Shown here one piece after another: positions 1 to 64,000 of a DNA stretch of 64,000 bases (positions within the stretch are counted from its first letter, which is position 1; each line of letters starts with the position of its first letter). The stretch is from a virus. The DNA is taken from positions 1 through 64,000 of IMG/VR virus record IMGVR_UViG_3300049460_000157. One strand, 5' to 3'. The position numbers and the translations under genes were made by a program. Below the pieces are notes generated by a model that did not search any database, was not told where the DNA came from, and worked only from the letters and a program-made list of their open reading frames with translations.

Positions 1-865
1 GACTGATTGCCTTGGCCATCGGGCCGGTTGCCAGCAGCGAGCCGACAGCGTTCGCCGTGCCTTCACCGAACTGGGTCGGGTCACTCAGCGAGTTGCCGGC
101 CGAGTCGAGGAAGTTGTGGCCTTCACGACGCAGCACGGCAACAGCATCATGGCCGACCGGCTTGTAGCCGAATGCGGTATCCAGTGCGTTGAGCGCATCC
201 TCCGTCTTGCTCGGGCCTGCTGCCACATCCTTGACGAACTGGGCCTGATTGTCCCGCTGGTTCAGGGTGTCCAGTGCTGCGCCCATGTTGGCATGGTCCT
301 GTGCAGTCTGCGACTTGTAGCCCTGCTGGCTGGTCTGCCAGTCACCCAGACCCTTGGCGATGTTCGCACCGAGCTTCGGATCAATGGCGCCTGCGCCCCA
401 CGCACCGAGTGTGCCGAGCGTCGAGGCGAGACCGGTTCCTACCGAGTTGGCCGAGTCACCTAGGATCTGGCCCAGATCACGCGAGTGGGCGTTCTGGTTG
501 CCGACATCACGTTGCGCCGATGTGTAGCGGTCGAGGATCTTCTGGCCTTCGTCGCCGTACTTCAGCACGAAGGCAGCCGGATTCATCGTGCGCAGATCGC
601 GTTCGACCGGCGAAGCCGATGCCATCCCCGCATCACTGCCCTTGTCCGCAGCAACGGCGAGCGGATAGTAGGACTGGGGCAGCAGACCGGAGACTTTCTC
701 CACGACCGACGCCTGCTTGTCCGGAGCCAGGAAGGAGAGTTGTTGCTGGATCCGGGCCGAAGTCGCATCGAGCGTCGGGGGAGCGTTGACAGGTGCCGGG
801 TTTGCGGCAGCTGGAGCAGACACAGCATTTGCAGCTGCGGCCAACAGATCATTCAGGTCTGCCAT
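1..865 (-). CDS. Virion-encapsidated RNA polymerase (N4 gp50-like), N-terminal part; runs off the window edge
   Basis: ATG at 865 (MADLNDLLAAAANAVSAP...), frame open toward position 1 as far as read; syntenic position directly downstream of gp51-like gene; catalytic motifs lie outside the window. Confidence 0.75.
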   Translation of the reverse strand, partial: MADLNDLLAAAANAVSAPAAANPAPVNAPPTLDATSARIQQQLSFLAPDKQASVVEKVSGLLPQSYYPLAVAADKGSDAGMASASPVERDLRTMNPAAFVLKYGDEGQKILDRYTSAQRDVGNQNAHSRDLGQILGDSANSVGTGLASTLGTLGAWGAGAIDPKLGANIAKGLGDWQTSQQGYKSQTAQDHANMGAALDTLNQRDNQAQFVKDVAAGPSKTEDALNALDTAFGYKPVGHDAVAVLRREGHNFLDSAGNSLSDPTQFGEGTANAVGSLLATGPMAKAIS

Positions 866-917
866 TGGCGATCTCTTTAAGAAATAAGTTTGAAGTCGGA
901 AGTTTACGGCAGATAAA

Positions 918-949
918 GAAAAAGCCCCACCAAAATCTGGCAGGGCTTG
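918..949 (-). terminator. Probable intrinsic terminator after gp51-like gene
   Basis: aagccc...gggctt imperfect stem with A-run on + strand (U-run on minus). Confidence 0.45.
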
Positions 950-972
950 TTCAGTAGAGCCAGGGGGTTACA

Positions 973-3033
973 TCAACCACCTGGTGCTTCGAATCCCACC
1001 GGGAAGTTTACAGAAGCATTGTTCGCCGCGGTAGCCTGAAGCAGTCGGGCCTGGCCCACGGCCGCATCATAGGCATCCTGATACCGTTGCAGACCCGTAA
1101 AGCTGGGGTCGGCTTTCTGACGCTGACGGGCACGGTATAGATCCCCGGCCGCACTGGTCACCATCTGCTGGGCCGCTGCAAGCTGCTGTTGCTGCTGGAC
1201 AATGTGCTGGGTCTGGTTGTACTTCAGAATGCCCTTACCACCCGATGCAGCCTTGGTGAGTGCAGCCACCGCATTGTCATCCACTGAGGCGCCACTCGGC
1301 AGGGTGTCACCCAGCCACGTACGATCCGAGTCGAGGCCAAAGTTGTGCAGCCCATTGGCGATAGCCGAGTAGACCTTCCCGTGCTTGTTCTGGACATTGC
1401 TGGCAATCAGCGTGGCCGCAGCCTTCGGGTTGATGCCAGCCTCCTGGGATACCTGGTTGATCTTGGCGATCGTCTGCCCGAGATCGGCACCCTTGAACGC
1501 TGCGCTGCTGGCGATCAGGCTGGCTGCCTCATCAGCCGCCGAGGTGTTCGAACCCGCACCGGCCGCAATAGCCTTCTCGACACCGGATGTCTTGTTGAAG
1601 TCAATCCGGCCTTGCAGCAGGTTCGTCGTGTCACCGATCTGGGACATCAACTGGGTCACGTTGTTCTTCAGATCCTGACCGTTCGATGCCTGAGCCGTAC
1701 CTTCCTGGCGCTGGATCAGCTGCTTCATCTGGTCCCACGAAACATTCGCAAAGGCGCCCGGCTTGTCAGCACCCGGAATCGACTTCAGCGAATCCCAGCG
1801 ATTGACCAGGTTGCCGCCCTTGTTGTCGTCGAAGATCCGCTTGGCAATCTGATCCTGCACATCGGGCGTGAAGGTGGTGTTCTGCCAGTTGGCTCCAAGG
1901 GTTTTTGCTGCGTATTCCTTCAGCGTGGCCTGGTTGATCTGGTACGCACCCACTGGCGAGTTCTTCAGCTGCGGATTGTTGAGCAGCTGATCCTGAAGAC
2001 CGCCCTTCTTCGTGATGTCATCCAGCGACATCGTGGTGATCGGAGCATCAGTCTTCGTGTTGCCGTAGGTGACGTTGTAGACACCACCATTCCGGGTTCC
2101 CGGCGTGCCGAGATCCAGAGGAGCACCACCCAGACCAGCAACGCTGCCCGGCGTACCACCGATCGCGCTGGTCAGCGCAGCATTGACCGCAGCACCCGGA
2201 CCAGCAGGAGTGCCAGGTACGCCAGCGGCAGCAGCACCGCCCGCCGTACCAAACAGCGGACCATACTTCTGTTCCAGACTGGCACGGGTCAGCGCGGCCG
2301 CACCCGGCGAGAGGTTCGGAGCGAACTCGGTGTTGTATCGCGTGAAGGCTTCAGCACCATCACCCGAATGCAGCAGCGACGACAGCGCAGCCAGTGCAGT
2401 CTGGTTGTCCTTGTCATTGCGTTGACCGGTAGCCAGGTTGAACCGGGACTGGTCATTGCCGATGTTCGTGCTGGCAAGCGAGGCATTACCCTGCTCCAGC
2501 CCCTGACCCTTGGTGTAGGCAGCCAGAATCTGGTCCGGCGTCAGGTGAGCGATAGTCGGATCCTGCGCAGCCTTGACGAACCCGGCATGGTCCTGGTTAT
2601 TGGCAGCCGCGGCCATCGCTGCAATAGCCGGAGCGGCCGCATCCAGGTTGGAATTCTGGGTCTGCGTCCGGGCATTGTCATACGCCGTTTTGTCGAAGGT
2701 CTGCTGGGTCGCCGCATTGGTCAGAAGCGTACCCACCTGCTTCTGGATATCCCCGACTGTCGCTGCACTCACCTTCGTCGGGTCCACACCGTTCAGGGAG
2801 CCAAGCAGGGAACCATTCGCTAGTGCGGCCTTCAGTGCATTGGGATCCTGATACTGGGACGCCGCCTGTACTGCAGCATTGTCAGCCAGTACCGTCTGGG
2901 CCTTGCCAAAGTTGCCCAGTGAGTCGGACAGGCCGGACGTGGCATTACCGAAAAGGCGGGCTGCCACATCGGTACCCAGTACACCACTATTCAGATTGGG
3001 CGTATCTACATTACGCCAGGTCAAAACAGCCAT
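973..3033 (-). CDS. Internal virion/ejection protein (N4 gp51-like) with lysozyme-like central domain
   Basis: 686 aa; starts MAVLTWRNV; central 'SPVGAYQINQATLKEY...FTPDVQDQIA' lysozyme-like motif; synteny. Confidence 0.7.
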   Translation of the reverse strand: MAVLTWRNVDTPNLNSGVLGTDVAARLFGNATSGLSDSLGNFGKAQTVLADNAAVQAASQYQDPNALKAALANGSLLGSLNGVDPTKVSAATVGDIQKQVGTLLTNAATQQTFDKTAYDNARTQTQNSNLDAAAPAIAAMAAAANNQDHAGFVKAAQDPTIAHLTPDQILAAYTKGQGLEQGNASLASTNIGNDQSRFNLATGQRNDKDNQTALAALSSLLHSGDGAEAFTRYNTEFAPNLSPGAAALTRASLEQKYGPLFGTAGGAAAAGVPGTPAGPGAAVNAALTSAIGGTPGSVAGLGGAPLDLGTPGTRNGGVYNVTYGNTKTDAPITTMSLDDITKKGGLQDQLLNNPQLKNSPVGAYQINQATLKEYAAKTLGANWQNTTFTPDVQDQIAKRIFDDNKGGNLVNRWDSLKSIPGADKPGAFANVSWDQMKQLIQRQEGTAQASNGQDLKNNVTQLMSQIGDTTNLLQGRIDFNKTSGVEKAIAAGAGSNTSAADEAASLIASSAAFKGADLGQTIAKINQVSQEAGINPKAAATLIASNVQNKHGKVYSAIANGLHNFGLDSDRTWLGDTLPSGASVDDNAVAALTKAASGGKGILKYNQTQHIVQQQQQLAAAQQMVTSAAGDLYRARQRQKADPSFTGLQRYQDAYDAAVGQARLLQATAANNASVNFPVGFEAPGG

Positions 3034-3045
3034 ATCAGTTCCCCT

Positions 3046-3555
3046 TTAGCCGGCGAGCTTGTTCTTGTTGATGTAGTCCTGAACCTGCGCATCACTCTGC
3101 CCTTCCGTGACACCTCGAGCGGTTGCCCGGTCGGTCAGCGCCGTGTTGTAGGAAGTCGTCGAGTTCGTCAGGTTCTTCTGCGCCATGTTCTTCTGGAAGT
3201 CCAGCGCATCCTTGGCCAGCGACTGGGCATTGAATGCGCCCCACAGGTTGCCGAGTGTGCCAATCGCACCCAGGCCCAGCTGGAAGGTTGGCAGGTTCGC
3301 ACCCAAGCCGGTGTTACCAAAGATTCCCGGAGTAGCCGCATTTGCGCCAGTAGAGGAAGCAAATCCGCCATATCCACCTGTGGCAGAGGGCGTACCCAGC
3401 GCCGTATCTGGCATACCCCAGCCAGATGGCGAGTTATAGCTAGTGGATGGATCACCACCAAAGTTGAACGAACTGCTGTTCAGGGTATTACCAACACCCC
3501 ATTGGGCAGCCGGAACCTGGGAACTGCCACCACCATAGAAATTGTATCCAGCCAT
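3046..3555 (-). CDS. Virion structural/ejection protein (N4 gp52-like)
   Basis: 169 aa, Gly-rich, 'NLTNSTTSYNTALTDRATARG' C-terminus; synteny. Confidence 0.7.
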   Translation of the reverse strand: MAGYNFYGGGSSQVPAAQWGVGNTLNSSSFNFGGDPSTSYNSPSGWGMPDTALGTPSATGGYGGFASSTGANAATPGIFGNTGLGANLPTFQLGLGAIGTLGNLWGAFNAQSLAKDALDFQKNMAQKNLTNSTTSYNTALTDRATARGVTEGQSDAQVQDYINKNKLAG

Positions 3556-3570
3556 TGCGTTTCTCCAGCA

Positions 3571-6291
3571 TCAGGACGAGGACATATCCGCATTCAACGT
3601 AATGTCCGTGAAGTTATAGACCAGAGCGTGAGACAGCTCCACTACGTCAGAGCCGCACATCAGGGTGCGGCCAAGGAAACTGTCACGAGACTCCGGGATA
3701 AAGTTGGTCGTCGTGCTGGTGCTTCCTGCATCGGTAAACAGCGAGAAGGCATCGAGTTGACCCAGATCGGTACCAAACATTTTGGCCCACTGATCACTGA
3801 TACCCTGCGCCTGCGTATTGTAATCGGCAAGTGTCTGCTGGGTGTCAGCAACGATATCCTGTGTCTCTTTATTCATGTACCCCACGTAGCCATTACCGAC
3901 TGCGCTGGTGAGCTGCAGGATATTCGCCGCTGATCCCATGTCAGCCAGCGAGAACTGGGCGCCGTTGGACATGGCGGTACCGTACGCAATGGCGATCACC
4001 GAGGCAATCGCACCCACGATGGCACCGACCTTCTCGCCAAAGATCAGGTTCGAGGCCACACCGATCAGTTTCATCAGCACCATCGCTGCAAGGGCATTGG
4101 CAATGGCGCCCACCACGATCGCCATGGTGCCTGTGAAGCCGAGTGCTGCACCCACGGCCGCATTGGTACCCAACAGACCGGCCGAGGCTGGTCCTGTGCC
4201 ACTACCCCACGTGAACCACGTGATGATAATGATGATAATGATGATGATCACGGTGAACAGCCCCGTCTGGTACCACTTCTTCTTCACCACCTTGTAGCAG
4301 TTGAACACCAGGTAGCAGCAGGCCGTCGCCATCTGCGTGGCATCGACCAGCGACGTGCTGCGGTAGATGTCCTCGTGCAGCGGGATGATGAAACCCGACT
4401 CCTCCGTGTCGTTCAGCGCATCCACCGCCGAGGTGAAGACCGAGTTGCCCCCGTAGATCATGTTCCGGTGCACCAGACCGTGCAGGGTAATGGCGGTCCA
4501 GTTGTTCGCACTCACCTGCGAGTACAGGGTCACCGACTCGACATTGATCACATCGTCGTAGGTGATGATGTCAGAGTCGCCCACGTATGCCGTTGTCTGG
4601 TGGAACGACTCGGTGGCGTTGATCTCCCACCACATGTCACCCACCTTATGGTCCGGTGAGCGCATGCCGGCGCCGGTTGTCTCGTTCACACCCGCCCAGG
4701 ACAACTGGATGAAATAGTTCATCGGGGAGTTGTTCGGCACGAACACATGCACGCTCTGCTGCGACAGGTCCGGATACGGCAGGATCTCCGGCATCGTGGC
4801 AATGTTGTCGGTCCCTGTTCCCCAGTTGGCTCGAAGCCACGCTTCATACGCCGTCCAGGAATCCTTGGCAGCCTGCCACTCGAGCTTCCATGCGTCGTAC
4901 GCATGGGTGTCGAACGAGGCCGACTCCATGATGGTCTTGAAGAACGTGTAGATGTACTTCTTGCACTTCACCTCAGCCACGTTCAGGGAGACACCGAACA
5001 CCGCATAGGCGTAGTCAATGTCCCCAATGGAGGCGTTGTCTGCGATCTGGGCAATGGTGTCATCCAGTTGACCACCCACTGACTTCTTGTAGGCCTTCTT
5101 CGCAATCGCGTAGACATCCGGCAGATAGCTGTCCGAGACGAACTGGTTGTTCAGCCGGATCGGGATATAGGGATAGAACGAGCCCATGCTGCTGGGCACA
5201 TTGAACATGCCATCCAGCACCGGGTTACCGGTGGCGTACTGGTAGATGAACACCTTCACCGCGGAGAACGTGTTGTTCGTCACGTCCTGGGTGTCCGTCC
5301 GGTACGAGCGACTTAGCACGATCGTATCGACCGTGGTCGTCACCGTCTTCGTGCGGGTGACGCCACCCGTGATCGTGTCATGCGTCACGGTAACCGTGGG
5401 CGTGCCGGCCACCACCGCCCCGGTCTGATCCTGGTGCTGGATCGAGCGGATCGAGTAGGTCCGTGTCTTGTTGGCCGGGTCGATGCCCTTGAACTGGCTC
5501 TTCTCGTACACCCGGTGGACCTCGGTGTAGGCATCAGCGGCCGGCGTGGTCGTTGTAGCGGTCTCGTCCGGGCGGCCATCCGAGTAGCTGGTCACCGTTT
5601 TCACGACCGTGTTCAGCGTGACGGGCATCGGCGTCGACACATCCGAGTCTGCGGTCCAGCCGGTGAGGTCTGGAAACGGATCCAGGGAGCCAAGAAGAGC
5701 AGGAGTGCCCGGCACGACCGGTCCACCCGCCTGACCGGTCGTCAGGATGTAGGCCGCGTAGATGTAGTTCGCACGCGAGTCGAGTCCCACCGGATTGAAC
5801 GTCTCGGTGCTGTGGTCCGCAAACGTGATCGTGATCGTGTTGCTCGGCACATCGTAGTCGGAGTGCCAGTCGGTCGTCAGCAGCGCCGGATGATTCTGGG
5901 CGATGTACTGGTCAGCCCACCACGAGCTGTCGGCCGGACCCAGGCTCGTCTGCTGCAGTGCCACGGTATAGCCGGCGTCGTGCGGGATCTGGGCAGCCAG
6001 CTGCTCGGTGTTCAGGGAATTGCCGGTGGTGATAACCCCCGAGGCGTTACCGATCACATCGTTGTAATCGGCACTGCCATCGGCCCACCGGGCAAACGAG
6101 CGCAGCTTCATGCCCGGACCATGCAGGTACGCGTTGCTGATGGTCTCCCCCATGGTCATGGTGGAGTCTCCAACGACGTTGCTGATCACCGTGGTCTTCA
6201 GGTAATTGGCCCGCTTGTTCACATCCCCAGCGAGGTTGTAAACAGTCGAGGAGACAATAGTCATCGGCCCGCTGCTGAAGATGCTCCCCAT
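3571..6291 (-). CDS. N4 gp53-like structural protein with C-terminal hydrophobic segments
   Basis: 906 aa; 'VSSTVYNLAGD' N-terminus; 'KKKWYQTGLF' followed by TM stretch; synteny. Confidence 0.75.
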   Translation of the reverse strand: MGSIFSSGPMTIVSSTVYNLAGDVNKRANYLKTTVISNVVGDSTMTMGETISNAYLHGPGMKLRSFARWADGSADYNDVIGNASGVITTGNSLNTEQLAAQIPHDAGYTVALQQTSLGPADSSWWADQYIAQNHPALLTTDWHSDYDVPSNTITITFADHSTETFNPVGLDSRANYIYAAYILTTGQAGGPVVPGTPALLGSLDPFPDLTGWTADSDVSTPMPVTLNTVVKTVTSYSDGRPDETATTTTPAADAYTEVHRVYEKSQFKGIDPANKTRTYSIRSIQHQDQTGAVVAGTPTVTVTHDTITGGVTRTKTVTTTVDTIVLSRSYRTDTQDVTNNTFSAVKVFIYQYATGNPVLDGMFNVPSSMGSFYPYIPIRLNNQFVSDSYLPDVYAIAKKAYKKSVGGQLDDTIAQIADNASIGDIDYAYAVFGVSLNVAEVKCKKYIYTFFKTIMESASFDTHAYDAWKLEWQAAKDSWTAYEAWLRANWGTGTDNIATMPEILPYPDLSQQSVHVFVPNNSPMNYFIQLSWAGVNETTGAGMRSPDHKVGDMWWEINATESFHQTTAYVGDSDIITYDDVINVESVTLYSQVSANNWTAITLHGLVHRNMIYGGNSVFTSAVDALNDTEESGFIIPLHEDIYRSTSLVDATQMATACCYLVFNCYKVVKKKWYQTGLFTVIIIIIIIIITWFTWGSGTGPASAGLLGTNAAVGAALGFTGTMAIVVGAIANALAAMVLMKLIGVASNLIFGEKVGAIVGAIASVIAIAYGTAMSNGAQFSLADMGSAANILQLTSAVGNGYVGYMNKETQDIVADTQQTLADYNTQAQGISDQWAKMFGTDLGQLDAFSLFTDAGSTSTTTNFIPESRDSFLGRTLMCGSDVVELSHALVYNFTDITLNADMSSS

Positions 6292-6293
6292 GA

Positions 6294-7172
6294 TCAGTTC
6301 AGCCCATTGTTGGTCTTGATGGCCGACAGCACCGTATCGAGCGATGCGTTGGTGAACCCGCTCGGCGCAGTCAGCCCTTCATCGATCGTCTTCTGCGTGA
6401 TCCATGCATCGGAGAAGATCTTGGCCGCCTTCACTTCCGCGTCCCGCTGGTACGAAACGACCTGCTGCGCGTAGAGCCCCTTCTGCTTGCCCAGCACACC
6501 GGTCACCACCGAACCATCAGTACGGTTATCGAGCGTCTGTGCACGCTGCGCTTCGGTCTGCTCCGTCACCAGGGCAATCTGCTTGGCCGTGACCTGGGTC
6601 TGTGTCGTCACCTGGCTCAGCTGGGCCGGCAGCAGGTTGTCCACCTGGTACTTGAGCTGGCCGAACTGCACGTCTTCCGTGCCGAGCTTGGCCTTGGTCA
6701 GTGCCAGTGTCGCCTTGGAAGTCTGGGCCTCGAGCAGCACCACGGCAGCCTGCAGCTTGGCCTGCTCGAGCTGCACACGGGCCGTCACTGCCTGGGCCTG
6801 TGCCGTGACAGACTGCCAGTACGCCTGATCGCGGCCGAGCAGGTACTGCACGGCGAACTGCATCGTGCTCTGGGTGAGCGCCACGTAGGCCTTCGTGTAC
6901 TCGGCGCTGGAGATGCGCCCTTTCTCGAATTCACGCAGCAGCTGCGACTTCATGCCCTGCATGAGCACGTCGAATGTGCCTGCACCATCCACATTGCCCG
7001 TGGTCAGGTCGGCATTGGTCAGCTTGGCGATCGCCTTGTACGCATCCGAATCGGTGTCGCCAGGAATCTCGAACTTGGGGTCGGTCAGGTCCAGGACAGG
7101 AATCGTGACATCCAGCCCCGCGGTCAGCGACGTGTACAGGGCATTTGCATCGGTATCAACACCGTAGCTCAT
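6294..7172 (-). CDS. N4 gp54-like virion structural protein
   Basis: 292 aa; 'GAGTFDVLM', 'DAWITQKTIDEG' motifs; synteny. Confidence 0.75.
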   Translation of the reverse strand: MSYGVDTDANALYTSLTAGLDVTIPVLDLTDPKFEIPGDTDSDAYKAIAKLTNADLTTGNVDGAGTFDVLMQGMKSQLLREFEKGRISSAEYTKAYVALTQSTMQFAVQYLLGRDQAYWQSVTAQAQAVTARVQLEQAKLQAAVVLLEAQTSKATLALTKAKLGTEDVQFGQLKYQVDNLLPAQLSQVTTQTQVTAKQIALVTEQTEAQRAQTLDNRTDGSVVTGVLGKQKGLYAQQVVSYQRDAEVKAAKIFSDAWITQKTIDEGLTAPSGFTNASLDTVLSAIKTNNGLN

Positions 7173-7193
7173 TGTGTTTTTCCTTGGATCTCA

Positions 7194-7229
7194 AAACAAA
7201 AGGCCCGCCCATTTCGGTGAGCGGGCCTC
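7194..7229 (-). terminator. Intrinsic terminator after gp55-like gene
   Basis: aggcccgc...gcgggcct stem preceded by A-run on + strand. Confidence 0.65.
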
Positions 7230-7251
7230 CTTCGGAAAGACTGCAGACGAA

Positions 7252-7878
7252 TCAGGCCGGAGCCATCTCGACGCCGCCAGCGGCAGCCTGCGCAATCGCC
7301 AGACGCTTCAGCTCGTCGGTCGTGAGCGGCGGCAGGACTTCGAGCGAGAATTCCTTGGCCCAGTTCGACTCGACACGGGGCACACCATTCTTGCCCTTGA
7401 TCGTGCGAATGTTCTGGAACCGGCGTGCCTCGAGCTGCTTGAAGATGATGTGCGGGATGTGGTAGCCGTCTTCCGTCACTTCGCCGTAGGGGATGTACTT
7501 GCGCACAGTGCCCAGATGTTCATTGGCCACCGTGAAGATCTCGCCCGGCAGATCCTTCTTCTTCGGATCCATGTTGGTGATGCGCACACGCACCATCTTC
7601 ATCTGCTCATCGTGCAGATGCTGGCGCAGCGTCTTCTTCTTGACCGGCTCGTTCTGGCCAGCCAGCGGATTCGGTGCAAAGACCTGCTCCAGGCTGTCCG
7701 CAGCCACCTGCGGTTCAGGCTCGTCGGCCTTGCCTTCCATCTTGTCTGCGATCTTCTTGCGCAGCGTTTCGACGGAGATGTTGTTGCTGAAGGTGATACC
7801 CATCATGCGGGCACGGTCCTTCAGGAGGTCGAGTTCGTTCGGTTGCGGCAGTTCTACCGGATCAATGAGGGTGCCCAT
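7252..7878 (-). CDS. N4 gp55-like conserved protein
   Basis: 208 aa; 'LKDRARMMGITFSNNI', 'VLPPLTTDELKRLA'; downstream of capsid gene. Confidence 0.75.
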   Translation of the reverse strand: MGTLIDPVELPQPNELDLLKDRARMMGITFSNNISVETLRKKIADKMEGKADEPEPQVAADSLEQVFAPNPLAGQNEPVKKKTLRQHLHDEQMKMVRVRITNMDPKKKDLPGEIFTVANEHLGTVRKYIPYGEVTEDGYHIPHIIFKQLEARRFQNIRTIKGKNGVPRVESNWAKEFSLEVLPPLTTDELKRLAIAQAAAGGVEMAPA

Positions 7879-7961
7879 GGCTTGTCCTGTTCAGAATCTT
7901 TGGAGCCAGGGAGAAGAGGAACTGCGTGAATTCCTCTTCTGCCTGGTTCAGCGGGTGGTGG

Positions 7962-9191
7962 TTAGACCGGTGCGACGGTCTTGATCAGACCGATGCGTTC
8001 CGGGCGCTTGATCAGAATGCCGTAGTACCACTTGATCGAGCTGAAGCCCGTTTCACCGTACGGGTCGAAGCGGTCGGCCGTTTCCTGGCCCGGCATCTTC
8101 GTGAGCACCGAGAACTTCACCGACTTGCCGTCCGTCTGGAAGCCGATCGTGGTGAACGAGTCGTCACCGATACAGATCATCGGGAACACGTCGTAGTGGT
8201 CAGCGCCACCCTTCGTCGAGCTGCGATAGCCCGGATTCGTACCGACCACTTCACCGGCGCCAGCCCAGTGCAGCATTTCCGGCACCTGGATGACGCGGAA
8301 CTTGTCGATCGAGCCGATCTCGCCATTCAGCACCGTGCCTGCATCGGCGTAGTGCTGGATCTCGATGAAGGCCTTGTGGCCGAACAGATCCTGCATGCCC
8401 TTGAGCATCGGGACCAGTTCCGAGCCGACATACAGCACGCGGGTTGCGCCGATCGTCTTCGTGTCCTGCAGGCGCGAGCCCGTGATGATGGTCGTCGAGG
8501 TCGGCGTGCGGTTGTCCGTCAGGATCTGGTCGAGGCGCATCAGGTTGCGGTACGACACGATCGACGCCGGAATCTCCGGTACAGCGCCGGCAGCCGGCGT
8601 CACTTCGCCCGTGACTTCAGCGTCAGCGGTCGCAGCACCTGCGAACAGAATGACACCGGCCGACGCCAGCAGATCCTTCTGGAGCACGGCTTCGGTCAGC
8701 TGCACCGCGCCGTTCATCAGTTCGGTCGACAGGTGATCCATCAACTCAGTGTCCGAGTCGAAGTCGAGCGCTTCCTGCGTGAACTCGGTGAAGAAGCCGA
8801 ACTTGTGGATCGAGCCTTCACGTTGCAGACGGGTGAAGCCCACCCGGTTCACACGGCCACCGTTTTCGGTGAGCGTCGGCAGCTTCGACGTGATCGTGCC
8901 GATGTCCTTCGACGAACCGTACAGGTTGCCGTTGGCGATCGTGGCGCCCGAAGCGTCGAGACCTTGCGAGTTCACGTTGCGGTCGTCGAGCAGCGGCACA
9001 TATTCGTACACCTTGATCGACTTGCCGTAGTTCTTCGGCATGTTCGTCACGTTCGCCAGCGGCGTGAAGAACTGTTCCTTGCGGGCCGTGATGATGGCCT
9101 TCTTCAGGTAGAAGAAGGTCAGCATCTGATCCGAACCGGCACCGTCGATGCTCGACTTGGTACCGTCTGCGGGTGCGTTGTAGTTCAACAT
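7962..9191 (-). CDS. Major capsid protein (N4 gp56 family)
   Basis: 409 aa; '[32 protein letters not shown]', '[16 protein letters not shown]' characteristic of N4 capsid. Confidence 0.95.
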
Positions 9192-9216
9192 GGGTCAGTT
9201 TCCTTTGCGCCTGATA

Positions 9217-10512
9217 TCAGACGCGATCAGCCATTTGTTTCAGGAAGTCGTCATCGCTCATGGCGAGCGGGTTAACAACCTTCCCGGTCTTTACGGGAGT
9301 GCTCCGCGTAGCCGCAGCGGCACTTGCCTGATCCCCATTCGTCACAGCCGGCTTCGGTGCGGCAACCCGTGTGGCCACCGGATCCGTGGCAGCGGCAGGA
9401 GTACCTGCAGCTGCGCGGGAACCAGAGGGAGCAACGATGTCGTTGAACTTCCCTGCGGCCTGCATCGCGTCACCGACGACCTTGTACGCCTGGATAAACG
9501 GGGCATCAGCTGGAACTTGCCCAAGCGTCCGCAGACGATTCACCTCAGTCGAGATCCGGTCGTAGATACCGTTCTCGCGCTGCTGGTGGATCAACGGCAG
9601 AATGCCCGGCTCCTTCCACAGCACTTCCTTACTGGCCTGATCCCACGTCGAGTTGACTGTCTGAAGCGTCGCCTTCCCGTCCGGATTGGAACCAAGTTCG
9701 TCCAGGACGTTACGGAAGTTAGCTTCTTCGTCACTGACCTTGTGATTGCCCCCAAGGTAAGTCGAATCTTCGCTGGTATCGATGGACATGGGATCCACTC
9801 CCTTGTCCTTCAGCAACTTCTTGATGGCTTCCGGGTTCCCCTTCTCGATGTCGATCAGGAAAGAGAGCTTGTCCGAATCCAGCAGTCCGTTGTTTTCCAG
9901 CATCAGCAGCGTCTTTCGATGCGGCTGAATGTCCTGCATCTTGCGGGTGTAGTTGGCTCCCATCTGCATGAGAGAGACTGCTTCCTCCGGTGTACGGAGT
10001 TCGATCATCTTCCCGTTCGCCTTGAACGGAGCCATCACCTGCTTGTAAAACTCTTCGTAGTTAACAGCGGTGCCCTGACTACCGGCAGCGTTGGACTTTG
10101 CGTCGGTCGTAGCCGACTCATCGTCCTTCTTCTGGGTACCGTCCTGGGTTGCTACCGTCGCAGCAGCCGGATCAGTGCTTGCAGATGCCGTGTCTTTCTT
10201 GCCGTCCTGCTTGACTACCTCTGTGGCCTGAACGTTAACATTGTTCGAACCATTTTTGGAGTCCTTTGTTGCAGGATCAACAACTGTTGAGGACTGCTTC
10301 GCTGCTTCTTCAGCACGCTTGGCTTCCTCTTCAGCAGCAACACGGCTGGCTTCTGCTGTTGCTGCGGCCGCTGCCTCGGCGTCGAGTTCTTCCTGAGTCT
10401 TCTGGACCGGAACCGGTACAGACTCAGAGCCGGGAACCGGCTGATTCAGGAAGTCTTCGTCGCTCAGGGACAGCGGATTCTTTTCCACCGTTTCCGTCGC
10501 CTGGGTCGTCAT
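9217..10512 (-). CDS. N4 gp57-like protein (scaffold; often annotated tape measure)
   Basis: 431 aa; 'PFKANGK', 'LMQMGANYTRKMQ', terminal 'NPLAMSDDDFLK'. Confidence 0.8.
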   Translation of the reverse strand: MTTQATETVEKNPLSLSDEDFLNQPVPGSESVPVPVQKTQEELDAEAAAAATAEASRVAAEEEAKRAEEAAKQSSTVVDPATKDSKNGSNNVNVQATEVVKQDGKKDTASASTDPAAATVATQDGTQKKDDESATTDAKSNAAGSQGTAVNYEEFYKQVMAPFKANGKMIELRTPEEAVSLMQMGANYTRKMQDIQPHRKTLLMLENNGLLDSDKLSFLIDIEKGNPEAIKKLLKDKGVDPMSIDTSEDSTYLGGNHKVSDEEANFRNVLDELGSNPDGKATLQTVNSTWDQASKEVLWKEPGILPLIHQQRENGIYDRISTEVNRLRTLGQVPADAPFIQAYKVVGDAMQAAGKFNDIVAPSGSRAAAGTPAAATDPVATRVAAPKPAVTNGDQASAAAATRSTPVKTGKVVNPLAMSDDDFLKQMADRV

Positions 10513-10515
10513 GGC

Positions 10516-10848
10516 TTACTCATCCTTCTGTGCACGGGCTTCTTCGAGCGCCGACTCGATCTCGGCAATGTCACGTTCCGCGACATTGCCCATCTGCACC
10601 TTCACCGACAGCCACTTGCGCAGGTGGCCCGCAGCCTGGGCCATGGCCAGTGCATTCGCACGGTCATCGGCCGACAGGGCTGCATCAGCCGATGCCTGGG
10701 CGTAGCGGGCGCATTCCTGCACGCAGAACTCGTCGAGGATGAGCTTCCTGAACTCACGGTTCTCCGCGAGCTTCAGTGCCATCGCCTTCTCTGCGACGAG
10801 CTTTTTGGAATCGGTCAGTTGCTGTTCAAGCTGGAGGACTTCCGACAT
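10516..10848 (-). CDS. N4 gp58-like conserved protein
   Basis: 110 aa between portal and gp57; 'NREFRKLILDEF'. Confidence 0.7.
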   Translation of the reverse strand: MSEVLQLEQQLTDSKKLVAEKAMALKLAENREFRKLILDEFCVQECARYAQASADAALSADDRANALAMAQAAGHLRKWLSVKVQMGNVAERDIAEIESALEEARAQKDE

Positions 10849-10893
10849 GAAGATTGGTCCTTTAAAGGTTCAAGTTAGGTTGAGGGTAAAAAG

Positions 10894-13164
10894 TTAAGCA
10901 GGTTGAAACTGCGGTGCTACAGGATTAGCTGCAGGGTTTTGCCCTGCAAAGTTATCTTGCGGAATGTTACCAGGCGAACCGACGCCCGTCATATTTTTTG
11001 AGAGCTGGTTGTACCCCACCGCAGCGGGGATGTCCGGCCTCGACTCGGCACCGTTGGCCAGCTTGCGCTTGGCGAGCAGCGCCTTGGTGACCTCGAGATC
11101 CTGGTTACCCTGTGCCTGGGCTTCCTGCTTCTGCATGTCGCGGGCGTGCTTGGTACCCGTTTCCTGTTCCACGTAGTCGAGGTTGGTCTTGTCGGCCACG
11201 GCGCCGGCAGCTTTCGCCTGAGCTTCGTAGAGGTCGGCCTGAGCCTTGTTCTTGTCGATCTCGGACTGCTTGGCGGCGAGCTCGAGCTGCTGCATCTGCT
11301 GCTGGAACGGGTCCGGCTTCGGCTGGAAGTTCTTGATCGCATGGGCCAGTTCGGGCATGCGTTTGAGGCGGGCGATCTCGGAGAGGATAAGCATCACCAT
11401 GCCCTGGTCACCCTTCGGTCCAAGCGTCTGCAGCATGAACGCCAGATCCTTGGACTTGGCGTCATCGACTTCAGCCGTCGAGATGTCCACTTCCAGATCG
11501 AAGTCGCCCATGAGTTCATCCCGGCGCACCGGCACGAACTGCTCGTTGGTCACCCGGACGACTTCCGTATCCGAGAGGAAGGCGCCATTCATCGAGATGA
11601 TCTTGACGCCGATATCGGTCATGCCCTTGGCGAGGCGCCGAAGGATGGCCATTTCCCGCTTCGAGGCCGCATCGAGGGCGCCCCGGATTCCAGCAGCGAC
11701 ATCACCGTAAGACTCGCCCGAAATGCCTCCGCCAAAGCTCTTCACTCCAGTGAGCGCTTCCGCTTCCTGGTTCTGGAGGTTCAGCATCAAAAGCGCTGAC
11801 TGTGGCAGTTCCGGATACTTGTGCTCGATGAGTCCCTGCTGGATCGGGACGTTGGGGTTGAACTCGTAGTCCTGGCCGTTCTCGTAGCGCCGGCGATTGA
11901 GCGGGTCGAGCATGCCCTTGGCAAAGCCCTGCTGGCCATTGGCGGAGCGGCCCAGCAGATCGATCATGCCGCGGGTAATGGCACCGAGAATCTTCTGGTT
12001 GTCCTCCAGCATCTCGGCATCCGGCTCGCCGTACAGCTCACGCTTGACCGGCAGATACGGCACCACGATGAACGGCAGCTTCTGGTCCGGGAACGGGTTC
12101 TTCTCCATCCGGATCAGCACATCCCCGATCCAGGTGGCGACGATGGGTACCAGCTCCCCATCGTTGTTGATGTCGTATTGCCCCCAGTATTCATAGGCCA
12201 CGACCTTCTTGCGCATCGCATCCCGGAAGGCAAACGATTCGGGCGTCGTAGTCACATGGTCCGGCTGGGAAAGGGGCGCATTGCCTTCCCAGTTCACCCG
12301 GTCCAGGTTCTTGTAGCGCTTGGGATCCTTCTTCAGCTCGGCCTGGTTGGTCTCGAACGAGACGATGCAGAACAGTGCCTTGGAGAAGTCACCGTTGCAG
12401 GACGGGTCCGCAAAGAAGTTGCGCGGATCGAGGATCTCGGCAGTCGGCCGGTTCTCAATCAGCTTCTCGACTTCCACCGTCTGCTTGCCCGTCTGCACAG
12501 CAACCGTGGGCTGCTGGGACTCGTTGTAGTAGTCGACCGCGGCCTGCATTTCAGGCGGCATAGTCGTCTGGTACGTGTTTGGGTCGGTCTGCGAAAGTTC
12601 AAGCGCCTGCTGCAGCGCGGTCAGCTGGTCCTGGCTCTGGATCGGGTAGTGCGACCAGATGGGCACCTGCTGCTTGATCTTCGTGCTCACCCGGCACCAG
12701 CCGAGGCGCACCACACAGGTACCTTCATCGACCGTCGAGCGCACGTAGTCGTCGATGAACTTGATGCGGTTCATCTTCGTGCGGAACTGCCAGTTCAGCA
12801 CCAGCTCGTTCTGCTCGGCCGCCTTGGTGTCTTCCCAGGTCGTGGGCGACACCTTGAACAACTTCGACGTGGAGCCAAGGAAAGGCTCAGTGAGCGCAGA
12901 GTAGCGCCATTCCGCCTGGCGACGGATGAGCTTGGGCTGCACCGAGGAGCGGCCCTTCACTTTCGGAGGCGCGGCCTTGCCCTTGACCTGGGACAGATCA
13001 TTCCAGTGCTGGATCTTCGCAATCTGGGTCTGCTGTGACGGCCGGGCCGCTTCCAGGTCACCCTTCAGTGTCTGGACGGATGGTTCGTTCTCCCAGGTAG
13101 TGAGCTTCTGGGAAAGGTCGGCGCTGCTGGGCAGCACCTGGTCAGACGAGGTGAACTTGGTCAT
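10894..13164 (-). CDS. Portal protein (N4 gp59 family)
   Basis: 756 aa; '[27 protein letters not shown]', '[13 protein letters not shown]'. Confidence 0.93.
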
Positions 13165-13682
13165 TGGGCCGGATCAGTGAGAAGTTGGCGATCTGCGAGT
13201 AGCTGGTTGCCTACCTGCATGAGCTGGTTGTCACGCAACTCAAGAGCACTTCTGAGTTCGCGTACCAGAGATCGGCCCTCTTCAAGAGATCGGTCGAGTT
13301 CGGCCGTATGGCCTGCGAGACGGCTGCACTCAACGGCACCACCTGCGGCCTGACGTTGATAAATTGCGGCGCGGTCGGCACTGAGCTGCAGGCTACGAGC
13401 GTAGTCACTGCGCAAAGCAGCAAGCTCAATCGCATGAGCGTCGCTGGCCGACTGAAGTGCGTCAGCGGCTTTCTGAGAATCCTGGGCATGCTCGTTTTCC
13501 TTTTGACGGTAATCGGCCCGGAGCTTGTCCATGGCCTGATTACGCGCTTCTTTGTCTGCATCCCATTTGGATTGGATCTCGGCCTTGCCATGATCCAGTC
13601 CAGATGAGTAGCACTTCCAGCCTGCTCCACTTAGTACTGCCAGGGGCAATACGCCATACAGCAGGATTTTAGGTAGCAGCAT
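13161..13682 (-). CDS. i-spanin (Rz-like)
   Basis: N-terminal TM then coiled coil; follows endolysin; ATG 13682 has a GGAGAG RBS (alternative start 13700). Confidence 0.8.
13211..13435 (-). CDS. o-spanin (Rz1-like lipoprotein) embedded in i-spanin
   Basis: [16 protein letters not shown]|SS lipobox, Pro-rich, in an alternative frame fully inside the Rz-like gene. Confidence 0.8.
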   Translation of the reverse strand: MRLSLLLCAVTTLVACSSVPTAPQFINVRPQVVPLSAAVSQAIRPNSTDLLKRADLWYANSEVLLSCVTTSSCR

Positions 13683-14286
13683 TCTGGCTCTCCCCGTCAT
13701 CCTTGCAGCGGCTCAGCGGTACGTTGCCGACCCGGTTGGTGACCCACCCGACCGTGTAGTCACTCAACTTATCTAGCGACATGTAGTACACGGCCTGTTG
13801 CGAATCGAGCAGCTTGATCACCAGCTCACAGGCTTGCACCTTGCCTCTGACACGTTGCAGAGCCTTGTAGGCAGTGATCGTTGCGGGGCCAACTTTACCA
13901 TCAACTAATGTTGAGGGGAAGTCTCTCCCACCTCGACTCAGGCTATTCAGCGCTTTCTGGAGCCAAAGGGAAGGACGAGCCGGGCCAGCGTTCACTGCAC
14001 TGTCCACCAGTTCCTGTGCAACAGCCGGTGAGAGAGCCAGGAACGGTTCATACCCCGGCTTCTGGATGTAGTCCTCGAAATAGATCGAAGTCGCCAGATC
14101 CTCACTCAGACTTTTCATGGGTCCGGTGTAGCCGTGGGACACTGCCACTGTCTTTGTGATGCCGTGGTTGGTCTCGCCGCCTGGGTCATGCGGATCATTG
14201 ACATAGCCACCCTCGACCGCTACCACAGCCGAGATGATCGCCGCCGCAATGCCGCCGATCCCAACGTGCTTTCTAGTGATCGCCAT
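13669..14286 (-). CDS. Endolysin, glycoside hydrolase family 108 with N-terminal signal-anchor (SAR-like)
   Basis: 'EGGYVNDPHDPGGETNHGIT' GH108 motif after a Gly/Ala-rich hydrophobic N-terminus; 'VDGKVGPAT' PG-binding motif. Confidence 0.9.
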   Translation of the reverse strand: MAITRKHVGIGGIAAAIISAVVAVEGGYVNDPHDPGGETNHGITKTVAVSHGYTGPMKSLSEDLATSIYFEDYIQKPGYEPFLALSPAVAQELVDSAVNAGPARPSLWLQKALNSLSRGGRDFPSTLVDGKVGPATITAYKALQRVRGKVQACELVIKLLDSQQAVYYMSLDKLSDYTVGWVTNRVGNVPLSRCKDDGESQNAAT

Positions 14287-14530
14287 TGGATTCCTCCAGT
14301 TCGTCATGCGCCCAGATGAGGATCCGGCCGAGCATCGTCGCTCCGAAGAGGAACATGCCGACTGCGGCCGCATAGGGAACATGACCTTTTGCCTGGTGGC
14401 CGAGGCTTTCCCAGATCTCTGCTAGCAGATCCAGCAGAGATGTGACAAAACCCAGGGCACTCCACCACATTGACGCCCAGGTATGGGCACTTCGCCAGTT
14501 CGGGACCAGCGTTAACTTTTTGTCAGCCAC
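14273..14530 (-). CDS. Holin (two TM segments)
   Basis: GTG start; 'LVPNWRSAHTWASMW' plus 2 hydrophobic helices; directly upstream of endolysin. Confidence 0.7.
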   Translation of the reverse strand: MADKKLTLVPNWRSAHTWASMWWSALGFVTSLLDLLAEIWESLGHQAKGHVPYAAAVGMFLFGATMLGRILIWAHDELEESNGDH

Positions 14531-14847
14531 CTGAAGATCTCCGTTCGCATTGAGCAGAACAGGCCCACCAGGGCGGCCAGAATGACCCAGGTCCAACGGC
14601 CAGCAATGCCTGCCCCAACGACCTTGTGCTTGATGGTGATGAACTCCTCGATCGTCGGCGCCTGCTGCCTGAGCGACTCCTCCACCGTTTTCATCCGGCC
14701 ATCCATCGAGGTGAGTAGCTGGGACTGCTCTTCTGCTTTTTCGTACTGCCCTTTACGCGCAACCTTGGCGTCCTCCAGTTCTTTCTGGATGAAACCAAAC
14801 TGCGTCACGAGGACGGCCAGTTGCACTTCAATCGAATCATTCGGCAT
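14512..14847 (-). CDS. N4 gp63-like membrane protein (lysis regulator/holin-associated)
   Basis: 111 aa; coiled coil, 'PTIEEFITIKHKVVGAG', C-terminal TM. Confidence 0.7.
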   Translation of the reverse strand: MPNDSIEVQLAVLVTQFGFIQKELEDAKVARKGQYEKAEEQSQLLTSMDGRMKTVEESLRQQAPTIEEFITIKHKVVGAGIAGRWTWVILAALVGLFCSMRTEIFRWLTKS

Positions 14848-14878
14848 GTGAGTCGGCCCTATTTGCTGGCTGTAAACG

Positions 14879-14920
14879 AAAAAGGGGCAACAGAAGACGG
14901 GTGTCTATCTGTTGCCCCTT
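14879..14920 (-). terminator. Intrinsic terminator downstream of tail fibre
   Basis: aaggggcaacaga / tctgttgcccctt 13-bp inverted repeat with A-run. Confidence 0.65.
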
Positions 14921-15018
14921 GGTGAGCCTCAAACAGGTCTCACTGGGTCACGGAAGTTACCAGGATGATACGTGAATGCAGGCTACTCCTCCAGATTTAG
15001 TCTGGGGAATTGTTGCTT

Positions 15019-16773
15019 CTATGTCCCTCCCAGTGCAGCGATCTGCACCTTCATCGCAGCAATGTCGGCCAGCGCTTCCTGGAGTGCTGCACCAAGCAGA
15101 GGAACCAGCTTGGAGTAGTCGACCGACTGTGGAGCAATGGCCTGATCTACCGACACGATATCGCCCGGCTGCACGTTCTCCGGGTCATACCCTTCCCGGT
15201 AGACCGGGTAGAAGTCGCCCATCGCATCCTTCTCGCCCGTCACTGCAAACGGCAGCACCGCCTGCAGCTCATGGGCGATCACGTAATGCTCACGGGTACC
15301 CGGCTGCGAGACGTACTCCCCATCGTAAAACGGGATGCTAGCGAGTGTCGTCCCTGCATTGGCGATCGGCACGTAGTTCTGCTTGAGCCGGTAGTCGGAG
15401 GTCGTGTTGTACGAAGTCGATGTCCCGTTGCTCGTGCTGATCGTCCCGATCGCACCGGTACCGAAGAAGAACGCAGCGAAGGGCGTGGCGGCCACATCGA
15501 CACGGGCAAGAAGGCATCCACCGCTTGCCTGGTACGCAGCGTAAGCGCTCAGCGCCCACGTATTGCCCACCACACTGGTACGGCCCGAGATCACACCCGA
15601 GGACCATGCCGCCGTCTCGTTAACGTGGAAACCGCCCGAGGTGTCGAACCGCCCACGCTCGGCGCCATTGGCCGAGAAGGTCAGCGCATTCGCCGCGGCG
15701 CTGAGTGCGAGCACACCGGTACCGGCCACCGCATTGGTCGTCACGCCACCCGTTGCCGTGACCGCTCCGGACGCCGTCAGTGCGGCACACCCGACTGCGC
15801 CGGCGAACGATGCACTGGGAGCACTGAACACACCGGCCGCCGAGATACTCGCCTGACCGGTCGTGCCGAAGGTGGAGACTCCCGTGAAGGCGTTGTTCCC
15901 TGCGATCGTCTTCCCACCTGTCAGCGGCAGGTACCCGGCCGGGTCGAAGTTGCCTGAGTCCCATGGCGTGTTGCCATTGAACGCCGGCCGCACCGTAAAG
16001 GTCTGCTGCAGTGCCCAGGTATTGGCCGCGTTCATCAGTGGAACAGCTGCACCACTGGTTCCCGTGTTCTGGGTCGCTGCGCTGCCCAGACCCAGGTTCG
16101 TGCGTGCCTGGGGTGCAGCTGTGGCGCCCGTCCCACCCTGGGCAATCCCGACCGGCAGGTTCAGCGATGCCACGTACTGCTGGGCGAGGATCGCGTAGTA
16201 GCGGGCCGAGTAGTTGGTGGCGTCCACCGGATTGACAAGCTGCGCCGCCCACTGGCTGGCGAGTACAGCCGAAGCCGCAGCATTGTCTGCCTGGGTACCG
16301 GCCTGTGCATTGGCCTGGTCAGCGCCCGACTTCGCCGTATCGGCGCCGGTCTTCGAGAGCGCCGCCGCAGCTGCACTATCCGCTGCTGCCTGCTGGGAAG
16401 TCGCCGCTGCCAGGGCCGACGCGTCTGCTGCACCCTCGGAACCGGAAGCCGAAGCGGCAGCGGCCTCTGCAAGATCATGGGCTGCATTGGCCGTCACGTT
16501 GGCCTGTGCCGCATAGGATTCAGCGCTGTCGGCCGTTTCCACGGCCTGGTTGATCTTGCCCAGTGCCTGGGTTGAAGTCGAGTTGGCGGCCGCCGCATTC
16601 GAGACGGCCGAGGCCAGCTGTGAGAGCTGGGTCGAGTTCAGGTAGCCGGTGTCTCCCTTGTCGCCCTTGTCACCTTTATCCCCTTTGTAGAAAGGCATAA
16701 AGGTGACATCGAGCGTCTGTCCGGTCACACCAACAAGCTGGATATTCAGTTCAATTGCCGGAGTCAGGCTCAT
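15019..16773 (-). CDS. Tail fibre with C-terminal intramolecular chaperone (peptidase S74-like)
   Basis: 584 aa; KGD collagen-like repeat, Ala-rich stalk, 'GGTGATAAPQARTNLGLG', 'TTSDYRLKQN' autocleavage motif, 'VDYSKLVPLL'. Confidence 0.85.
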   Translation of the reverse strand: MSLTPAIELNIQLVGVTGQTLDVTFMPFYKGDKGDKGDKGDTGYLNSTQLSQLASAVSNAAAANSTSTQALGKINQAVETADSAESYAAQANVTANAAHDLAEAAAASASGSEGAADASALAAATSQQAAADSAAAAALSKTGADTAKSGADQANAQAGTQADNAAASAVLASQWAAQLVNPVDATNYSARYYAILAQQYVASLNLPVGIAQGGTGATAAPQARTNLGLGSAATQNTGTSGAAVPLMNAANTWALQQTFTVRPAFNGNTPWDSGNFDPAGYLPLTGGKTIAGNNAFTGVSTFGTTGQASISAAGVFSAPSASFAGAVGCAALTASGAVTATGGVTTNAVAGTGVLALSAAANALTFSANGAERGRFDTSGGFHVNETAAWSSGVISGRTSVVGNTWALSAYAAYQASGGCLLARVDVAATPFAAFFFGTGAIGTISTSNGTSTSYNTTSDYRLKQNYVPIANAGTTLASIPFYDGEYVSQPGTREHYVIAHELQAVLPFAVTGEKDAMGDFYPVYREGYDPENVQPGDIVSVDQAIAPQSVDYSKLVPLLGAALQEALADIAAMKVQIAALGGT

Positions 16774-17081
16774 TGGGTCACCTGTGCAAGGACATTGATT
16801 TCCTCAGTGCGCGAGAGGATGACGTTGCCGGCCCCGTCGACCAGCCGCAGGTCGAGGATGTGCGGCATCAGTTTCCACCGGGCGGTCTGTTGCGCAGTGG
16901 CGGAGATCCGCACGACCGCGGTCGGAGCATCGACGATCTGGGTCGTCAAGGCCTGAACCAGGGAAAAACCAGTCCGGCTACGCAGATCGGCACGCAGGCT
17001 GTATCCGCCGAGCGGGTAAGGCACAGTCCCGTTCATCAGCTGGCCGCTGAAGTCAAAGGTCTGGCCGCGTTTGAAATCCAT
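16770..17081 (-). CDS. Small tail-fibre adaptor-like protein
   Basis: 103 aa beta-rich, 'FKRGQTFDF'; overlaps tail fibre start. Confidence 0.55.
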   Translation of the reverse strand: MDFKRGQTFDFSGQLMNGTVPYPLGGYSLRADLRSRTGFSLVQALTTQIVDAPTAVVRISATAQQTARWKLMPHILDLRLVDGAGNVILSRTEEINVLAQVTQ

Positions 17082-17092
17082 ATTGGCCTCTT

Positions 17093-17119
17093 GGAAAAAA
17101 GCCCCCTGTCACGGGGGCC
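17093..17119 (-). terminator. Intrinsic terminator
   Basis: gccccc-tgtcac-gggggc with A6 on + strand. Confidence 0.6.
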
Positions 17120-17124
17120 GATGA

Positions 17125-17280
17125 TTACGAAGGCGTACCGGCAGGTTCCTGTGCCACCGGGACTTCGGGATCCAGCACAGTGCGGCTGGAGTGGTTGTTC
17201 AGATGCGGATTGACTGCCTCGAACTCGACGAACGTGGATACCTTCCAGTCCGAGGTCACAACCGGTTTGATGTCTGCCAT
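17125..17280 (-). CDS. Hypothetical 51-aa protein
   Basis: MADIKPVVTSDWK...GTPS*; AGGA RBS; below the ORF-track cutoff. Confidence 0.5.
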   Translation of the reverse strand: MADIKPVVTSDWKVSTFVEFEAVNPHLNNHSSRTVLDPEVPVAQEPAGTPS

Positions 17281-17335
17281 ATGGGTTTCCTGGTTCAGAC
17301 CGGACCACCCGAAGGCGGCCCGGCTTGCTGTGTGG

Positions 17336-19180
17336 TTACGTCCCCCAGCCGTTGAATGGATGTCCCTGGTCAGTGAAGCCGATCAGTGACGGGTGGGTTG
17401 GAATCGCCTCGTTGTCGTACGTGCCGTACAACATGAAGGTGTTCTTGCGGATCTTGTCCGAGGCGGACTCATTCACGAACGTGCTCAGCACCGAGCACGC
17501 AGTGAACAGGATGCCGCTCGGAAAGCCGGGGTTGCCGACTGCGTTGAAGTACAGCGCAAAACAGCCCGGCTTGCCCACACCATTCACGTTGTCACCCACG
17601 AAGTGGCAGCGGTTGAAGTTGATGGAGTCCACAAACTTCAGCATGCCGGCGTACGCATTCGATGCACTGGACGTGTCGAAGCGGCAGTCATTGAACGAGG
17701 TGATCCACGTATCGTTCGACACTGCGTACACACCATCCATCAGCAGACCGATGTTGCCATCCACGTTGGACGTGAAGTTGCACTCATTGAACACGTTGTG
17801 CGTGTTGTAGTTGCCGGTCGGAGCCGCCCCACCCTGGATGTTCAGGCCGATGGTCTTGTAGAAGCTGGCCGTCACGTTCTTCACCGTGCAGAAGCCGAAC
17901 GAGTTCATCGAGAGCGCGGTGCTGGCGAGCGGACTATTCACACCGTGACAGTAGATCTGGAACCCTTCCAGACGTACGGAAGCAATCGGACCGAGTACAT
18001 TGACCATCGAGTTGATGTACGGCGCGCCCTGCCCACCATCGAGTGCCACCAGCATCGTGGGTACCGGTGCATAGAAGCTGCCCCCGCCACCCATGCCGAT
18101 CAGCTGGATGCCGTTCTTGGTGGACGGTGTGCCGGCGTTGTCCCCGTTGCCGATAACGACCCCGCTCGCACCACCGATGCCGTAGCGCTTGCCCATCATG
18201 CGAACCTTGCCACCACCAGCCGGCAGGGCAGCGATCGCCGCATTGATCGCCGGCAGGTCGTTGGTCACGCCATCGCCCTTGGCACCGAACTGTTCAACGA
18301 ACCAGTCCGGCCAGCCAACCAGCTCCCAGCAGCCGACGCCGCCCGCCGCGGTGACGATCGACCCGTTGTTCGCCAGACCCTGGGCGCGTGTCGCGTTGTA
18401 GTAGTAGTGGCCGCCACCGCCGTCGTTCACACCGTAGTAGCCCGTGACAAACACGTTCTGGAAGAACGTCGGGCTCAGTGTCTTGAGCGAGGCAATCGAG
18501 TTCACCACCCGGCTCAGACCGGTCTTGATGAGGGTACCGAGGTTGGTACCGTCAGCGAGACCGACCATGCCAGCACCGCCGACACCGGAGAAACTCGCCA
18601 CCAGTGCAGCATTCAGCGCCTCGGTAGCGGCCGCAATCGAGTCGTAGACGGACTCATTCAGGCCAGCCAGTGCCGCATTGACCCGGCTGTTCAGGTCACC
18701 GATCGCAGCGTTGGGCGCCGAGTTGACTGCTGCCAGGTCGATCCAGCCGGTATCCAGCTTGCCATCGACACCCGACTGCGGAACCTTGCTGGCAGTCGGT
18801 GTCTCGGTGATAAGCGTCAGGATATCGGGGATCGCCCAGAGCGTTGCCCAGTCAGTGTCACCGACATAGCGCCACTGCAGGTTGTTGTCGACCACCTGGA
18901 ACTCCGGCGTCTTGCCGTCGAGCACACTGATGGCGAACAGGTTCTTCCATTCAGCCTCGCCAACATAGCGCCACTGAACATAGCCGCCGGCTTCCTGGAG
19001 CTCGACATTGTTCGGCTGGAGACTGGCCAGGTTCTCCGCCAGATAAACGATCTGGTCAAGGTTCTGGGCGACGGCCGCCACATTCCGGTAGGCCGTACCC
19101 AGCATCTTGTCGACGATGGGGGCGCCACCCCCACCACACAAATCCAGCGCATTGCGCATGCTCATATCAGATCCATCCAT
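17336..19180 (-). CDS. Tailspike / polysaccharide depolymerase (pectate-lyase-3-like beta-helix)
   Basis: 614 aa; two 'QWRYVG' N-terminal repeats, 'TGYYGVNDGGGG', 'FGAKGDGVTNDLPAINAAI', then Asn/Gly beta-helix. Confidence 0.85.
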   Translation of the reverse strand: MDGSDMSMRNALDLCGGGGAPIVDKMLGTAYRNVAAVAQNLDQIVYLAENLASLQPNNVELQEAGGYVQWRYVGEAEWKNLFAISVLDGKTPEFQVVDNNLQWRYVGDTDWATLWAIPDILTLITETPTASKVPQSGVDGKLDTGWIDLAAVNSAPNAAIGDLNSRVNAALAGLNESVYDSIAAATEALNAALVASFSGVGGAGMVGLADGTNLGTLIKTGLSRVVNSIASLKTLSPTFFQNVFVTGYYGVNDGGGGHYYYNATRAQGLANNGSIVTAAGGVGCWELVGWPDWFVEQFGAKGDGVTNDLPAINAAIAALPAGGGKVRMMGKRYGIGGASGVVIGNGDNAGTPSTKNGIQLIGMGGGGSFYAPVPTMLVALDGGQGAPYINSMVNVLGPIASVRLEGFQIYCHGVNSPLASTALSMNSFGFCTVKNVTASFYKTIGLNIQGGAAPTGNYNTHNVFNECNFTSNVDGNIGLLMDGVYAVSNDTWITSFNDCRFDTSSASNAYAGMLKFVDSINFNRCHFVGDNVNGVGKPGCFALYFNAVGNPGFPSGILFTACSVLSTFVNESASDKIRKNTFMLYGTYDNEAIPTHPSLIGFTDQGHPFNGWGT

Positions 19181-19868
19181 TTTTTTCGAAACGTTTGCCT
19201 GTGGTTGAGATACTGGTACTCACCAGATCCTGTTGAATAACTTCGGCACAGATGTTCTCGAAGGCAGTCTCGTGCGTACCTGCAATGCCCATTGACTCTT
19301 GCGTGTTCATCTGTCCAAAGGTTCTGGCTGCGATCCATGCCCGGAGGGCAGGAACGAGTACATCCGGCAGCTCGATCTCCTGGGTGAGGTCATCGAGGAT
19401 GAGCTGGGGATGCTTTGCCTGATACATGACGCTCAGGGCAACGCCCGTCTTCGGACGGGGCACCTGCAGCACATTGCCCTGCGTGAAAACGGAGTGCGGG
19501 TTGTCGTCGTCATTCAGCGGCAACAGCACGCCGTAGCTGTTGAAGACATTGAGGATGCGGATCGCGTCTTCCTCGAATGGCTCGAGCGGCAGATCCCGGA
19601 TGTAGAGGACCGTCTGCGTCGAGGTATCCGCCTGCGACTGGGCGAACTTCTTCAGCAGGTGGTAACTGGTGATCCAGTCCACCAGATCGATGAGGACATC
19701 GTTCTGCTTCAGGATGAAACGGGTGTAGAGCTTGAGCAGCCCGTCATTGGCAAAACGGATCACCCGCTCCTTGCCGGCGTCCGTAATGGTGCCGTCTCCG
19801 TCATTGGCGAGGGCGAGGCTCGACAACTCTCCGAAGGAGAGGTCAGTAAACAGCTGTTCGATATTCAT
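19167..19868 (-). CDS. Head-tail adaptor (N4 gp67-like)
   Basis: 233 aa; 'LSFGELS', 'YQAKHP', 'RFEKNGWI'; downstream of terminase. Confidence 0.8.
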   Translation of the reverse strand: MNIEQLFTDLSFGELSSLALANDGDGTITDAGKERVIRFANDGLLKLYTRFILKQNDVLIDLVDWITSYHLLKKFAQSQADTSTQTVLYIRDLPLEPFEEDAIRILNVFNSYGVLLPLNDDDNPHSVFTQGNVLQVPRPKTGVALSVMYQAKHPQLILDDLTQEIELPDVLVPALRAWIAARTFGQMNTQESMGIAGTHETAFENICAEVIQQDLVSTSISTTGKRFEKNGWI

Positions 19869-19875
19869 CTCAACC

Positions 19876-21465
19876 TCACACGATGTAGGAAGACAGTCCG
19901 CTTGGGTCTGACTCCCGATGCTCTTCCTCGTAGATCTGAACTTCAGACGGCGTAGCAGGGGCGCTGTCGCTGGGGCGCCAGGGCTTGAGGAATCCGAGCA
20001 TCGAGATGGTGTCGATGAAGTCGTCCTTGCCTTTGATGCCCGACGATGTGACCAGCTTGATCTGGCCCATTGCGATGCCCATGATGACGCTGTGCTTCAT
20101 CTCATCCGGGAAGTAGAACTTACCGGCCTTGAACCAAGGAACTACAAGATTGAAGCGGGAGAGCTTGTCGGTGATTGGGCGTATACCAGGGGTTCCACTC
20201 TTCTCCGACGACGCGAAGTTGAACCAGACATTCCGGTTCATCATCTCGGTCTGGAGCCAGGAAATGAAGCCACCCTGCTGTCCCGTGATCTCGATGCCTA
20301 CCTGCTGGGGTTTATATAGTTGTACCAGGCGAAACAGGTCGTTGACTGTCTTGTCCATCTTCTGACGTTCACAGATACCGTCAACCCAGAACCAGTCGCC
20401 ATTGGAATTGTAAGCCCAAACACTGATGACAGAGTAGTCAGCTGTCTGTTTTTCGGACGTTGCGAAGTCTGTGGTGATATAGAAATTAAAACTGTTGCGG
20501 TTCTCCAAAAGATTGGTCCGCTTGTACCACCGGATCTCGTCGTCCTGGACCAGTCGTTCTTCCTCCGAACTGATACGCAGCATCAGTTCCTGCATGAATC
20601 CGGAGACTTTCCCGGTCAGCACCGCCATGTCGTACTGCTCTTTGACGTACTTGTAGCTGAAGCGATCCTCCCAGGCGCCGACGAAATCCGCCTCCTCGCA
20701 CGGGAAACGCTCGCAGACCGGCCACACGTTCACGTCCCAGGCGCCCGATTCGACTGCCTCGATCAGGATGTCTTCCTTGTTGAACGGCGTGCCGTTGAAG
20801 ACGACCTTGCGGCGTGTCGGATCCAGTGCGTGATTCACACCCTTGTAGACCGTGTCCTTGATGGCGACCATCGCCGCCTTGGACTTCGAGTCGTCATCAC
20901 TCACCAGGTCATCGAGCACCGCCACGACCGGCCGCTTGCCGAAGATCTTCGTCCCACGCAGGCCCGTCTTCGCACCGAACATCTTGATGCCGATGCGGTG
21001 CCCTTCCCGGTTCTGGAACTCTATGTAGTTGTCCGTGAAGGAGGCGTGCGGAATCCACTCCTGCAGGAACTCAGAGTTGTTGTACCGGAACTCAATGTTC
21101 TTTCGGGCAGACTTAACGCCGTTGTCCATTGAGTCAGATACATAGATCATCCCCTCAACCTTACCGAAGCCTGGGATGTATCCGAACATACCGAGGAACA
21201 GTGAAAAATACTCCATGAACAAAGTAGTTTTCGCTGCACCCCGGAAGCAGAGGTTCGCAATATAGTCAGACTTCGATTCAACCACCTTGTCGAGCATCTT
21301 CAGATGCACTGGTGGGGTCTTGTGGGATTCGCCCTGCTCTCCATTCGCCAACTTGATAAAGTTCATGAAGGTCAGGGCAAACACACTTGGCGTGTAACTC
21401 GGTGCATTCAGGTCTTTGTAACTGACCTGATCGAGCCACGCATCCAGCTCCTGTTTGATGAGCAT
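19876..21465 (-). CDS. terL: Terminase large subunit (N4 gp68 family)
   Basis: 529 aa; 'CFRGAAKTT' Walker A, 'VLDDL' Walker B, 'TTDFA...ADYS', 'DDFIDTISML' nuclease motifs. Confidence 0.93.
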   Translation of the reverse strand: MLIKQELDAWLDQVSYKDLNAPSYTPSVFALTFMNFIKLANGEQGESHKTPPVHLKMLDKVVESKSDYIANLCFRGAAKTTLFMEYFSLFLGMFGYIPGFGKVEGMIYVSDSMDNGVKSARKNIEFRYNNSEFLQEWIPHASFTDNYIEFQNREGHRIGIKMFGAKTGLRGTKIFGKRPVVAVLDDLVSDDDSKSKAAMVAIKDTVYKGVNHALDPTRRKVVFNGTPFNKEDILIEAVESGAWDVNVWPVCERFPCEEADFVGAWEDRFSYKYVKEQYDMAVLTGKVSGFMQELMLRISSEEERLVQDDEIRWYKRTNLLENRNSFNFYITTDFATSEKQTADYSVISVWAYNSNGDWFWVDGICERQKMDKTVNDLFRLVQLYKPQQVGIEITGQQGGFISWLQTEMMNRNVWFNFASSEKSGTPGIRPITDKLSRFNLVVPWFKAGKFYFPDEMKHSVIMGIAMGQIKLVTSSGIKGKDDFIDTISMLGFLKPWRPSDSAPATPSEVQIYEEEHRESDPSGLSSYIV

Positions 21466-22142
21466 CAGATTTCTTTGGCCTCCACATCAATGATCCGTTG
21501 ACCGGCGATCTCTTTCGCCGTCACACCGGAGAGAATCAGGTTGCGTTGCTGTTCGGCCAGTTTCCCGAGCATGTCCTTCATCTCGGTCATGCCACTGGAC
21601 TCCTTCATGTCGATGTTGATCAGCGGGCCGGCTTCCTTCGGCTTGGCCAGGTGCGTGAGGATCGAGTTGGCTGCGTCCGTGCGCACCTTCTCCGACACCG
21701 CCTCGACCATCAGCTTGGCCTGCACGTTCAGGGCTTTCTGGTACAGATCCTGGTTGAGCACCCAGCTCGGCACGAGCGACTGTTCCAGGATCAGGTTGAC
21801 GAGCTTGCCCTTGGCGTACGCGGACACGTACGCGGAGATGTCCTTCTCGCTGGTTCCCTTGGCCATCAGGTTGGCCATGCGGCTCGGGAACGTCTTGAAG
21901 TAGGCGTCCTTGTTCGAGTCGCCCATCAGCTTGTAGCTGACGAAGGCCACCGCGTGGACGTAGTCCTCGGTCTTGAACTTGCCGTCCTTCAGCACCGCGG
22001 TGTAGCTGATGAAGTTGTTGCGCACCTGCTCGGCAATCAGCGGATCGGCGGCGATGTTGTTCACCAGATCCACCAGCTGCGGCGTGATCGCACTCTTCAG
22101 GTTCGCGGGTACCGCCCGCTCGACGATTTCTTTGGTTAGCAC
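21465..22142 (-). CDS. N4 gp69-like protein (probable terminase small subunit)
   Basis: 225 aa; 'YVHAVAFVSYKLMG', 'SEKVRTDAANSILTHL'. Confidence 0.75.
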   Translation of the reverse strand: MLTKEIVERAVPANLKSAITPQLVDLVNNIAADPLIAEQVRNNFISYTAVLKDGKFKTEDYVHAVAFVSYKLMGDSNKDAYFKTFPSRMANLMAKGTSEKDISAYVSAYAKGKLVNLILEQSLVPSWVLNQDLYQKALNVQAKLMVEAVSEKVRTDAANSILTHLAKPKEAGPLINIDMKESSGMTEMKDMLGKLAEQQRNLILSGVTAKEIAGQRIIDVEAKEI

Positions 22143-22207
22143 TTCTTCTTCCCCGTTAACTGGCGAGGGGCACCGGAGTGCCCCACGTTTTCAGCCTGTC
22201 GTTACTG

Positions 22208-23023
22208 TCAGGCGGCTGCCTTGAACTTCGCCGCTTCCTTCTCTTCCGCCCGCTTGAGCCGGCGCTGCAGGTACCAGAGGTAATCCTCCATGCCACCCGA
22301 CTGCTTGAGCAGCTCGCGCCGCTCGATGTCCGGCAGTGCCTCGTAGTCCGGCGTCAGCAGGAAGGTCTTCAGCTTGGTGAGGCGCTCGCCCAGTTCTTCG
22401 GCCTCGACCTTCATGCGCTCGATGAAAGTCGTCTTGCGGGGTTCGGCGCCGACCGTGTAGGCCTTCTCGAATACATCCCTGGGTGACCAGGAGATGTAGC
22501 CGGCAAAGCCTTCGACGTTCGGCTTGCCGCCGTCCGTGTACTCGACGAGGTAGCCCGGCGTTTCCGGATCCTCGTTCTCGGGGATCGTCCAGCCGCGCAC
22601 GGCGTTGTAGGTGCCCAGGTTCATCGGCACGCCGCGGACCACCTTGGTGCCGACATACGTCAGCGGACGGGAGCCAAGGAGGGAAACGATCGCTCCGGTT
22701 GCCGGCCCTGCCCGGTCGATCAGCTCCAGCTTGCGGGCCAGCTCGAAACCGAGCAGCGGCCAGATCTGACCGACCGCATCCTTCTTCGCCAGCTCGCGCC
22801 CGATGTCCGGGTTGAAGTTTTCCTTGCTCACGCAGCTCGACTTGCCGACCGAGCTGAAGCGGCCACCGGCCATCGACAGCTGGGCAATCGTGGTCGTGCC
22901 ATCCTGGAGCAGCGTGTAGCTCTCGTCCTGGATCGCGGCCATGACCTGTTCAAGGGTCACGCGGGGAGCAACGGCAGCGGCCGCCAGTTGTGCTTCGGTG
23001 ATAGGTGCATGCGGTGCATTCAT
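22208..23023 (-). CDS. Three-domain fusion: Gp49/Sf6-gp66-like + 'GY..EY..G..ISWSP..VFEKAY' domain + helical hairpin domain; candidate anti-defence protein
   Basis: 'APRVT...VGKSSCVSKENFNPDIGRELA...IWPLLGF'; 'YVGTKVV...WSPRDVFEKAY'; 'ERMKVEAEELGERLTKLKTF...LQRRL'. Confidence 0.65.
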   Translation of the reverse strand: MNAPHAPITEAQLAAAAVAPRVTLEQVMAAIQDESYTLLQDGTTTIAQLSMAGGRFSSVGKSSCVSKENFNPDIGRELAKKDAVGQIWPLLGFELARKLELIDRAGPATGAIVSLLGSRPLTYVGTKVVRGVPMNLGTYNAVRGWTIPENEDPETPGYLVEYTDGGKPNVEGFAGYISWSPRDVFEKAYTVGAEPRKTTFIERMKVEAEELGERLTKLKTFLLTPDYEALPDIERRELLKQSGGMEDYLWYLQRRLKRAEEKEAAKFKAAA

Positions 23024-23283
23024 CTTGCTGGTCCCTTTTCTGTTCGGTAGTCCACAAATAGACTGAATATAGTTTAGAGTCTATTTAGATAATAGTCTAT
23101 ACTTCCTCAAACAAATCTCTATTCCATATGGGAATGGGAGGGCGTCAGCTATGGCTGCTTCGCAACAGGAAGGGGAAAAACAGAAAAACCGAGAAAAATC
23201 TTTCCACCAAGTTACCTTGGTGTTAACCTGGCTTTGCGTTTCCTTCCGAAAGCGGAAACGTGGTTGATGGGCTGGTGATGTGG

Positions 23284-23454
23284 CCTTCGTCTTGACCCCA
23301 GTGGAGAGTGGGGCTAATAACTTCCACAGTTGAGGCTGTCAGACTCCTTCACACCTTCGGGTGTGCGCTTCACGACAAGTGACTCAACCCGGTGTCTGTA
23401 TCGGTCAAGCAGAGGAAAGCCGAGAACACCCCCGCATGTGTTCTCGGCTTTTTT
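23284..23454 (+). ncRNA. Candidate structured ncRNA with terminator
   Basis: Nested stems cttgacc/ggtcaag, gttgag/ctcaac, cacacc-UUCG-ggtgtg; 14-bp terminator stem plus U-run. Confidence 0.5.
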
Positions 23455-23569
23455 GTGTCTACGACCTCTAAGTTATATCTAAGCGGCCGCTCACCTTCCA
23501 CTGAAGACCTGTTCTGTCTGGCTCAGGACAGACAGTTAGTTGCATCACTGGAGCCAAGGGAAAGAAGGA

Positions 23570-23812
23570 TCAGCCGGCATCAGCATTAACCCGGCTCACC
23601 AGCACCTGGATCTGGGCTGCGTCTCCCTCAGTCTGATAGCCCATGGTCAGCATTTCCCAGTACATCTGCACGCCCAGGGCCATGCCCTTGAGCAACCGGA
23701 TCGTGTACTCGTCCGTCTCCTTATCCGCCTGGTCCGCATAGCGCCTGAGCTGCTTCTCAGTCGCCGCGGTGATCTCTTCGTAAGTCCACATCCTGACGCT
23801 CTGGATACTCAT
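23570..23812 (-). CDS. Hypothetical protein
   Basis: 80 aa with AGGAGG RBS. Confidence 0.7.
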   Translation of the reverse strand: MSIQSVRMWTYEEITAATEKQLRRYADQADKETDEYTIRLLKGMALGVQMYWEMLTMGYQTEGDAAQIQVLVSRVNADAG

Positions 23813-24005
23813 ACGACCTCCTAGTTATGTCGCGTATAGGGTAAAATTTCGCCCAAATTTTTTGGGGAAAGGGTTCGGCAGAAAGTGATAGGTACGTCTC
23901 ACTGCAGGGTTGGGCCTCTGGCCCTACACCTTACACATACACTACCCCCCCGGTCATTCCGGGATGGTGGGATCTAGGTGCCACCCCTTGTTATCACGCA
24001 TACAC

Positions 24006-24026
24006 GGGCGCTCCGCGCCTTGTGGA
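24006..24026 (+). promoter_or_regulatory. N4-type vRNAP hairpin promoter (P1-like)
   Basis: GGGCGC-TCC-GCGCCTTGTGGA: 5-bp stem, template loop GGA; matches the N4 promoter pattern AAGC-TCC-GCTTCTTTTGGA. Confidence 0.85.
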
Positions 24027-24063
24027 TATCCGTCCATAACCTGTACTTACTTGGAGTTTGACC

Positions 24064-24369
24064 ATGGCAAACCTTCGTCTCACGCTCGGCGCTGTATTCG
24101 GTGCAGTTACTGGTGCTGCTGATGCAGTCACCAACACCCTCAACGCTGCCAACACTGGTGTGGCAATGCTGAGTCGTTCTGTCTCTGATGCTAGTGAGCG
24201 TCAGGTTGTACGTGCTGGCTTCGACAGCAAGGTCTTCAAGGCTACTGTCAAGCAGGAAAAGGCTAAGGAACTGACTGTGTCTCGTCTGGAGATCAAGCAG
24301 TTCATTGCTCAGTCTGCTGATCATGCAACTTTGTACGAAGCTGCGTTCAACGAACTCGAAGCTGCCTAA
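24064..24369 (+). CDS. First early protein (N4 gp1-like)
   Basis: 101 aa directly after hairpin promoter; GGAG RBS. Confidence 0.65.
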   Translation: MANLRLTLGAVFGAVTGAADAVTNTLNAANTGVAMLSRSVSDASERQVVRAGFDSKVFKATVKQEKAKELTVSRLEIKQFIAQSADHATLYEAAFNELEAA

Positions 24370-24558
24370 ACGTAGGCTAAACGCTGGCCACCTCGGTGGT
24401 CAGCAAACCTACTTCGTAGATAGCTATGCGCACAGTTAACTGATAGTTGACTGTTAGTTAACTGCTACCCAAGGACTGATAGCTCAGGTCACTCATCCAT
24501 GAGTTGAGCTTTCGGTCTTTTTTATTCACCACTATTAGATATAAGTTTGAGGTACACC

Positions 24559-24762
24559 ATGAGCAACATCGTCAACGTGATCTGCATCCTGCTGTTCATC
24601 TTCATTGGTATCGGGTTCATCGGTTGGGGCTGTGCCCAGATGATGTACATCGTGCCCTACTTCAATCGCTGGAGCGACCTGTTCGGGTTGCTCTTTGGCA
24701 CAGCCTTCATTGGGCTGGCCTACCTGGCTTACCTGGATTCATCCCTTCAACGCCATTTCTAG
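24559..24762 (+). CDS. Small two-TM membrane protein
   Basis: 67 aa, two hydrophobic helices; GAGG RBS. Confidence 0.65.
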   Translation: MSNIVNVICILLFIFIGIGFIGWGCAQMMYIVPYFNRWSDLFGLLFGTAFIGLAYLAYLDSSLQRHF

Positions 24763-24772
24763 GAGGCCATTC

Positions 24773-25105
24773 ATGGCTGCTACTGCTCAGGAAATATTCC
24801 AGTTCCCGACACCGCCAACACTCATTGGCCAGCTTCGGGTGGACTGTGAGAAGTTGCTCGAACGTACCCGTGAAGCCCTGCTGGAAGCACGGGATGAAAC
24901 GGATGTGCGCTGGATCCGTGATGCTGCGATCCGCTCGCTCAAGGACATCTTCAAGGATGTTCCGACATTCAATGATCCATATGTCCTGCTCAAGCTAGAC
25001 ACGCTCGAGCTCGTCGACAGCGAATGCGCCATAGGTCACTGCAATGCCCTGATCCGCACACGCAAGTGGCGCAAGGCATTGATTACACGCTACTTCGGAG
25101 TCTGA
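24773..25105 (+). CDS. Hypothetical early protein
   Basis: AGGAGG RBS, 110 aa. Confidence 0.7.
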   Translation: MAATAQEIFQFPTPPTLIGQLRVDCEKLLERTREALLEARDETDVRWIRDAAIRSLKDIFKDVPTFNDPYVLLKLDTLELVDSECAIGHCNALIRTRKWRKALITRYFGV

Positions 25106-25107
25106 GC

Positions 25108-25293
25108 ATGCAGGTCTACACCTCGGCATTCGTGCAAGGGATGCTCGACGCACGCACGGAGTTCGATCTGCGTGTGCGTGATCCGGAAAACAAAACAGTG
25201 GTCTGTCCGTTCGATCCGTCCACCGAGTCACAGCAATGGGACTACTGGTGGGAGGGCTACAACGCTCACCGTGATCCCAAGATCGTCACCTGA
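25108..25293 (+). CDS. Hypothetical early protein
   Basis: 61 aa, 'CPFD...WWEGYN'. Confidence 0.6.
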   Translation: MQVYTSAFVQGMLDARTEFDLRVRDPENKTVVCPFDPSTESQQWDYWWEGYNAHRDPKIVT

Positions 25294-25309
25294 TTTCAAC
25301 ACGTAGTTG

Positions 25310-25330
25310 TGCCGCTCCGCGGCTTTTGGT
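25310..25330 (+). promoter_or_regulatory. N4-type vRNAP hairpin promoter (P2-like)
   Basis: TGCCGC-TCC-GCGGCTTTTGGT; same architecture as 24006; upstream of gp2. Confidence 0.85.
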
Positions 25331-25401
25331 TGGGGTCTCAGATCGAGACCCAATTTCTACTCTCTCTCAGTTAACTAGACATATCTTTGGAGTAATACAT
25401 C

Positions 25402-25815
25402 ATGGGCGTCAATTTCGAAGCAAAAGATTTCGCAACCACGTTCGGCGCAAACAAGAACAAGTCGTCGGCCGCGGCCAATCAGGACCGTCCGAAGTCGGAG
25501 TTCTGGCTGAACATCGGCTACGTGGCCGAGGGTGCAGGCAAGGACGGTGACGACGCATTCGTGTCGCTGCCGGTCGGCATCCCGCTGGACACGCAGGAAA
25601 AGCTCAAGACCAACTCCAGCAATGCGGAGTTCGCCCAGCTTCAGGCTGCACGCAACGACCTGCTGGATCAGCTGCTGGAGTTCGCCAAGACGCTGAAGCC
25701 CGGCCAGGACGAGGTCTTCAACATCCAGGTGCAGATCCGTCGCATCAAGGAAGACACGCCGGTCAGCGTCGGTGAGGACAACAAGTTCGCACGCAAGCTG
25801 GCGTTTGCAGCGTAA
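25402..25815 (+). CDS. ssDNA-binding RNAP II coactivator (N4 gp2/Drc-like)
   Basis: 'KSEFWLNIGY', 'FVSLPVGIPLD', 'ARNDLLDQL...LKPG', 'IQVQIRRI'. Confidence 0.8.
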   Translation: MGVNFEAKDFATTFGANKNKSSAAANQDRPKSEFWLNIGYVAEGAGKDGDDAFVSLPVGIPLDTQEKLKTNSSNAEFAQLQAARNDLLDQLLEFAKTLKPGQDEVFNIQVQIRRIKEDTPVSVGEDNKFARKLAFAA

Positions 25816-25830
25816 ACACAACGTCAGGTC

Positions 25831-25868
25831 AGGAGGAGTGTGGCTATAATGCCACGCTCTTCCTATTT
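25831..25868 (+). terminator. Hairpin/terminator after gp2
   Basis: aggaggagtgtggc-tataat-gccacgctcttcct. Confidence 0.55.
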
Positions 25869-25946
25869 AACTCTAATTGGATAGTCAGCTATCTAAAACC
25901 TAAGTTGGATAGGCAGGAGCATTTCGACGAAGACAACCTAAAGGAT

Positions 25947-26276
25947 ATGACTGTGAAGAAGCTGCTGATTTCGATGCTCGTTTTGCTGCCCCTGACTGCT
26001 CACGCAGATCTGGTCGCTTACACCACCAATGAGAGCAACGGACGCATCGAACTGCTGGACTCCACAGTCCCGGCGAGTCTCTGGAACATCCCTGGATGCA
26101 TCAAGGCTCACGTCGCCCATGTCTGGGGCGATGGGATCGATGACATCTACGGATGCTGGATTGCTTCCAGTGACACGGTCACGGTCACCTATCCGGGCGT
26201 CGGTCAGCGTACCTACGCAAGGACCAGATTTACGTTCAAAACCCACCCTACCCCAACCAGCAAGGAAACGATGTGA
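25947..26276 (+). CDS. Exported protein with signal peptide
   Basis: MTVKKLLISMLVLLPLTAHA|D signal peptidase I pattern; two Cys. Confidence 0.65.
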   Translation: MTVKKLLISMLVLLPLTAHADLVAYTTNESNGRIELLDSTVPASLWNIPGCIKAHVAHVWGDGIDDIYGCWIASSDTVTVTYPGVGQRTYARTRFTFKTHPTPTSKETM

Positions 26277-26812
26277 TTAACAAGAAGCTCAGCTACGCCG
26301 GCATTGGGCCGCGCAACACACCGCTCGAGGTGTGTGAGCAGATGGTGCATGTGGCGAAACAGATGGACGAGCAGGGCTGGATTGTCAGATCCGGCCACGC
26401 ACAGGGCGCCGACCAGGCATGGGCCTGTGGTCATGCGCCTGAGAACCGTGAGATCTATCTGCCGTGGCACAGCTTCAACATCGTGGGTGAGCTGCCAGCC
26501 GGATTCCAGGTGAGTCCGGTCACACCGCAGCTCGAGGCCGTGGCCCGAGTTGCCCATCGTGGCTGGGACAATCTCAGACAGGGTGGCCAGAAACTGATGA
26601 TGAGAAACGTCTCGATCATCCTCGGCCACAACCTGGACGATCCGGTCCAGTTCGTGGCGTACTGGTCACCGCAGCGCAAGGTTCAGGGCGGCACAGGTAA
26701 CGCTGTGCATCTCGCATCACTCTATGGCATCCCGAGTTTCAACATCGCGTTCGAAGAAGACCAGCAGGGCATGTCCTCATTCGTCGACTCGTTGCACGAA
26801 GGATGCACATGA
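26273..26812 (+). CDS. SLOG/DprA-like Rossmann-fold protein
   Basis: 'YAGIGPRNTP', 'RSGHAQGADQAW', 'GGTGNAV'. Confidence 0.75.
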   Translation: MINKKLSYAGIGPRNTPLEVCEQMVHVAKQMDEQGWIVRSGHAQGADQAWACGHAPENREIYLPWHSFNIVGELPAGFQVSPVTPQLEAVARVAHRGWDNLRQGGQKLMMRNVSIILGHNLDDPVQFVAYWSPQRKVQGGTGNAVHLASLYGIPSFNIAFEEDQQGMSSFVDSLHEGCT

Positions 26813-26843
26813 CGTAATCAATAAAAAAGCAGGAGAGCGGCCG

Positions 26844-27155
26844 ATGTCCAATCCGAGCCCCAAGGAAGTGCTGGAAGTATTGCGAATGTCCGAAGAACAG
26901 ATGATGAAGGTTGACATCATCACCCTGTACCAGGCGTTTTACGCGTTGCCTACCCACTATCCGCTGGCCATGTGCAATGCACAGACCGGTAAAGGGTTCG
27001 AGAAGCTGAACGAAGTTGAGCGCTCCATCGCAACACGTATCGTGAAAGCCGTGCAACACCGCTGTCCCATGCCGAAGGTTGAACGCTGGAAGAAGTTCGA
27101 AGCGCCTGCGGCGAATGACTCAGCACCGCCAAAGCTGCGCATCACGCATCACTAG
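26844..27155 (+). CDS. Hypothetical protein
   Basis: AGGAG RBS, 103 aa. Confidence 0.6.
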   Translation: MSNPSPKEVLEVLRMSEEQMMKVDIITLYQAFYALPTHYPLAMCNAQTGKGFEKLNEVERSIATRIVKAVQHRCPMPKVERWKKFEAPAANDSAPPKLRITHH

Positions 27156-27204
27156 AACAATCAGATCTTGCCCTTAGTGTCACGTCATCAATAAGGACTA
27201 CTAC

Positions 27205-27396
27205 GTGAAGAACTACCAGCAGACACCGAAGCAACGCCGGATCCAGAAGAAGAAACTGGAGCTGAGCAAGCGTGCGGCCGCACATTGCAAGCCGCACTTC
27301 ACTCCGCGGGAAAGCTGGACTTCGCGCAAGAAGGTGGGCGGTGTGCCGATGGCCATCCTCGACCACAAACAGCACGTTTATCACGGCTGGTGGTGA
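27205..27396 (+). CDS. Small basic hypothetical protein
   Basis: TAAGGA RBS, GTG start. Confidence 0.5.
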   Translation: MKNYQQTPKQRRIQKKKLELSKRAAAHCKPHFTPRESWTSRKKVGGVPMAILDHKQHVYHGWW

Positions 27397-27599
27397 GCCA
27401 TGAGCCGATCACCATTCTGCGAATGCGATGGCTCGTTCGGTCACGAGTGTGGCGTCTGCATCACTGAGCGTCAGGACGCTGAAGCCGAGCGTCGATGGAA
27501 TTAGCACAATCCCATCCACTGCATCTGCCCGGAAAGCGCTGCCTATCACACCCATGCCTGTAACCAGCAGGACTGGTCAAAGAACCAGGGACATTAGCC

Positions 27600-27886
27600 A
27601 TGGACAAGAAAGTCGCATTCGTCACCGATGTCCGCATCGTCGCATCCGATGACATCTGGCCCACAGAGTTCAGCCTGTGGGGCTTCTTCATGCTGCAAGG
27701 ACTCATCGTTGTGGACTGCCCACAGGCCGCGGCGATGGCAAGAAGTTCCTGCCTGGTGAAGAGGTGCGCAGCACCAAGCTGATTCGCATGGACCCGGACA
27801 AAAACGAGTTCGAGACCATGAACACCATCTACAAGGTCGTCCCCAATGCACATGTCGATGTGTACCGGATGACCGATCCAACCTGA
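27600..27886 (+). pseudogene. Apparently frameshifted small phage gene
   Basis: N-half MDKKVAF...GLIVVDCP in one frame; C-half GDGKKF..GEEVRSTKL...FETMNTIYKV in another. Confidence 0.45.
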
Positions 27887-27900
27887 ACCAGGGAGCAAAG

Positions 27901-28284
27901 ATGCAATCGACGCTGCTCAGCCGCAGGGAGATCAACGATCTCTACCTCGGCAAATGTGAAATACCGGCCCAGTCCGAACTGCTCACCCAGTTCTACCGTG
28001 TGTACGCCGGCTGGCTGGTTGCAGGCGCACCGGAAGGAGTCATCTTCACCCGCTCGTCGGGACTGTGCCAGAACCTGAAGATGTACCTGCTGCAGACCGG
28101 CAAGAGCGATCGCCAGACCGTCACTGAGCTGGGGATGGAGATGCGCAGGCAGTTCATCAACGCACGGCGCAACGATGCCTATCCGTTCGATGGCCACTCG
28201 GACAGCTACCAGCGTTCTGCTGGCGAGCGCAACTGCCACGCAAACGAAAACCGTATCAAGTGGGTGAATGAACATGCCGAATGA
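27901..28284 (+). CDS. Hypothetical protein
   Basis: 127 aa, GGAG RBS. Confidence 0.65.
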   Translation: MQSTLLSRREINDLYLGKCEIPAQSELLTQFYRVYAGWLVAGAPEGVIFTRSSGLCQNLKMYLLQTGKSDRQTVTELGMEMRRQFINARRNDAYPFDGHSDSYQRSAGERNCHANENRIKWVNEHAE

Positions 28285-28606
28285 ACTGATGGTCGTCAAC
28301 AAACACCACGGACAGTGGCCGAATCGACGCTATGTCTACATCGGTCGACCGTCACCGTTAGGCAACCCACATGCAATGGGTGGTGAGAGAACACGGGAAG
28401 AGGTCATCTATCTCTTCAAGGAAGACCTGCAGAAGAAGCTCGAAGCAGGTGATGAGGCTGTCATCAATGAACTGGAGCGCATTGGAGCAATGGTCATGGA
28501 CAACTCAGGTGAGCCTGTGTGTCTGGTGTGCTTCTGTGCACCGAAAGCCTGTCACGGTGATGTGATCAAGAAGGTCATCGAAGAAGCCATCAAGGAGATC
28601 GCGTGA
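28274..28606 (+). CDS. DUF4326-like protein
   Basis: 'YVYIGRPSPLGNP', 'LVCFCAPKACHGDVI'. Confidence 0.8.
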   Translation: MPNELMVVNKHHGQWPNRRYVYIGRPSPLGNPHAMGGERTREEVIYLFKEDLQKKLEAGDEAVINELERIGAMVMDNSGEPVCLVCFCAPKACHGDVIKKVIEEAIKEIA

Positions 28607-28992
28607 ACAACAAACCCATTTTCGTCTTCGGATCCAACGAGGCAGGCATCCACGGTGCCGGCGCAGCCAAGACCGCATACCAGAAACACGGTGCACGCTG
28701 GAACATGGGCTACGGCCACTATGGCGACTCGTTCGCCATTCCCACCAAGGACTGCCACATCAAGACGTTGCCGCTCGAGCGGGTGCGCGATTACGTGACA
28801 GGCTTCCTTGCCTATGCACGCGGCAACCTCGATCGCCAGTTCCAGGTAACACGAATCGGTTGTGGCCTGGCCGGCTACCACGATGTCGACATTGCCCAGC
28901 TCTTCAAGCATGCACCGGAGAACTGCCACTTCGACGATCTCTGGAAGCCGTACCTACCGGATCAGATGAACTTCTGGGGAACATTCGCATGA
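28603..28992 (+). CDS. Conserved phage protein (macro-like 'IFVFGSN..GIHGAGAA' family)
   Basis: 'IFVFGSNEAGIHGAGAA', 'FAIPTK', 'VTRIGCGLAG'. Confidence 0.7.
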   Translation: MNNKPIFVFGSNEAGIHGAGAAKTAYQKHGARWNMGYGHYGDSFAIPTKDCHIKTLPLERVRDYVTGFLAYARGNLDRQFQVTRIGCGLAGYHDVDIAQLFKHAPENCHFDDLWKPYLPDQMNFWGTFA

Positions 28993-29177
28993 GCAACGCA
29001 GCCATCAAAGAGGACTTCATCCTCGAATCGGCCTATGGCCACAAGATCATGAGCTTCCCGACTGCGGAGAAAGCTCGTGAGTGGGCCGAACAGCGCCGTG
29101 AGACAGCCAAGGGTGTCATCCCGGCTGTGCGTCTGGTCAAGAAAACCGTCATCGAAGAGGAAATGGGCCATGTCTGA
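28989..29177 (+). CDS. Hypothetical protein
   Basis: 62 aa, overlapping start/stop with neighbours. Confidence 0.6.
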   Translation: MSNAAIKEDFILESAYGHKIMSFPTAEKAREWAEQRRETAKGVIPAVRLVKKTVIEEEMGHV

Positions 29178-30000
29178 TTCCGGCATTCAAGCAAAGCGTG
29201 CTGCACACCAGATCGAACTCGAGCGGCTCTTCAGCAAGAACCAGCTCATGCAGCGGATCCGGGCCGAATTCAGCGAGTGTGCTGCGTTCGACTTCAAGGT
29301 TTATCTGAAGGAGCAGGACATCCCCGAAGACTTCGGCATCGAGCTGCTCGCCCAGATGGCGCTGCACAAGCGTGCTGACCTGCCGACCATGGTTGGCTGT
29401 CTGCGCCACCTGTGCGCCACCTCACAGGAATGTGCTGACCTGCTGCTCAAGTGTGCGATGGCGGATCTGATGGACTGGTCCCCTACCCTGCGCATCTTCG
29501 TGGTCAAATTCACGATCAGTGCTGATGTGCAGACTGACATCGACCGGTTCCAGTATCCGCTGCCGATGGTCGTCGAGCCCAAGGAAGTGAAGTCCAACAA
29601 GCAGTCAGGCTACTTCCTGAACAACAACAGCATCATCCTGAAGAACAACCACCATGACGATGATGTGTGTCTCGACCACATCAACCGCATGAACCGTGTG
29701 AAGTTCAAAGTCAACTTCGACACGGCCAGCATGATCAAGAACCAGTGGAGGAACCTTGACAAGCCCAAGGATGGAGAAACAACAGCGGACTTCGAACGGC
29801 GAGTACGCGCTTTCAACAAATACGACAAGACTGCTCATGATGTCATCGGCGTACTTATTCAGCACGGAAACGAGTTCCACAGTACCCACAGGTACTGCAA
29901 ACGTGGCCGGACCTATTGCCAGGGATATCACGTCAACTACCAGGGAACAGCCTGGAACAAAGCCGTGATCGAGTTCGCGGCCGGCGAGGTGACGAGGTGA
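29170..30000 (+). CDS. RNA polymerase II subunit 1 (N4 gp15-like)
   Basis: 'LERLFSKNQ', 'QYPLPMVVEP', 'KRGRTYCQGYHVNYQG..WNKAVIEF'. Confidence 0.9.
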   Translation: MSDSGIQAKRAAHQIELERLFSKNQLMQRIRAEFSECAAFDFKVYLKEQDIPEDFGIELLAQMALHKRADLPTMVGCLRHLCATSQECADLLLKCAMADLMDWSPTLRIFVVKFTISADVQTDIDRFQYPLPMVVEPKEVKSNKQSGYFLNNNSIILKNNHHDDDVCLDHINRMNRVKFKVNFDTASMIKNQWRNLDKPKDGETTADFERRVRAFNKYDKTAHDVIGVLIQHGNEFHSTHRYCKRGRTYCQGYHVNYQGTAWNKAVIEFAAGEVTR

Positions 30001-30161
30001 ACGAGCCCAAACAACATACCTGGGTGCAGGGCAAGGATCTCGGTTTCAAGGAAACAAGTCATTTGCACAATGCGCTAGTCTGCAAAGAATGTGGCGTGCT
30101 ACGCCGTCCTGATGGTGGCAACGGCCAGTGTCGTGGCCCCATCAAGGTAGGCCTGCGATGA
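29997..30161 (+). CDS. Small Cys-containing hypothetical protein
   Basis: 54 aa, CxxC, translationally coupled. Confidence 0.5.
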   Translation: MNEPKQHTWVQGKDLGFKETSHLHNALVCKECGVLRRPDGGNGQCRGPIKVGLR

Positions 30162-30334
30162 CTGTCGACCAGGTAACCAGGAAACTGAAGGAGATCAGCC
30201 TTCGGGGCCACGGCCGCAAGCAGCTGATCCTCACCGACTGGAACTCGACCAGTGAGATCACCAGCATCCAGATGATTCAGGATGGCAAGTTGAGGGTCAT
30301 CGTCGAGTTTGAATATGGAGATCTCAATGAATGA
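30158..30334 (+). CDS. Hypothetical protein
   Basis: 58 aa, ATGA overlap. Confidence 0.5.
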   Translation: MTVDQVTRKLKEISLRGHGRKQLILTDWNSTSEITSIQMIQDGKLRVIVEFEYGDLNE

Positions 30335-30524
30335 ACGAGCAAAGCGTCTAGGTGAAGCCATCCGGCGATTCGAGCAGGCTGTGCGTGCCGACGAGATGCG
30401 AGGTGCGCAACGTCCGGAGGACCAGGAAGATATCAAGCGTGAGTACCGGGAAGCACTAAGCCATCTGGCGAATGTGATTACCGAGCCAACTTACCAAGGA
30501 ACCAAGGAAGGAAGTAACCAATGA
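30327..30524 (+). CDS. Hypothetical protein
   Basis: 65 aa, GGAG RBS. Confidence 0.6.
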   Translation: MNERAKRLGEAIRRFEQAVRADEMRGAQRPEDQEDIKREYREALSHLANVITEPTYQGTKEGSNQ

Positions 30525-30709
30525 GCGAAGCCCGTGAAGTCGCCGTGACCCTGCTACCCTGGTACAGAGCAATCCTCGGCTCAACGAAGTCGGCCAGCAC
30601 AGTAAGCAAGGCCATGCGATACATCCGTGAGCGCATGCGCAATGAGACCGAGACGGTCATGGATAACGTTGCGTGGGAACTCCATCAACTCGCAAAAGGT
30701 GACGCATGA
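30521..30709 (+). CDS. Hypothetical protein
   Basis: 62 aa, ATGA overlap. Confidence 0.55.
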   Translation: MSEAREVAVTLLPWYRAILGSTKSASTVSKAMRYIRERMRNETETVMDNVAWELHQLAKGDA

Positions 30710-30804
30710 GCGGCCCGACACAGCCCTGCCCTATCCTCTGCACCTGCCGGCCCACCCGTGGTCTGGCCTGCCACATTCATTGGGGCACTCGCCCCTATGA
30801 TCCG

Positions 30805-30930
30805 CTGAACGAAACGGCAAGGAAGACTCCTTCCAATCAACCAAGCAGTCCACCTTCCAAGTAACCAAGAAACGAGGGAGCCATCCCTCCTTCTATCCTT
30901 GGTTCCCTCCTTCACTCGCTCCTCTCTTTG
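30805..30930. repeat. Candidate centromere/operator (parS-like) tract upstream of parA
   Basis: Non-coding, degenerate 4-bp periodicity (ccaa/ggaa/cctt/tcca) with orientation switch; contains ccttggttcc. Confidence 0.6.
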
Positions 30931-30993
30931 AGACTTGCATCCCTCCGGGATTGGTTTACCGTATACGGTTGAACCAACCACTCCGGAGTTCAC

Positions 30994-31638
30994 ATGAAAA
31001 CAATCGTCTTCTCCTGCCTGAAGGGCGGGAGTGGCAAGACCACGCATTCCGCACATCTGGCCGTCGCTCTTGAGGCGATGGGCAAGGGTCCGGTCGTCAC
31101 CATGGACCTGGATCCGCAAGGCTCCTTCAGTGACTGGTGGAACGATCGCAAAGCCGACACACCGGTCTTCGCCATGGTCGAGGACATCAAGGCATTCCCG
31201 AAGAAACATGCAGCGCTGGTCGAGGCGGGGTTCGAGTATTGCGTGGTCGACACGCCGCCGCAGAATGCGGCCATCAACGAGGCTGCTGTCGAGGCCGCCG
31301 ACCTGGTGATCATCCCGGTCAAGCACTCCCCTCACGACATCCGGGCAGCGGTTACCACGGTTCAGCTCTGTGAGCGACTGAAGAAGAAGTTCTTCTTTCT
31401 GCTCAATGAGACCAACGGCAAGGGTGTGACGCTGGACGCCACACGTAACCTCGCCGCCATGGGACCGGTGATCCCGCATGCGGTGCCCAAGCTCAATGGC
31501 TACTGGCAGTCGATGATCGACGGCCGCACGTTCAGGGAGATGAACAAGGGCACCGGCGCCATCGTCGTGGAGCAGGTCGCCCAGTTTATCGTGGGCCAGT
31601 TCGAGAAGCCCGTAAAGAAGGAGAAAGCCTATGTCTAG
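30994..31638 (+). CDS. parA: ParA Walker-type partition ATPase (short, type Ib/ParF-like)
   Basis: 214 aa; deviant Walker A 'KGGSGKTT', 'DLDPQGS', 'VVDTPP', 'ADLVIIPV'; no N-terminal HTH. Confidence 0.95.
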   Translation: MKTIVFSCLKGGSGKTTHSAHLAVALEAMGKGPVVTMDLDPQGSFSDWWNDRKADTPVFAMVEDIKAFPKKHAALVEAGFEYCVVDTPPQNAAINEAAVEAADLVIIPVKHSPHDIRAAVTTVQLCERLKKKFFFLLNETNGKGVTLDATRNLAAMGPVIPHAVPKLNGYWQSMIDGRTFREMNKGTGAIVVEQVAQFIVGQFEKPVKKEKAYV

Positions 31639-31807
31639 GACGCAAAGCGCAGAAATGGCACTCAATCCACAGCGCTGGACATCTGCCAGCACTAGCCCGG
31701 CAGAAAATGGCGGCTTTGTTGCCTACGGTGACTACCTCACCCTGCGTCGCATGTACGAGGATGTGAAGGCTGAGCTCGATGTCTTGAAGGAGAAGGACCA
31801 TGTCTAG
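31631..31807 (+). CDS. 58-aa ORF inside par operon
   Basis: MSRTQSAEM...KEKDHV*; AAGGAG RBS; overlaps parA stop and next start. Confidence 0.55.
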   Translation: MSRTQSAEMALNPQRWTSASTSPAENGGFVAYGDYLTLRRMYEDVKAELDVLKEKDHV

Positions 31808-32132
31808 GCCATCACTGGATGCGGTCATCACACGCAAGGGAGCAGCAGCGCCAGCCAGCCTTGAGGCCAAGGAACCAAGTAAGGAAGCAACCGGGGAGGT
31901 ATCCAAGGAGACTTCTAACCAAGGAGCCAAGGAAGAAAGGAAGCGTGCCTGGCATCAGCCGGGGCAGGAAGAGTGGAAGAAGACCAACTACGAGATGCCG
32001 TTGCGGGTGCAGACCAAGCTCAAGGAAATGAAGAACTGGGGATACATCCCGAATGTGTACAAGTTCGTGGCCGAAGCCGTCGAGAAGGAGATCGACAAGG
32101 TCATCGCCAAGGCCGAGAAGGAGGGCTTCTGA
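31800..32132 (+). CDS. Centromere-binding partner (ParG/ParB type Ib-like, probable ribbon-helix-helix)
   Basis: 110 aa; flexible N-terminus with 'RKGAA'; C-terminal 'WKKTNYEMP-LRVQTKLKEM...VYKFVAEAVEKEI' strand-helix-helix; downstream of parA. Confidence 0.7.
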   Translation: MSRPSLDAVITRKGAAAPASLEAKEPSKEATGEVSKETSNQGAKEERKRAWHQPGQEEWKKTNYEMPLRVQTKLKEMKNWGYIPNVYKFVAEAVEKEIDKVIAKAEKEGF

Positions 32133-32722
32133 TGACTGCCGTGAGTGAGGAAGAGGAACAGCAGTTTGAGCTGTTTCAGGCCGAGACGACCTGGTTCCAT
32201 ATCTTCAGATCCATGATGGACAGTGGCGACGCAGCCAGGATGGGCGGCAACGCCTTCATGATCTACTGCATCATCAAGGGCCACACGAACTTCAGGACGG
32301 GCAGGGCATTCCCCTCGATCGATACCATCATCGAGAAGTCCGGCCTGTCCAAGTCTCAGGTGCTGCGCGAGCTGTCCACCCTGGAGGACATGGGCTACAT
32401 CACCCGAGCCAGGGAAGGGCGCAAGAACGTCTACACGCTCAGGGAGAAGATCGGCATCAGCGATGACAAGGGCCGGCCCATAGCGGACGCTACGTGGGAT
32501 TACGTGCCCGATGGCGTGAGGACCGCGGTAGCGGAGCTCAAGCACGTCATGATGACCGGCGACTTCAAAGGCGCCAAGATCATCAACATCGAGAACATGA
32601 CGGTGCACTTCAACCAGGCCAACGACAGCTCGGTGCAGATCAACATCCAGCACCTGGTCGACAATATGGATAAGCTCACACCGGAGTTGAAGGAGATTCT
32701 TCTGAGGAATCTCACGAAATAG
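32132..32722 (+). CDS. Winged-HTH replication initiator (Rep-like)
   Basis: 196 aa; 'AFMIYCII...AFPSIDTIIEKSGLSKSQVLRELSTLEDMGYI....GRKNVYTL' initiator-type wHTH; immediately followed by iterons. Confidence 0.75.
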   Translation: MTAVSEEEEQQFELFQAETTWFHIFRSMMDSGDAARMGGNAFMIYCIIKGHTNFRTGRAFPSIDTIIEKSGLSKSQVLRELSTLEDMGYITRAREGRKNVYTLREKIGISDDKGRPIADATWDYVPDGVRTAVAELKHVMMTGDFKGAKIINIENMTVHFNQANDSSVQINIQHLVDNMDKLTPELKEILLRNLTK

Positions 32723-32848
32723 GTGTCATCCATGGCACCAATTCAATAGGTGTCACCGGTGACACGTATCAACCGTGCGTTGTGTCCCCCATTTATAGGT
32801 GTCATCCGTGACACCCTTTACCGGGGAATAGGTGCCACCCATGACACC
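32719..32848. repeat. Four 21-bp palindromic iterons (ATA-GGTGTCA-N4-TGACACC)
   Basis: 32719 ataggtgtcatccatggcacc; 32746 ataggtgtcaccggtgacacg; 32795 ataggtgtcatccgtgacacc; 32828 ataggtgccacccatgacacc. Confidence 0.9.
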
Positions 32849-32849
32849 C

Positions 32850-32920
32850 TAACGAGAAGAGATTTTAAGTTAACAATACATAAAGTTATCCACAGATTAA
32901 GTGGACTACCATGTGGATAA
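32850..32920. promoter_or_regulatory. AT-rich unwinding element and two inverted DnaA boxes (plasmid-type origin)
   Basis: gattttaagttaacaatacataaag; TTATCCACA 32886-32894; TGTGGATAA 32912-32920. Confidence 0.85.
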
Positions 32921-32932
32921 CCAGGAGCGATC

Positions 32933-33181
32933 ATGAGCGATCCGCAGGAACCGAAGAACCTTGTGCTTGAGCGACTCAACCAGGTCATGGCTGAAGTCCA
33001 GGCCATGCGTGCCGAGAACAAACAGATGCATGAGAACCTGCACGACGACATGCGGCAGATCAAGGCCCGCATGACCGCGCTCGAAAAACAGATGGCGATC
33101 ACCAATGAATCGGTGGTGGCCCAGTGGGACACGTTCGACAAGCACGAGAATCGACTACGCAGTCTCGAGACACAAAGCTGA
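32933..33181 (+). CDS. Small coiled-coil protein
   Basis: 82 aa heptad pattern; AGGAG RBS. Confidence 0.7.
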   Translation: MSDPQEPKNLVLERLNQVMAEVQAMRAENKQMHENLHDDMRQIKARMTALEKQMAITNESVVAQWDTFDKHENRLRSLETQS

Positions 33182-33204
33182 TCCGTCAGCCACCGCAGTA
33201 CACC

Positions 33205-33231
33205 GAAAGCCGCCTTCCAGGTGGCTTTTTT
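33205..33231 (+). terminator. Intrinsic terminator upstream of RNAP II subunit 2
   Basis: aaagccgcc-ttcca-ggtggcttt followed by U-run. Confidence 0.7.
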
Positions 33232-33262
33232 CATTTCAGAACTGAATTTCAAGGAGCCCATC

Positions 33263-34456
33263 ATGCAGAAATTCACCGGTATGCAGTACCTCCAGATCGA
33301 CATCGCTTCCAACTACGGGCTGGACAAGAAGACCTGGGACGAGCGTCTTGCCTGGTTCAAGGCCCATGAGGACTGCCTCATGGAGATGCTGGCGACCGCC
33401 GAGACGCCGGCGCTGTACTACGCAGGTGTCAAGGCCTACGAGGCAGCACTGGCAGGGCAGGCGAGTGGCTATCCGGTCTCGCTCGATGCCACGGCATCTG
33501 GCCTGCAGATCCTCGCAGCACTCACCGGCGACCGGTCGGCCGCGGAGCTGTGCAACGTGGTCAGCACCGGCTACCGTGCAGACGCCTACACCGGCGTCTA
33601 CGACCGGATGCTGGTCAAGATCGGGGAGGAGGGCAAGATCAAGCGTACGGACGTGAAGCAGGCCGTGATGACGGCGCTGTACGGCTCCAAGGCTGTGCCG
33701 AAGGAGGTATTCGGTGAAGGCGTCCTTCTGGCTATGTTTTACGACACCATGCAGGAGGTCGCACCGGCCGCCTGGGAGCTCAACGAGGCGTTCCTCGACA
33801 TGTGGAACCCGGAGGCGCTCTGCAACAGCTGGGTGCTGCCGGATAACTTCCACGTCCACGTCAAGGTCATGAGCCAGGTGAAAGAGACAGTGCACTTCCT
33901 GAACGAGCCGTTCGACACGTTCCGCACGGTCAACGCACCGGTCGATGAAGGCCGGTCACTGGGTGCCAACACCATCCACTCACTGGACGGCATGATCGTG
34001 CGCGAGATGAACCGCCGCTGCAACTACGACCGCAACGTGGTCGACCGCGTCTACGCAGCGCTCGACGGCGAGGGCAACGCTGGCCTGGACGAAGACGATG
34101 CCATGGTGATGACGCTGTGGGCGCACTACAAGGAGTCGGGCTACCTGTCAGCCCGCATCCTCGATCACCTGTTTCACGACAACATCGATTTGGTTGACAT
34201 CGCAACGATCCGTGAACTGCTGAATAGTCTCCCGCAGACACCTTTCCAGATCATGACCATCCATGACTGTTTCCGCTGTCTGCCGAACTATGGCAATGAT
34301 CTGCGTGAACAGTACAACCTTCAGTTGCAACTCATTGCGAAGTCTGACCTGCTTCAGTTCCTGATCCGTCAGCTGCTGCAGCGTCAGGTCAACATCAGCA
34401 AGCTCGATCCCGACCTGTGGAAGGACATTGATCAGGCCGAGTACGCACTTAGTTAA
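33263..34456 (+). CDS. RNA polymerase II subunit 2 (N4 gp16-like, T7-type catalytic)
   Basis: 'QYLQIDIASNYGLDK', 'LDATASGLQ' motif A, 'R..VKQAVMT..YGS' motif B, 'TIHDCF' motif C. Confidence 0.93.
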   Translation: MQKFTGMQYLQIDIASNYGLDKKTWDERLAWFKAHEDCLMEMLATAETPALYYAGVKAYEAALAGQASGYPVSLDATASGLQILAALTGDRSAAELCNVVSTGYRADAYTGVYDRMLVKIGEEGKIKRTDVKQAVMTALYGSKAVPKEVFGEGVLLAMFYDTMQEVAPAAWELNEAFLDMWNPEALCNSWVLPDNFHVHVKVMSQVKETVHFLNEPFDTFRTVNAPVDEGRSLGANTIHSLDGMIVREMNRRCNYDRNVVDRVYAALDGEGNAGLDEDDAMVMTLWAHYKESGYLSARILDHLFHDNIDLVDIATIRELLNSLPQTPFQIMTIHDCFRCLPNYGNDLREQYNLQLQLIAKSDLLQFLIRQLLQRQVNISKLDPDLWKDIDQAEYALS

Positions 34457-34528
34457 ATATTGAGCGTAAACTTTTGGCTGCTCCCAGGTGGGAGTGGCCA
34501 ATTGTTTTCATTCAAGAGGGATAGATAG

Positions 34529-34972
34529 ATGGCACTGTTCAACATTTTCTGGCACCACGGCACCGACAAGGTAATCGTCCAACCAGCCGAAGCCGCGCCC
34601 CCGGCTGATTCGGACCATATCGGGGAGTACCAGCACCCGGATGGAAAAGATGTACGTGAGGCGCATCTTGGCCGGACACTCTTTCACATCGTCTGTGATC
34701 TGCTGAACAGACGTGGCCCTGTGAATATGCAGAGTGTGAAACTGACAGTTAACGACGAAATCGTTGACGAATCATCTACAGCCGCAACAGTAAACACAGC
34801 CGAACTGAAAGACTCAGTGAAAGCTGAAAGTGCTGTTACGGGTGTTGAGCATGCTCAGAGTTCCACTCAAGTTATGTCGAATATTGACGGCGCGGAGACT
34901 GCCGAAATTACCGATACGGCTGCTGTAACCAGTGTTACGTCTGAAGAAACGGGGGTAGCAGTGTCCACCTAA
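34529..34972 (+). CDS. Hypothetical protein with acidic Ser/Thr-rich tail
   Basis: 147 aa; lower GC than neighbours. Confidence 0.6.
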   Translation: MALFNIFWHHGTDKVIVQPAEAAPPADSDHIGEYQHPDGKDVREAHLGRTLFHIVCDLLNRRGPVNMQSVKLTVNDEIVDESSTAATVNTAELKDSVKAESAVTGVEHAQSSTQVMSNIDGAETAEITDTAAVTSVTSEETGVAVST

Positions 34973-35077
34973 GTTACATCTAAAAATACTTGAAACAAAT
35001 ACTTACCATTTAGTCAGGATTTCGCTAGAATTTCCGAACTGTGTGACGAATGTGTAAGAAATACCGATTGTCAATCG

Positions 35078-35503
35078 GTGTTTTGCTTGGTTCTGGGCTA
35101 CCCGCCCAGCCAATGCTTCCGGCCCACCAAGCAGTGGGCCTTTTCTATTTTGGGACCGAGACGGTCTCAAGGAGCCAACGAAGTGCGCGTCAATCCTTTC
35201 ACCGAAGCCCGTCCCTACCTCTGGAACGGAGAACAAATCGGTGGGTTGAAGGTAAAGGAGCGGTACCTGTGTCACGCACTCATGCGGGCACACGAAGAAG
35301 GCCACATCGACGAGCAGACCTATGGCGAGGCCAAGGTCATGATCTACACCCGGCTGGGCGATGACTACCCCTCGGTTGAATCCTTCCTGTCCTGTTCGGC
35401 ACACCTGCCGTTAGCACTCCTGACACATGAGAATGTCCAGGCGTATCGTTTTCTTTGGCTCGTGGAGCTTGAAAACAACTGGAACCAAGGACAGAGAACA
35501 TGA
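35078..35503 (+). CDS. Hypothetical protein (start uncertain)
   Basis: C-terminal 'YLCHAL...AYRFLWL..L'; true start may be GTG near 35183 after AAGGAG. Confidence 0.5.
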   Translation: MFCLVLGYPPSQCFRPTKQWAFSILGPRRSQGANEVRVNPFTEARPYLWNGEQIGGLKVKERYLCHALMRAHEEGHIDEQTYGEAKVMIYTRLGDDYPSVESFLSCSAHLPLALLTHENVQAYRFLWLVELENNWNQGQRT

Positions 35504-35880
35504 AGGCATTCCTGATCGACCCGGTGGCCAAGACCATCACGGAAGTGGAACACAAGACAGATGGCAAGGACGGCGGCCTGCGTGACATCTATACGCTACT
35601 CGGCTGCGACCTGATCGACATCGTCCGTATGCGCGATGGTGACGGCGCCTACGTCGATGACGAAGGCCTGCTCAAGAGCCCGAGCCCGGATAGCTTCTGG
35701 GCCATGCCTGAGCTCTATGGCGAAGTCGCTGCCTGGACAGGTAAAGGTCTGGTCCTTGGCTCCGATGCCAAGGGCGTCTCCACCGAACCGAAGATCACGC
35801 TCGACGAGCTGAAGCGCATCGTCGTCTTCCTGTCACCGGATCAACTGCTGACCTACATCAGCGCAGGAGAAGATGAATGA
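35500..35880 (+). CDS. DUF3846-like protein
   Basis: 'KAFLIDP', 'YVDDEGLLK', 'GKGLVLG'. Confidence 0.65.
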   Translation: MKAFLIDPVAKTITEVEHKTDGKDGGLRDIYTLLGCDLIDIVRMRDGDGAYVDDEGLLKSPSPDSFWAMPELYGEVAAWTGKGLVLGSDAKGVSTEPKITLDELKRIVVFLSPDQLLTYISAGEDE

Positions 35881-36626
35881 TTTTCCCGCAACAGGAACGC
35901 ATCGTCCGGCAGCTCACGCACGTCATGCGCACGTTCGTCGAAAGCGAAGCTGCCATCCGGCCGCACTTTCATCTGACCGGGCCGAGCGGCTCGGGTAAGA
36001 CCTTCCTGGTCAACGAAGCGGCCAGGGAGTTCAAGATTCCCTTCATGGAGGTCAACGCCGCAGGCCTGACCGCTGAAGGACTCTCCGGCAACTCGCTGTC
36101 CAAGGCATTGCGTAAGCTGCGCGAGCACTGGAACGAGCCGAACATCATCTTCGTCGACGAGTTCGATAAGTTGTTCCAGCGCAACGGTGAGACCACCGAA
36201 GGCTTCCGCTCGATGGTGCAGGACGAGTTCCTGACCGCGCTGGAATCGAAGTACATGTCGATCTTCACGGACTACGGCAAGTACGAGCCGATCCGTATCG
36301 ACAACTCGCTGTTCATCTTCGCCGGCGCCTACAGCAACCAGAAGATCGACACGCCTCAGGCACTGAAGGACACGGGCATGCGCACCGAGTTCATCGGCCG
36401 GGTACCGCTCGTGTTCAGCACCGAGGCTGTGCCGCTCGATGAGCTGAGCAAGTACATCACCAAGGTGAGCCTCTTCCAGGAATACAAGAAGCTCTACCCG
36501 AACACCCAGGAGAAGGTCGCAGCGAAGAACATCGTGGCCATGCTCGAAGCCCAGCAGAAGGAAACGCCGATCGGCATCCGGTTGCTGAACAGCACCATTC
36601 ACCAGTATTTCATGCGGGATATCTGA
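35877..36626 (+). CDS. AAA+ ATPase, ClpX/HslU-like single module
   Basis: 'GPSGSGKT', 'IIFVDEFDKL', 'LFIFAGAY', 'EFIGRVP'. Confidence 0.8.
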   Translation: MIFPQQERIVRQLTHVMRTFVESEAAIRPHFHLTGPSGSGKTFLVNEAAREFKIPFMEVNAAGLTAEGLSGNSLSKALRKLREHWNEPNIIFVDEFDKLFQRNGETTEGFRSMVQDEFLTALESKYMSIFTDYGKYEPIRIDNSLFIFAGAYSNQKIDTPQALKDTGMRTEFIGRVPLVFSTEAVPLDELSKYITKVSLFQEYKKLYPNTQEKVAAKNIVAMLEAQQKETPIGIRLLNSTIHQYFMRDI

Positions 36627-36880
36627 TGAAAGGGCCACAAAACCTGCTCGAGATCGAGATGCTGATCCGGTCGGTCTACCTGGCTGATGGCGCCAAGGTC
36701 GGCGCATCGACTGAACATCTCGCGGCGGCAGATCGTCTGGTAACGGCCGGCTGCGCTCGCTGGGCAATGACCGGACATATCGCAGCCACTGAAGCTGGCC
36801 GGTTCTATGTAGCCCATCTGCTGACTGTCCCGTATCCGGTGACGAAGCAGGTTTACACCATTCCAGAGGTGCAGTCATGA
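36626..36880 (+). CDS. Hypothetical protein
   Basis: 84 aa, translationally coupled. Confidence 0.6.
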   Translation: MKGPQNLLEIEMLIRSVYLADGAKVGASTEHLAAADRLVTAGCARWAMTGHIAATEAGRFYVAHLLTVPYPVTKQVYTIPEVQS

Positions 36881-37260
36881 GCAGCACAGTGCGCCAGTAC
36901 GGCTTCGTCGCCGTGCTCAAGAACGCCATCAACGAGGACGAACGTGAAGCCGGCAACGAGAACCAGTGGGAGAACAAGACTGGTATCCGTGTCAGCTACT
37001 CCGGTGAGCTGGTGTACGTCGACTTCAACTACGAACGGAGCCTCCGGGAGCGAGAGAACTTCTATGGTCTTTTCATTGGCTCGGCCAAGCCACTGCCGGG
37101 CGAGAGCATGGAAGACTTCAAGGCGCTGATGCACCGATGGATGTACGACATCGAGGTCGACACGATCCGGCCGTACAGCTGCATCTATTACAACGGTGGT
37201 GACAGTCCGCTGGACATGCTCACCAAGGAAGAATTTCTGAGCCAGGAGAAAGAGACCTGA
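36877..37260 (+). CDS. Hypothetical protein
   Basis: 127 aa, GAGG RBS. Confidence 0.65.
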   Translation: MSSTVRQYGFVAVLKNAINEDEREAGNENQWENKTGIRVSYSGELVYVDFNYERSLRERENFYGLFIGSAKPLPGESMEDFKALMHRWMYDIEVDTIRPYSCIYYNGGDSPLDMLTKEEFLSQEKET

Positions 37261-37261
37261 C

Positions 37262-37660
37262 ATGGACACGTCCAGAAGGCTTTCCATTCTGGACAGGGTG
37301 ATGGAGCGGGTCTTCTTCGAGGACCGCGGCTTCATGATCGATGGCAAACCATCACCCTGTCACATCTGGCAGGGACCAACGAGCGGCGACGGCAAAGGAG
37401 GCGGTTACGGCAGGATGAGTCTGAACGGGCAGACGGTGGCGGTCCATCTGGTGGTCTACACCCACCACTTCGGCTACATCCCCAGCACGAAACAGATCGA
37501 TCACCTGTGCAACGTCAGGCTGTGCTGCAACTTTGCTCACCTCGATCTCGTGAGTCACCTGAAGAACCAGAAAAGAAGGGCAGAGCGGCAGCGCATCGCC
37601 GTTAGTAGTACGAAAGGCAATGTGGGCTATCCCACAGAGAGGTATGCGCTGGCTGCGTAA
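37262..37660 (+). CDS. HNH endonuclease (N4 gp22-like)
   Basis: 'CHIWQG', 'GYGRM', 'IDHLCNVRLCCNFAHL...N'. Confidence 0.85.
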   Translation: MDTSRRLSILDRVMERVFFEDRGFMIDGKPSPCHIWQGPTSGDGKGGGYGRMSLNGQTVAVHLVVYTHHFGYIPSTKQIDHLCNVRLCCNFAHLDLVSHLKNQKRRAERQRIAVSSTKGNVGYPTERYALAA

Positions 37661-37693
37661 ACTCTCCCTCAAGATGAATTTGAGGAAGAGACC

Positions 37694-38353
37694 ATGAACC
37701 CGCACCACTACGACATCGCTTACGAAAAGCTGGTTGATTACCTGATGCACTTCTGTGTGTCACGCATCTACGGCGACGACAACGCAGCCCAGGAGCAGCC
37801 GCGCACCTTTGGCGGCCACGCCGGATTCGTTTCACTGGAACTCAGTGGCGAGCCGGCGCTGCATGAGGGTGATCTCGTGCTGCTGTCGGGTCACCGGCAG
37901 CCGAAGTGGCGCATGGGATGGCTGAAGGCCGTGCGCAACCTGCCGATGGGCTGTGAGTACATGGTGCAGAGCGTGACGGACGATGCCGAAGTGGCGAGCT
38001 TCACGAACGTGAGCGTCTCGTACTTCCACCGGCCGACACTGAAGCTGCACCCGGAGTGGCGCTGGACCAATGAACAGCACGAGTTTGCTGAGCACTGGAC
38101 CCAGCTCATCATGGCCGAACGCCAGACGCAACTCGTTGTGCCCATGCAGCCTGTTTTTCTCGGGGATTCAGCTGACTCAGTGACGCTGAAAGCCCGTGCG
38201 CGGTTTGGTCTCGATGACTACAAACCCTCCATAACACTTGCGGACTTCCGCTCCCTGGGCAGCCATGAGCTGCTCGGCGCTTACGACCAGCTGTGCCAGA
38301 TGTTCGATACACGTCAGGCACTGCGCGGAGCGACGGAGGTCCAGAACGAATGA
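37694..38353 (+). CDS. Hypothetical protein
   Basis: 219 aa, GAGG RBS. Confidence 0.7.
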   Translation: MNPHHYDIAYEKLVDYLMHFCVSRIYGDDNAAQEQPRTFGGHAGFVSLELSGEPALHEGDLVLLSGHRQPKWRMGWLKAVRNLPMGCEYMVQSVTDDAEVASFTNVSVSYFHRPTLKLHPEWRWTNEQHEFAEHWTQLIMAERQTQLVVPMQPVFLGDSADSVTLKARARFGLDDYKPSITLADFRSLGSHELLGAYDQLCQMFDTRQALRGATEVQNE

Positions 38354-38360
38354 AACCATA

Positions 38361-39404
38361 ATGTCCGACGCCAATAACCTGTACCGTTGCACACCCCGTC
38401 AACTCCGCGGTCACATCTCCGACTGCCTCTACGCTGGTCTTGTCCCGTTCGTGCAATCCTCGCCGGGCGTGGGCAAGTCCAGCATCATGAAGCTGGTAGC
38501 GAAAGACCTGAACCTCTCGGTCATCGATCACCGGCTCTCGACCTCTTCTCCTGTGGATCTGTCGGGCCTGCCCCGCTTCGAAGAAGATGGGCTTGCCCGC
38601 TTTTCCCCGTTCGCTGACCTGTTCCCACTGCAGCAGACCCCGGTGCCGGAAGGCAAAGAGGGCTGGATGCTGTTTCTCGACGAGTTCAACTCGTCCTCCA
38701 AGAGCGTGCAGGCCGCGGCCTACAAGCTGGTCCTGGACCGCATGGTGGGACAGCACGAGCTGCACCCGAACTGTGTCGTCTCGGCGGCCGGCAACCTGGC
38801 CACCGACCGGGCGATCGTCAACAACCTGTCGACGGCCATGCAGTCCCGCGTGGTGCACCTCGAGCTCGAGGTGAACTTCGAGGAGTGGCTGTATGACGTG
38901 GCGCTCAAGGAGAGCTACGACAGCCGCATCATTGCGTACCTGTCGCAGTATCCGAGCAAGCTGATGGACTTCCGCCCGGACCACAACGAGAAGACGTTCT
39001 GCTGCCCGCGTACGTGGGAGTTCATGAACCGTCTGATCAAGGGCAACGAGGTCACCGAGGCGAAGGCTTCACTCTACGCCGGCACGCTCACCTCGGGCGT
39101 GGCGGTGGACTTCATCACGTTCACCAAGGTCTTCCACAACATGGTGAAGATCGATCAGGTGATCCGTGATCCGCACGGCATGCCGGTACCGAACGACAAC
39201 AACGCGAAGTGGGCGACGATCTCACACCTGATGGAAGGGGTGAACGATCTGAACTTCGATCCGCTGTGCACCTACGCCAGCCGCTTCGACCTGTCGTTCA
39301 AGATCCTGTTCTTCCGCTCAGTGATGGTCCGTCAGCCGACGCTGCGCCAGCACCCGGCATTCGCACAGGCCATGTCGCAACTGAGTCGCTATCTGAACGG
39401 ATAA
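38361..39404 (+). CDS. MoxR-like AAA ATPase (N4 gp24-like)
   Basis: 'SSPGVGKS', 'LFLDEFN', 'AAGN', 'CPRTWEF'. Confidence 0.88.
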   Translation: MSDANNLYRCTPRQLRGHISDCLYAGLVPFVQSSPGVGKSSIMKLVAKDLNLSVIDHRLSTSSPVDLSGLPRFEEDGLARFSPFADLFPLQQTPVPEGKEGWMLFLDEFNSSSKSVQAAAYKLVLDRMVGQHELHPNCVVSAAGNLATDRAIVNNLSTAMQSRVVHLELEVNFEEWLYDVALKESYDSRIIAYLSQYPSKLMDFRPDHNEKTFCCPRTWEFMNRLIKGNEVTEAKASLYAGTLTSGVAVDFITFTKVFHNMVKIDQVIRDPHGMPVPNDNNAKWATISHLMEGVNDLNFDPLCTYASRFDLSFKILFFRSVMVRQPTLRQHPAFAQAMSQLSRYLNG

Positions 39405-39499
39405 GCCATGCACGCAATCACTTACTGCACCATGTTCTGGAGCCTCTGGTTCCGGGCATGGGGCATCCAGATTCCCAAGTCTTCGAGCCAGGAAGAGAA

Positions 39500-39724
39500 A
39501 TGACCACCGTTTTCATCAACACCAAGGGTCCGATCGACCACACGTACATCAGCCACTTCAAGGGGCAGGGTGCTGTGGTCTACGCCCGTTCGCTGTACGA
39601 AGCCAAGCAGCGTGCCGTCGAGTATTTCAAGCCCAAGAAGAAGGACATGGGCGTGCTGGCTGTCAACCTGCACGAGCTGGGCGAGGGCCGCACGGTCGTC
39701 TACGAAGAAGCCGAGGCGGCGTAA
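39500..39724 (+). CDS. Hypothetical protein
   Basis: 74 aa, 'VYARSLYEAKQRAVEYFKP'. Confidence 0.6.
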   Translation: MTTVFINTKGPIDHTYISHFKGQGAVVYARSLYEAKQRAVEYFKPKKKDMGVLAVNLHELGEGRTVVYEEAEAA

Positions 39725-39939
39725 TGCTGACCAGCATCCAGCAGATGAAGTGCGGCGGGTGCGGTGGGGAGCTGTTCAAGATCTACACCAGCGACAAGGA
39801 AGCAAACATCGGGGTCGAATGCCAGACTCCGAGCTGCCGCAGTATCTCGTGGATCTATCCCCGCCCGGCAAAGCTGGACATTGAGTGGGGCAACCGTCTC
39901 GACGGGGAAGAAAGCGATGGTCGTCTGACCGTCATGTAG
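39724..39939 (+). CDS. Small zinc-ribbon protein
   Basis: CGGCG...CQTPSC. Confidence 0.6.
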   Translation: MLTSIQQMKCGGCGGELFKIYTSDKEANIGVECQTPSCRSISWIYPRPAKLDIEWGNRLDGEESDGRLTVM

Positions 39940-40163
39940 GTAAAGCAGCAAGCTGTGCCATGCCCGAATCCCTGGAAGGTCAAGACATGGTGCAGGTCGT
40001 CCGGTGGTGTCTGGTGGCCCGTAAGGGTAGCGGCCCGTTAGGCTCTTTCGGTGATCCCGAAAACCTGTAGGTGATCCGTGCACGAGTGAACTCTTACTCA
40101 GTGAGCGATAACCCGGCAATGGGGTGGAAAGCCCCTCCCAACAATTCTGATCCAAGGAAAGAA

Positions 40164-40310
40164 ATGAATGCCGGCGAGACCATCAAGTATCTCGAGACAT
40201 TGGGCCTGTCAGCTGCACTCTGGTGGTTCATCGAAAACATGGACGATGCAGGACCAGACCGCACTCAGGTATTTTTCTATCTACGTGAACGTGTCCGAAG
40301 GAGTAGGTAA
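40164..40310 (+). CDS. Hypothetical 48-aa protein
   Basis: AAGGA RBS; stop overlaps next ATG. Confidence 0.5.
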   Translation: MNAGETIKYLETLGLSAALWWFIENMDDAGPDRTQVFFYLRERVRRSR

Positions 40311-41452
40311 TGTTCGAACCCGCTGATGAGAGCACGCTCGACATCGCCCATCTGAACCGGGAACTGGACCGCTGCAAGTCGGCGGTGTTCCTGGGCAAGA
40401 CAGCTGCCTTCCTTGGCTCTGTCATGTGCAGTCTGAACTTCACCTGGACCAACAGCATCCCGACCGCGGCGACCAACGGCGTCGTCTTCTGGTGGAATCC
40501 GCAGTGGTTCCTCTCCCTGGTTCCCGAAGCTCGCAAGATGGTCGTGATGCACGAGCTCTGGCATGTGGCACGCCTGCACATGCTGCGGCTGGGCGATCGC
40601 TGTCCGGACGTGTGGAACAAGGCCTGCGACTACGTGATCAACGGTGAGCTCCAACGGGAGGGCTACTCCTTCGAGGGCACCCACGGGCTGCTCGATCCCC
40701 AGTATGACGGCATGGCCGAGGAGGACGTGTACGACGCCCTGAATACGAATGGCGGTGGTGGCTTCACCGGCGCCTTCGGTCCCGGTACCGGGCAGGACAT
40801 CATCCCGATGACGGCCGAAGAGAAGCACACGGTCATCAACACGGTGGTCACCGCCGTGCACCAGGCGAAGATGGCCGGCGCCGGCAACCTGCCGGGCGGT
40901 ATCGAGGACATCATCGACCAGTTCCTGGCACCAGTGATCCCGTGGCAGACGGTGCTGCACCGCTTCTTCACGCAGCTCACGGAAGAGGACTATACGTGGC
41001 AGCGGCCCGACCGCCGCTTCGCGGACATGTACCTGCCGAGCGAGACCGTGGACGAGGGCGGTCTGGAGAACCTGCGCTACTACCTGGACGTGTCCGGCTC
41101 GATCTCGAAAGCGGACATGGTGCGTTTCAACTCCGAACTCAAGTTTGTGAAAGAAACGTTCAACCCGGAAAAACTGGCCATGATCCAGTTCGACACCCGG
41201 ATTCAGCGAATCGACGTGTGGGAAGCGGAAGATCCGTTCGACAAGATCGAGATCAAGGGCAGGGGAGGCACCAGTCTCGAGTGTGTACGTAGAGATATCT
41301 TGGAAGAGAAGCCAACCGCTGCTATCATCTTTTCCGACCTGCTCTGCAGACCCATGGAACCGCTGGACTTTCCTGTCCCGATCGTCTGGGTCGTGGTCAA
41401 CAACGGCAAGGCCACTGTGCCTTTTGGCGAGAAAGTTCACATAACGGGGTAG
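40310..41452 (+). CDS. Metallopeptidase-vWA protein (N4 gp25-like)
   Basis: 'TAATNG', HExxH 'HELWH', 'DVSGSIS' MIDAS, 'GRGGT'. Confidence 0.88.
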   Translation: MFEPADESTLDIAHLNRELDRCKSAVFLGKTAAFLGSVMCSLNFTWTNSIPTAATNGVVFWWNPQWFLSLVPEARKMVVMHELWHVARLHMLRLGDRCPDVWNKACDYVINGELQREGYSFEGTHGLLDPQYDGMAEEDVYDALNTNGGGGFTGAFGPGTGQDIIPMTAEEKHTVINTVVTAVHQAKMAGAGNLPGGIEDIIDQFLAPVIPWQTVLHRFFTQLTEEDYTWQRPDRRFADMYLPSETVDEGGLENLRYYLDVSGSISKADMVRFNSELKFVKETFNPEKLAMIQFDTRIQRIDVWEAEDPFDKIEIKGRGGTSLECVRRDILEEKPTAAIIFSDLLCRPMEPLDFPVPIVWVVVNNGKATVPFGEKVHITG

Positions 41453-41457
41453 CACTG

Positions 41458-41982
41458 ATGGTGATCAATGGCAACGGGCTGCTCGCAGCAGCTCCGATTG
41501 TTGGCATGTTCCCTGGCAAGTTCAAGGCGCACGGCGTGAGCCACGGCCTGAGCGAAGCCGGGTATGACATCCGTATCAAGCAGGAGATCCAGTTCTGTTC
41601 ACTGGATCATGTCCGTCACCATGTCATCTCGGTCGAACGCAACGAGATTGGTCAGGTACAGCGCTACCACAAGAAGCCGGGACGCTTCATCCTGGCCAGT
41701 GCTCTGGAAGAGTTCGACGTGCCGTCCGACATGATCGGGATCGTGCACGACAAGTCGACCTGGGCACGGCAAGGCCTGTCGGTATTCAACACCGTCATCG
41801 AGAGCGGGTGGAAGGGTTACCTGACACTCGAGCTCGTCTACCACGGCAACGACAACCTGGTCATTCCGGCCGGCGCCGGCATTGCGCAGGTGATCTTTCA
41901 CAGGATCAGCGAGCATGCCACCTATGTCGGCAAGTACCAGGACCAGGCCAATGAGCCAGTCGCCGCAATCGCATCTGTGTGA
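41458..41982 (+). CDS. dcd: dCTP deaminase
   Basis: 'GYDIRI', 'DKSTWARQGL', 'VIESGWKGYLTLE', 'GKYQDQ'. Confidence 0.88.
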   Translation: MVINGNGLLAAAPIVGMFPGKFKAHGVSHGLSEAGYDIRIKQEIQFCSLDHVRHHVISVERNEIGQVQRYHKKPGRFILASALEEFDVPSDMIGIVHDKSTWARQGLSVFNTVIESGWKGYLTLELVYHGNDNLVIPAGAGIAQVIFHRISEHATYVGKYQDQANEPVAAIASV

Positions 41983-42190
41983 GTGCTGCGCCAAGCCCAA
42001 TGGCTGGATGTTCATGGAAAGTCGATACGCACACGCCTGTGGTGAGTGCGTAGACGACGGTCTGGCCGAAGAGTGCGAGTTCACGGGCGAGTACCGCCGC
42101 GTCGAGCGTTGCGTGGGATGTACGAAGCACGGCCCGGTCAATCACACGGGCGGCTATTACTGCGGCGGCGGTCCTCGCTGCTGCCCTTAA
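41951..42190 (+). CDS. Cys-rich small protein
   Basis: 79 aa with multiple CxxC motifs. Confidence 0.55.
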   Translation: MSQSPQSHLCECCAKPNGWMFMESRYAHACGECVDDGLAEECEFTGEYRRVERCVGCTKHGPVNHTGGYYCGGGPRCCP

Positions 42191-42228
42191 TTCGTGGTTT
42201 GTTTGGTTCCGCACATACAGTAAAACTG

Positions 42229-42257
42229 TTGACAGGTAAGGGATGTGCGGTAATAAT
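42229..42257 (+). promoter_or_regulatory. Host sigma70-like promoter
   Basis: TTGACA-17 bp-AATAAT. Confidence 0.55.
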
Positions 42258-42285
42258 CTAGACATAACTTGTAGGTCAAAAGTTG

Positions 42286-42482
42286 ATGGATAGCTGGCAG
42301 CGCTTTAGCTGACGCCGCTGGAGACAAGGCTGGGCCTCAACGCCGAAGGCAGAGGTGAATGCGCTGCGGCGCACATCAGTCCACTGTTAACGCGGAACAA
42401 ATCGGATTCGACCGAGTTGTTAGAGCGCTGCCAGATATCCATATCCCCTGAAGGGCGAAGATCGAAAGGTCTTCGCCCTTTT
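42286..42482 (+). ncRNA. Candidate structured ncRNA closed by 24-bp terminal stem, with its own terminator
   Basis: 42286-42309 pairs with 42419-42442 (2 G-U, 1 mismatch); internal hairpins; terminator aagggcgaagatc-gaaa-ggtcttcgccctttt. Confidence 0.7.
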
Positions 42483-42511
42483 CCATTAGTAAACGGAGAG
42501 AGATTTAAGAC

Positions 42512-43183
42512 ATGGCACCAACAATGAGTAGTGCTGAGCGCGATGTGCTTAATGAGCGTCGGCGGCAGATCAAAGAAGAAGGCTTCACCCATCGTGGTGA
42601 TGACCAGTACGACCCCGGCACGCTGGCGTCAGCTGCCACCTGCTATGGCATGTATGCCGCCGATATGCTGCACCCCCTGAGCCAGGGGGATGGATATGCA
42701 GCACTCGAAGGTGCGCCTCCGCTGAACTGGCCATGGCGTGCTGAGTGGTGGAAGCCGAAGACTTCACGCGATGCGATGGTCAAGGCCGCTGCCCTGCTGA
42801 TAGCTGAGATCGAGAAGTTCGACCGCAGCAACCCCGGCACCGCCAGGAACGACGACGGTGTAGCAACCTACGTTGAAGTGTCCAAGTCGACGAACGGAAA
42901 GGACGTGATCCCGGAGATGACCGATCCGCTCGGTGCGTACTGGGAGCAACCCGACCGTCAGATGATCTTCATCCGTGACGGCAAGGCGCTGCTCGATCCG
43001 CAGGACTTCAAGAAGCTGTCGAGCTACGACACATCGCTTCCGTCCGGTGTGTACCCCGGAAAGATGTGGAAGCGCACGAACGCCGGCGTCTCGTACCTCT
43101 GCTGGTTCGGTGAGGACAAGGGCGGCCACTGCTCGATCAACCACCTGCCGATCGAAGTTGCACAGCAATCAATGGCAGCCTGA
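42512..43183 (+). CDS. Hypothetical two-domain phage protein
   Basis: 'DVLNERRRQI..EG', 'WPW..EWWKP', 'KAAALLIAEIE' plus 'YWEQP...SLPSGVYPGKMWK'. Confidence 0.7.
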   Translation: MAPTMSSAERDVLNERRRQIKEEGFTHRGDDQYDPGTLASAATCYGMYAADMLHPLSQGDGYAALEGAPPLNWPWRAEWWKPKTSRDAMVKAAALLIAEIEKFDRSNPGTARNDDGVATYVEVSKSTNGKDVIPEMTDPLGAYWEQPDRQMIFIRDGKALLDPQDFKKLSSYDTSLPSGVYPGKMWKRTNAGVSYLCWFGEDKGGHCSINHLPIEVAQQSMAA

Positions 43184-43198
43184 ACCAAGGAGAACACG

Positions 43199-43447
43199 AT
43201 GCGCAAGGTCAGTCTTCATCTGGAAAAGGAGTTCGTCGAAAAGCTGCAGCACGAGCTGGGCCGGGAGTTCCTGAACGCCATCGCCTACCTGTCGCTGTGG
43301 TCCATGACCTACGACGATGTGGAGATCTACCGCGACGGCAAGGGCAACGACCTGATCGCCTACTACCGTCGCACGGAAGGCGGAGCCCAGTACACCATCG
43401 GCGCCATCTGGCGCGAGGGTGAGGGCAAGTACAGCTTCCACTCATAG
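43199..43447 (+). CDS. Hypothetical protein
   Basis: 82 aa, AAGGAG RBS. Confidence 0.65.
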   Translation: MRKVSLHLEKEFVEKLQHELGREFLNAIAYLSLWSMTYDDVEIYRDGKGNDLIAYYRRTEGGAQYTIGAIWREGEGKYSFHS

Positions 43448-43472
43448 GAGCCAGGCATGAAAGGACCGTGCG

Positions 43473-43805
43473 ATGTGTGATGAGTCGAAGCGGGGTAGTG
43501 GTCGCACTCACCGGATGCTGCTAGATGCCATCGCAGTGAAGTTGCATAGCCCGCACCAGGAGGTCTGGATCGTGGGCGAAAGCCAGAATCACTGCCGTGA
43601 AATGCACATGCACCTGGCACTGATGACACAAATGCATGAGCGGGAACACATTACGTTTACTACGCTGGATTCCCATTTGATGCGTGACTTCGACCTGAAG
43701 ACCATGCAGCCCCGGCTTGGCAACATTCGGGTGCTTTTCGACCATTACACCATCAGGCGGCATTTAAATGTGCTGCTGACCGAGCTAACGAGATACGACC
43801 CATGA
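43473..43805 (+). CDS. Hypothetical protein with degenerate P-loop-like start
   Basis: 'RGSGRT', 'VLFDH'. Confidence 0.55.
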   Translation: MCDESKRGSGRTHRMLLDAIAVKLHSPHQEVWIVGESQNHCREMHMHLALMTQMHEREHITFTTLDSHLMRDFDLKTMQPRLGNIRVLFDHYTIRRHLNVLLTELTRYDP

Positions 43806-44047
43806 AACAGATGATTGCGCCCAACGGCCGGTACATCGTCGGCACCAAGGAACTGGTACCTGCCTGTGCCAACACCAACGGCTTCAGCGATCTGGGTGAT
43901 CCCATCTACGCCGGTGGCAGCGAAATGTACTGGGACGATTCGAAGACCCAGTATCACGAAGGCCGTGATGGCAACGGCAACATGATCGTCATCGACGAGT
44001 GCGGAGATGAGCACGTTGCCTCTGACTGCAAGCTGGTGGACGAATGA
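43802..44047 (+). CDS. Hypothetical protein
   Basis: 81 aa, translationally coupled. Confidence 0.6.
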   Translation: MKQMIAPNGRYIVGTKELVPACANTNGFSDLGDPIYAGGSEMYWDDSKTQYHEGRDGNGNMIVIDECGDEHVASDCKLVDE

Positions 44048-44520
44048 AGCTCAGCGAATTCGTCTCCATCTACAAGCCCGAGATCATGCTGGAGAACTAC
44101 CAGCGCAGGACACTCGAAATGCTCGACCAGCTCGACTTTGCGGAAATCGAGAAACGCATGCTCGCTTCGCAGATCCGCGAACCTGGCAAGTCCTTTCTCG
44201 AACAGCTTGTGTTGGGCGTGGACTTCGCCACGCCTGGCTACGGTGACCTAACCTCGGTGTGCATCGGCCGCAAGATCTGGATGGAAAAAGGTGAGGTCCA
44301 GATGATGATCATCGACGACATCTACACCGAGCCGGCCGCGTTGCAGACACCGTTCCGTAATCCCGGTCTGATCGACGAGCTGCTAGCCATGGAAGCTCGT
44401 CTTCCTCCTCTGGCTCAGGATGAACCGGAGCCAAGGGCAAAGAACGGCGCCCTGGCCAGCAAGAAAACCGAGCAGGCGAAAGCCAAGCTCGCCTTCTACC
44501 AGGGAAAACGGAGATTCTGA
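44044..44520 (+). CDS. Hypothetical protein
   Basis: 158 aa, translationally coupled. Confidence 0.6.
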   Translation: MKLSEFVSIYKPEIMLENYQRRTLEMLDQLDFAEIEKRMLASQIREPGKSFLEQLVLGVDFATPGYGDLTSVCIGRKIWMEKGEVQMMIIDDIYTEPAALQTPFRNPGLIDELLAMEARLPPLAQDEPEPRAKNGALASKKTEQAKAKLAFYQGKRRF

Positions 44521-44777
44521 TGGACATACGTGAATTCATGGAGTGGTTCGAGCAGAACTACCCCAAAGAGACTGTGATCATGGATCCGGTCTGGCATGGC
44601 CTGAAGATCTGGAAAGCCGCGCAACCTGCCCAGGCCATCGTCGTCGGCTGGGCCAACCGTCATGATCTGGCCGATGTGATCTCGGACAAGCAGAAGCAAC
44701 TGATGATCACTGTGTCCGGCCTGGAAAACCGACTCCTCGCGGAGAAATATTCGATCCCATTGATCCAGAGAAACTGA
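44520..44777 (+). CDS. Hypothetical protein
   Basis: 85 aa, TGATG overlap. Confidence 0.6.
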   Translation: MDIREFMEWFEQNYPKETVIMDPVWHGLKIWKAAQPAQAIVVGWANRHDLADVISDKQKQLMITVSGLENRLLAEKYSIPLIQRN

Positions 44778-44986
44778 TGAACAGCAAATCGATCAAGTAC
44801 CGGGACACGACAGCGGCCCCGGGTTCGCAGCTCTACCAGGCGCTCGAAGACGGCGATCAGGCCAAGGCCAAGGCTATCTACGAGCAGTGTGAGCAGGATC
44901 TGGCCAGGCTCGAAGGCCGCTGCGAGACCTGCAACAAACCCTGGGAGCAACACGACTTCGGCGTGCCTGCCCCGACCTGCCCGTAG
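44777..44986 (+). CDS. Hypothetical protein
   Basis: 69 aa, TGATG overlap. Confidence 0.6.
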   Translation: MNSKSIKYRDTTAAPGSQLYQALEDGDQAKAKAIYEQCEQDLARLEGRCETCNKPWEQHDFGVPAPTCP

Positions 44987-44995
44987 GAGATTCTG

Positions 44996-45535
44996 ATGAC
45001 CGCACAAATAACTGAAGAAGAAGTGATCCAGACCTGCGAGGTTCACGGGTTTCCTTTGGACCCCGACCAATTGGAAGTCGTCACTGCCGTGGTCAATCAG
45101 ATCCTGCTCTCTGCAAGCAAGCCTGCCGCGAAAAGTTGCCAGACGGGATGGGACGACATTTGCCACATGGCGAAGCATGACGGCGTGGTTTGCCCTGACG
45201 AATCCTGTGACATCGACGATGGTATCCGTGCCGCGCCATCACCTGCGCAGGGCGACGATTGGATAGTCAACTCATTCCACGGCTATTTGCAATATCGGGA
45301 AGGCATCAAGCCGCTGCCTGACGGCGTCAAGCTCTACGCACGCGCCGCACTGCAAGCCGCCCCAGCGGTAGATGCGCCGGCGCTGACAGAACTGAAAAAC
45401 ATTGCCGAGGCGAAACGATTCAACCGGGATCACTTCGATGATGACACTGCGTTCGCAGACTGGGTGCAAAGCCGTGCACGGCACATCCTCGCCGCACAGC
45501 CAGCAAATGGAGACTCTGATGGACGACAAACTTGA
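44996..45535 (+). CDS. Mosaic hypothetical protein
   Basis: 179 aa, AGGAG RBS. Confidence 0.6.
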   Translation: MTAQITEEEVIQTCEVHGFPLDPDQLEVVTAVVNQILLSASKPAAKSCQTGWDDICHMAKHDGVVCPDESCDIDDGIRAAPSPAQGDDWIVNSFHGYLQYREGIKPLPDGVKLYARAALQAAPAVDAPALTELKNIAEAKRFNRDHFDDDTAFADWVQSRARHILAAQPANGDSDGRQT

Positions 45536-45743
45536 ACTGCTGCGAGCCGCTGTTGCGGCTCGTATTGCCTACTGGGATGCGCTCGGCGCACTCGAAAAGG
45601 AACTGTGCCCGGAAGGGGACATCAGCGATCGGGCCAGCGACAAGCTGCACGACTTCATCTCGGATCTGGCTGCTGGGGGTGTGCCCGACCAGCTGGACCA
45701 GGAGCACCTGGATCGTGTCATCGAAATAGCCGGTTGGGAGTAA
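45519..45743 (+). CDS. Hypothetical protein
   Basis: 74 aa, GGAG RBS. Confidence 0.6.
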   Translation: MDDKLELLRAAVAARIAYWDALGALEKELCPEGDISDRASDKLHDFISDLAAGGVPDQLDQEHLDRVIEIAGWE

Positions 45744-45746
45744 GCA

Positions 45747-46220
45747 GTGCGTACGCAATTTCATCGATCGGTCAAACGGCCGGTCAAGCTGCCGGCGATC
45801 TTCCGGCACACACCAGACCAGGAACTGAGTCTCAAACTTATCCCGCACGGCCATCTTCAGGCCGTAGTGGACGGCCGCGGTACCGAAGAAGAGTTCCTGA
45901 CTGTCACCTTCCGGGTGATGGTCGGTGGCTCACTCACAGCATTCGCTGACGAAGCAGGCGAGAAAGCACTCGAAGGCGTCTATGTCGATGCACTCAAGGC
46001 ACTCGTTTCTGTGGGTGAACGCTACGAAAGACTCGGCAAGTTCGGCTGTAACGGCGATGAACTGAAGAGTCTGAAGGACGCAATCAACCTGACCGACGAT
46101 CTGCAGGAAGTCACCACCCGCCGACAGCAGGCGGAGATGTACAAACAGGTGATGGGCTTTGTCGGAGGCTTTGCTTTCACGATGAAGAACCTTCGCACAC
46201 TCGTGGGGAAGATGCAGTGA
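45747..46220 (+). CDS. Hypothetical protein
   Basis: 157 aa, GGAG RBS, GTG start. Confidence 0.65.
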   Translation: MRTQFHRSVKRPVKLPAIFRHTPDQELSLKLIPHGHLQAVVDGRGTEEEFLTVTFRVMVGGSLTAFADEAGEKALEGVYVDALKALVSVGERYERLGKFGCNGDELKSLKDAINLTDDLQEVTTRRQQAEMYKQVMGFVGGFAFTMKNLRTLVGKMQ

Positions 46221-46570
46221 CTACCTGTGAGCTGGTGCTGGAGCTTCTCGAGTTCGGGGAGATGACCGTGACCGAGTTGTTTGAGTCCCTTGGCTCCTTT
46301 CCCCGGTCGACCATCGGCAGTGCCGTGGAGAGACTGCATGAGCGCAACCTCATCCACGTCCACTGCTATGAGCGCACCCGTGTCGAGCCGGCACCCGTTT
46401 ACGCACTGGGCGCCGGCAGTGATGCCAGGAAGCCTCCGGCACGGACATCGACGCAGCGTTCCCGCAAGTACCGGGAGAAACACACCGCAGTGGTGCGGGC
46501 AAGACGGGCTGCACGGGATGACAGCAAGTTCCGCCATGTCATCCAGCTGTTGGCACACGTCACCGGTTAA
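46217..46570 (+). CDS. Winged-helix DNA-binding protein
   Basis: 'VLELLE.GEMTVTEL......RSTIGSAVERLHERNLI' wHTH with basic C-terminus. Confidence 0.65.
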   Translation: MTTCELVLELLEFGEMTVTELFESLGSFPRSTIGSAVERLHERNLIHVHCYERTRVEPAPVYALGAGSDARKPPARTSTQRSRKYREKHTAVVRARRAARDDSKFRHVIQLLAHVTG

Positions 46571-46573
46571 CGT

Positions 46574-46768
46574 TAGAATCAAGTTTGTGGGACGCTTCTG
46601 TAGATGCTGTCAACAGGAGCGGCGTGTTTAGGGGGGGTATGAAAATGCCTCCCCTCTTTTTCCCGGCTTGATAGAGATATCTTTGTAGTCTCTCAGCAGC
46701 TGGTCGGTTATCCCCCTCGGATGGCCAGCTGTTTCGGGGCAGGCACGGCAATGCCTGCCCCATTTTTT
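46574..46768 (+). ncRNA. Two tandem motif-hairpin-terminator units (candidate sRNAs)
   Basis: TAGA..TTTG motifs at 46574 and 46672, each followed by a hairpin and a GC-rich terminator with U-run. Confidence 0.55.
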
Positions 46769-46878
46769 CCAGTCTGTTTATCCAGGGGATCTGGGCGGCA
46801 AACCCGATCCGAAATTAGGATGCCGCCTGAAATTGGAAAGGGGTCCAGATCTCCGCGATAAGCTGATTAGGAGGACTA

Positions 46879-47181
46879 ATGCTGTCCGAGAAGAAATACC
46901 GCGAGGTCGTCGGTGAAATATGCCGAAACCATTTGCGGGACAACAACGACTTCATCCTCTCGCTGGCCATGAACGGTCTGGTGTTGCTGCCTGTGGAGAG
47001 CAATCCGACCACACCGTTCATGCACTACTGGCTAACACCCGATCCGATCTACGAGATTGGAACCAACGGGGAAGTGATCACACCCTGGGTGCAGAGCTGG
47101 ATCGCTGACTTTGACTGGCAAGAAAACAAACGGCCTGAAGCCGTATTCACGTTCACCCCACTGAACCCATTAGAGAGATAG
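46879..47181 (+). CDS. Hypothetical protein
   Basis: 100 aa, AGGAGG RBS. Confidence 0.65.
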   Translation: MLSEKKYREVVGEICRNHLRDNNDFILSLAMNGLVLLPVESNPTTPFMHYWLTPDPIYEIGTNGEVITPWVQSWIADFDWQENKRPEAVFTFTPLNPLER

Positions 47182-47183
47182 AC

Positions 47184-49661
47184 ATGCAAGTCGCAGACAT
47201 TCAAGGCGATGCCACCGCAGCCACGCTCGGTGCGCAGAAGACCACCGCAGTCGGTATGGTTGAAGATGCCGCATTCCTGATGATGCTGGCCACCAACCTG
47301 TACTCGAACCAGAAGCTGGCGTGCATCCGTGAAACGCTGTGCAACGCCTGGGATGCACACATCGAGGCGGGGCGCACCGATGTGCCGGTCAAGGTCACCA
47401 TTACCGACGAGTATGAGCTCGTCATCGAGGACAGCGGCAACGGTATTCCGGCCGAGGACTTCCCGATGGTCTACGGCACGATGGGCGGCTCGACCAAGAG
47501 CAAGAACGTGAAGGTGACCGGTGGCTTCGGCCTCGGTGCCAAGTCACCCTGGTCCTATGCGGATTCGTTCCGTGTGATCAATGAGAACCAGGGAACGAAG
47601 ACTATCTACAACCTGGTGCGCGCCAGCGTGGAAGCGGAGGGCAAGCCCGCCATCCAGCAGGTCATGCAGGTGCCGACTGAGCGCAGCGGACTCACCGTGC
47701 GCATCCAGCTGCAGCAGAAGGATGTCGAGCAGATGGCCGAATACATCCGGGCGGTCGTCATGCACGGCGACATGAACGTGCTGTTCAGTCGTCCAGGCGT
47801 CACGGAAACGCAGCTCGCCACGATGAACCTGTCGACCGAAGTCGGCAGCTACAGTGTGGCCGACAACTGGTACTTCCAGTACATGGGCAACCATTCGCTG
47901 TTCGTGCGCTACGGCGCCGTCATCTATCCGATGCTACAGACGCCGGGTACGCAGAAGGCGGTGGACCTGCTCAAGCAGTTCATGGAGCTCGTCGGCTTTC
48001 GCAAGATGGTCGTGCAGGCGGCACCGGGCACACTGGCACTGACACCGAACCGTGAAGCACTCTCGTCGAGCAAGATGACGGAGGACGGCATCACGGATCT
48101 GTGCGTGGCACTCGTGGCCCGCATCGAGGACGACCTGATCAAACAGATCCCTGGTTCGATAATGACCGCGGTGGCCAAACTGTCATCAGGCGAATCGTTC
48201 TATACCGGCCTGGACCAGTATGTCAACAGCACGGAGGCTATTGATCCATTACCGGTGCGACGGTATCTGGGTTCGCATCTCGGTGCAGCCACGCGTGCGA
48301 AGTATGAAAACCTGCTGGCAGCTGCTGAGCATCGGGGCTTCAAGACCAAGCACACCTTCACCAACAAGGCGGCGACCCGTGAGTATCACCGTCTGCGCCG
48401 GCGCCTCGTCGACAAACACTGGACGGCAAAGGAAGACCTGAAACACGCCTTCCTGAAGCACTACATCCTGCGGCCGCTTTCGCGTGTGTTCCAGAAACAC
48501 CCGGATCTGCTGAAGGTCAGCGAGTTCTTCCATGCCAAGCGTTTCTACTTTGACCGGCGCGAGAAGCATGAGCATTTGCTGAGCCGGGTCAGTGCAGACG
48601 AGTTCGGCAACCTGAAGCAGCTGGTAGACAACCCGACCGTGTTTGTCACTTCGCGCCTGAAGAATCTCGACGATAGCATCCAGTGCTGCCCGAGTGTCGT
48701 CCATGGTCAGGCTTCCTGGGTCTACCGGATCGCGCCGAAGGATGTGAACAAGGACGCCATCATCAAGGCATTCGAGGACGCTGGCTTTCAGGTCGTCGAT
48801 CTCACGCTCAACCATTCATGGGATAGCGTGGCCACCGAGCTGGAAATTGCCAAGCTGAACCGTGCAGCCAGTCGCCGGGCGCAGGCCGGGCAGCTCGATC
48901 TGGCGGTGGGCTCGAAGAAGAAAGCCAACCTGCTGATGTCGCTCACCAACGTCTATCACGACGACACAGGTGAGCGAAAGATGCACCAGAATCAGATCAA
49001 GCTAATGAAGTCAGTCACCGATACGACCGACACGCCGCGTTTCTACGTGACGGTGGAGGAGGTGACGAAGAACGGCAAGCTCGGCATGTTCGGCACCTAC
49101 CTGGATCTCACCGATGAGGAGCGCAAGCTCGGCGTCGTTGTGCGTACGGGTGTGGAAAAGAACATGGCACTGAAGCGCGGGGCTGTGCACGTCGACAGCT
49201 ATCTGGCGAAACGTCTGTGGGATCTCGTGCACACGAAGCAATACGCGGACTACTGCACGAAGCAGCGCAAGGCGGGACTATTCGACCACCACCACGTTCA
49301 GGAGACGCAATTAGAGCTGCTCGAGTACCTGGACATCAAGCTCCCCGGCTTCGACAAGCTCACGGAAAACGCAGCGTTCGACCGTGCTGCATCCCTCGTC
49401 GAAGGCATCAGCGCCACCTACTTTTCCTCTCTGGTTCCTGACCTGACGATGGAGCAGTTGCGGCATTACGCCGATGTGGTGCGTCGATACAAGCTCGACG
49501 AACTGCCGTGTGTGGTGAAGCTGAAGGCACTGAAGCAGGACCGGATTGCACAGGGACTGATCCAGAGCTGCAGCAACTTCACGGAGCTGGCCAAACAACA
49601 CCCGGAGCGTAAAGCCGCTCTCAAATCGCTCGTCATGGGCGCATTCAAAAACGGAAACTGA
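47184..49661 (+). CDS. rIIA: rIIA-like protein (GHKL ATPase N-terminus)
   Basis: 'LYSN..LACIRETLCNAWDAH', 'IEDSGNGI', 'GGFGLGAKSPWSY'. Confidence 0.9.
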   Translation: MQVADIQGDATAATLGAQKTTAVGMVEDAAFLMMLATNLYSNQKLACIRETLCNAWDAHIEAGRTDVPVKVTITDEYELVIEDSGNGIPAEDFPMVYGTMGGSTKSKNVKVTGGFGLGAKSPWSYADSFRVINENQGTKTIYNLVRASVEAEGKPAIQQVMQVPTERSGLTVRIQLQQKDVEQMAEYIRAVVMHGDMNVLFSRPGVTETQLATMNLSTEVGSYSVADNWYFQYMGNHSLFVRYGAVIYPMLQTPGTQKAVDLLKQFMELVGFRKMVVQAAPGTLALTPNREALSSSKMTEDGITDLCVALVARIEDDLIKQIPGSIMTAVAKLSSGESFYTGLDQYVNSTEAIDPLPVRRYLGSHLGAATRAKYENLLAAAEHRGFKTKHTFTNKAATREYHRLRRRLVDKHWTAKEDLKHAFLKHYILRPLSRVFQKHPDLLKVSEFFHAKRFYFDRREKHEHLLSRVSADEFGNLKQLVDNPTVFVTSRLKNLDDSIQCCPSVVHGQASWVYRIAPKDVNKDAIIKAFEDAGFQVVDLTLNHSWDSVATELEIAKLNRAASRRAQAGQLDLAVGSKKKANLLMSLTNVYHDDTGERKMHQNQIKLMKSVTDTTDTPRFYVTVEEVTKNGKLGMFGTYLDLTDEERKLGVVVRTGVEKNMALKRGAVHVDSYLAKRLWDLVHTKQYADYCTKQRKAGLFDHHHVQETQLELLEYLDIKLPGFDKLTENAAFDRAASLVEGISATYFSSLVPDLTMEQLRHYADVVRRYKLDELPCVVKLKALKQDRIAQGLIQSCSNFTELAKQHPERKAALKSLVMGAFKNGN

Positions 49662-49662
49662 A

Positions 49663-51666
49663 ATGAAAAACCTCGTGACTATCGTGGCACTGTCGGTTGA
49701 TACCCGCTATGCCACGCTGTACCTGCAGGATGGCTCGACGCTGAACATCGAGCAGGGAGACGCACGTCTCCCGCGGATTGTGGAGCAATCGAAGAAGGAA
49801 CTCGAGGCCGGACTGGCAGTGACAGTCGACGTGACGCCGATCTTCGTGCAGCGCACGGAGTTCGGTGACGCGGAGAAGGGTACCAAGGGCGTGGTGAAGT
49901 TCTTCCGCGTGGCGAAGTCCTTCCTGAAGGGACTGGTCAATACCGAGTCGCCGGAGAAGGTGGACGAGGCAGTTGCCCACATCTCGCCGCTGCAGATCGG
50001 TGTCTTTCCGGGCCAGCCGGAATCGAAGTTCGAAGTGGTGGACTCGGGCATGGGTATTCACCATGTGCCCAAGGAAGCAACGAACCAGGGAACCAAGGAA
50101 GAAGATGGACCTGCAGATCCGACGCCGGCTGTGGCTGATCTCTCTCAGGCTGAAGCTGATGCGGCTGTCAAGGCACGTCTCGACGAAGCCGCAGAAGAAA
50201 ACGCAACTACCGGTCAGGCCGCCCGGCCGCTAACCAATGACCAGAAGCTGGACGCAGCGCGAGCTCGCATGCAGCAGCTGGTCGGCAACAGCGTGGGCAC
50301 CGACCGTGCGGAGTTCCATACGCCGCTGAATGAGGAGACGGAAACGATCGTGGCCGTGCATGAAAAGTCGGGAGCAATCATTCCCGACGCACACAAGCTG
50401 GCCCGTCAGTTGCGCTCTGCACAGAAGCTCCAGGATTACGCCGGCTTCGAGAAGTTCATCGAGCGTCTGGCCGGCATCATCGACCAGCGCGGCCACTCGG
50501 TCGAAGACCTGATGAAGTTCATCGAGAAGGGCGATCTGCCGATTGCCGATGATGGTTCCATCGTCATCTACAAGCGGCTGAGCAACCAGGGCGATCACTT
50601 CGTGGACGTGCACTCACGCAACATCAAGCAGAAGGTCGGCTCGTACGTGTTCATGAAGCCAGGTCTGGTAGACCCCAACCGTCGCCAGGACTGTTCGAAC
50701 GGCCTGCATGTGGCCTCGCTCAGCTACCTCAATGGCTTCAGCGGCGAGATCACGGTGATCGCCAAGGTCCGTCCGGAAGACGTGTTCGCGGTGCCTGAGT
50801 ACAGCCACAACAAGATGCGGGTCTGCGGCTACCACATCCTGGCGAACCTTCCGGACAAACTGCGTCACCTGGTCAACGGTGGTGGCTCAATCAGCAGTGA
50901 TCCGGACGGCGCCGTGCTGCTCAACAACGTGCTGCGAGGCAACCACATCGGCGTCACCCAGCTCGTTGAGGTCGGCGGCCACAGAGGCAGCAACGTGACC
51001 TACATGGACGCCGGCCCGAATGCACGCAGTGCAGCACCGGCGCCGATCAGCGGTGCCGCCGCGGCACTAGCGATGGCACGCGGCACAGCCGAGACGCTCG
51101 ACATGCAGGAACCACTCGAACCGAAGGCTCCGGAGGCGCCTGACGTGAAGGCAGCGGACCTGGTTGCCAAGCCTGACAAAGAGCTTTCAGCGCCGGTGAT
51201 AAATAACCTTATGTCAAATTCGACGGAGAAGAAGGCAGATAGCGCCCAATCGACGACGAAGCCGACACTTGCGCAGCAGGCTGCCGATCTGTACGCCAGC
51301 ATGCTCGATGCACAGACCTTCCCGGCAGAAAGAAAGGCTGCTAAGGCACTGCGCGATCTCAAGCAGAAAGCCCGCAAAGGCTGGACGGCACTGGGACTGC
51401 CGGCCGATACCGGCGACGAGATTGCCAAGTTCCTGGGCGAAGCAGCCCAGCCGGTGCCGGCCAGGGTCGATCGCAAGAAAGCGCCGAATAAGGTGTCCTG
51501 GCCCAAGGTTGAAAAATCAGCCGCGGTCAAAGATACCCTGGGGGATAGGCAGAAAACGGCCATCGATCTTCTGAAGGTTGGAGGCGTCTCAAATATTGAG
51601 ATTGCCCGTAAAACGGGGCTCTCCAAGGACCAGATCTTCCGTCTGAAGAAGAAGCACTGTGCGTAA
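49663..51666 (+). CDS. rIIB: rIIB-like protein with C-terminal HTH
   Basis: 'DLPIADDGSIVIYK', 'CSNGLHVAS', 'VPEY..NKMRVC.Y'. Confidence 0.88.
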   Translation: MKNLVTIVALSVDTRYATLYLQDGSTLNIEQGDARLPRIVEQSKKELEAGLAVTVDVTPIFVQRTEFGDAEKGTKGVVKFFRVAKSFLKGLVNTESPEKVDEAVAHISPLQIGVFPGQPESKFEVVDSGMGIHHVPKEATNQGTKEEDGPADPTPAVADLSQAEADAAVKARLDEAAEENATTGQAARPLTNDQKLDAARARMQQLVGNSVGTDRAEFHTPLNEETETIVAVHEKSGAIIPDAHKLARQLRSAQKLQDYAGFEKFIERLAGIIDQRGHSVEDLMKFIEKGDLPIADDGSIVIYKRLSNQGDHFVDVHSRNIKQKVGSYVFMKPGLVDPNRRQDCSNGLHVASLSYLNGFSGEITVIAKVRPEDVFAVPEYSHNKMRVCGYHILANLPDKLRHLVNGGGSISSDPDGAVLLNNVLRGNHIGVTQLVEVGGHRGSNVTYMDAGPNARSAAPAPISGAAAALAMARGTAETLDMQEPLEPKAPEAPDVKAADLVAKPDKELSAPVINNLMSNSTEKKADSAQSTTKPTLAQQAADLYASMLDAQTFPAERKAAKALRDLKQKARKGWTALGLPADTGDEIAKFLGEAAQPVPARVDRKKAPNKVSWPKVEKSAAVKDTLGDRQKTAIDLLKVGGVSNIEIARKTGLSKDQIFRLKKKHCA

Positions 51667-51749
51667 AGCAACATAGCGGCGGGGCTTACAACTTCCTATA
51701 TACCTCTAGTCAAGCTAGACTAGAGGTTATTTTTAAGGGAGTTGTAACC

Positions 51750-52103
51750 ATGTCTAACGTCTACCGGGCAAACCGGAAGGCTACTGACGGCGACATTATT
51801 CGTCTGAACAGTGTCGGCCTGTCGTTGTCCACCATCGCGAAGCTGCTGGACTGCCATCCAACCACCATCACCCTTCGTCTGAAGGCATTGAACATTGCAC
51901 CGGCCGACACTCGCCGTACCTTCATGGAAGATGTCTTCATGTCCATGTCGCGTCAGCAGCAGGATTGGCTGGCAAAACAGCTGGGGCCGCACATTTCCAT
52001 CAAGGATTACGTGCGCAACCTGCTGGTGAAAGAATTTCTGTCGCAGGACAGACCACCTACCGGGGATACTCATGAGCACCAAAAAGCAGTCGAAGCCAGT
52101 TAA
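51750..52103 (+). CDS. HTH DNA-binding protein (conserved N4-like)
   Basis: 'GLSLSTIAKLLDCHPTTITLRL', 'PADTRRTFMED'. Confidence 0.75.
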   Translation: MSNVYRANRKATDGDIIRLNSVGLSLSTIAKLLDCHPTTITLRLKALNIAPADTRRTFMEDVFMSMSRQQQDWLAKQLGPHISIKDYVRNLLVKEFLSQDRPPTGDTHEHQKAVEAS

Positions 52104-52578
52104 AGCCAGTACCTTGAGCGCTACTTTTGACTGGATCAAGACGGCACGTCCTAATCCGGACAGCAAGCAGTTCCATACGCAGACGGGAGTCCACTTCGAG
52201 GAAGTGGCGGAGATGATCGACGAGATCACGCCGACTTCTCCCAAAGCGACGGTGCTGCTTCACGAGGCGAAGGTAGCCCTCAAGGCATTGGCGACTTACC
52301 TGAAAGAGTCCGATGAAGTGATCACGGTCGAGCCGCATGCCCGCACCGACTTCCTCGATGCACTCTGCGACCAGATCGTGACGGCAACGGGTGTTGGCTA
52401 CCTGTGCGGTTTCCCGATTGTGGATGCCCTCGACGAGGTCAACGCATCGCTCTATTCGAAGTTCGTCGATGGCAAACCCATCTACGACGCGAACATGAAA
52501 ATCGCCAAGGGACCGGACTTCTTCAAGCCGGATCTCTCCGCATTCGTGCCGGCCCGCATCCCCGTCCTGCTCGACTGA
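52072..52578 (+). CDS. MazG-like NTP pyrophosphohydrolase
   Basis: 'HFEEVAEM', 'LDALCDQIVTATG', 'KIAKGPDFFKPDL'. Confidence 0.8.
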   Translation: MSTKKQSKPVKASTLSATFDWIKTARPNPDSKQFHTQTGVHFEEVAEMIDEITPTSPKATVLLHEAKVALKALATYLKESDEVITVEPHARTDFLDALCDQIVTATGVGYLCGFPIVDALDEVNASLYSKFVDGKPIYDANMKIAKGPDFFKPDLSAFVPARIPVLLD

Positions 52579-52649
52579 CCCCCCTCTCCAAGATAACAGG
52601 CGCCCTCCTTCCACAGGACGGCGCCTGGCTCAACACGCCCGGAGGCAAT

Positions 52650-53951
52650 GTGGAGCAACTCAAGTCCTTACCCCTGAACCAGGGACAACAGGCAGCCGCT
52701 GATGGCTTTTTCGAATTCCTCTTCAGCAAGGACAAGGAACTGATCCTGTCCGGCCCAGGTGGCGTAGGCAAGACCTACCTGATGGGCTACCTGATCGACC
52801 AGGTGATGTCGCAGTACCTGTCCACCTGCAAGATGATGGCGCTCACGCCCGAGTACACCGAAGTCCAAATGACGGCGACCACCAACAAGGCGGCCGAAGT
52901 CCTGTCCGCAGCAACCGGCCGGCCCGCTGAGACGATCCACTCGTTCCTGAATCTGACGATGAAGGAAAACCACCTGAGCGGCCGTGTTCACCTGACCAAG
53001 AGCAAGCAGTGGAAGGTCCACGAGAAGATGATCATCTTCATCGACGAGTGTTCGATGATCGATAGCGACCTGCGCGGCTACATTCTGGAAGGCACGGCCA
53101 AGTGCAAGATCATCTACGTGGGCGACCACTGCCAGCTGGCACCGGTGACGGAAACGCTCTCCCCGATCTATCGGGATGGGCTGCCCTTCTTCGAGCTCAC
53201 CGAGCCGATGCGCACGAAGACCCCCGAGCTGCAGGCGGTGAATTTCCAGTTGCGCCAGACCGTCGAGACGGGTGAATTCCACCCGATCCGGATCGTGCCG
53301 GGCATCATCGATCACCTCTCCGATGAGGAGATGGAGTATGAGATCGGCCTGCAGTTTGCGCAGCAGACGCACGACAAGCGCATTCTCTCCTACAAGAATG
53401 ATCGGGTGATTCAGTACAACGAACACATCCGATCGGTGCGTCAGCTTCCGGAGAACTTTGTTCAGGGCGAGTTCCTGGTCAACAACAATGCGATCCGTCA
53501 GGCCAGCCAGATGATGCGGGTCGAGGAAGAAGTCGAGATCGAGAGCCAGTCATCTGAAACCGAGATGGCCGATATCGACGACGATGTCCAGCTCGAGTTC
53601 CGCCGCACCACACTGAAGAGCCGCTCTGGCAGCTACTACAGCAACGTGATGGTACCGGTCGACCGGGATCATTTCCTGAAGCTGATCAAGTTCTACCAGA
53701 AGAGCAAGAACTGGAACCGTTACTTCTTCCTGAAGAACAACTTCCCGGACCTGCGTCAGCGGGACGCGGCCACCGTGCACAAGGCACAGGGCTCGACCTA
53801 CGACACGGTGTTCATCGACCTGGGTGACCTGTCCACCTGTCACAACCCGAACGTGGTGGCCCGTCTGCTGTACGTGGCATTCACACGTGCGCGCCAGCGG
53901 GTCGTGCTTTACGGTACCCTGGCAGACAAATATGGAGGCCTGATCCAGTAA
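52650..53951 (+). CDS. SF1B DNA helicase (Dda/RecD-like)
   Basis: 'GPGGVGKT', 'IDECSM', 'VGDHCQL', 'TVHKAQGSTY', 'YVAFTRA'; GTG start after GGAGG. Confidence 0.92.
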   Translation: MEQLKSLPLNQGQQAAADGFFEFLFSKDKELILSGPGGVGKTYLMGYLIDQVMSQYLSTCKMMALTPEYTEVQMTATTNKAAEVLSAATGRPAETIHSFLNLTMKENHLSGRVHLTKSKQWKVHEKMIIFIDECSMIDSDLRGYILEGTAKCKIIYVGDHCQLAPVTETLSPIYRDGLPFFELTEPMRTKTPELQAVNFQLRQTVETGEFHPIRIVPGIIDHLSDEEMEYEIGLQFAQQTHDKRILSYKNDRVIQYNEHIRSVRQLPENFVQGEFLVNNNAIRQASQMMRVEEEVEIESQSSETEMADIDDDVQLEFRRTTLKSRSGSYYSNVMVPVDRDHFLKLIKFYQKSKNWNRYFFLKNNFPDLRQRDAATVHKAQGSTYDTVFIDLGDLSTCHNPNVVARLLYVAFTRARQRVVLYGTLADKYGGLIQ

Positions 53952-53961
53952 GGAGAAAGCT

Positions 53962-54462
53962 ATGGCCCTGACATGTATCAATCCGTTGATCGACGAGATC
54001 AAGTCCACGCTCTTCGCACCGGAAAACCGGCGACTCGCCACAGCCATTGACCGGCTGGTTGTCCAGAACGACGAAGAGTGTGAGCACCCATACAAGGGCT
54101 TCCTGTTCGCTGGCGAGGTCTACCGGCACAGCCTCGGCAACACGATTTACAAGTCGTGGCCGGTGCTCGCCTATGCACTGAACGGGGACATGGAGCGATG
54201 GCTAAAAGACAAAAAGCAGGTGCAGCTCGACGAGGCGCAGATCGGCCAGATGCTGTTCAAGCTGCTCTACCAGGCGAACGACCTGCAGGAGATCCGCGAC
54301 ACCCTGCCGGAGTGTCTGGTTTCCCTGGTTCCGCAGCTGCGTGCGATGCCACGCAAGTTCAATCAGGAGTTCCTGATCCGGCACAACGAGCGGGATCTGA
54401 AGCAGTTTCGCAAGATCCTGCCGAAGATCGAGATGTACGCGATGGCAAGCCTGATTTACTGA
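53962..54462 (+). CDS. N4 gp38-like conserved protein
   Basis: 166 aa between helicase and polymerase; 'IRDTLPECL'. Confidence 0.65.
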   Translation: MALTCINPLIDEIKSTLFAPENRRLATAIDRLVVQNDEECEHPYKGFLFAGEVYRHSLGNTIYKSWPVLAYALNGDMERWLKDKKQVQLDEAQIGQMLFKLLYQANDLQEIRDTLPECLVSLVPQLRAMPRKFNQEFLIRHNERDLKQFRKILPKIEMYAMASLIY

Positions 54463-54470
54463 GGAAGGAA

Positions 54471-57140
54471 ATGCGTTACCACTTTTACGCCCAGCAGCCC
54501 GAGTATCCGGTGTGCCTGCTCGTGGGCCAGATCCGCAAGGACGAGATCCGCAAGGCGTATTTCACCGAGTCCGGTGTCGATGCCGAGGACGTGCTGGTGC
54601 TCGACCTGCACTACGCCGAGGGCAAGAAGAAGACGCCGGCCGCGGAGATGAAGGCCTATATCACCGAGCAGCTGCAGGAAGTGCTCGATGACCACAAGGT
54701 GCAGTACATCATGTGCACCGACAGCGGCTACTTCAAGACGCTCACCGGCGCCACGAACGTGGATGCCAGCCTCGGCTACGTGCTCGACTCGAAGTTCGGT
54801 TCGCAGAAGGTGGTCTATGCGCCCTCCTACCGGATGATCTTTCATGATCCGGCCGGTGTGAAGACGAAGATCACCCGTGCGATCGAGGCGGTCATTGCAC
54901 ACGCCACCCAGCAGTACCGGGATCCCGGCCACGGCATCATCCGGTTTGCAGAGTATCCGCAGACCGATGACGAGATCGAGGCCTGGCTCGAGAAGCTGCT
55001 TGAGATGGATGTGCCGCTCACCAGCGACATCGAGGCGTTCAGCCTGAAGCACTACGACGCCGGCATCGGCACCATCTCGTTTGCCTGGAACCAGCACGAA
55101 GGGATTGCCTTCCCGGTCGACTACGTGCCGATCGAAGGCGCCACCGAGGCACCTTTCGGGATCCAGGTAAGGAATGAGCGTCGCCGGGAACTGCTGCGCT
55201 CGTTCTTCACCCGGCTCACGCAGAAGGCGATCTATCACAACATCGCCTTCGACGTGTATGTGCTGATCTATCAGCTGTTCATGGAGCACATCTGCGACAC
55301 CGAAGGGCTGCTGCACGGCCTGGAAGTGATGCTGCCCAAGGGGAACTGGGACTGCACGAAACTGATCACCTACCTGGCGACCAACTCGTGCGCCGGCAAT
55401 GAGCTGGGCCTGAAGGCACAGGCTCAGGAATTCGCCGGCAACTACGCGCAGACGGAGATCAACGACATCACCAAGATCCCGCTGCCGGTACTGCTCGAAT
55501 ACAACCTGATCGACTCCCTGTCGACCTGGCATGTACACACCAAGCACTATTCCACGATGGTGGCCGACCACCAGTTAGGTGTCTACCAGACACTTTTCCA
55601 GCCGGCCACCGTGGACATTGTGCAGATGCAGCTCACCGGCATGCCGGTGAACATGCGTCGGGTGCTGGAAGTCGAGAAGATCCTGCAGGCCGCGTTCGAC
55701 AAGGCCGAGGCCGACATCATGGCGTCGGCCGCGGTGCAGCGCTACAGCTACCGGCTGGCCGAGAAGTACGCGGCCAAGATGAACAGCAAGTGGAAGGTGA
55801 AACGGATCACCGTGGCCGAGGTGGAGGACGAGGACCGGACATTCAATCCCCGATCGGCTCCGCAGCTCCAGGATCTGCTCTTTACGTTCCTGGGTCTGCC
55901 GGTGCTGTCTCTCACCGACTCCAAGCTGCCGTCCACCGATGGGGACACCATCGAGGCGCTGATCAATCACACGGGCGACGCCTATGTGAAGGAGTTCCTG
56001 TCGGCGCTGCTCGAATACAAGGCAGTCGAGAAGATCCTCGGCACCTTCATCAAGGCGCTGAAAAACGCCCAGATGGGTCCGGATGGCTGGTACTACCTGT
56101 TCGGCAACTTCAATCTGGGCGGCACGCTGTCCGGCCGGCTCAGTTCGAACGACCCGAATCTGCAGAACCTGCCGGCCAATGCGTCGATGGCGGTGAGCGC
56201 TGCGCTGCTGGCACTCTTTGGCGACGCCATCCTGCCGTATATCGTCAAGGGCAAGCTGATGCTGGGCAAGCTCGTGAAGAGCTGCTTCGAGGCGCCACCG
56301 GGCTGGTTGTTCTGTGGTCTGGACTTCGCATCACTGGAAGACCGGATCTCGGCGCTGACCACGAAGGATCCAAACAAGCTGAAGGTCTACACCGATGGCT
56401 ATGACGGCCACTGCCTGCGCTCGTTCAGCTATTTCGGTGAGGATATGCCGGACATCGTGGATACGGTGCCCAGCATCAACTCCATCGAGACGAAGTACAA
56501 AACGTTCCGGCAGGACTCCAAGGCGCCGACCTTCGCCCTGACCTATCAGGGCACCTGGAAGACGCTGATGACGAACTGTGGTTTCTCGGAGGAGAAAGCC
56601 AAAAAGATCGAAGCCCGCTATCACGAACTCTACAAGGTGAGTGATGACTGGGTGGCAGCCAAGCTCGATCAGGCCAGCAAGGATGGCTACGTCACCGTGG
56701 CATTCGGCCTGAGAGTCCGGACACCGCTCCTTCATCAGGTGATCCGGGGTAACTCCCGCACACCTCACCAGGCTGAAGCTGAAGGTCGATCGGCTGGCAA
56801 TGCATTGGGCCAGAGTTACTGTCTGCTGAACTCCCGTGCAAGCGTGGAATTCATGGGCAAAGTCCGCAAGAGTGAGTACTCAACCGCCATTCGACCGTGC
56901 GCGCATATCCATGACGCCCAGTATTACCTCGTCAGGGAAGACCCAAAGCCTGTTCTGTACACCAATGAACACCTGGTGAAGGCGGTTCAATGGCAGGACG
57001 ACCCAGCCATCGCGCACCCTGACGTGAAGCTCGGCGGCGAACTGTCGATCTTCTTCCCGTCCTGGGAAAACGAAATCGGCATCCCCAACGGTGCCACCGA
57101 GGCGGAGCTGTTCGACCTCGTCGAAGCCGCCATGGCCTAG
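54471..57140 (+). CDS. DNA polymerase, family A
   Basis: 'DIEAFSL' exonuclease, 'GRLSSNDPNLQNLP', 'LDFASLE' motif A, 'RQDSKAPTFALTYQG' motif B, 'IHDA' motif C. Confidence 0.95.
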   Translation: MRYHFYAQQPEYPVCLLVGQIRKDEIRKAYFTESGVDAEDVLVLDLHYAEGKKKTPAAEMKAYITEQLQEVLDDHKVQYIMCTDSGYFKTLTGATNVDASLGYVLDSKFGSQKVVYAPSYRMIFHDPAGVKTKITRAIEAVIAHATQQYRDPGHGIIRFAEYPQTDDEIEAWLEKLLEMDVPLTSDIEAFSLKHYDAGIGTISFAWNQHEGIAFPVDYVPIEGATEAPFGIQVRNERRRELLRSFFTRLTQKAIYHNIAFDVYVLIYQLFMEHICDTEGLLHGLEVMLPKGNWDCTKLITYLATNSCAGNELGLKAQAQEFAGNYAQTEINDITKIPLPVLLEYNLIDSLSTWHVHTKHYSTMVADHQLGVYQTLFQPATVDIVQMQLTGMPVNMRRVLEVEKILQAAFDKAEADIMASAAVQRYSYRLAEKYAAKMNSKWKVKRITVAEVEDEDRTFNPRSAPQLQDLLFTFLGLPVLSLTDSKLPSTDGDTIEALINHTGDAYVKEFLSALLEYKAVEKILGTFIKALKNAQMGPDGWYYLFGNFNLGGTLSGRLSSNDPNLQNLPANASMAVSAALLALFGDAILPYIVKGKLMLGKLVKSCFEAPPGWLFCGLDFASLEDRISALTTKDPNKLKVYTDGYDGHCLRSFSYFGEDMPDIVDTVPSINSIETKYKTFRQDSKAPTFALTYQGTWKTLMTNCGFSEEKAKKIEARYHELYKVSDDWVAAKLDQASKDGYVTVAFGLRVRTPLLHQVIRGNSRTPHQAEAEGRSAGNALGQSYCLLNSRASVEFMGKVRKSEYSTAIRPCAHIHDAQYYLVREDPKPVLYTNEHLVKAVQWQDDPAIAHPDVKLGGELSIFFPSWENEIGIPNGATEAELFDLVEAAMA

Positions 57141-57301
57141 AGTTATCTTTGGTTTTGGTGGTTTGGTGGTACCCACTTTAAATCCTGCTTGAGAAGGCCT
57201 AGACACACCGGGCTTTCACAAGTACCATCCGTTTTTAGATATAACTTTGTGGGGAAACAGACATTCTGTTTCCCCATTCTTCCCTCTGCGGAGACAAGGC
57301 A

Positions 57302-57721
57302 ATGAAACAGACCCCCAATGCGGCAGGCCGCAAATTCCATTTCATGGTGGCTGCCCAGATCGTGTTCTCGATGCCGGCTGATGACGGCGGACTCGCCATC
57401 AACACCGCGAACATCAACGGCGTCGTGACCCACGACAAGGACACGATCCCGACCCATCTGCTCGGTCAGGCCCAGAAAGTTGCACAGATGCAGCTCTTCA
57501 AGCGCCTGGGTGACGAAGCGACGAAGGTCAACGTCATCGACGTGGTGATCACGAACCTGATGAACCTGGGCTACATGACGGAAGCCGAGTTCAACGCGGC
57601 ACCGGACGGCCAGAAGCAGCAGGAGATCCCGAAGGCGGCCGCCGCTCACCTGCGTGTTGTCGGTGGTGGTGAAGAGGTGGTCGACCCCTTCGCCGTGGTC
57701 GGCAAGGCGACGGTGCAGTAA
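57302..57721 (+). CDS. Hypothetical conserved protein
   Basis: 139 aa; 'NLMNLGYMTEAEF'. Confidence 0.65.
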   Translation: MKQTPNAAGRKFHFMVAAQIVFSMPADDGGLAINTANINGVVTHDKDTIPTHLLGQAQKVAQMQLFKRLGDEATKVNVIDVVITNLMNLGYMTEAEFNAAPDGQKQQEIPKAAAAHLRVVGGGEEVVDPFAVVGKATVQ

Positions 57722-58302
57722 TGGGGACGCTCGGCCTCAATGAGCAGATCGCCGCTGAATCTGCCAGCAAACTCACTGGCGGCCGGGTGAACTACTACCT
57801 GGCCCAGGTCGACCATCCCCAGCGTGAAGAGCAGCCGGCCTACCAGGCGGAGTGCGAGGACATCATCTCCACACTCGGCATGACCTTCGACGAAGCCTGT
57901 GAATTCAAGGCGATCTGGCGCACTGCTGCTGCCCGTCTGGGCAATGGCAAGCCGGGCCGCAGCCAGCTCGATCAGGCGATCTACGACGCGGAGAAGCGTG
58001 TTCACTACGCAACTCGCAGCCTGAAAGCCCTGCAGCATGCGCGGGATGACGCCGCAGTGGTTGATGCCGCGCAGGACATGCTGGGACAGAAACCCGAGAA
58101 GAATCTGGAAGTGAAAACGTGGTGGGACTGGCCCGGCAGTCAATCCGGCGGCGGCCCGGCACCTTCGGATCTTTACGTCGAGATCAAACGGCGTGATGGC
58201 AACACAGCCATAGGCCGGGTACGCAGTTTCAACTGGTCTCACCTCGGTACTGTCGTTGCAGCTGCCTCCGACATCGTTGGCTGGCGACACGCTGACCAGT
58301 AA
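57721..58302 (+). CDS. Hypothetical conserved protein
   Basis: 'GGRVNYY', 'ECEDII..LGMTFDE...FKAIWR', 'YDAEK'. Confidence 0.65.
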   Translation: MGTLGLNEQIAAESASKLTGGRVNYYLAQVDHPQREEQPAYQAECEDIISTLGMTFDEACEFKAIWRTAAARLGNGKPGRSQLDQAIYDAEKRVHYATRSLKALQHARDDAAVVDAAQDMLGQKPEKNLEVKTWWDWPGSQSGGGPAPSDLYVEIKRRDGNTAIGRVRSFNWSHLGTVVAAASDIVGWRHADQ

Positions 58303-58367
58303 CTGAGCGGGTTACTGATCCTTTCCCTGGTTCCAGCAACCCCCATTCACTCCTGGCACTCCTCATC

Positions 58368-59345
58368 ATGAAAGTCACGAACAACAGCGATATCTCGCTC
58401 GCACTGGCCGTGTGGATCCTCCACGACGAGTACGACTACGTCAACGACGCAAATTACATCAGCGCAACGAAGCTGATGCGGCCGATCCGCCACCTCGTTC
58501 TGCCCGACCGGATTCCGGCTGCCCAGCGTCAGGCACCGGACGTGGACGAGTTTATCGCCTCGGCGCTGGGCAAGTCCCTGCACGACTCGATCGAAAAGGC
58601 CTGGACGCATGGGTATGCCCGTGCGCTCAAGCTGATGGGCTATCCGGACGATGTCATTGCACACGTCCGCATCAACCCGGAGAAGCCGGAGCCAGGGACG
58701 ATACCGATCTACCTCGAGCAGCGTGCGAAGCGCGAAGTCGTGGTCAATGGTGTCACGTACATCGTCGGCGGCAAGTACGACATGGTGATGGAAGGCATCG
58801 TGATGGACAACAAGTCCACCACGTCCTACACCTGGCTGTACGGCGGCAAGGACGGTGATTACCGTCTGCAGGGTTCGATCTACAAGTGGCTGAACCCGGA
58901 CAAGATCACCGAGGACTTCATCCGGATCAACTTCATCTTCACCGACTGGTCGGCAATGGCTGCCCGGCAGAACCCGGCCTATCCGCAGAAGCGCGTCCAG
59001 CACAAGGACATCCCGCTGCTGTCGGTCGAGGAAACGGAGCAGTGGATCAAGTGGAAGCTGACCCAGGTGCAGAAGTATTCGAACGCGCCTGAGAACCAGA
59101 TCCCGGAATGTACGGATGAAGAGCTCTGGCGCTCGGACCCGAAGTTCAAGTATTACGCCGACCCTACCAAGACGGCTGGCAAGTCCACCAAGAACTTTGA
59201 CACGCTCGTTGAAGCGAATCAGTTCTGGCGTGTCGACAAGGCCGGCAAGGGCATCGTCATCACCGTGCCGGGCGAAGTGAAGCGTTGCGGTTACTGCGAC
59301 GCTTACGACGCCTGCACCCAGAAGAACAGGTATCTCACACCATGA
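58368..59345 (+). CDS. PD-(D/E)XK exonuclease-like protein (N4 gp42-like)
   Basis: 'ISATKL', 'GGKYD...DNKST', 'LQGSIY.WL', C-terminal 'CGYC...CTQ'. Confidence 0.8.
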   Translation: MKVTNNSDISLALAVWILHDEYDYVNDANYISATKLMRPIRHLVLPDRIPAAQRQAPDVDEFIASALGKSLHDSIEKAWTHGYARALKLMGYPDDVIAHVRINPEKPEPGTIPIYLEQRAKREVVVNGVTYIVGGKYDMVMEGIVMDNKSTTSYTWLYGGKDGDYRLQGSIYKWLNPDKITEDFIRINFIFTDWSAMAARQNPAYPQKRVQHKDIPLLSVEETEQWIKWKLTQVQKYSNAPENQIPECTDEELWRSDPKFKYYADPTKTAGKSTKNFDTLVEANQFWRVDKAGKGIVITVPGEVKRCGYCDAYDACTQKNRYLTP

Positions 59346-61507
59346 TTGATCTCACCGGGGTAACCCACCATCCGGCAGTCGAAGAGATTGTCGATGTGCT
59401 CTGCAATAAAACGCAGAACACCGATCGCGGATTCTTCCGCGTCGAAGCCGCCTATTTCCTCGGAAAAATGGCGAGCAACATGCGTGCCCTCGTCGTCACG
59501 CAGGACCGCGGCGAAATCCCGGTGAACATCTACGCACTGGCACTGGCCTCTTCCGGCTACGGCAAGGGCCACTCGGTCCATGTGTTCGAACAGGAATTCA
59601 TGAAGGGCTTTCGCAAGCGCTTCATGGAAGACACGTTGCCAGTGGTGGCCGAGAAGCACCTGAACGAGATGGCCAACCATCGCGCCGGCAAGAACGGCAC
59701 GGATCCAGCGGAGGAATTCGAAGCTCTGCAGGGCGAGTTCAAGCGGGCCGGCGCCTTCCCGTTCACGTTCGACAGTGGCACGCCTCCGGCTGTGAAGCAG
59801 CTACGCCAGAAGCTGCTGCTGGCGAACTGTGGCTCGATCAACCTGCAGATCGATGAGATCGGCTCGAACCTGATCAGCAACATCGACGTGCTGAACCTGT
59901 TCCTGGAGCTGTACGACCAGGGCATCGTCAAGCAGAAGCTCACGAAGAACACGGTCGAGAACACCCGTGGCGAGGAAGTGGACGGCAAGACGCCCACCAA
60001 CATGCTGCTGTTCGGCACGCCTTCGAAGCTGCTCGACGGCGGCCAGACCGAGAACGAGTTCTACTCGTTCCTGGAAACGGGTTACGCACGGCGCTGCCTG
60101 TTCGGCTGGGGCCAGCAGGACCGCAGGGCTTCGCACACCATGTCGGCCGAGGAGATCTACAAGCGCCTCACGCAGCCGACGAACAATGTCGTGGTGCAGC
60201 GCTGGGCGGCGCACTTCCACAAGCTGGCCGACCCGGCCATGTTCGGCTGGAAGATGACCGTCGAAGAGCCGGTGGCGATCGCCCTGCTGCAGTACAAGAT
60301 CCACTGCGAGCAGCTGGCCGAGGCCATGGCCGAGCACGAGGAGATCAAGAAGGCCGAGCTCGGTCACCGCTACTTCAAGGCGCTCAAGCTCGCCGGTGCG
60401 TTTGCATTCACCGACGAGAGCAACGAAGTCGAGATGGAGCATCTGAAGCAGGCCATCCTGCTGGTCGAGGAAAGCGGCACGGCATTCCAGGCGATTCTCA
60501 ACCGGGAAAAGGCCTACGTGAAGCTGGCGAAGTACATCGCCACCTGTGGCCAGGACGTGACCCATGCGGACCTGATGGAGGCGCTGCCGTTCTACAAGTC
60601 CGGCAACGCCGCACGCAACGAGATGATGACGCTGGCCACCGCCTGGGGCTACAAGAAGCACATCGTGGTCAAGAAGTTCTACGTCGACAACATCGAGTTC
60701 TTCAAAGGTGAGACTTTGCAGGAGACGAATCTCGACGAGATCACGGTCTCGTACGGCGAGCACTGGGCCTACAACTACGTGAGTGAGAAGGTGCCGTTCA
60801 GCCAGCTCCACCAGCTCACGCAGGCGGCGCAGGACGATGGCCAGCCCATGCACTGGGTCAACCACAACCTGAAGAACGGCCACCGTGCCGAGGAGAACGT
60901 GTTCCCCGGCTTCAACCTCGTCGCCATCGACGTGGATGGAGGCGTGTCGCTCGCCACCGTGCACGAGCTGCTAAAGGAATACAAGTTCCTGACGTACACG
61001 ACCAAGCGCCACACCGATGAGGAAAACCGCTTCCGGCTGCTGCTGCCGATCAACTACGTCCTGGAACTGGATTCCGATGAGTACAAGGAATTCATGAACA
61101 ACATCATGGAGTGGCTGCCGTTCAAGACGGATGAGTCGGCTAACCAGCGCTCCAAGAAGTGGGAGACCTTTGCTGGCGGCAAGTTCCACTACAGCACCGA
61201 GGGCGAGATCCTCGATGCGCTGCGGTTCATCCCGAAGACATCGAAGAACGAGCAGTACCGCACCGAGATGAAGAAGGTGGAGTCGCTCGACAACCTGGAA
61301 CGCTGGTTCGTGCAGCGCATGGTCACAGGTAGCCGCAACAACCAGATGATCAAGTATGCGCTCGCTCTGGTCGACTCGGGCATGGACCTGATGTCGGTCA
61401 GCAAGCAGGTGCATGCGTTCAACGGCAAGCTGAACAATCCCCTCTCCGAGGAGGAGATCAACAGCACGATCATGACCACGGTGGCCAAGCGCTTCCAGAA
61501 ACAGTAA
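59342..61507 (+). CDS. DNA primase (N4 gp43/dns-like)
   Basis: 'SGYGKG', 'IDEIGSN', 'IDVDGG', 'YTTKRH...RFR', 'GSRNNQM'. Confidence 0.85.
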   Translation: MIDLTGVTHHPAVEEIVDVLCNKTQNTDRGFFRVEAAYFLGKMASNMRALVVTQDRGEIPVNIYALALASSGYGKGHSVHVFEQEFMKGFRKRFMEDTLPVVAEKHLNEMANHRAGKNGTDPAEEFEALQGEFKRAGAFPFTFDSGTPPAVKQLRQKLLLANCGSINLQIDEIGSNLISNIDVLNLFLELYDQGIVKQKLTKNTVENTRGEEVDGKTPTNMLLFGTPSKLLDGGQTENEFYSFLETGYARRCLFGWGQQDRRASHTMSAEEIYKRLTQPTNNVVVQRWAAHFHKLADPAMFGWKMTVEEPVAIALLQYKIHCEQLAEAMAEHEEIKKAELGHRYFKALKLAGAFAFTDESNEVEMEHLKQAILLVEESGTAFQAILNREKAYVKLAKYIATCGQDVTHADLMEALPFYKSGNAARNEMMTLATAWGYKKHIVVKKFYVDNIEFFKGETLQETNLDEITVSYGEHWAYNYVSEKVPFSQLHQLTQAAQDDGQPMHWVNHNLKNGHRAEENVFPGFNLVAIDVDGGVSLATVHELLKEYKFLTYTTKRHTDEENRFRLLLPINYVLELDSDEYKEFMNNIMEWLPFKTDESANQRSKKWETFAGGKFHYSTEGEILDALRFIPKTSKNEQYRTEMKKVESLDNLERWFVQRMVTGSRNNQMIKYALALVDSGMDLMSVSKQVHAFNGKLNNPLSEEEINSTIMTTVAKRFQKQ

Positions 61508-61561
61508 GCCTTTCCTTGGCTCAGTCACATCGAGCCAGGGGGAGAGATAAGGAGAACTCAC

Positions 61562-62332
61562 ATGAGTGAAGTATTGGAAGTCCAGGGAACCGACGTGAGT
61601 GCGGCCAATGATCAGCTGATCATGATCTGCGGTTTCTCTGGCGAGGGAAAGAGCGCAAGCCTGCGCCATATCCGCAACCAGCAGAACTGGATGTACCTGA
61701 ACTGCGAAGCCGGCAAGCGCCTGCCGTTTGCCAACAAGTTCGACCGCTACACCATCACCGATCCGTACCAGGTGCATGAAGCGTTCGATGCAGCCACACA
61801 GGGCCAGCTCGACTACGTATGCGAAGGGATCGTCATCGACTCGGGCACGTTCCTGATGGAGATGTTCGAGACCATGTACGTGCTCGGTTCAGCCGACACC
61901 ATGAAAGGCTGGAGCCAGTACCAGCAGTTCTGGAAGACGCTGATGCAGCAGAAGGTAGCGGCATTTGGCAAACCGGTGCTGATCACCGCTCACCTGCTCG
62001 ACGTGCTCGATGAAAAGAGCATGTCCATGAAAACCAGTGTCCCTGTGAAAGGTGCACTGAAGAACAACGGTCTGGAAGCCTACTTCTCGACAGTTGTCAG
62101 TGCCACGAAGGTTCCTCTCAAGGAGCTGGAGAAGTTCGGCAACAAGATGCTGGATATCACGGAAGACGAGAAGGAGCTTGGCTTCAAACACGTCTTCCAG
62201 ACCCGCATCACGAAGCAGACCACCGGCATGCGCCTGCGCAGTCCGATGGGCATGTTCAAGCGCGAAGAGACCTACATCGACAACGATGCCCAGAAGCTGC
62301 TTGATCACCTGAACGAGTTCTACGACATCTGA
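61562..62332 (+). CDS. AAA_24/Sak4-like ATPase (N4 gp44-like)
   Basis: 'GFSGEGKS', 'LNCEAGK', 'VIDS', 'RLRSPMGMF'. Confidence 0.8.
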   Translation: MSEVLEVQGTDVSAANDQLIMICGFSGEGKSASLRHIRNQQNWMYLNCEAGKRLPFANKFDRYTITDPYQVHEAFDAATQGQLDYVCEGIVIDSGTFLMEMFETMYVLGSADTMKGWSQYQQFWKTLMQQKVAAFGKPVLITAHLLDVLDEKSMSMKTSVPVKGALKNNGLEAYFSTVVSATKVPLKELEKFGNKMLDITEDEKELGFKHVFQTRITKQTTGMRLRSPMGMFKREETYIDNDAQKLLDHLNEFYDI

Positions 62333-62396
62333 TCGGTCAACCCCCGTCAAGAAAACATAGACCTCACGTCAACACATCACTGAAAGAGAAAACATC

Positions 62397-63161
62397 ATGA
62401 GCTTGTTTGGAAACCTGAAAAGCGAAGGCCTGGAACAATCCGAAGACCGCCTGGGTGGCAACTTCGGCCCGGTCGAATCGGACATCTACAAGGCGGTGAT
62501 CAAGGCGGCCTACGCCGGCCAGGCAGCGAGCGGTGCACGCTCGGTGTCATTCATCTTCGATCTCGGCGGCCGCGAGTTCCGCCCGACGATCTACATCACC
62601 AACAAGAAGGGCGAAAACTACTTCATCAACAAGGACGACAAGACGAAGAAGGTACCGCTGCCGGGCTTCACGACCGTCGACGATATCTGCCTGGTCGCCA
62701 CCGGCAAGCCGCTCGCTGAGCAGGACGCCGAGGACAAGGTCATCAAGCTGTACGACCCGGAGCTGAAGAAGGAAGCGCCGAAGTCGGTGCCGATGCTCAT
62801 CGAGCTGGTCGGCAAGGAAGTGTCGCTCGCCGTGCTGAAGCTGCTGGTGAACAAGAACGTGAAGAACGACGCCACCGGCGAGTACGAGCCGACTTCGGAA
62901 ACGCGTGAAGAAAACAACATCGAGAAGGTGTTCGACACCGACTCGAAGATGACCGTCAACGAAGCCCGCCAGGGTGCCGAGACGGCTGCCTTCTGGGACG
63001 GCTGGCTCGAGCGCAACAAGGGCAAGACGCGTGACAAGCGCACGCTGAAGGACGGCGAAACGGGCAACGTTGGCGCACCGAAGGCTGCGCGTCCGGCTGG
63101 TGCTGCCCCGCAGGCGGCCAACACCGAACGCAAGTCGCTGTTCGGCAAGAAGGCCGCGTAA
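62397..63161 (+). CDS. ssb: Single-stranded DNA-binding protein / late activator (N4 gp45-like)
   Basis: 'SGARSV', 'PLPGF', 'TREENNIEKVF', C-terminal 'RKSLFG' as in the N4SSB activation tail. Confidence 0.85.
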   Translation: MSLFGNLKSEGLEQSEDRLGGNFGPVESDIYKAVIKAAYAGQAASGARSVSFIFDLGGREFRPTIYITNKKGENYFINKDDKTKKVPLPGFTTVDDICLVATGKPLAEQDAEDKVIKLYDPELKKEAPKSVPMLIELVGKEVSLAVLKLLVNKNVKNDATGEYEPTSETREENNIEKVFDTDSKMTVNEARQGAETAAFWDGWLERNKGKTRDKRTLKDGETGNVGAPKAARPAGAAPQAANTERKSLFGKKAA

Positions 63162-63174
63162 GGCGAGGCCGATC

Positions 63175-63753
63175 TTGCGAATCCAAGTCGCAGGCATGGA
63201 CCCCAGTATGCGTAACTGGGGCTGTGCCGAAGCCTCTCTCGATCTGGACTCTGGCGTGCTGTCGGTCCCTGTTCTGTCCCTGGCTCAGCCGGAGGACATC
63301 AAGACCAAGCAGACTCGCCAGAACTCCAACGACATGTACCTCGCCAAGGTGCTCTATGAGCACGCCCTCACCGTCGCTCGACGGAGCAAGGTCATCTTTG
63401 TGGAGGTGCCAGTGGGTTCCCAGTCTGCGTCCGGTATGAAAGCGTACGGAATGTGCGTCGGTATACTGGGTGCACTACGGGCAGAAGGGCACGAGATCAT
63501 CGAGGTCACCGCGACTGAAGTGAAGAAGTTTTTCACTGGAGACCCCAACGCTTCCAAAAAGCAGATGATTGCCCAGGGAGTGCAGGACTATCCCACGGCG
63601 AACTGGCCTCGATACGAAAAGAACGGCGCGACCTTCAGGAAGGGTGACATCTCCAACGATGCCGAGCACGTTGCCGATGCCATCGCCGCAATACACGCCG
63701 GAGTTAACACTCCGATGTTCCAGAATCTAATGCGACTCTTCGCAAACCTTTAG
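63175..63753 (+). CDS. RuvC-like Holliday junction resolvase (N4 gp46-like)
   Basis: 'GMDPSMRNWG', 'FVEVPVGSQ', 'EHVADA'; TTG start. Confidence 0.85.
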   Translation: MRIQVAGMDPSMRNWGCAEASLDLDSGVLSVPVLSLAQPEDIKTKQTRQNSNDMYLAKVLYEHALTVARRSKVIFVEVPVGSQSASGMKAYGMCVGILGALRAEGHEIIEVTATEVKKFFTGDPNASKKQMIAQGVQDYPTANWPRYEKNGATFRKGDISNDAEHVADAIAAIHAGVNTPMFQNLMRLFANL

Positions 63754-63762
63754 GAAAAGAGC

Positions 63763-64000
63763 ATGCAAATCATTATCGTTCAGGCTGAGATCGAAGCTGC
63801 GATCCGCAACTACATCAACAATCAGCTCCAGGTAAAGGACGGTCACCGTATCGACATCGAGCTGTCGGCCACCCGTGGCGCCGATGGTTTCAAGGCGACC
63901 ATCGACATCGTGGCAGCGAACGCCCCGAGCCTGCCGAAGGGTTCACCGGAAGTCGATGCTGCACCGGCCCCGGCTCCTGCACCGACGCCCTCGCCGGCGA
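63763..64000 (+). CDS. N4 gp47-like protein, truncated by window edge
   Basis: MQIIIVQAEIEAAIRNYI...TRGADGFKATIDI. Confidence 0.6.
   Translation, partial: MQIIIVQAEIEAAIRNYINNQLQVKDGHRIDIELSATRGADGFKATIDIVAANAPSLPKGSPEVDAAPAPAPAPTPSPA

Follow-up and report, generated by a model that had tools for sequence, protein, structure and literature searches.

The window, i.e., the whole stretch of DNA that was analysed (64,000 nucleotides), belongs to the complete 74.7-kb genome of an N4-like phage with a GC content of 58.7%. Between the two RNAPII subunit genes of this phage, RNAP1 and RNAP2, lies a cassette of four coupled ORFs, namely ParA, p58, p110 and the winged-helix (wHTH) protein Rep, whose start and stop codons overlap as ATGTCTAG at two of the junctions and as TGATG at the third. 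The features of the locus and its flanks are the following.

29170–30000, + strand: RNAP1, N4 gp15-like RNAPII subunit, left flank of the slot (phrog_2166 ‘N4-like RNA polymerase’, 2.8e-105).
30805–30925, no strand: clustered CCAAG/CTTGG motifs, present in either orientation, that may serve p110 as centromere/operator (binding inferred).
30934–30979, no strand: conserved element of 46 nt that contains a perfect palindrome, ACCGTATACGGT, and may be the par promoter/operator.
30994–31638, + strand: ParA, small partition ATPase of 214 amino acids, type Ib-like and without N-terminal HTH, from its family matches.
31631–31807, + strand: p58, coupled ORF of 58 amino acids of uncertain coding status, beginning with a duplicated p110 RBS and ATGTCTAGG (repeat family D3).
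31800–32132, + strand: p110, ParA partner of 110 amino acids, conserved beside ParA in all modules.
32132–32722, + strand: Rep, winged-helix (HTH_36, 1.6e-12) replication initiator candidate of 196 amino acids.
32719–32850, no strand: four repeats of 21–23 nt (ATAGGTGYCAYCnnTGRCACC), imperfect palindromes, the first overlapping the rep stop codon.
32850–32885, no strand: AT-rich tract, candidate DNA-unwinding element, starting with the conserved CCCTAACGAGAAGAGAT junction.
32886–32894, + strand: DnaA box TTATCCACA, exact match.
32912–32920, – strand: DnaA box TTATCCACA, inverted, adjoining the RBS of the downstream gene.
32933–33181, + strand: cc82, clade-specific coiled-coil protein of 82 amino acids without assigned function.
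33205–33229, + strand: terminator-like intrinsic hairpin with an 11-bp stem and a T-run, ending the module just 5′ of RNAP2.
33263–34456, + strand: RNAP2, N4 gp16-like RNAPII subunit, right flank of the slot (PF00940, 2.4e-19).

The original prediction had placed a plasmid replicon inside an otherwise intact N4-like genome with its own polymerase, primase and SSB, and this background was confirmed. In particular, the giant vRNAP gene (an ORF of 3366 amino acids at 64532–74632 of the genome, minus strand), the split RNAPII (gp15/gp16-like) and the N4-type replication genes (DNA polymerase, primase and SSB, and a helicase in addition) are features of the Schitoviridae, the criterion for which also includes two opposed gene blocks; rIIA/B are present as well. 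The genome is similar at the DNA level to N4-like phages of Pseudomonas, Achromobacter and Erwinia, and RNAP1 matches the RNA polymerase genes of such phages. A scan of about 40 ORFs, in an annotation that was not exhaustive, revealed neither a repressor or immunity gene nor an integrase or multimer-resolution recombinase, and to this extent the remark that no integrase is visible still applies; within the same scope, the gene content is that of a phage-plasmid, in which a full set of phage genes is combined with plasmid rep and par genes and an integrase is lacking. At the right end of the module, cc82 has homologues in the related loci L011 (38%) and L029 (67%) and only a weak SlyX match in the family search, and locus L012 carries a gene similar to it in size and position without detectable similarity. 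An equivalent of the terminator-like hairpin precedes RNAP2 in L012 and in contig C7 of Caballeronia sp. TF1N1.

The operon had been described as a coupled series of ParA, an RHH-like partner and a wHTH initiator. The three genes and their overlaps stand, a fourth coupled ORF (p58) has to be added, and the RHH fold of the partner can only be inferred. ParA fulfils the type Ib criterion (about 200–230 amino acids, a deviant Walker A motif KGGxxK[ST] and no N-terminal DNA-binding domain) with its length, the motif KGGSGKT and the lack of such a domain, and its Walker A, A′ and B residues are invariant in six homologues. Its family matches comprise AAA_31 (2.5e-16), MipZ, VirC1, CbiA and phrog_164, and the match to NF041546 (‘ParA family partition ATPase’) extends over the full length at 9e-36, yet lies below the cut-off. 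For p58, which is unique to this genome, no homologue was found in the related loci and no family match in Pfam or PHROG. In p110 the N-terminal half is disordered and the C-terminal part contains a conserved strand-helix-helix segment; no match was found in Pfam, PHROG, NCBIfam or PDB and an atlas search returned leads only, so a ParG/omega-like protein of RHH fold is inferred and not shown.

The predicted parS fared similarly, since a CCAAG/CTTGG cluster and the conserved 46-nt element were found, which do not amount to a proven centromere. The motif occurs four times in the 200 bp upstream of parA (0.5 expected) and seven times inside the p110 gene (0.8 expected), and clusters of it are located upstream of parA in all six homologous modules, including those on non-N4 contigs (p = 5e-4 to 4e-2 each). 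The 46-nt element, unique in the genome, is identical in L011 and has three mismatches in L029 in the printed alignment, and the 70 nt preceding the parA start codon are 86% (L011) and 77% (L029) identical, with 70–74% for the parA coding DNA. No match to a sigma-70 consensus promoter was found for the operon, and expression by the host RNAP in a plasmid state is therefore unverified.

Rep gave matches to phrog_28562 (2.7e-31) and to phrog_270 ‘replication initiation protein’ (5.6e-13), and weak ones to O-like families. A Rep_3 initiator was considered and rejected, because Rep3_N (WH1) and Rep3_C (WH2) are absent and HTH_36 is the only domain matched. The structure model is confident for a single winged helix, and no PDB entry matched with E<1e-3. 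Homologues number 211 at E≤1e-20. In the loci compared, rep invariably has palindromic repeats behind it, and then an AT-rich tract and a DnaA box; the bacterial homologues include members in an integrase-bearing island and in an ICE with ParA/ParB and a type IV secretion system. The JGI name for Rep homologues is ‘ArsR family regulator.’

Downstream of rep, four 21-bp iterons, an AT-rich tract and two perfect DnaA boxes had been predicted. The last two were found as described: GC is 26% at 32850–32899 versus 58.7% in the genome, and the boxes at 32886 (+) and 32912 (–) are the only exact TTATCCACA matches in the 64-kb window. The four repeat copies are there too, but as palindromes of 21–23 nt with irregular spacing. 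Their pattern, TAGGTGYCAYCNNTGRCAC, has forward copies starting at 32720, 32747, 32796 and 32829 (27, 49 and 33 bp from start to start); as the two copies of highest symmetry also match when read in reverse, the total is six matches, with 0.11 expected. The palindrome, GGTGTCA-N5-TGACACC, and the irregular spacing suggest binding of a dimer, which is an inference; in both properties the repeats are unlike classical iterons. The layout nevertheless meets the definition of an iteron-type origin (at least three rep-adjacent repeats of about 20 bp, an AT-rich tract and DnaA boxes), replication itself being inferred. In the relatives, integrative elements and an ICE among them, rep, repeats, AT-rich tract and DnaA box come in a fixed order, while the repeat core follows the Rep: it is GGTGTCA..TGACACC in the window and L006–L010, AGGTCTC..GAGACC in L002–L005 and L029, GGTGAC..GTCAC in L011 and CCATCACCCATGATGG in L012. 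The CCCTAACGAGAAGAGAT junction and the AT-rich tract are conserved in L002–L011 and in the bacterial homologues, and all viral relatives have at least one exact DnaA box in the equivalent position. As far as found, an HTH_36 Rep with palindromic repeats and DnaA boxes represents an uncharacterised replicon type common to phages, genomic islands and ICEs.

The prediction had also called for a search of N4-like genomes for ParA and Rep between the gp15 and gp16 homologues, and in a set of 58 N4-like loci with RNAP2 a single clade proved positive. The cassette occupies the same RNAP1–RNAP2 site in every sampled member of this clade, and neither ParA nor a DnaA box was found in that gap in the 54 other N4-like loci. 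The window groups with L011, L029 and L012 on the RNAP2 tree (SH-aLRT 99), and after addition of Caballeronia TF1N1 and LZ034LL, Paraburkholderia SIMBA_049 and one JGI contig the bearers of the module are united in a single clade of 12 rows (SH-aLRT 87). From comparisons with L011 and L029, in which dS is near saturation, dN/dS is 0.17–0.28 for ParA, 0.11–0.14 for p110, 0.19–0.31 for Rep and 0.19–0.27 for RNAP2; on these alignments, the cassette is under purifying selection like that on the essential RNAP2.

Members of the clade are also found as closed or stand-alone contigs of about 77–80 kb in strain assemblies of Caballeronia and Paraburkholderia. One of them is contig C7 (79,569 bp) of Caballeronia sp. 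TF1N1, a cultured strain (PMC11995993), which is collinear from end to end with the genome of the window, has no bacterial flanks and closes seamlessly, with the helicase gene unbroken across the end-to-start junction. C7 retains ParA and its partner, and the HTH_36 Rep/ori part is replaced in the same slot by a Rep_3 replicon, consisting of an AT-rich tract, five direct iterons of about 22 bp, a DnaA box and a Rep_3 initiator (Rep3_N 2.5e-35, Rep3_C 2e-18). Furthermore, Caballeronia sp. LZ034LL and Paraburkholderia sp. SIMBA_049 carry Rep (81–85% identity) and RNAP2 homologues on phage-sized contigs, and Paraburkholderia sp. SIMBA_054 a Rep homologue on a 77.7-kb contig. In PLSDB, with its 72,556 plasmids, an N4-like RNAP2 is encoded by a single entry, pRBH2-3 of A. 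baumannii RBH2. In a comparison over 12.5 kb, 99% identity was obtained between this plasmid and the phage record vB_IME_Ab2712, which is unannotated and marked ‘UNVERIFIED.’ The deposition of this sequence also as a phage is the only hint at infectious virions and induction. A separate replicon in an isolate assembly, which the prediction had proposed to look for, was seen, read depth and copy number aside, for relatives in the clade (the TF1N1 circle and the LZ034LL and SIMBA contigs) and for the Acinetobacter analogue; the sequence of the window comes from a virus record, and its own plasmid state was therefore not observed. Closed circular contigs arise also from terminally redundant linear phage DNA, and a phage contig in a strain assembly could reflect a carrier-state infection and not a regulated prophage.

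We conclude, with a probability of roughly 70%, that the cassette is a working plasmid-maintenance module, acquired by the ancestor of one Burkholderiaceae-infecting N4-like clade and kept since. Given the intact cassette and the relatives present as closed circles or stand-alone contigs of about 77–80 kb in assemblies of cultured Burkholderiaceae, the lineage would most likely persist in cells as a plasmid, which is well supported by comparison and not shown for this genome. The second, host-dependent replicon and the extrachromosomal persistence proposed originally find support in five comparative lines: clade, site and selection; the co-variation of Rep and repeats; the Rep_3 replacement; the strain contigs; and the parallel of pRBH2-3. 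In the proposed mechanism, Rep dimers would bind the four palindromic repeats 3′ of rep and, with host DnaA at the two flanking boxes, open the AT-rich tract and load the host replisome, resulting in theta replication, presumably at low copy number, independent of the polymerase, primase and SSB of the phage. ParA and p110 would form a type Ib-like pair with two sets of CCAAG/CTTGG motifs as its targets, the one preceding parA and the one within the p110 gene, and the phage genome, once circularised, might be inherited extrachromosomally as a phage-plasmid or at least in a stable carrier state. DNA binding, DnaA dependence, copy number, silencing of the lytic programme and inducibility are all inferences.

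An unlikely alternative, and the one that survives best, is that the module has a function in lytic growth alone: Rep, with the repeats and DnaA, would bring in the host replisome for an initial theta round or an early boost, and the ParA pair would position replicating DNA, without any heritable plasmid. In fact, the module is encoded on the early strand, within the early/middle region and surrounded by typical early accessory genes, in a gap that is a variable accessory slot of 56–4213 bp in other N4-like phages, and neither a host-type promoter nor a repressor was found. A positioning role has been suggested for the partition genes of some virulent SPO1-like phages. Moreover, Pfeifer et al. 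(2021, PMC7969092) warn against taking partition genes in virulent Bacillus phages as a sure sign of a plasmid state. However, this phage has a complete replisome of its own and low-copy partition has no obvious use in a burst. In addition, the Rep cassette has been swapped for a canonical plasmid Rep_3 replicon, and the relatives are separate phage-sized contigs in strain assemblies, with an Acinetobacter analogue deposited as a clinical-isolate plasmid.

The mobility of the cassette could instead point to a selfish or competitive passenger, either a plasmid-derived hitch-hiker or a means of interference with plasmids and phage-plasmids of the same incompatibility, with no part in phage maintenance. 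In the Rep tree, viral Reps from N4-like contigs stand among those from non-N4 contigs within one clade (95/95), a cassette about 70% identical resides in unrelated integrase-bearing viral contigs, and exchange of Rep/repeat types between close relatives is quick, L012 and TF1N1 being sisters on the RNAP2 tree with different initiators. Diversification of real replicons driven by incompatibility would also look like cassette swapping, however, and the occupation of one site throughout a diverged clade, the core-gene-like dN/dS and a complete par plus a complete origin, which exceed the needs of interference, make this account very unlikely. Little credence, too, is given to a wHTH protein acting mainly as a transcription regulator, with the four repeats as operators that, together with the terminator, gate read-through into cc82 and RNAP2, and with an unrelated role for ParA. 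Palindromic sites and a single confident winged helix do resemble ArsR/MarR-type repressors, as the JGI label would have it, and the sites are directly upstream of cc82 and RNAP2; against this, in the ICE and the genomic island, where no RNAP2 follows, the repeats are still accompanied by an AT-rich tract and exact DnaA boxes, the PHROG matches are replication initiators, and in TF1N1 a true Rep_3 replicon fills the slot. A dual role of Rep, as initiator and roadblock, is not excluded. Finally, an assembly chimera, named beforehand as what would refute the prediction, can be set aside, since the only point in its favour is a 127-bp assembler overlap at the contig ends, indicative of short-read de Bruijn assembly, whereas the RNAP1–module–RNAP2 junctions recur in at least five diverged, independently assembled genomes (L011, L029, L012, TF1N1 C7 and the window) and the GC content of the module (56.2%) is near that of the genome.

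If the cassette is a plasmid-maintenance module, as we prefer, a wider and unlikely reading can be offered as speculation that joins plasmid lysogens without a repressor, gating of the middle programme and an incompatibility arms race. N4-type early transcription requires a virion-delivered RNA polymerase, so a genome that escaped the first lytic commitment might be silent in daughter cells, in which the par/rep cassette alone, read by the host, would stay active. The Rep–repeat complex and the terminator between the RNAPII subunit genes would gate the middle programme, and the swapped Rep/iteron cassettes might reflect an arms race between phage-plasmids that share a cell.

N4-like phages pass for virulent in the textbooks, and their use in therapy and biocontrol is widely advocated on the premise of an inability to lysogenise, an assumption that is challenged by a conserved plasmid replicon and partition system in a whole N4-like clade. 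No papers describing N4-like phage-plasmids were found, and the clade would add a podovirus lineage to the phage-plasmids, among which podoviruses are rare (PMC7969092). With at least one carrier strain (TF1N1) in culture, the system is tractable and could be used to study entry into and exit from dormancy in a phage that relies on an injected RNAP for its early genes.

Several known systems share parts of this organization. The P1 plasmid prophage is likewise a tailed phage with its own lytic replication, an initiator and repeat origin with DnaA boxes (RepA/oriR iterons), a par operon and no integration. However, it has a large type Ia ParA with ParB/parS, a RepA unrelated to HTH_36, C1 immunity and Cre-lox, none of which was found here, and it is a myovirus transcribed by the host polymerase, whereas the phage of the window is N4-like and depends on a virion RNAP. 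The TP228 ParF-ParG-parH and pSM19035 delta-omega systems have a ParA of about 210 amino acids without HTH, followed by a partner of about 100 amino acids. As in p110, the N-terminal half of the partner is flexible and a short strand-helix-helix is located in the C-terminal part, and short repeated motifs occur upstream of the operon. Unlike these systems, the window has a second motif cluster inside the partner gene, and no sequence relationship of p110 to ParG or omega could be detected, its RHH fold and CCAAG binding being inferred. Rep_3 replicons (pPS10, pSC101, F, R6K) present an initiator gene, about four to five repeats of 21–22 bp, an AT-rich tract and one or more DnaA boxes, but here the initiator is of the HTH_36 type, the repeats are palindromic and irregular and the origin lies 3′ of rep. 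Lambda O and ori-lambda offer a winged-helix initiator and four dyad-symmetric repeats beside an AT-rich tract (the PHROG ‘O-like’ matches being weak), but that origin is inside the O gene, works via P and DnaB and has neither DnaA boxes nor par.

Among podoviruses, some N4-like lineages are not strictly lytic, as indicated by integrase-bearing N4-like proviruses (Zheng et al., 2023, PMC10654107); these differ in their integrases, transposases or DGRs and in chromosomal integration, and plasmid or partition functions are not mentioned for them (Zheng et al., 2023, PMC10654107). CrAssphage (Carjivirus communis) belongs to a supposedly lytic podovirus lineage reported to be extrachromosomal, with plasmid-type genes and two origins; it is of an unrelated phage order with other plasmid genes (repL, a TA system and mobC in the methods) and has experimental culture data, of which there are none for the clade of the window (PMC10983915). 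An independent parallel is pRBH2-3 (NZ_CP110465)/vB_IME_Ab2712 (OK149216), which is N4-like with its RNAP2, a capsid protein of the N4-gp56 type and a vRNAP-sized ORF of 3646 amino acids, and which carries a homologous cassette of ParA, a small ORF and an HTH_36 Rep; one deposition is as the circular plasmid of a clinical isolate, the other as a phage. In pRBH2-3 the cassette occupies another site, about 16 kb from RNAP2 on the opposite strand, and a serine recombinase and an Ltp-type lipoprotein gene are present; since its ParA and Rep are only 35% and 40% identical to those of the window, the two N4-like lineages acquired their cassettes independently.

The virus record is a single contig of 74,740 bp (GC 58.7%), of which the window covers 64 kb, and its ends share an exact, assembler-derived overlap of 127 bp. 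The genome had been read as that of an intact N4-like phage with its own replication genes, and this reading holds: a vRNAP ORF of 3366 aa and the two halves of a split RNAPII gene, RNAP1 and RNAP2 (65–68% DNA identity to the RNAP genes of N4-like phages of Pseudomonas, Achromobacter, Erwinia and others), are found together with phage-encoded DNA polymerase, Dda-like helicase, primase, exonuclease and SSB, plus rIIA/B. No repressor, integrase or recombinase/resolvase was detected among the ORFs scanned (Pfam on about 30 further ORFs, without exhaustive coverage of the genome), in line with the absence of an integrase noted from the sequence. Among the middle genes there is an HNH endonuclease gene (HNH_3, 9e-14; 37262-37660), whose copy in a related contig of Caballeronia sp. 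TF1N1 is 74% identical. A small winged-helix protein (46217-46570) shows a weak TrmB-like match (3e-4). L002, a viral contig outside the N4-like group with the same Rep family, encodes a homologue of it at 28% identity; the protein is not conserved in the TF1N1 contig.

Four ORFs with overlapping stop and start codons, followed by a putative origin, separate RNAP1 from RNAP2 (window coordinates):

29170-30000, RNAP1, split RNAPII gene
30994-31638, ParA, 214 aa, with KGGSGKT; matches to AAA_31, MipZ, VirC1, CbiA and phrog_164
31631-31807, p58, an ORF of 58 aa found in this genome only
31800-32132, p110, the 110-aa partner of ParA, without family match
32132-32722, Rep, 196-aa winged-helix initiator candidate; HTH_36 (1.6e-12), phrog_28562, phrog_270 'replication initiation protein' (5.6e-13)
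32719, 32746, 32795 and 32828 (starts), palindromic repeats ATAGGTGYCAYCnnTGRCACC, irregularly spaced by 27, 49 and 33 bp
32850-32899, AT-rich tract, 26% GC
32886 and 32912, two DnaA boxes TTATCCACA in inverted orientation, the only exact copies in the window
after the origin and within the same unit, cc82, a clade-specific gene for an 82-aa coiled-coil product
33205-33229, strong terminator-like hairpin closing the unit
33263-34456, RNAP2, split RNAPII gene

All the elements of the original prediction, namely an operon of ParA, partner and winged-helix protein, four repeats, an AT-rich tract and two perfect DnaA boxes, are present, and the layout stands with three amendments: p58 is an additional ORF, the repeats are palindromic and irregularly spaced, and the initiator falls outside Rep_3.

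ParA matches NF041546, 'ParA family partition ATPase', over its full length (9e-36), and comparison of homologues shows its ATPase motifs to be invariant. For p110, a profile search of the PDB gave generic or chance matches only and an ESM Atlas search gave only leads, a DUF5388 cluster; its RHH fold is inferred from a conserved C-terminal strand-helix-helix pattern. The predicted complex of two ParA and two p110 chains scored 0.27 against a mark of 0.32, which is no evidence either way. In the relatives, which lack p58, the partner gene directly follows parA, and p58 looks like an insertion or duplication of about 169 bp peculiar to this genome, because the RBS and start of p58 and p110 are near-duplicates (GAAGGAGAA.G.C.ATGTCTAGG; 31612-31811).

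Clusters of CCAAG/CTTGG are found 5' of parA in all six modules compared (3–5 copies per 200 bp vs. 0.5–1.1 expected), with a second cluster within the p110 gene in five of them. The window and L011, an N4-like relative whose parA coding DNA is only 70% identical, share without mismatch a 46-nt element that contains the palindrome ACCGTATACGGT. Centromere and operator function is proposed for these clusters and this element, with binding inferred. Over the whole genome CCAAGG/CCTTGG is also over-represented (86 copies vs. 39 ± 5.9 in dinucleotide shuffles), most densely at 31851-32150, as is ACCAAGG (24 copies vs. 8.2 ± 2.9), and several copies lie in RBS contexts (GAACCAAGGAG...ATG); the excess could stem from extended Shine-Dalgarno sites, from scattered binding sites of the partner, or from an effect at the codon level.

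Two AlphaFold models of Rep, built on 8 and 25 sequences, reached pLDDT values of 57.7 and 66.6, respectively, with the winged helix alone confident. Foldseek against the PDB returned nothing at E<=1e-3, the top rows, all above that value, being generic wHTH regulators, TubR, AspA and, weakly, staphylococcal RepA N-domains, and a profile search of the PDB yielded only generic or chance matches, so that the modelled fold past the single winged helix remains uncertain. Assignment of this protein to the Rep_3 initiators was rejected, the membership test having failed. The repeat pattern occurs in four forward copies, with six matches in all vs. 0.11 expected in shuffles. No sigma-70 consensus promoter was found in a promoter scan of the module. 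The hairpin 5' of RNAP2 is conserved in position in the window (33205-33229), in the N4-like relative L012 (6940-6975) and in the TF1N1 contig G369:C7 (62335-62375), and is near-identical in sequence between the last two; its conserved position directly 5' of the gene suggests that RNAP2 starts its own transcription unit in the module clade.

Three of 58 N4-like loci with RNAP2 gathered from IMG/VR (L011, L029 and L012) have ParA, p110 and a Rep gene at precisely this position, with repeats and a DnaA box behind them, which bears out the proposal to look for ParA and Rep between gp15 and gp16 homologues; the Rep of L012 is too diverged for detection by similarity search. In the remaining loci the gap between RNAP1 and RNAP2 (56–4213 bp, with small accessory genes) contains no ParA-like ORF and no DnaA box. 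A chimeric assembly, which had been named as a possible refutation, is ruled out, since the same junctions recur in independent assemblies. On the RNAP2 tree the four module bearers group together (SH-aLRT 99), and after addition of the relatives found later every bearer falls within one clade of 12 rows (SH-aLRT 87). Compared with L011 and L029, dN/dS is 0.17–0.28 for ParA, 0.11–0.14 for p110 and 0.19–0.31 for Rep, next to 0.19–0.27 for the essential RNAP2, all values being approximate because dS is near saturation. Judged from the sequences, the module is neither an artefact nor a recent passenger.

In every relative, rep leads into palindromic repeats, then a conserved junction of CCCTAAC type, then an AT-rich tract and finally a DnaA box. 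The core of the repeats shifts together with the Rep protein, being GGTGTCA..TGACACC in the window and the viral contigs L006-L010, AGGTCTC..GAGACC in L002-L005 and L029, GGTGAC..GTCAC in L011 and CCATCACCCATGATGG in L012. On the Rep tree, N4-like and non-N4 viral proteins are mixed in a single supported clade (95/95), and the cassette is about 70% identical in unrelated viral contigs of 31–47 kb that carry an integrase. Rep homologues on bacterial chromosomes (36–55% identity) are followed by the same origin grammar, often with TTATNCACA-type boxes. Two of these loci, in which Rep is likewise accompanied by palindromic repeats, AT-rich DNA and boxes of DnaA type, are a Stutzerimonas island (L084:8074-16976) with P4-type integrase, Rep and cargo of MmeI-type restriction-modification, PDDEXK and helicase genes, and a Methylophilaceae ICE (L095:4707-16779) with Rep homologue, integrase, ParA/ParB-KorB, VirB4, TrbL and a type IV secretion system. 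Because the same grammar follows the Rep homologues in island and ICE, Rep and its putative origin can be regarded as a replicon family of mobile elements, and it looks like an uncharacterised replicon family carried by integrative elements. Against plasmids, blastn with the module as query gave only short ParA matches. As a separate observation, viral contigs outside the N4-like group that encode tail-fibre and scaffold proteins, such as the 44-kb IMG/VR contig L008 (5190-8561), have a tyrosine recombinase gene about 0.9 kb 5' of a ParA-partner-Rep cassette 67–72% identical to that of the window; the enzyme may act in integration or in multimer resolution.

The strongest functional argument comes from a replacement. 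A search for RNAP2 across 396 Burkholderiaceae species genomes gave one match, the 79,569-bp contig G369:C7, assigned to Caballeronia sp. TF1N1 (GCA_022878925) through an exact protein match. The contig is collinear end to end with the window genome, lacks bacterial flanks and carries a helicase gene unbroken over its end-to-start junction, and is therefore a closed circle, so that a circular contig of the kind sought in an isolate assembly exists for a clade relative. Between its RNAP1 and RNAP2, ParA (63% identical) and the partner are retained, and the place of the HTH_36 cassette is taken by an AT-rich tract, five direct iterons of about 22 bp (ATTGGGGCAA...), a DnaA box and a canonical Rep_3 initiator (Rep3_N 2.5e-35, Rep3_C 2e-18); par genes and replicon occupy 59480-61505 (L110:19480 to L111:1505). 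TF1N1 is sister to L012 on the RNAP2 tree (SH-aLRT 100), and the initiator of L012 is a highly diverged HTH_36-type Rep with its CCATCACCCATGATGG repeats. Very close relatives thus differ by a swap of the initiator cassette, with slot and par genes kept, and such swapping is fast within the clade. The presence of a non-orthologous plasmid replicon in the same place argues that the function of the slot is plasmid-type replication. TF1N1, a symbiont of the bug gut, is in culture and has served in experiments (PMC11995993; PMC11893276).

Rep homologues 81–85% identical (NCBI/RefSeq accessions) are found on phage-sized contigs of three further strains, Caballeronia sp. LZ034LL (77,218 bp), Paraburkholderia sp. 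SIMBA_054 (77,653 bp) and Paraburkholderia sp. SIMBA_049 (76,468 bp), with N4-like RNAP2 homologues of LZ034LL and SIMBA_049 on contigs of equal size, which places the host range of the clade in the Burkholderiaceae. A linear genome with terminal redundancy can also yield a circular contig, and a carrier state can likewise account for phage contigs within a strain assembly. The phage-plasmid interpretation originally put forward is supported by the comparative evidence as a whole, namely the shared site under purifying selection, the co-variation of Rep and repeats, the Rep_3 replacement, the phage-sized contigs in strain assemblies and the Acinetobacter parallel described below. We consider it probable (roughly 0.7) that this is a maintenance module through which the phage genome can be passed on as an episome; any particular silencing mechanism deserves much less confidence.

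An independent parallel is found in Acinetobacter. The Schitoviridae phage record vB_IME_Ab2712, whose RNAP2 is 38% identical to that of the window, has a cassette of ParA (35%), a small ORF and Rep (40%) at a different genomic site, and is 99% identical, across the 12.5 kb compared, to pRBH2-3, a circular plasmid of 75,126 bp from A. baumannii RBH2, a clinical isolate. This plasmid, the only one of 72,556 in PLSDB with an N4-like RNAP2, encodes an N4-gp56-type capsid, a vRNAP-sized protein of 3646 aa, a serine recombinase (210 aa; L105:4215-4847) and an Ltp-type lipoprotein (L105:15115-15660), the latter of a type that temperate phages are known to use for superinfection exclusion. Inside its structural block a 749-aa protein is annotated as 'ParB' (L106:8104-10353). 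Membership in the 'AB' group of Acinetobacter phage-plasmids was rejected, as these are elements of about 110 kb and of a different kind.

N4-like proviruses with an integrase have already been reported (PMC10654107), crAssphage has been shown to live as a phage-plasmid (PMC10983915), and large surveys of phage-plasmids contain few podoviruses (PMC7969092). No description of N4-like phage-plasmids was found in the literature on N4-like phages and Schitoviridae, a Plasmid 2023 paper on RBH2 being outside this coverage. The phage-plasmid is known as a kind, its occurrence in the N4-like lineage is unexpected, and this reading is directly testable in strains already cultured. Among known systems, the plasmid prophage P1 shares with the window an initiator, repeats, DnaA boxes and a par operon, but has ParAB where the window has a small ParA system of TP228 type; the iteron plasmids of the Rep_3 type share the origin grammar, whereas the initiator differs; and the dyad-symmetric sites of the window recall lambda O and ori-lambda.

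Follow-up and report, generated by a model that had tools for sequence, protein, structure and literature searches.

The locus raises the question of whether the strongly folded interval that lies between a promoter and a terminator in a block of phage middle genes is a gene for a non-coding RNA and, if so, what such an RNA might do. The window analysed here, a stretch of 64,000 nt, comes from a record that represents a complete virus genome (74,740 bp, with direct terminal repeats and a G+C content of approximately 58%). The phage is N4-like (Schitoviridae), since its DUF2201/VWA protein has matches in 572 phage records, with approximately 51% identity to homologues from the Escherichia coli N4-like G7C group, and since a split T7-like RNA polymerase gene is present. 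DNA near-identical to the window is found in rhizosphere and soil metagenomes, and the sole SNP in the matching contigs is a C>A change at 42277, in the leader of the RNA.

The RNA gene sits in a co-directional block (Table 1). The Cys-rich ORF upstream is kept in the RNA-bearing relatives and in one N4-like phage that lacks the RNA (L128); being clade-specific, it is uninformative as a clue to the RNA. The 223-aa protein encoded downstream is a fusion of two phage domains, both widespread. Its N-terminal region of approximately 110 aa matches phrog_6628 and others, while the C-terminal region of approximately 100 aa, which contains a GVYPGKMWKR motif, matches phrog_24427. Searches of Pfam and PHROGs gave no function for this protein. 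An AlphaFold model of a 155-aa homologue (pLDDT 79.5), in which the C-terminal domain is the confident part, had no fold match in the PDB.

Table 1. Features of the RNA locus and its neighbouring genes (positions are those of the window)
Feature	Position	Strand	Remarks
dCTP deaminase	41458-41982		Upstream of the RNA gene
Cys-rich (zinc-ribbon-like) ORF, 91 aa	41915-42190		Starts within the 3' end of the preceding gene (overlap with dCTP deaminase); phrog_19749
Sigma-70-type promoter	42229-42257	+	-35 TTGACA (42229-42234), 17-nt spacer, -10 AATAAT (42252-42257)
Short 5' leader	42258-42285	+	TAGACATAACTTG stretch; small hairpin 42265-42270/42280-42285 (fold)
P1, 5' strand (closing stem)	42286-42309	+	Fold, covariation
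J1/2, UGACG	42310-42314	+	Consensus UGMCG; invariant in the five-sequence alignment; also in L012
P2 arm	42315-42395	+	Invariant base CCG(C)...(G)CGG (42315-42318/42392-42395); branched distal part with two hairpins
J2/3	42396-42402	+	Conserved AACAA, then 1-2 variable nt; invariant columns, pattern matches
P3 hairpin, CGG-AUUCGA-CCG	42403-42414	+	Stem covaries (CGG/CCG, GGG/CCC)
J3/1, AGUU (4 nt)	42415-42418	+	Weakly conserved
P1, 3' strand (closing stem)	42419-42442	+	Fold, covariation
Intrinsic-terminator hairpin and TTTT	42451-42482	+	11-bp perfect arms (42451-42461/42470-42480)
223-aa protein	42512-43183		Downstream of the RNA gene

Folding of 42260-42482 gives a free energy of -102.7 kcal/mol, compared with -69.3 +/- 4.5 kcal/mol for shuffled sequences (z = -7.4), and none of 200 shuffles folds as well. 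The computed structure has a multibranched interior, as had been read from the letters in the original prediction, and a terminal hairpin. The arms of the enclosing inverted repeat (42286-42307/42421-42442) are 91% complementary and are the best matched of four long-range inverted repeats in the window. Read by hand over 24 positions, the closing stem contains 21 Watson-Crick pairs, two G-U pairs and one G-A mismatch, which agrees with the three deviations, two of them G-U compatible, that were described at the outset.

Homologues were sought with nhmmer and a motif scan, both around relatives of the flanking genes and, with the conserved 3' motif, across IMG/VR. Five further copies were found, four in N4-like phages (L003, L004, L009 and the truncated, partial L002) and one in an unrelated contig (L016), so that with a permuted member (L012) the family comprises five full sequences, one partial and one permuted. 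There is one copy of the RNA per carrier genome. In an alignment of the five full sequences (window, L009, L004, L003 and L016), both sides have changed in 14 of the 21 P1 pairs; these are compensatory changes of the kind for which covariation among homologues had been proposed as a check. Of the P1 cells, 94.6% are paired, versus 30-42% when the partner strand is slid, and the covariation score is reached by none of 500 shuffles. P1 is conserved in its pairing, not in its sequence. The alignment has seven G-U cells versus one A-C-type cell, which favours the + strand, and the RNA strand of L016 is the sense strand of the tRNA genes on either side of it; both observations bear out the earlier suggestion of selection at the RNA level on this strand. 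With the family model (R1), the window scores 167.6 bits, as one of the five training sequences, and L009, L004, L003 and L016 score 94-161 bits. The window has all the family elements, namely P1, UGMCG, CCG/CGG, AACAA and P3 with an AUUCGN loop. Because P1 covaries and the homologues show the G-U strand bias, with promoter and terminator conserved, the locus is very probably a real non-coding RNA gene of a new family.

The Rfam scan, another of the checks proposed originally, gave no relevant match. With Rfam 15 there were no matches in the whole window at the gathering threshold, and at E <= 10 the region 42100-42600 gave only Moco, on the terminator (19 bits, with a cut-off of 36), and one lncRNA. 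The L016 element is likewise unmatched in Rfam. The family therefore appears, from its absence in Rfam 15, to be previously uncatalogued. The RNA was not matched by blastn or megablast among 50,697 GenBank phage records, and is absent from the 77 next-nearest N4-like dCTP deaminase loci and from 35 other phage loci that encode the C-terminal domain of the downstream protein. Strict-motif matches in metagenome contigs (43) and in 185,579 species genomes (31) were rejected, as all are coding-like DNA without the stem and score below 30 bits with the model; a 29-bit model match in L060 is an unrelated 36-bp hairpin. This sparse distribution indicates a family that is rare, phage-restricted within the searches made, and horizontally mobile.

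The consensus of the family can be written as P1 - UGMCG - P2 (CCG...CGG) - AACAA(N1-2) - P3 (SGG-AUUCGN-CCS) - 4 nt - P1'. The conserved unit is a three-way junction with approximately 30 invariant nucleotides, among them five of the six bases of the P3 loop (AUUCG). The three pairs at the base of P2 are invariant and thus without covariation, and the inner helices are supported by few changes.

Two members show the core in other surroundings. In L016, the RNA begins 4 nt after one tRNA gene and ends 11 nt before a tRNA-Ile gene, which is followed by a permuted two-piece tmRNA (Rfam RF04321, 112 bits). The cluster as a whole (L016 4884-5803, minus strand) has the order tRNA, RNA, tRNA-Ile, circularly permuted tmRNA; its first tRNA has an odd anticodon loop, for which ARAGORN calls the 4-base anticodon gcgg. 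Judged by this arrangement, the L016 RNA would fill a tRNA slot and be released by tRNA processing. L012 is a 34.6-kb contig from a third type of phage. Here the 3' motif comes first, followed by a GGCC-UCU-GGCC mini-hairpin, equivalent to a reduced P1, and then by the 5' motif; the junction is closed by an 8-bp helix at the P2 position, and there is no terminal repeat. By the order of its parts, L012 is a circular permutation of the same junction core, and the chance of both motifs and the helix occurring together was roughly estimated at 1e-5. The core is therefore known from three kinds of genomic surroundings: it forms a gene of its own in the N4-like phages, is part of a tRNA/tmRNA array in L016 and occurs permuted within an operon spacer in L012. 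From the L016 and L012 members it follows that selection acts on the junction as a unit, and that the helix left open can be either P1 or P2.

The P2 arm has a different history. That of the window is approximately 95% identical in L009, is partly shared with L003, and is unrelated in L004 and L016. The corresponding identities of the dCTP deaminase to that of the window are 68% for L009 and 75% for L004. On this pattern of identities, P2 behaves as a module exchanged between close relatives. Its helices are compatible in the window, L009 and L003, with few one- or two-sided changes, and in the fold of the window the arm is almost wholly paired, with loops of just 3-4 nt. The definition of the core, the tRNA-array member, the permuted member and the modular P2 arm are new in this analysis.

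The promoter initially proposed (TTGACA, 17 nt, AATAAT) is present and agrees with the consensus at 11 of 12 positions. It is the sole sigma-70-like site within 41500-43500, and a promoter with a TTGACA -35 element occurs in all four N4-like copies (window, L003, L004 and L009). Transcription is expected to start near 42264, as predicted from the promoter. A motif at 42259 had also been pointed out. The motif, TAGACATAACTTG, is indeed there, but its two matches in the window, against 2.9 expected, show no enrichment; it is simply the beginning of the transcribed leader, common to the window and L003. TAGA-N6-TTG was similarly rejected as a phage promoter motif, as it is not enriched in the window. 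The terminator, also proposed before, has perfect arms, and its hairpin is homologous and covarying in L002, L003, L004 and L009. A simple terminator scan called the orthologous hairpin of L004 and not that of the window, because the U-tract of the latter is short. With P1 covariation, and with a host-type promoter and a terminator in all four N4-like copies, the proposal of a functional non-coding RNA that can be expressed without phage polymerases is well supported.

The statement that only an 8-codon ORF is present was incorrect, since an ATG ORF of 30 codons lies inside the RNA at 42359-42451. It is not conserved, and as the homologues either have a 1-nt indel within it, in the most conserved segment, or lack the ATG, it is not coding. 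A separate ORF is found in two of the relatives (L004 3959-4153 and L009 1633-1851), where the interval from the sigma-70 promoter to the RNA encodes a hydrophobic peptide of 43-46 aa. It begins MY..., has an N-terminal membrane-like helix, ends in ...EYG and is preceded by GGAGG; it is missing from the window and from L003. Its sequence suggests that it may be a small membrane peptide made together with the RNA.

Two more small units of promoter, hairpin and terminator lie at 46540-46770 of the window, the first with the promoter TTGGCA-17-TTAGAA(T); the TAGA that had been remarked on in these units is a piece of the -10 hexamer. The phage seems to carry several small RNA units driven by host promoters. 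A further side observation is that 42203-42249, upstream of and across the promoter of the RNA gene, is 73-74% complementary to 42370-42401 (the conserved 3' portion of P2 together with J2/3). An alternative pairing in upstream read-through transcripts may be conceivable, although chance is quite possible.

Elsewhere in the genome, a ParA-type ATPase (30994-31638) and an HTH_36 winged-helix protein (31973-32722) are encoded between two RNAPII subunit genes. ParA and a winged-helix, initiator-like gene occur in every complete carrier of the clade. Homologues of ParA with 55-74% identity are present in all three complete RNA-bearing relatives examined alongside the window (L175-L177), and ParA was not found in four of five complete N4-like relatives without the RNA. 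This co-occurrence of ParA/Rep and RNA is confounded by common ancestry, as the carriers are each other's closest relatives, and is not independent evidence. By its gene content, the ParA/HTH_36 clade is a possible group of N4-like phage-plasmids.

With somewhat better than even confidence, the locus is read here as a gene of its own, whose product is a stable and structured non-coding RNA that acts in trans and binds a host factor through its junction core. The near-consensus host sigma-70 promoter would drive a transcript of approximately 220 nt up to the intrinsic terminator, and the RNA would fold, at about 160-220 nt, by pairing of its 5' and 3' parts as P1. This helix could serve as a stalk for stability or processing, its 22-24 bp being sufficient for RNase III, while the RNA of L016 would be freed instead by processing of the flanking tRNAs. 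The junction core with its AUUCG loop would be the recognition surface for a host factor, with the RNA acting as a decoy, a sponge or an RNP partner. The host-factor step itself is put forward tentatively, at clearly less than even confidence. A host factor is suggested because no phage protein is common to the three carrier lineages (a comparison of their proteomes found none), and the junction is proposed as the surface because there is neither a phage partner nor an antisense target and because the conserved stretches left unpaired are very short. The target might be the host translation or tRNA-processing machinery, or defences that target tRNA, to which the tRNA/tmRNA neighbourhood of L016 is a weak pointer. 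Since the RNA depends on no polymerase other than that of the host, its synthesis could take place late in infection, or in a plasmid state if the ParA/Rep-bearing phages persist in that way.

Partners closer at hand were also considered. Complementarity of the RNA to four complete genomes does not exceed 11-13 nt at its longest, which is the chance level, and one recurrent 12-mer was rejected as a target since it falls in a coding region. The C-terminal domain of the downstream protein is encoded by each of the four N4-like genomes, and its divergence parallels that of P2. It was rejected as a cognate partner, given that the RNA is missing from the 35 other phage loci that encode the domain and that the domain has no recognisable fold. 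The genes downstream vary between carriers, which indicates that the RNA is an independent module. Two points sit uneasily with the host-factor reading. Circularly permuted forms of a small conserved junction are seen more typically among self-cleaving ribozymes than among protein decoys. In addition, the near-identity of P2 between the window and L009, despite only 68% identity of the deaminase, suggests that this arm may carry a sequence-specific function too, which the host-factor model leaves unexplained.

The main rival is therefore a new small self-cleaving or self-processing ribozyme, in which the junction would act as the catalyst and cut the transcript that contains it, leaving a purely structural role to the long P1 and P2 arms. 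Much of the architecture is compatible with this: the approximately 30 invariant nucleotides are concentrated in the junction strands and one hairpin loop, the flanking helices are free to vary in length and sequence, and no common protein partner was found. A circularly permuted version exists in L012, as it does for hammerhead (types I-III) and for twister (P1/P3/P5). An operon intergenic spacer and a position between phage tRNA genes are typical locations for such ribozymes. However, the Rfam models for hammerhead, twister, twister-sister, pistol, hatchet and HDV-like ribozymes have no match even at E <= 10, and no cleavage site can be proposed. The hammerhead consensus has CUGANGA and GAA(A) as its core strands, which CUGMCG (J1/2) and AACAA (J2/3) do not fit; the position of A6 is C in most members, and neither CUGANGA nor GAAA is present. 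With a strong promoter and a terminator of its own, the RNA has no evident need of self-cleavage, and the ribozyme is considered unlikely. A related and equally unlikely reading treats the permutable junction as a new functional RNA module moving between unrelated phages, which would be a self-cleaving ribozyme of a new class or else an aptamer of high affinity, and which the N4-like phages would transcribe from a host promoter as a counter-measure consisting of RNA alone; the ligand of such an aptamer would be a host translation or tRNA-processing factor or a tRNA-targeting defence protein. Next after the ribozyme comes an RNA that, like P1 c4 or P4 CI, regulates by base pairing or confers immunity, for which the core would be a scaffold for processing or stability and short loops of the exchangeable P2 arm would pair with phage or host mRNAs, and which may act during plasmid persistence of a ParA/Rep-bearing phage. 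The modularity of P2 (near-identical in the window and L009, unrelated in L004), a host-type promoter from which the RNA can be made without phage polymerases, and the ParA and initiator-like genes of all complete carriers of the clade are in keeping with it. Against it stand the pairing of nearly all of P2, the lack of a match to Rfam C4, and the chance level of complementarity to the four genomes; short two-site pairings of the c4 type are statistically undetectable. Such a regulator is regarded as quite unlikely.

It is very unlikely that the element, instead of being an RNA gene in its own right, acts in cis on the surrounding operon, as a processive antiterminator, a 5'-UTR regulator of the downstream gene or a 3'-UTR stabiliser. 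The location inside a co-directional gene block would suit such an element, as would the conservation of the 5' UTR beyond the terminator in the window, L003 and L009 and the start of the downstream gene 30 nt past the terminator, a distance that means that this gene needs terminator read-through. The downstream genes differ among the carriers, though, and tRNA genes lie on both sides of the L016 copy; the 35 loci with the downstream domain do without the RNA. A terminator belonging to the RNA is present in all four phages, as is a promoter, which in two of them lies 29-32 nt upstream of it. The original prediction had been reminded of retron msr-msd RNAs, and had considered a decoy; an orphan template or decoy for the reverse transcriptase of a host retron is highly improbable. 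The long terminal inverted repeat does resemble a1/a2, and an invariant unpaired G, part of UGMCG, directly follows the 5' strand of the stem. Yet the order of the modules is reversed, with the variable P2 arm 5' and the conserved P3 hairpin 3', the L012 core has no terminal repeat at all, and the L016 copy sits in a tRNA/tmRNA array, so that neither the likeness nor the decoy idea has stood up; of the other roles named at the outset, antitoxin and immunity RNA stay candidate functions. The absence of a visible reverse transcriptase was confirmed by searching the whole genome (74,740 bp) with PF00078, which gave no matches while positive controls were detected. As no genuine copy was found in the 185,579 species genomes (all 31 pattern matches being the low-scoring ones described above), the RNA is not in use by any retron family of the bacterial genomes covered by the search. 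Function at the level of DNA, as a cruciform, a protein-binding site, an origin or a partition site, is just as improbable. The inverted repeat is the best matched in the window and the genome has a plasmid-like par/rep module, but 10 kb separate this module from the RNA, the G-U pairs would turn into A-C mismatches on the opposite strand or in a cruciform arm, promoter and terminator bracket the RNA in all four phages, and one member lies within a tRNA array.

Stable RNAs of phages beyond tRNAs are poorly understood, as with species 1 and 2 of T4 and the sRNAs of LUZ7. The compact and well-defined core of this family, seen in three settings, makes mutational, pull-down and self-cleavage tests easy. 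If the core is catalytic or binds a host factor, it would represent a new phage tool at the RNA level. Genes driven by host promoters, such as that for the RNA, could be expressed outside lytic growth, in view of the ParA and winged-helix genes; if the RNA acts during plasmid persistence, it would bear on the carrier state of the supposedly strictly lytic N4-like group.

Among known systems, retron msr-msd RNAs are likewise multi-hairpin RNAs closed by a terminal inverted repeat, with a conserved unpaired G adjoining it; the present family differs in having no reverse transcriptase, in the reversed order of its modules and in its permuted and tRNA-array members. Hammerhead and twister ribozymes share with it a small conserved junction, free helices, permuted forms and a frequent location in phage intergenic regions, but their core sequences are different and the Rfam searches did not link them to the family. 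The c4 RNA of P1/P7 and the CI RNA of P4 are phage-plasmid or satellite RNAs derived from longer transcripts, in which a conserved scaffold carries variable specificity loops, as here; the window RNA is more than twice their size, has no match to C4 in Rfam, and no complementary target was found for it. Y RNAs and YrlA, which is known in some phages, also combine a branched module with a long stem in which the 5' and 3' ends pair. There is no Rfam match to them, the window RNA is without tRNA-like D or T arms, and, since the sequence of the stem is not conserved, P1 contains no Ro-binding site; no TROVE/Ro gene was found in the genome of the window phage. Resemblance to tmRNA was considered because of GGAUUCGAC, which resembles the tmRNA D-loop motif. 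This candidate was rejected, as its GG pairs with CC to form a covarying hairpin. ARAGORN found no tRNA or tmRNA genes in the window, L003, L004 or L009, and no SmpB is encoded in the window phage.

The N4-like Pseudomonas phage LUZ7 is reported to produce abundant late sRNAs (sRNA1-3) from the spacer between orf69 and orf70; they are shorter than 250 nt, non-coding, and made from the middle-gene region at the late, host RNA polymerase-dependent stage (PMC9163698). This spacer (L193 17930-18010, record 42929-43009) contains a 12-bp closing stem, GGAGUGCUCUGG/CCAGAGCACUCC, with two small hairpins. The architecture, a closing stem around hairpins, is similar to that of the family, whereas the genomic position is another one, the UGMCG, AACAA and AUUCG core is absent, and the family model has no match in the LUZ7 genome. 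In T4, rnaC and rnaD (species 1 and 2, in the tRNA cluster) are likewise stable structured RNAs encoded by the phage, of 120-140 nt, and the T4 record names no function for them, calling them simply small stable RNAs. By reading, they have no sequence likeness to the family motifs, and a family-model search that included the T4 locus gave no T4 match among the matches listed, the weakest of which had 9.0 bits (E 9.9). At their 3' ends the T4 RNAs resemble tRNAs (T-arm and CCA), which the window RNA does not, and the latter has its own promoter and terminator. A further likeness is with L016, whose RNA, set in a tRNA array, would be released by tRNA processing.
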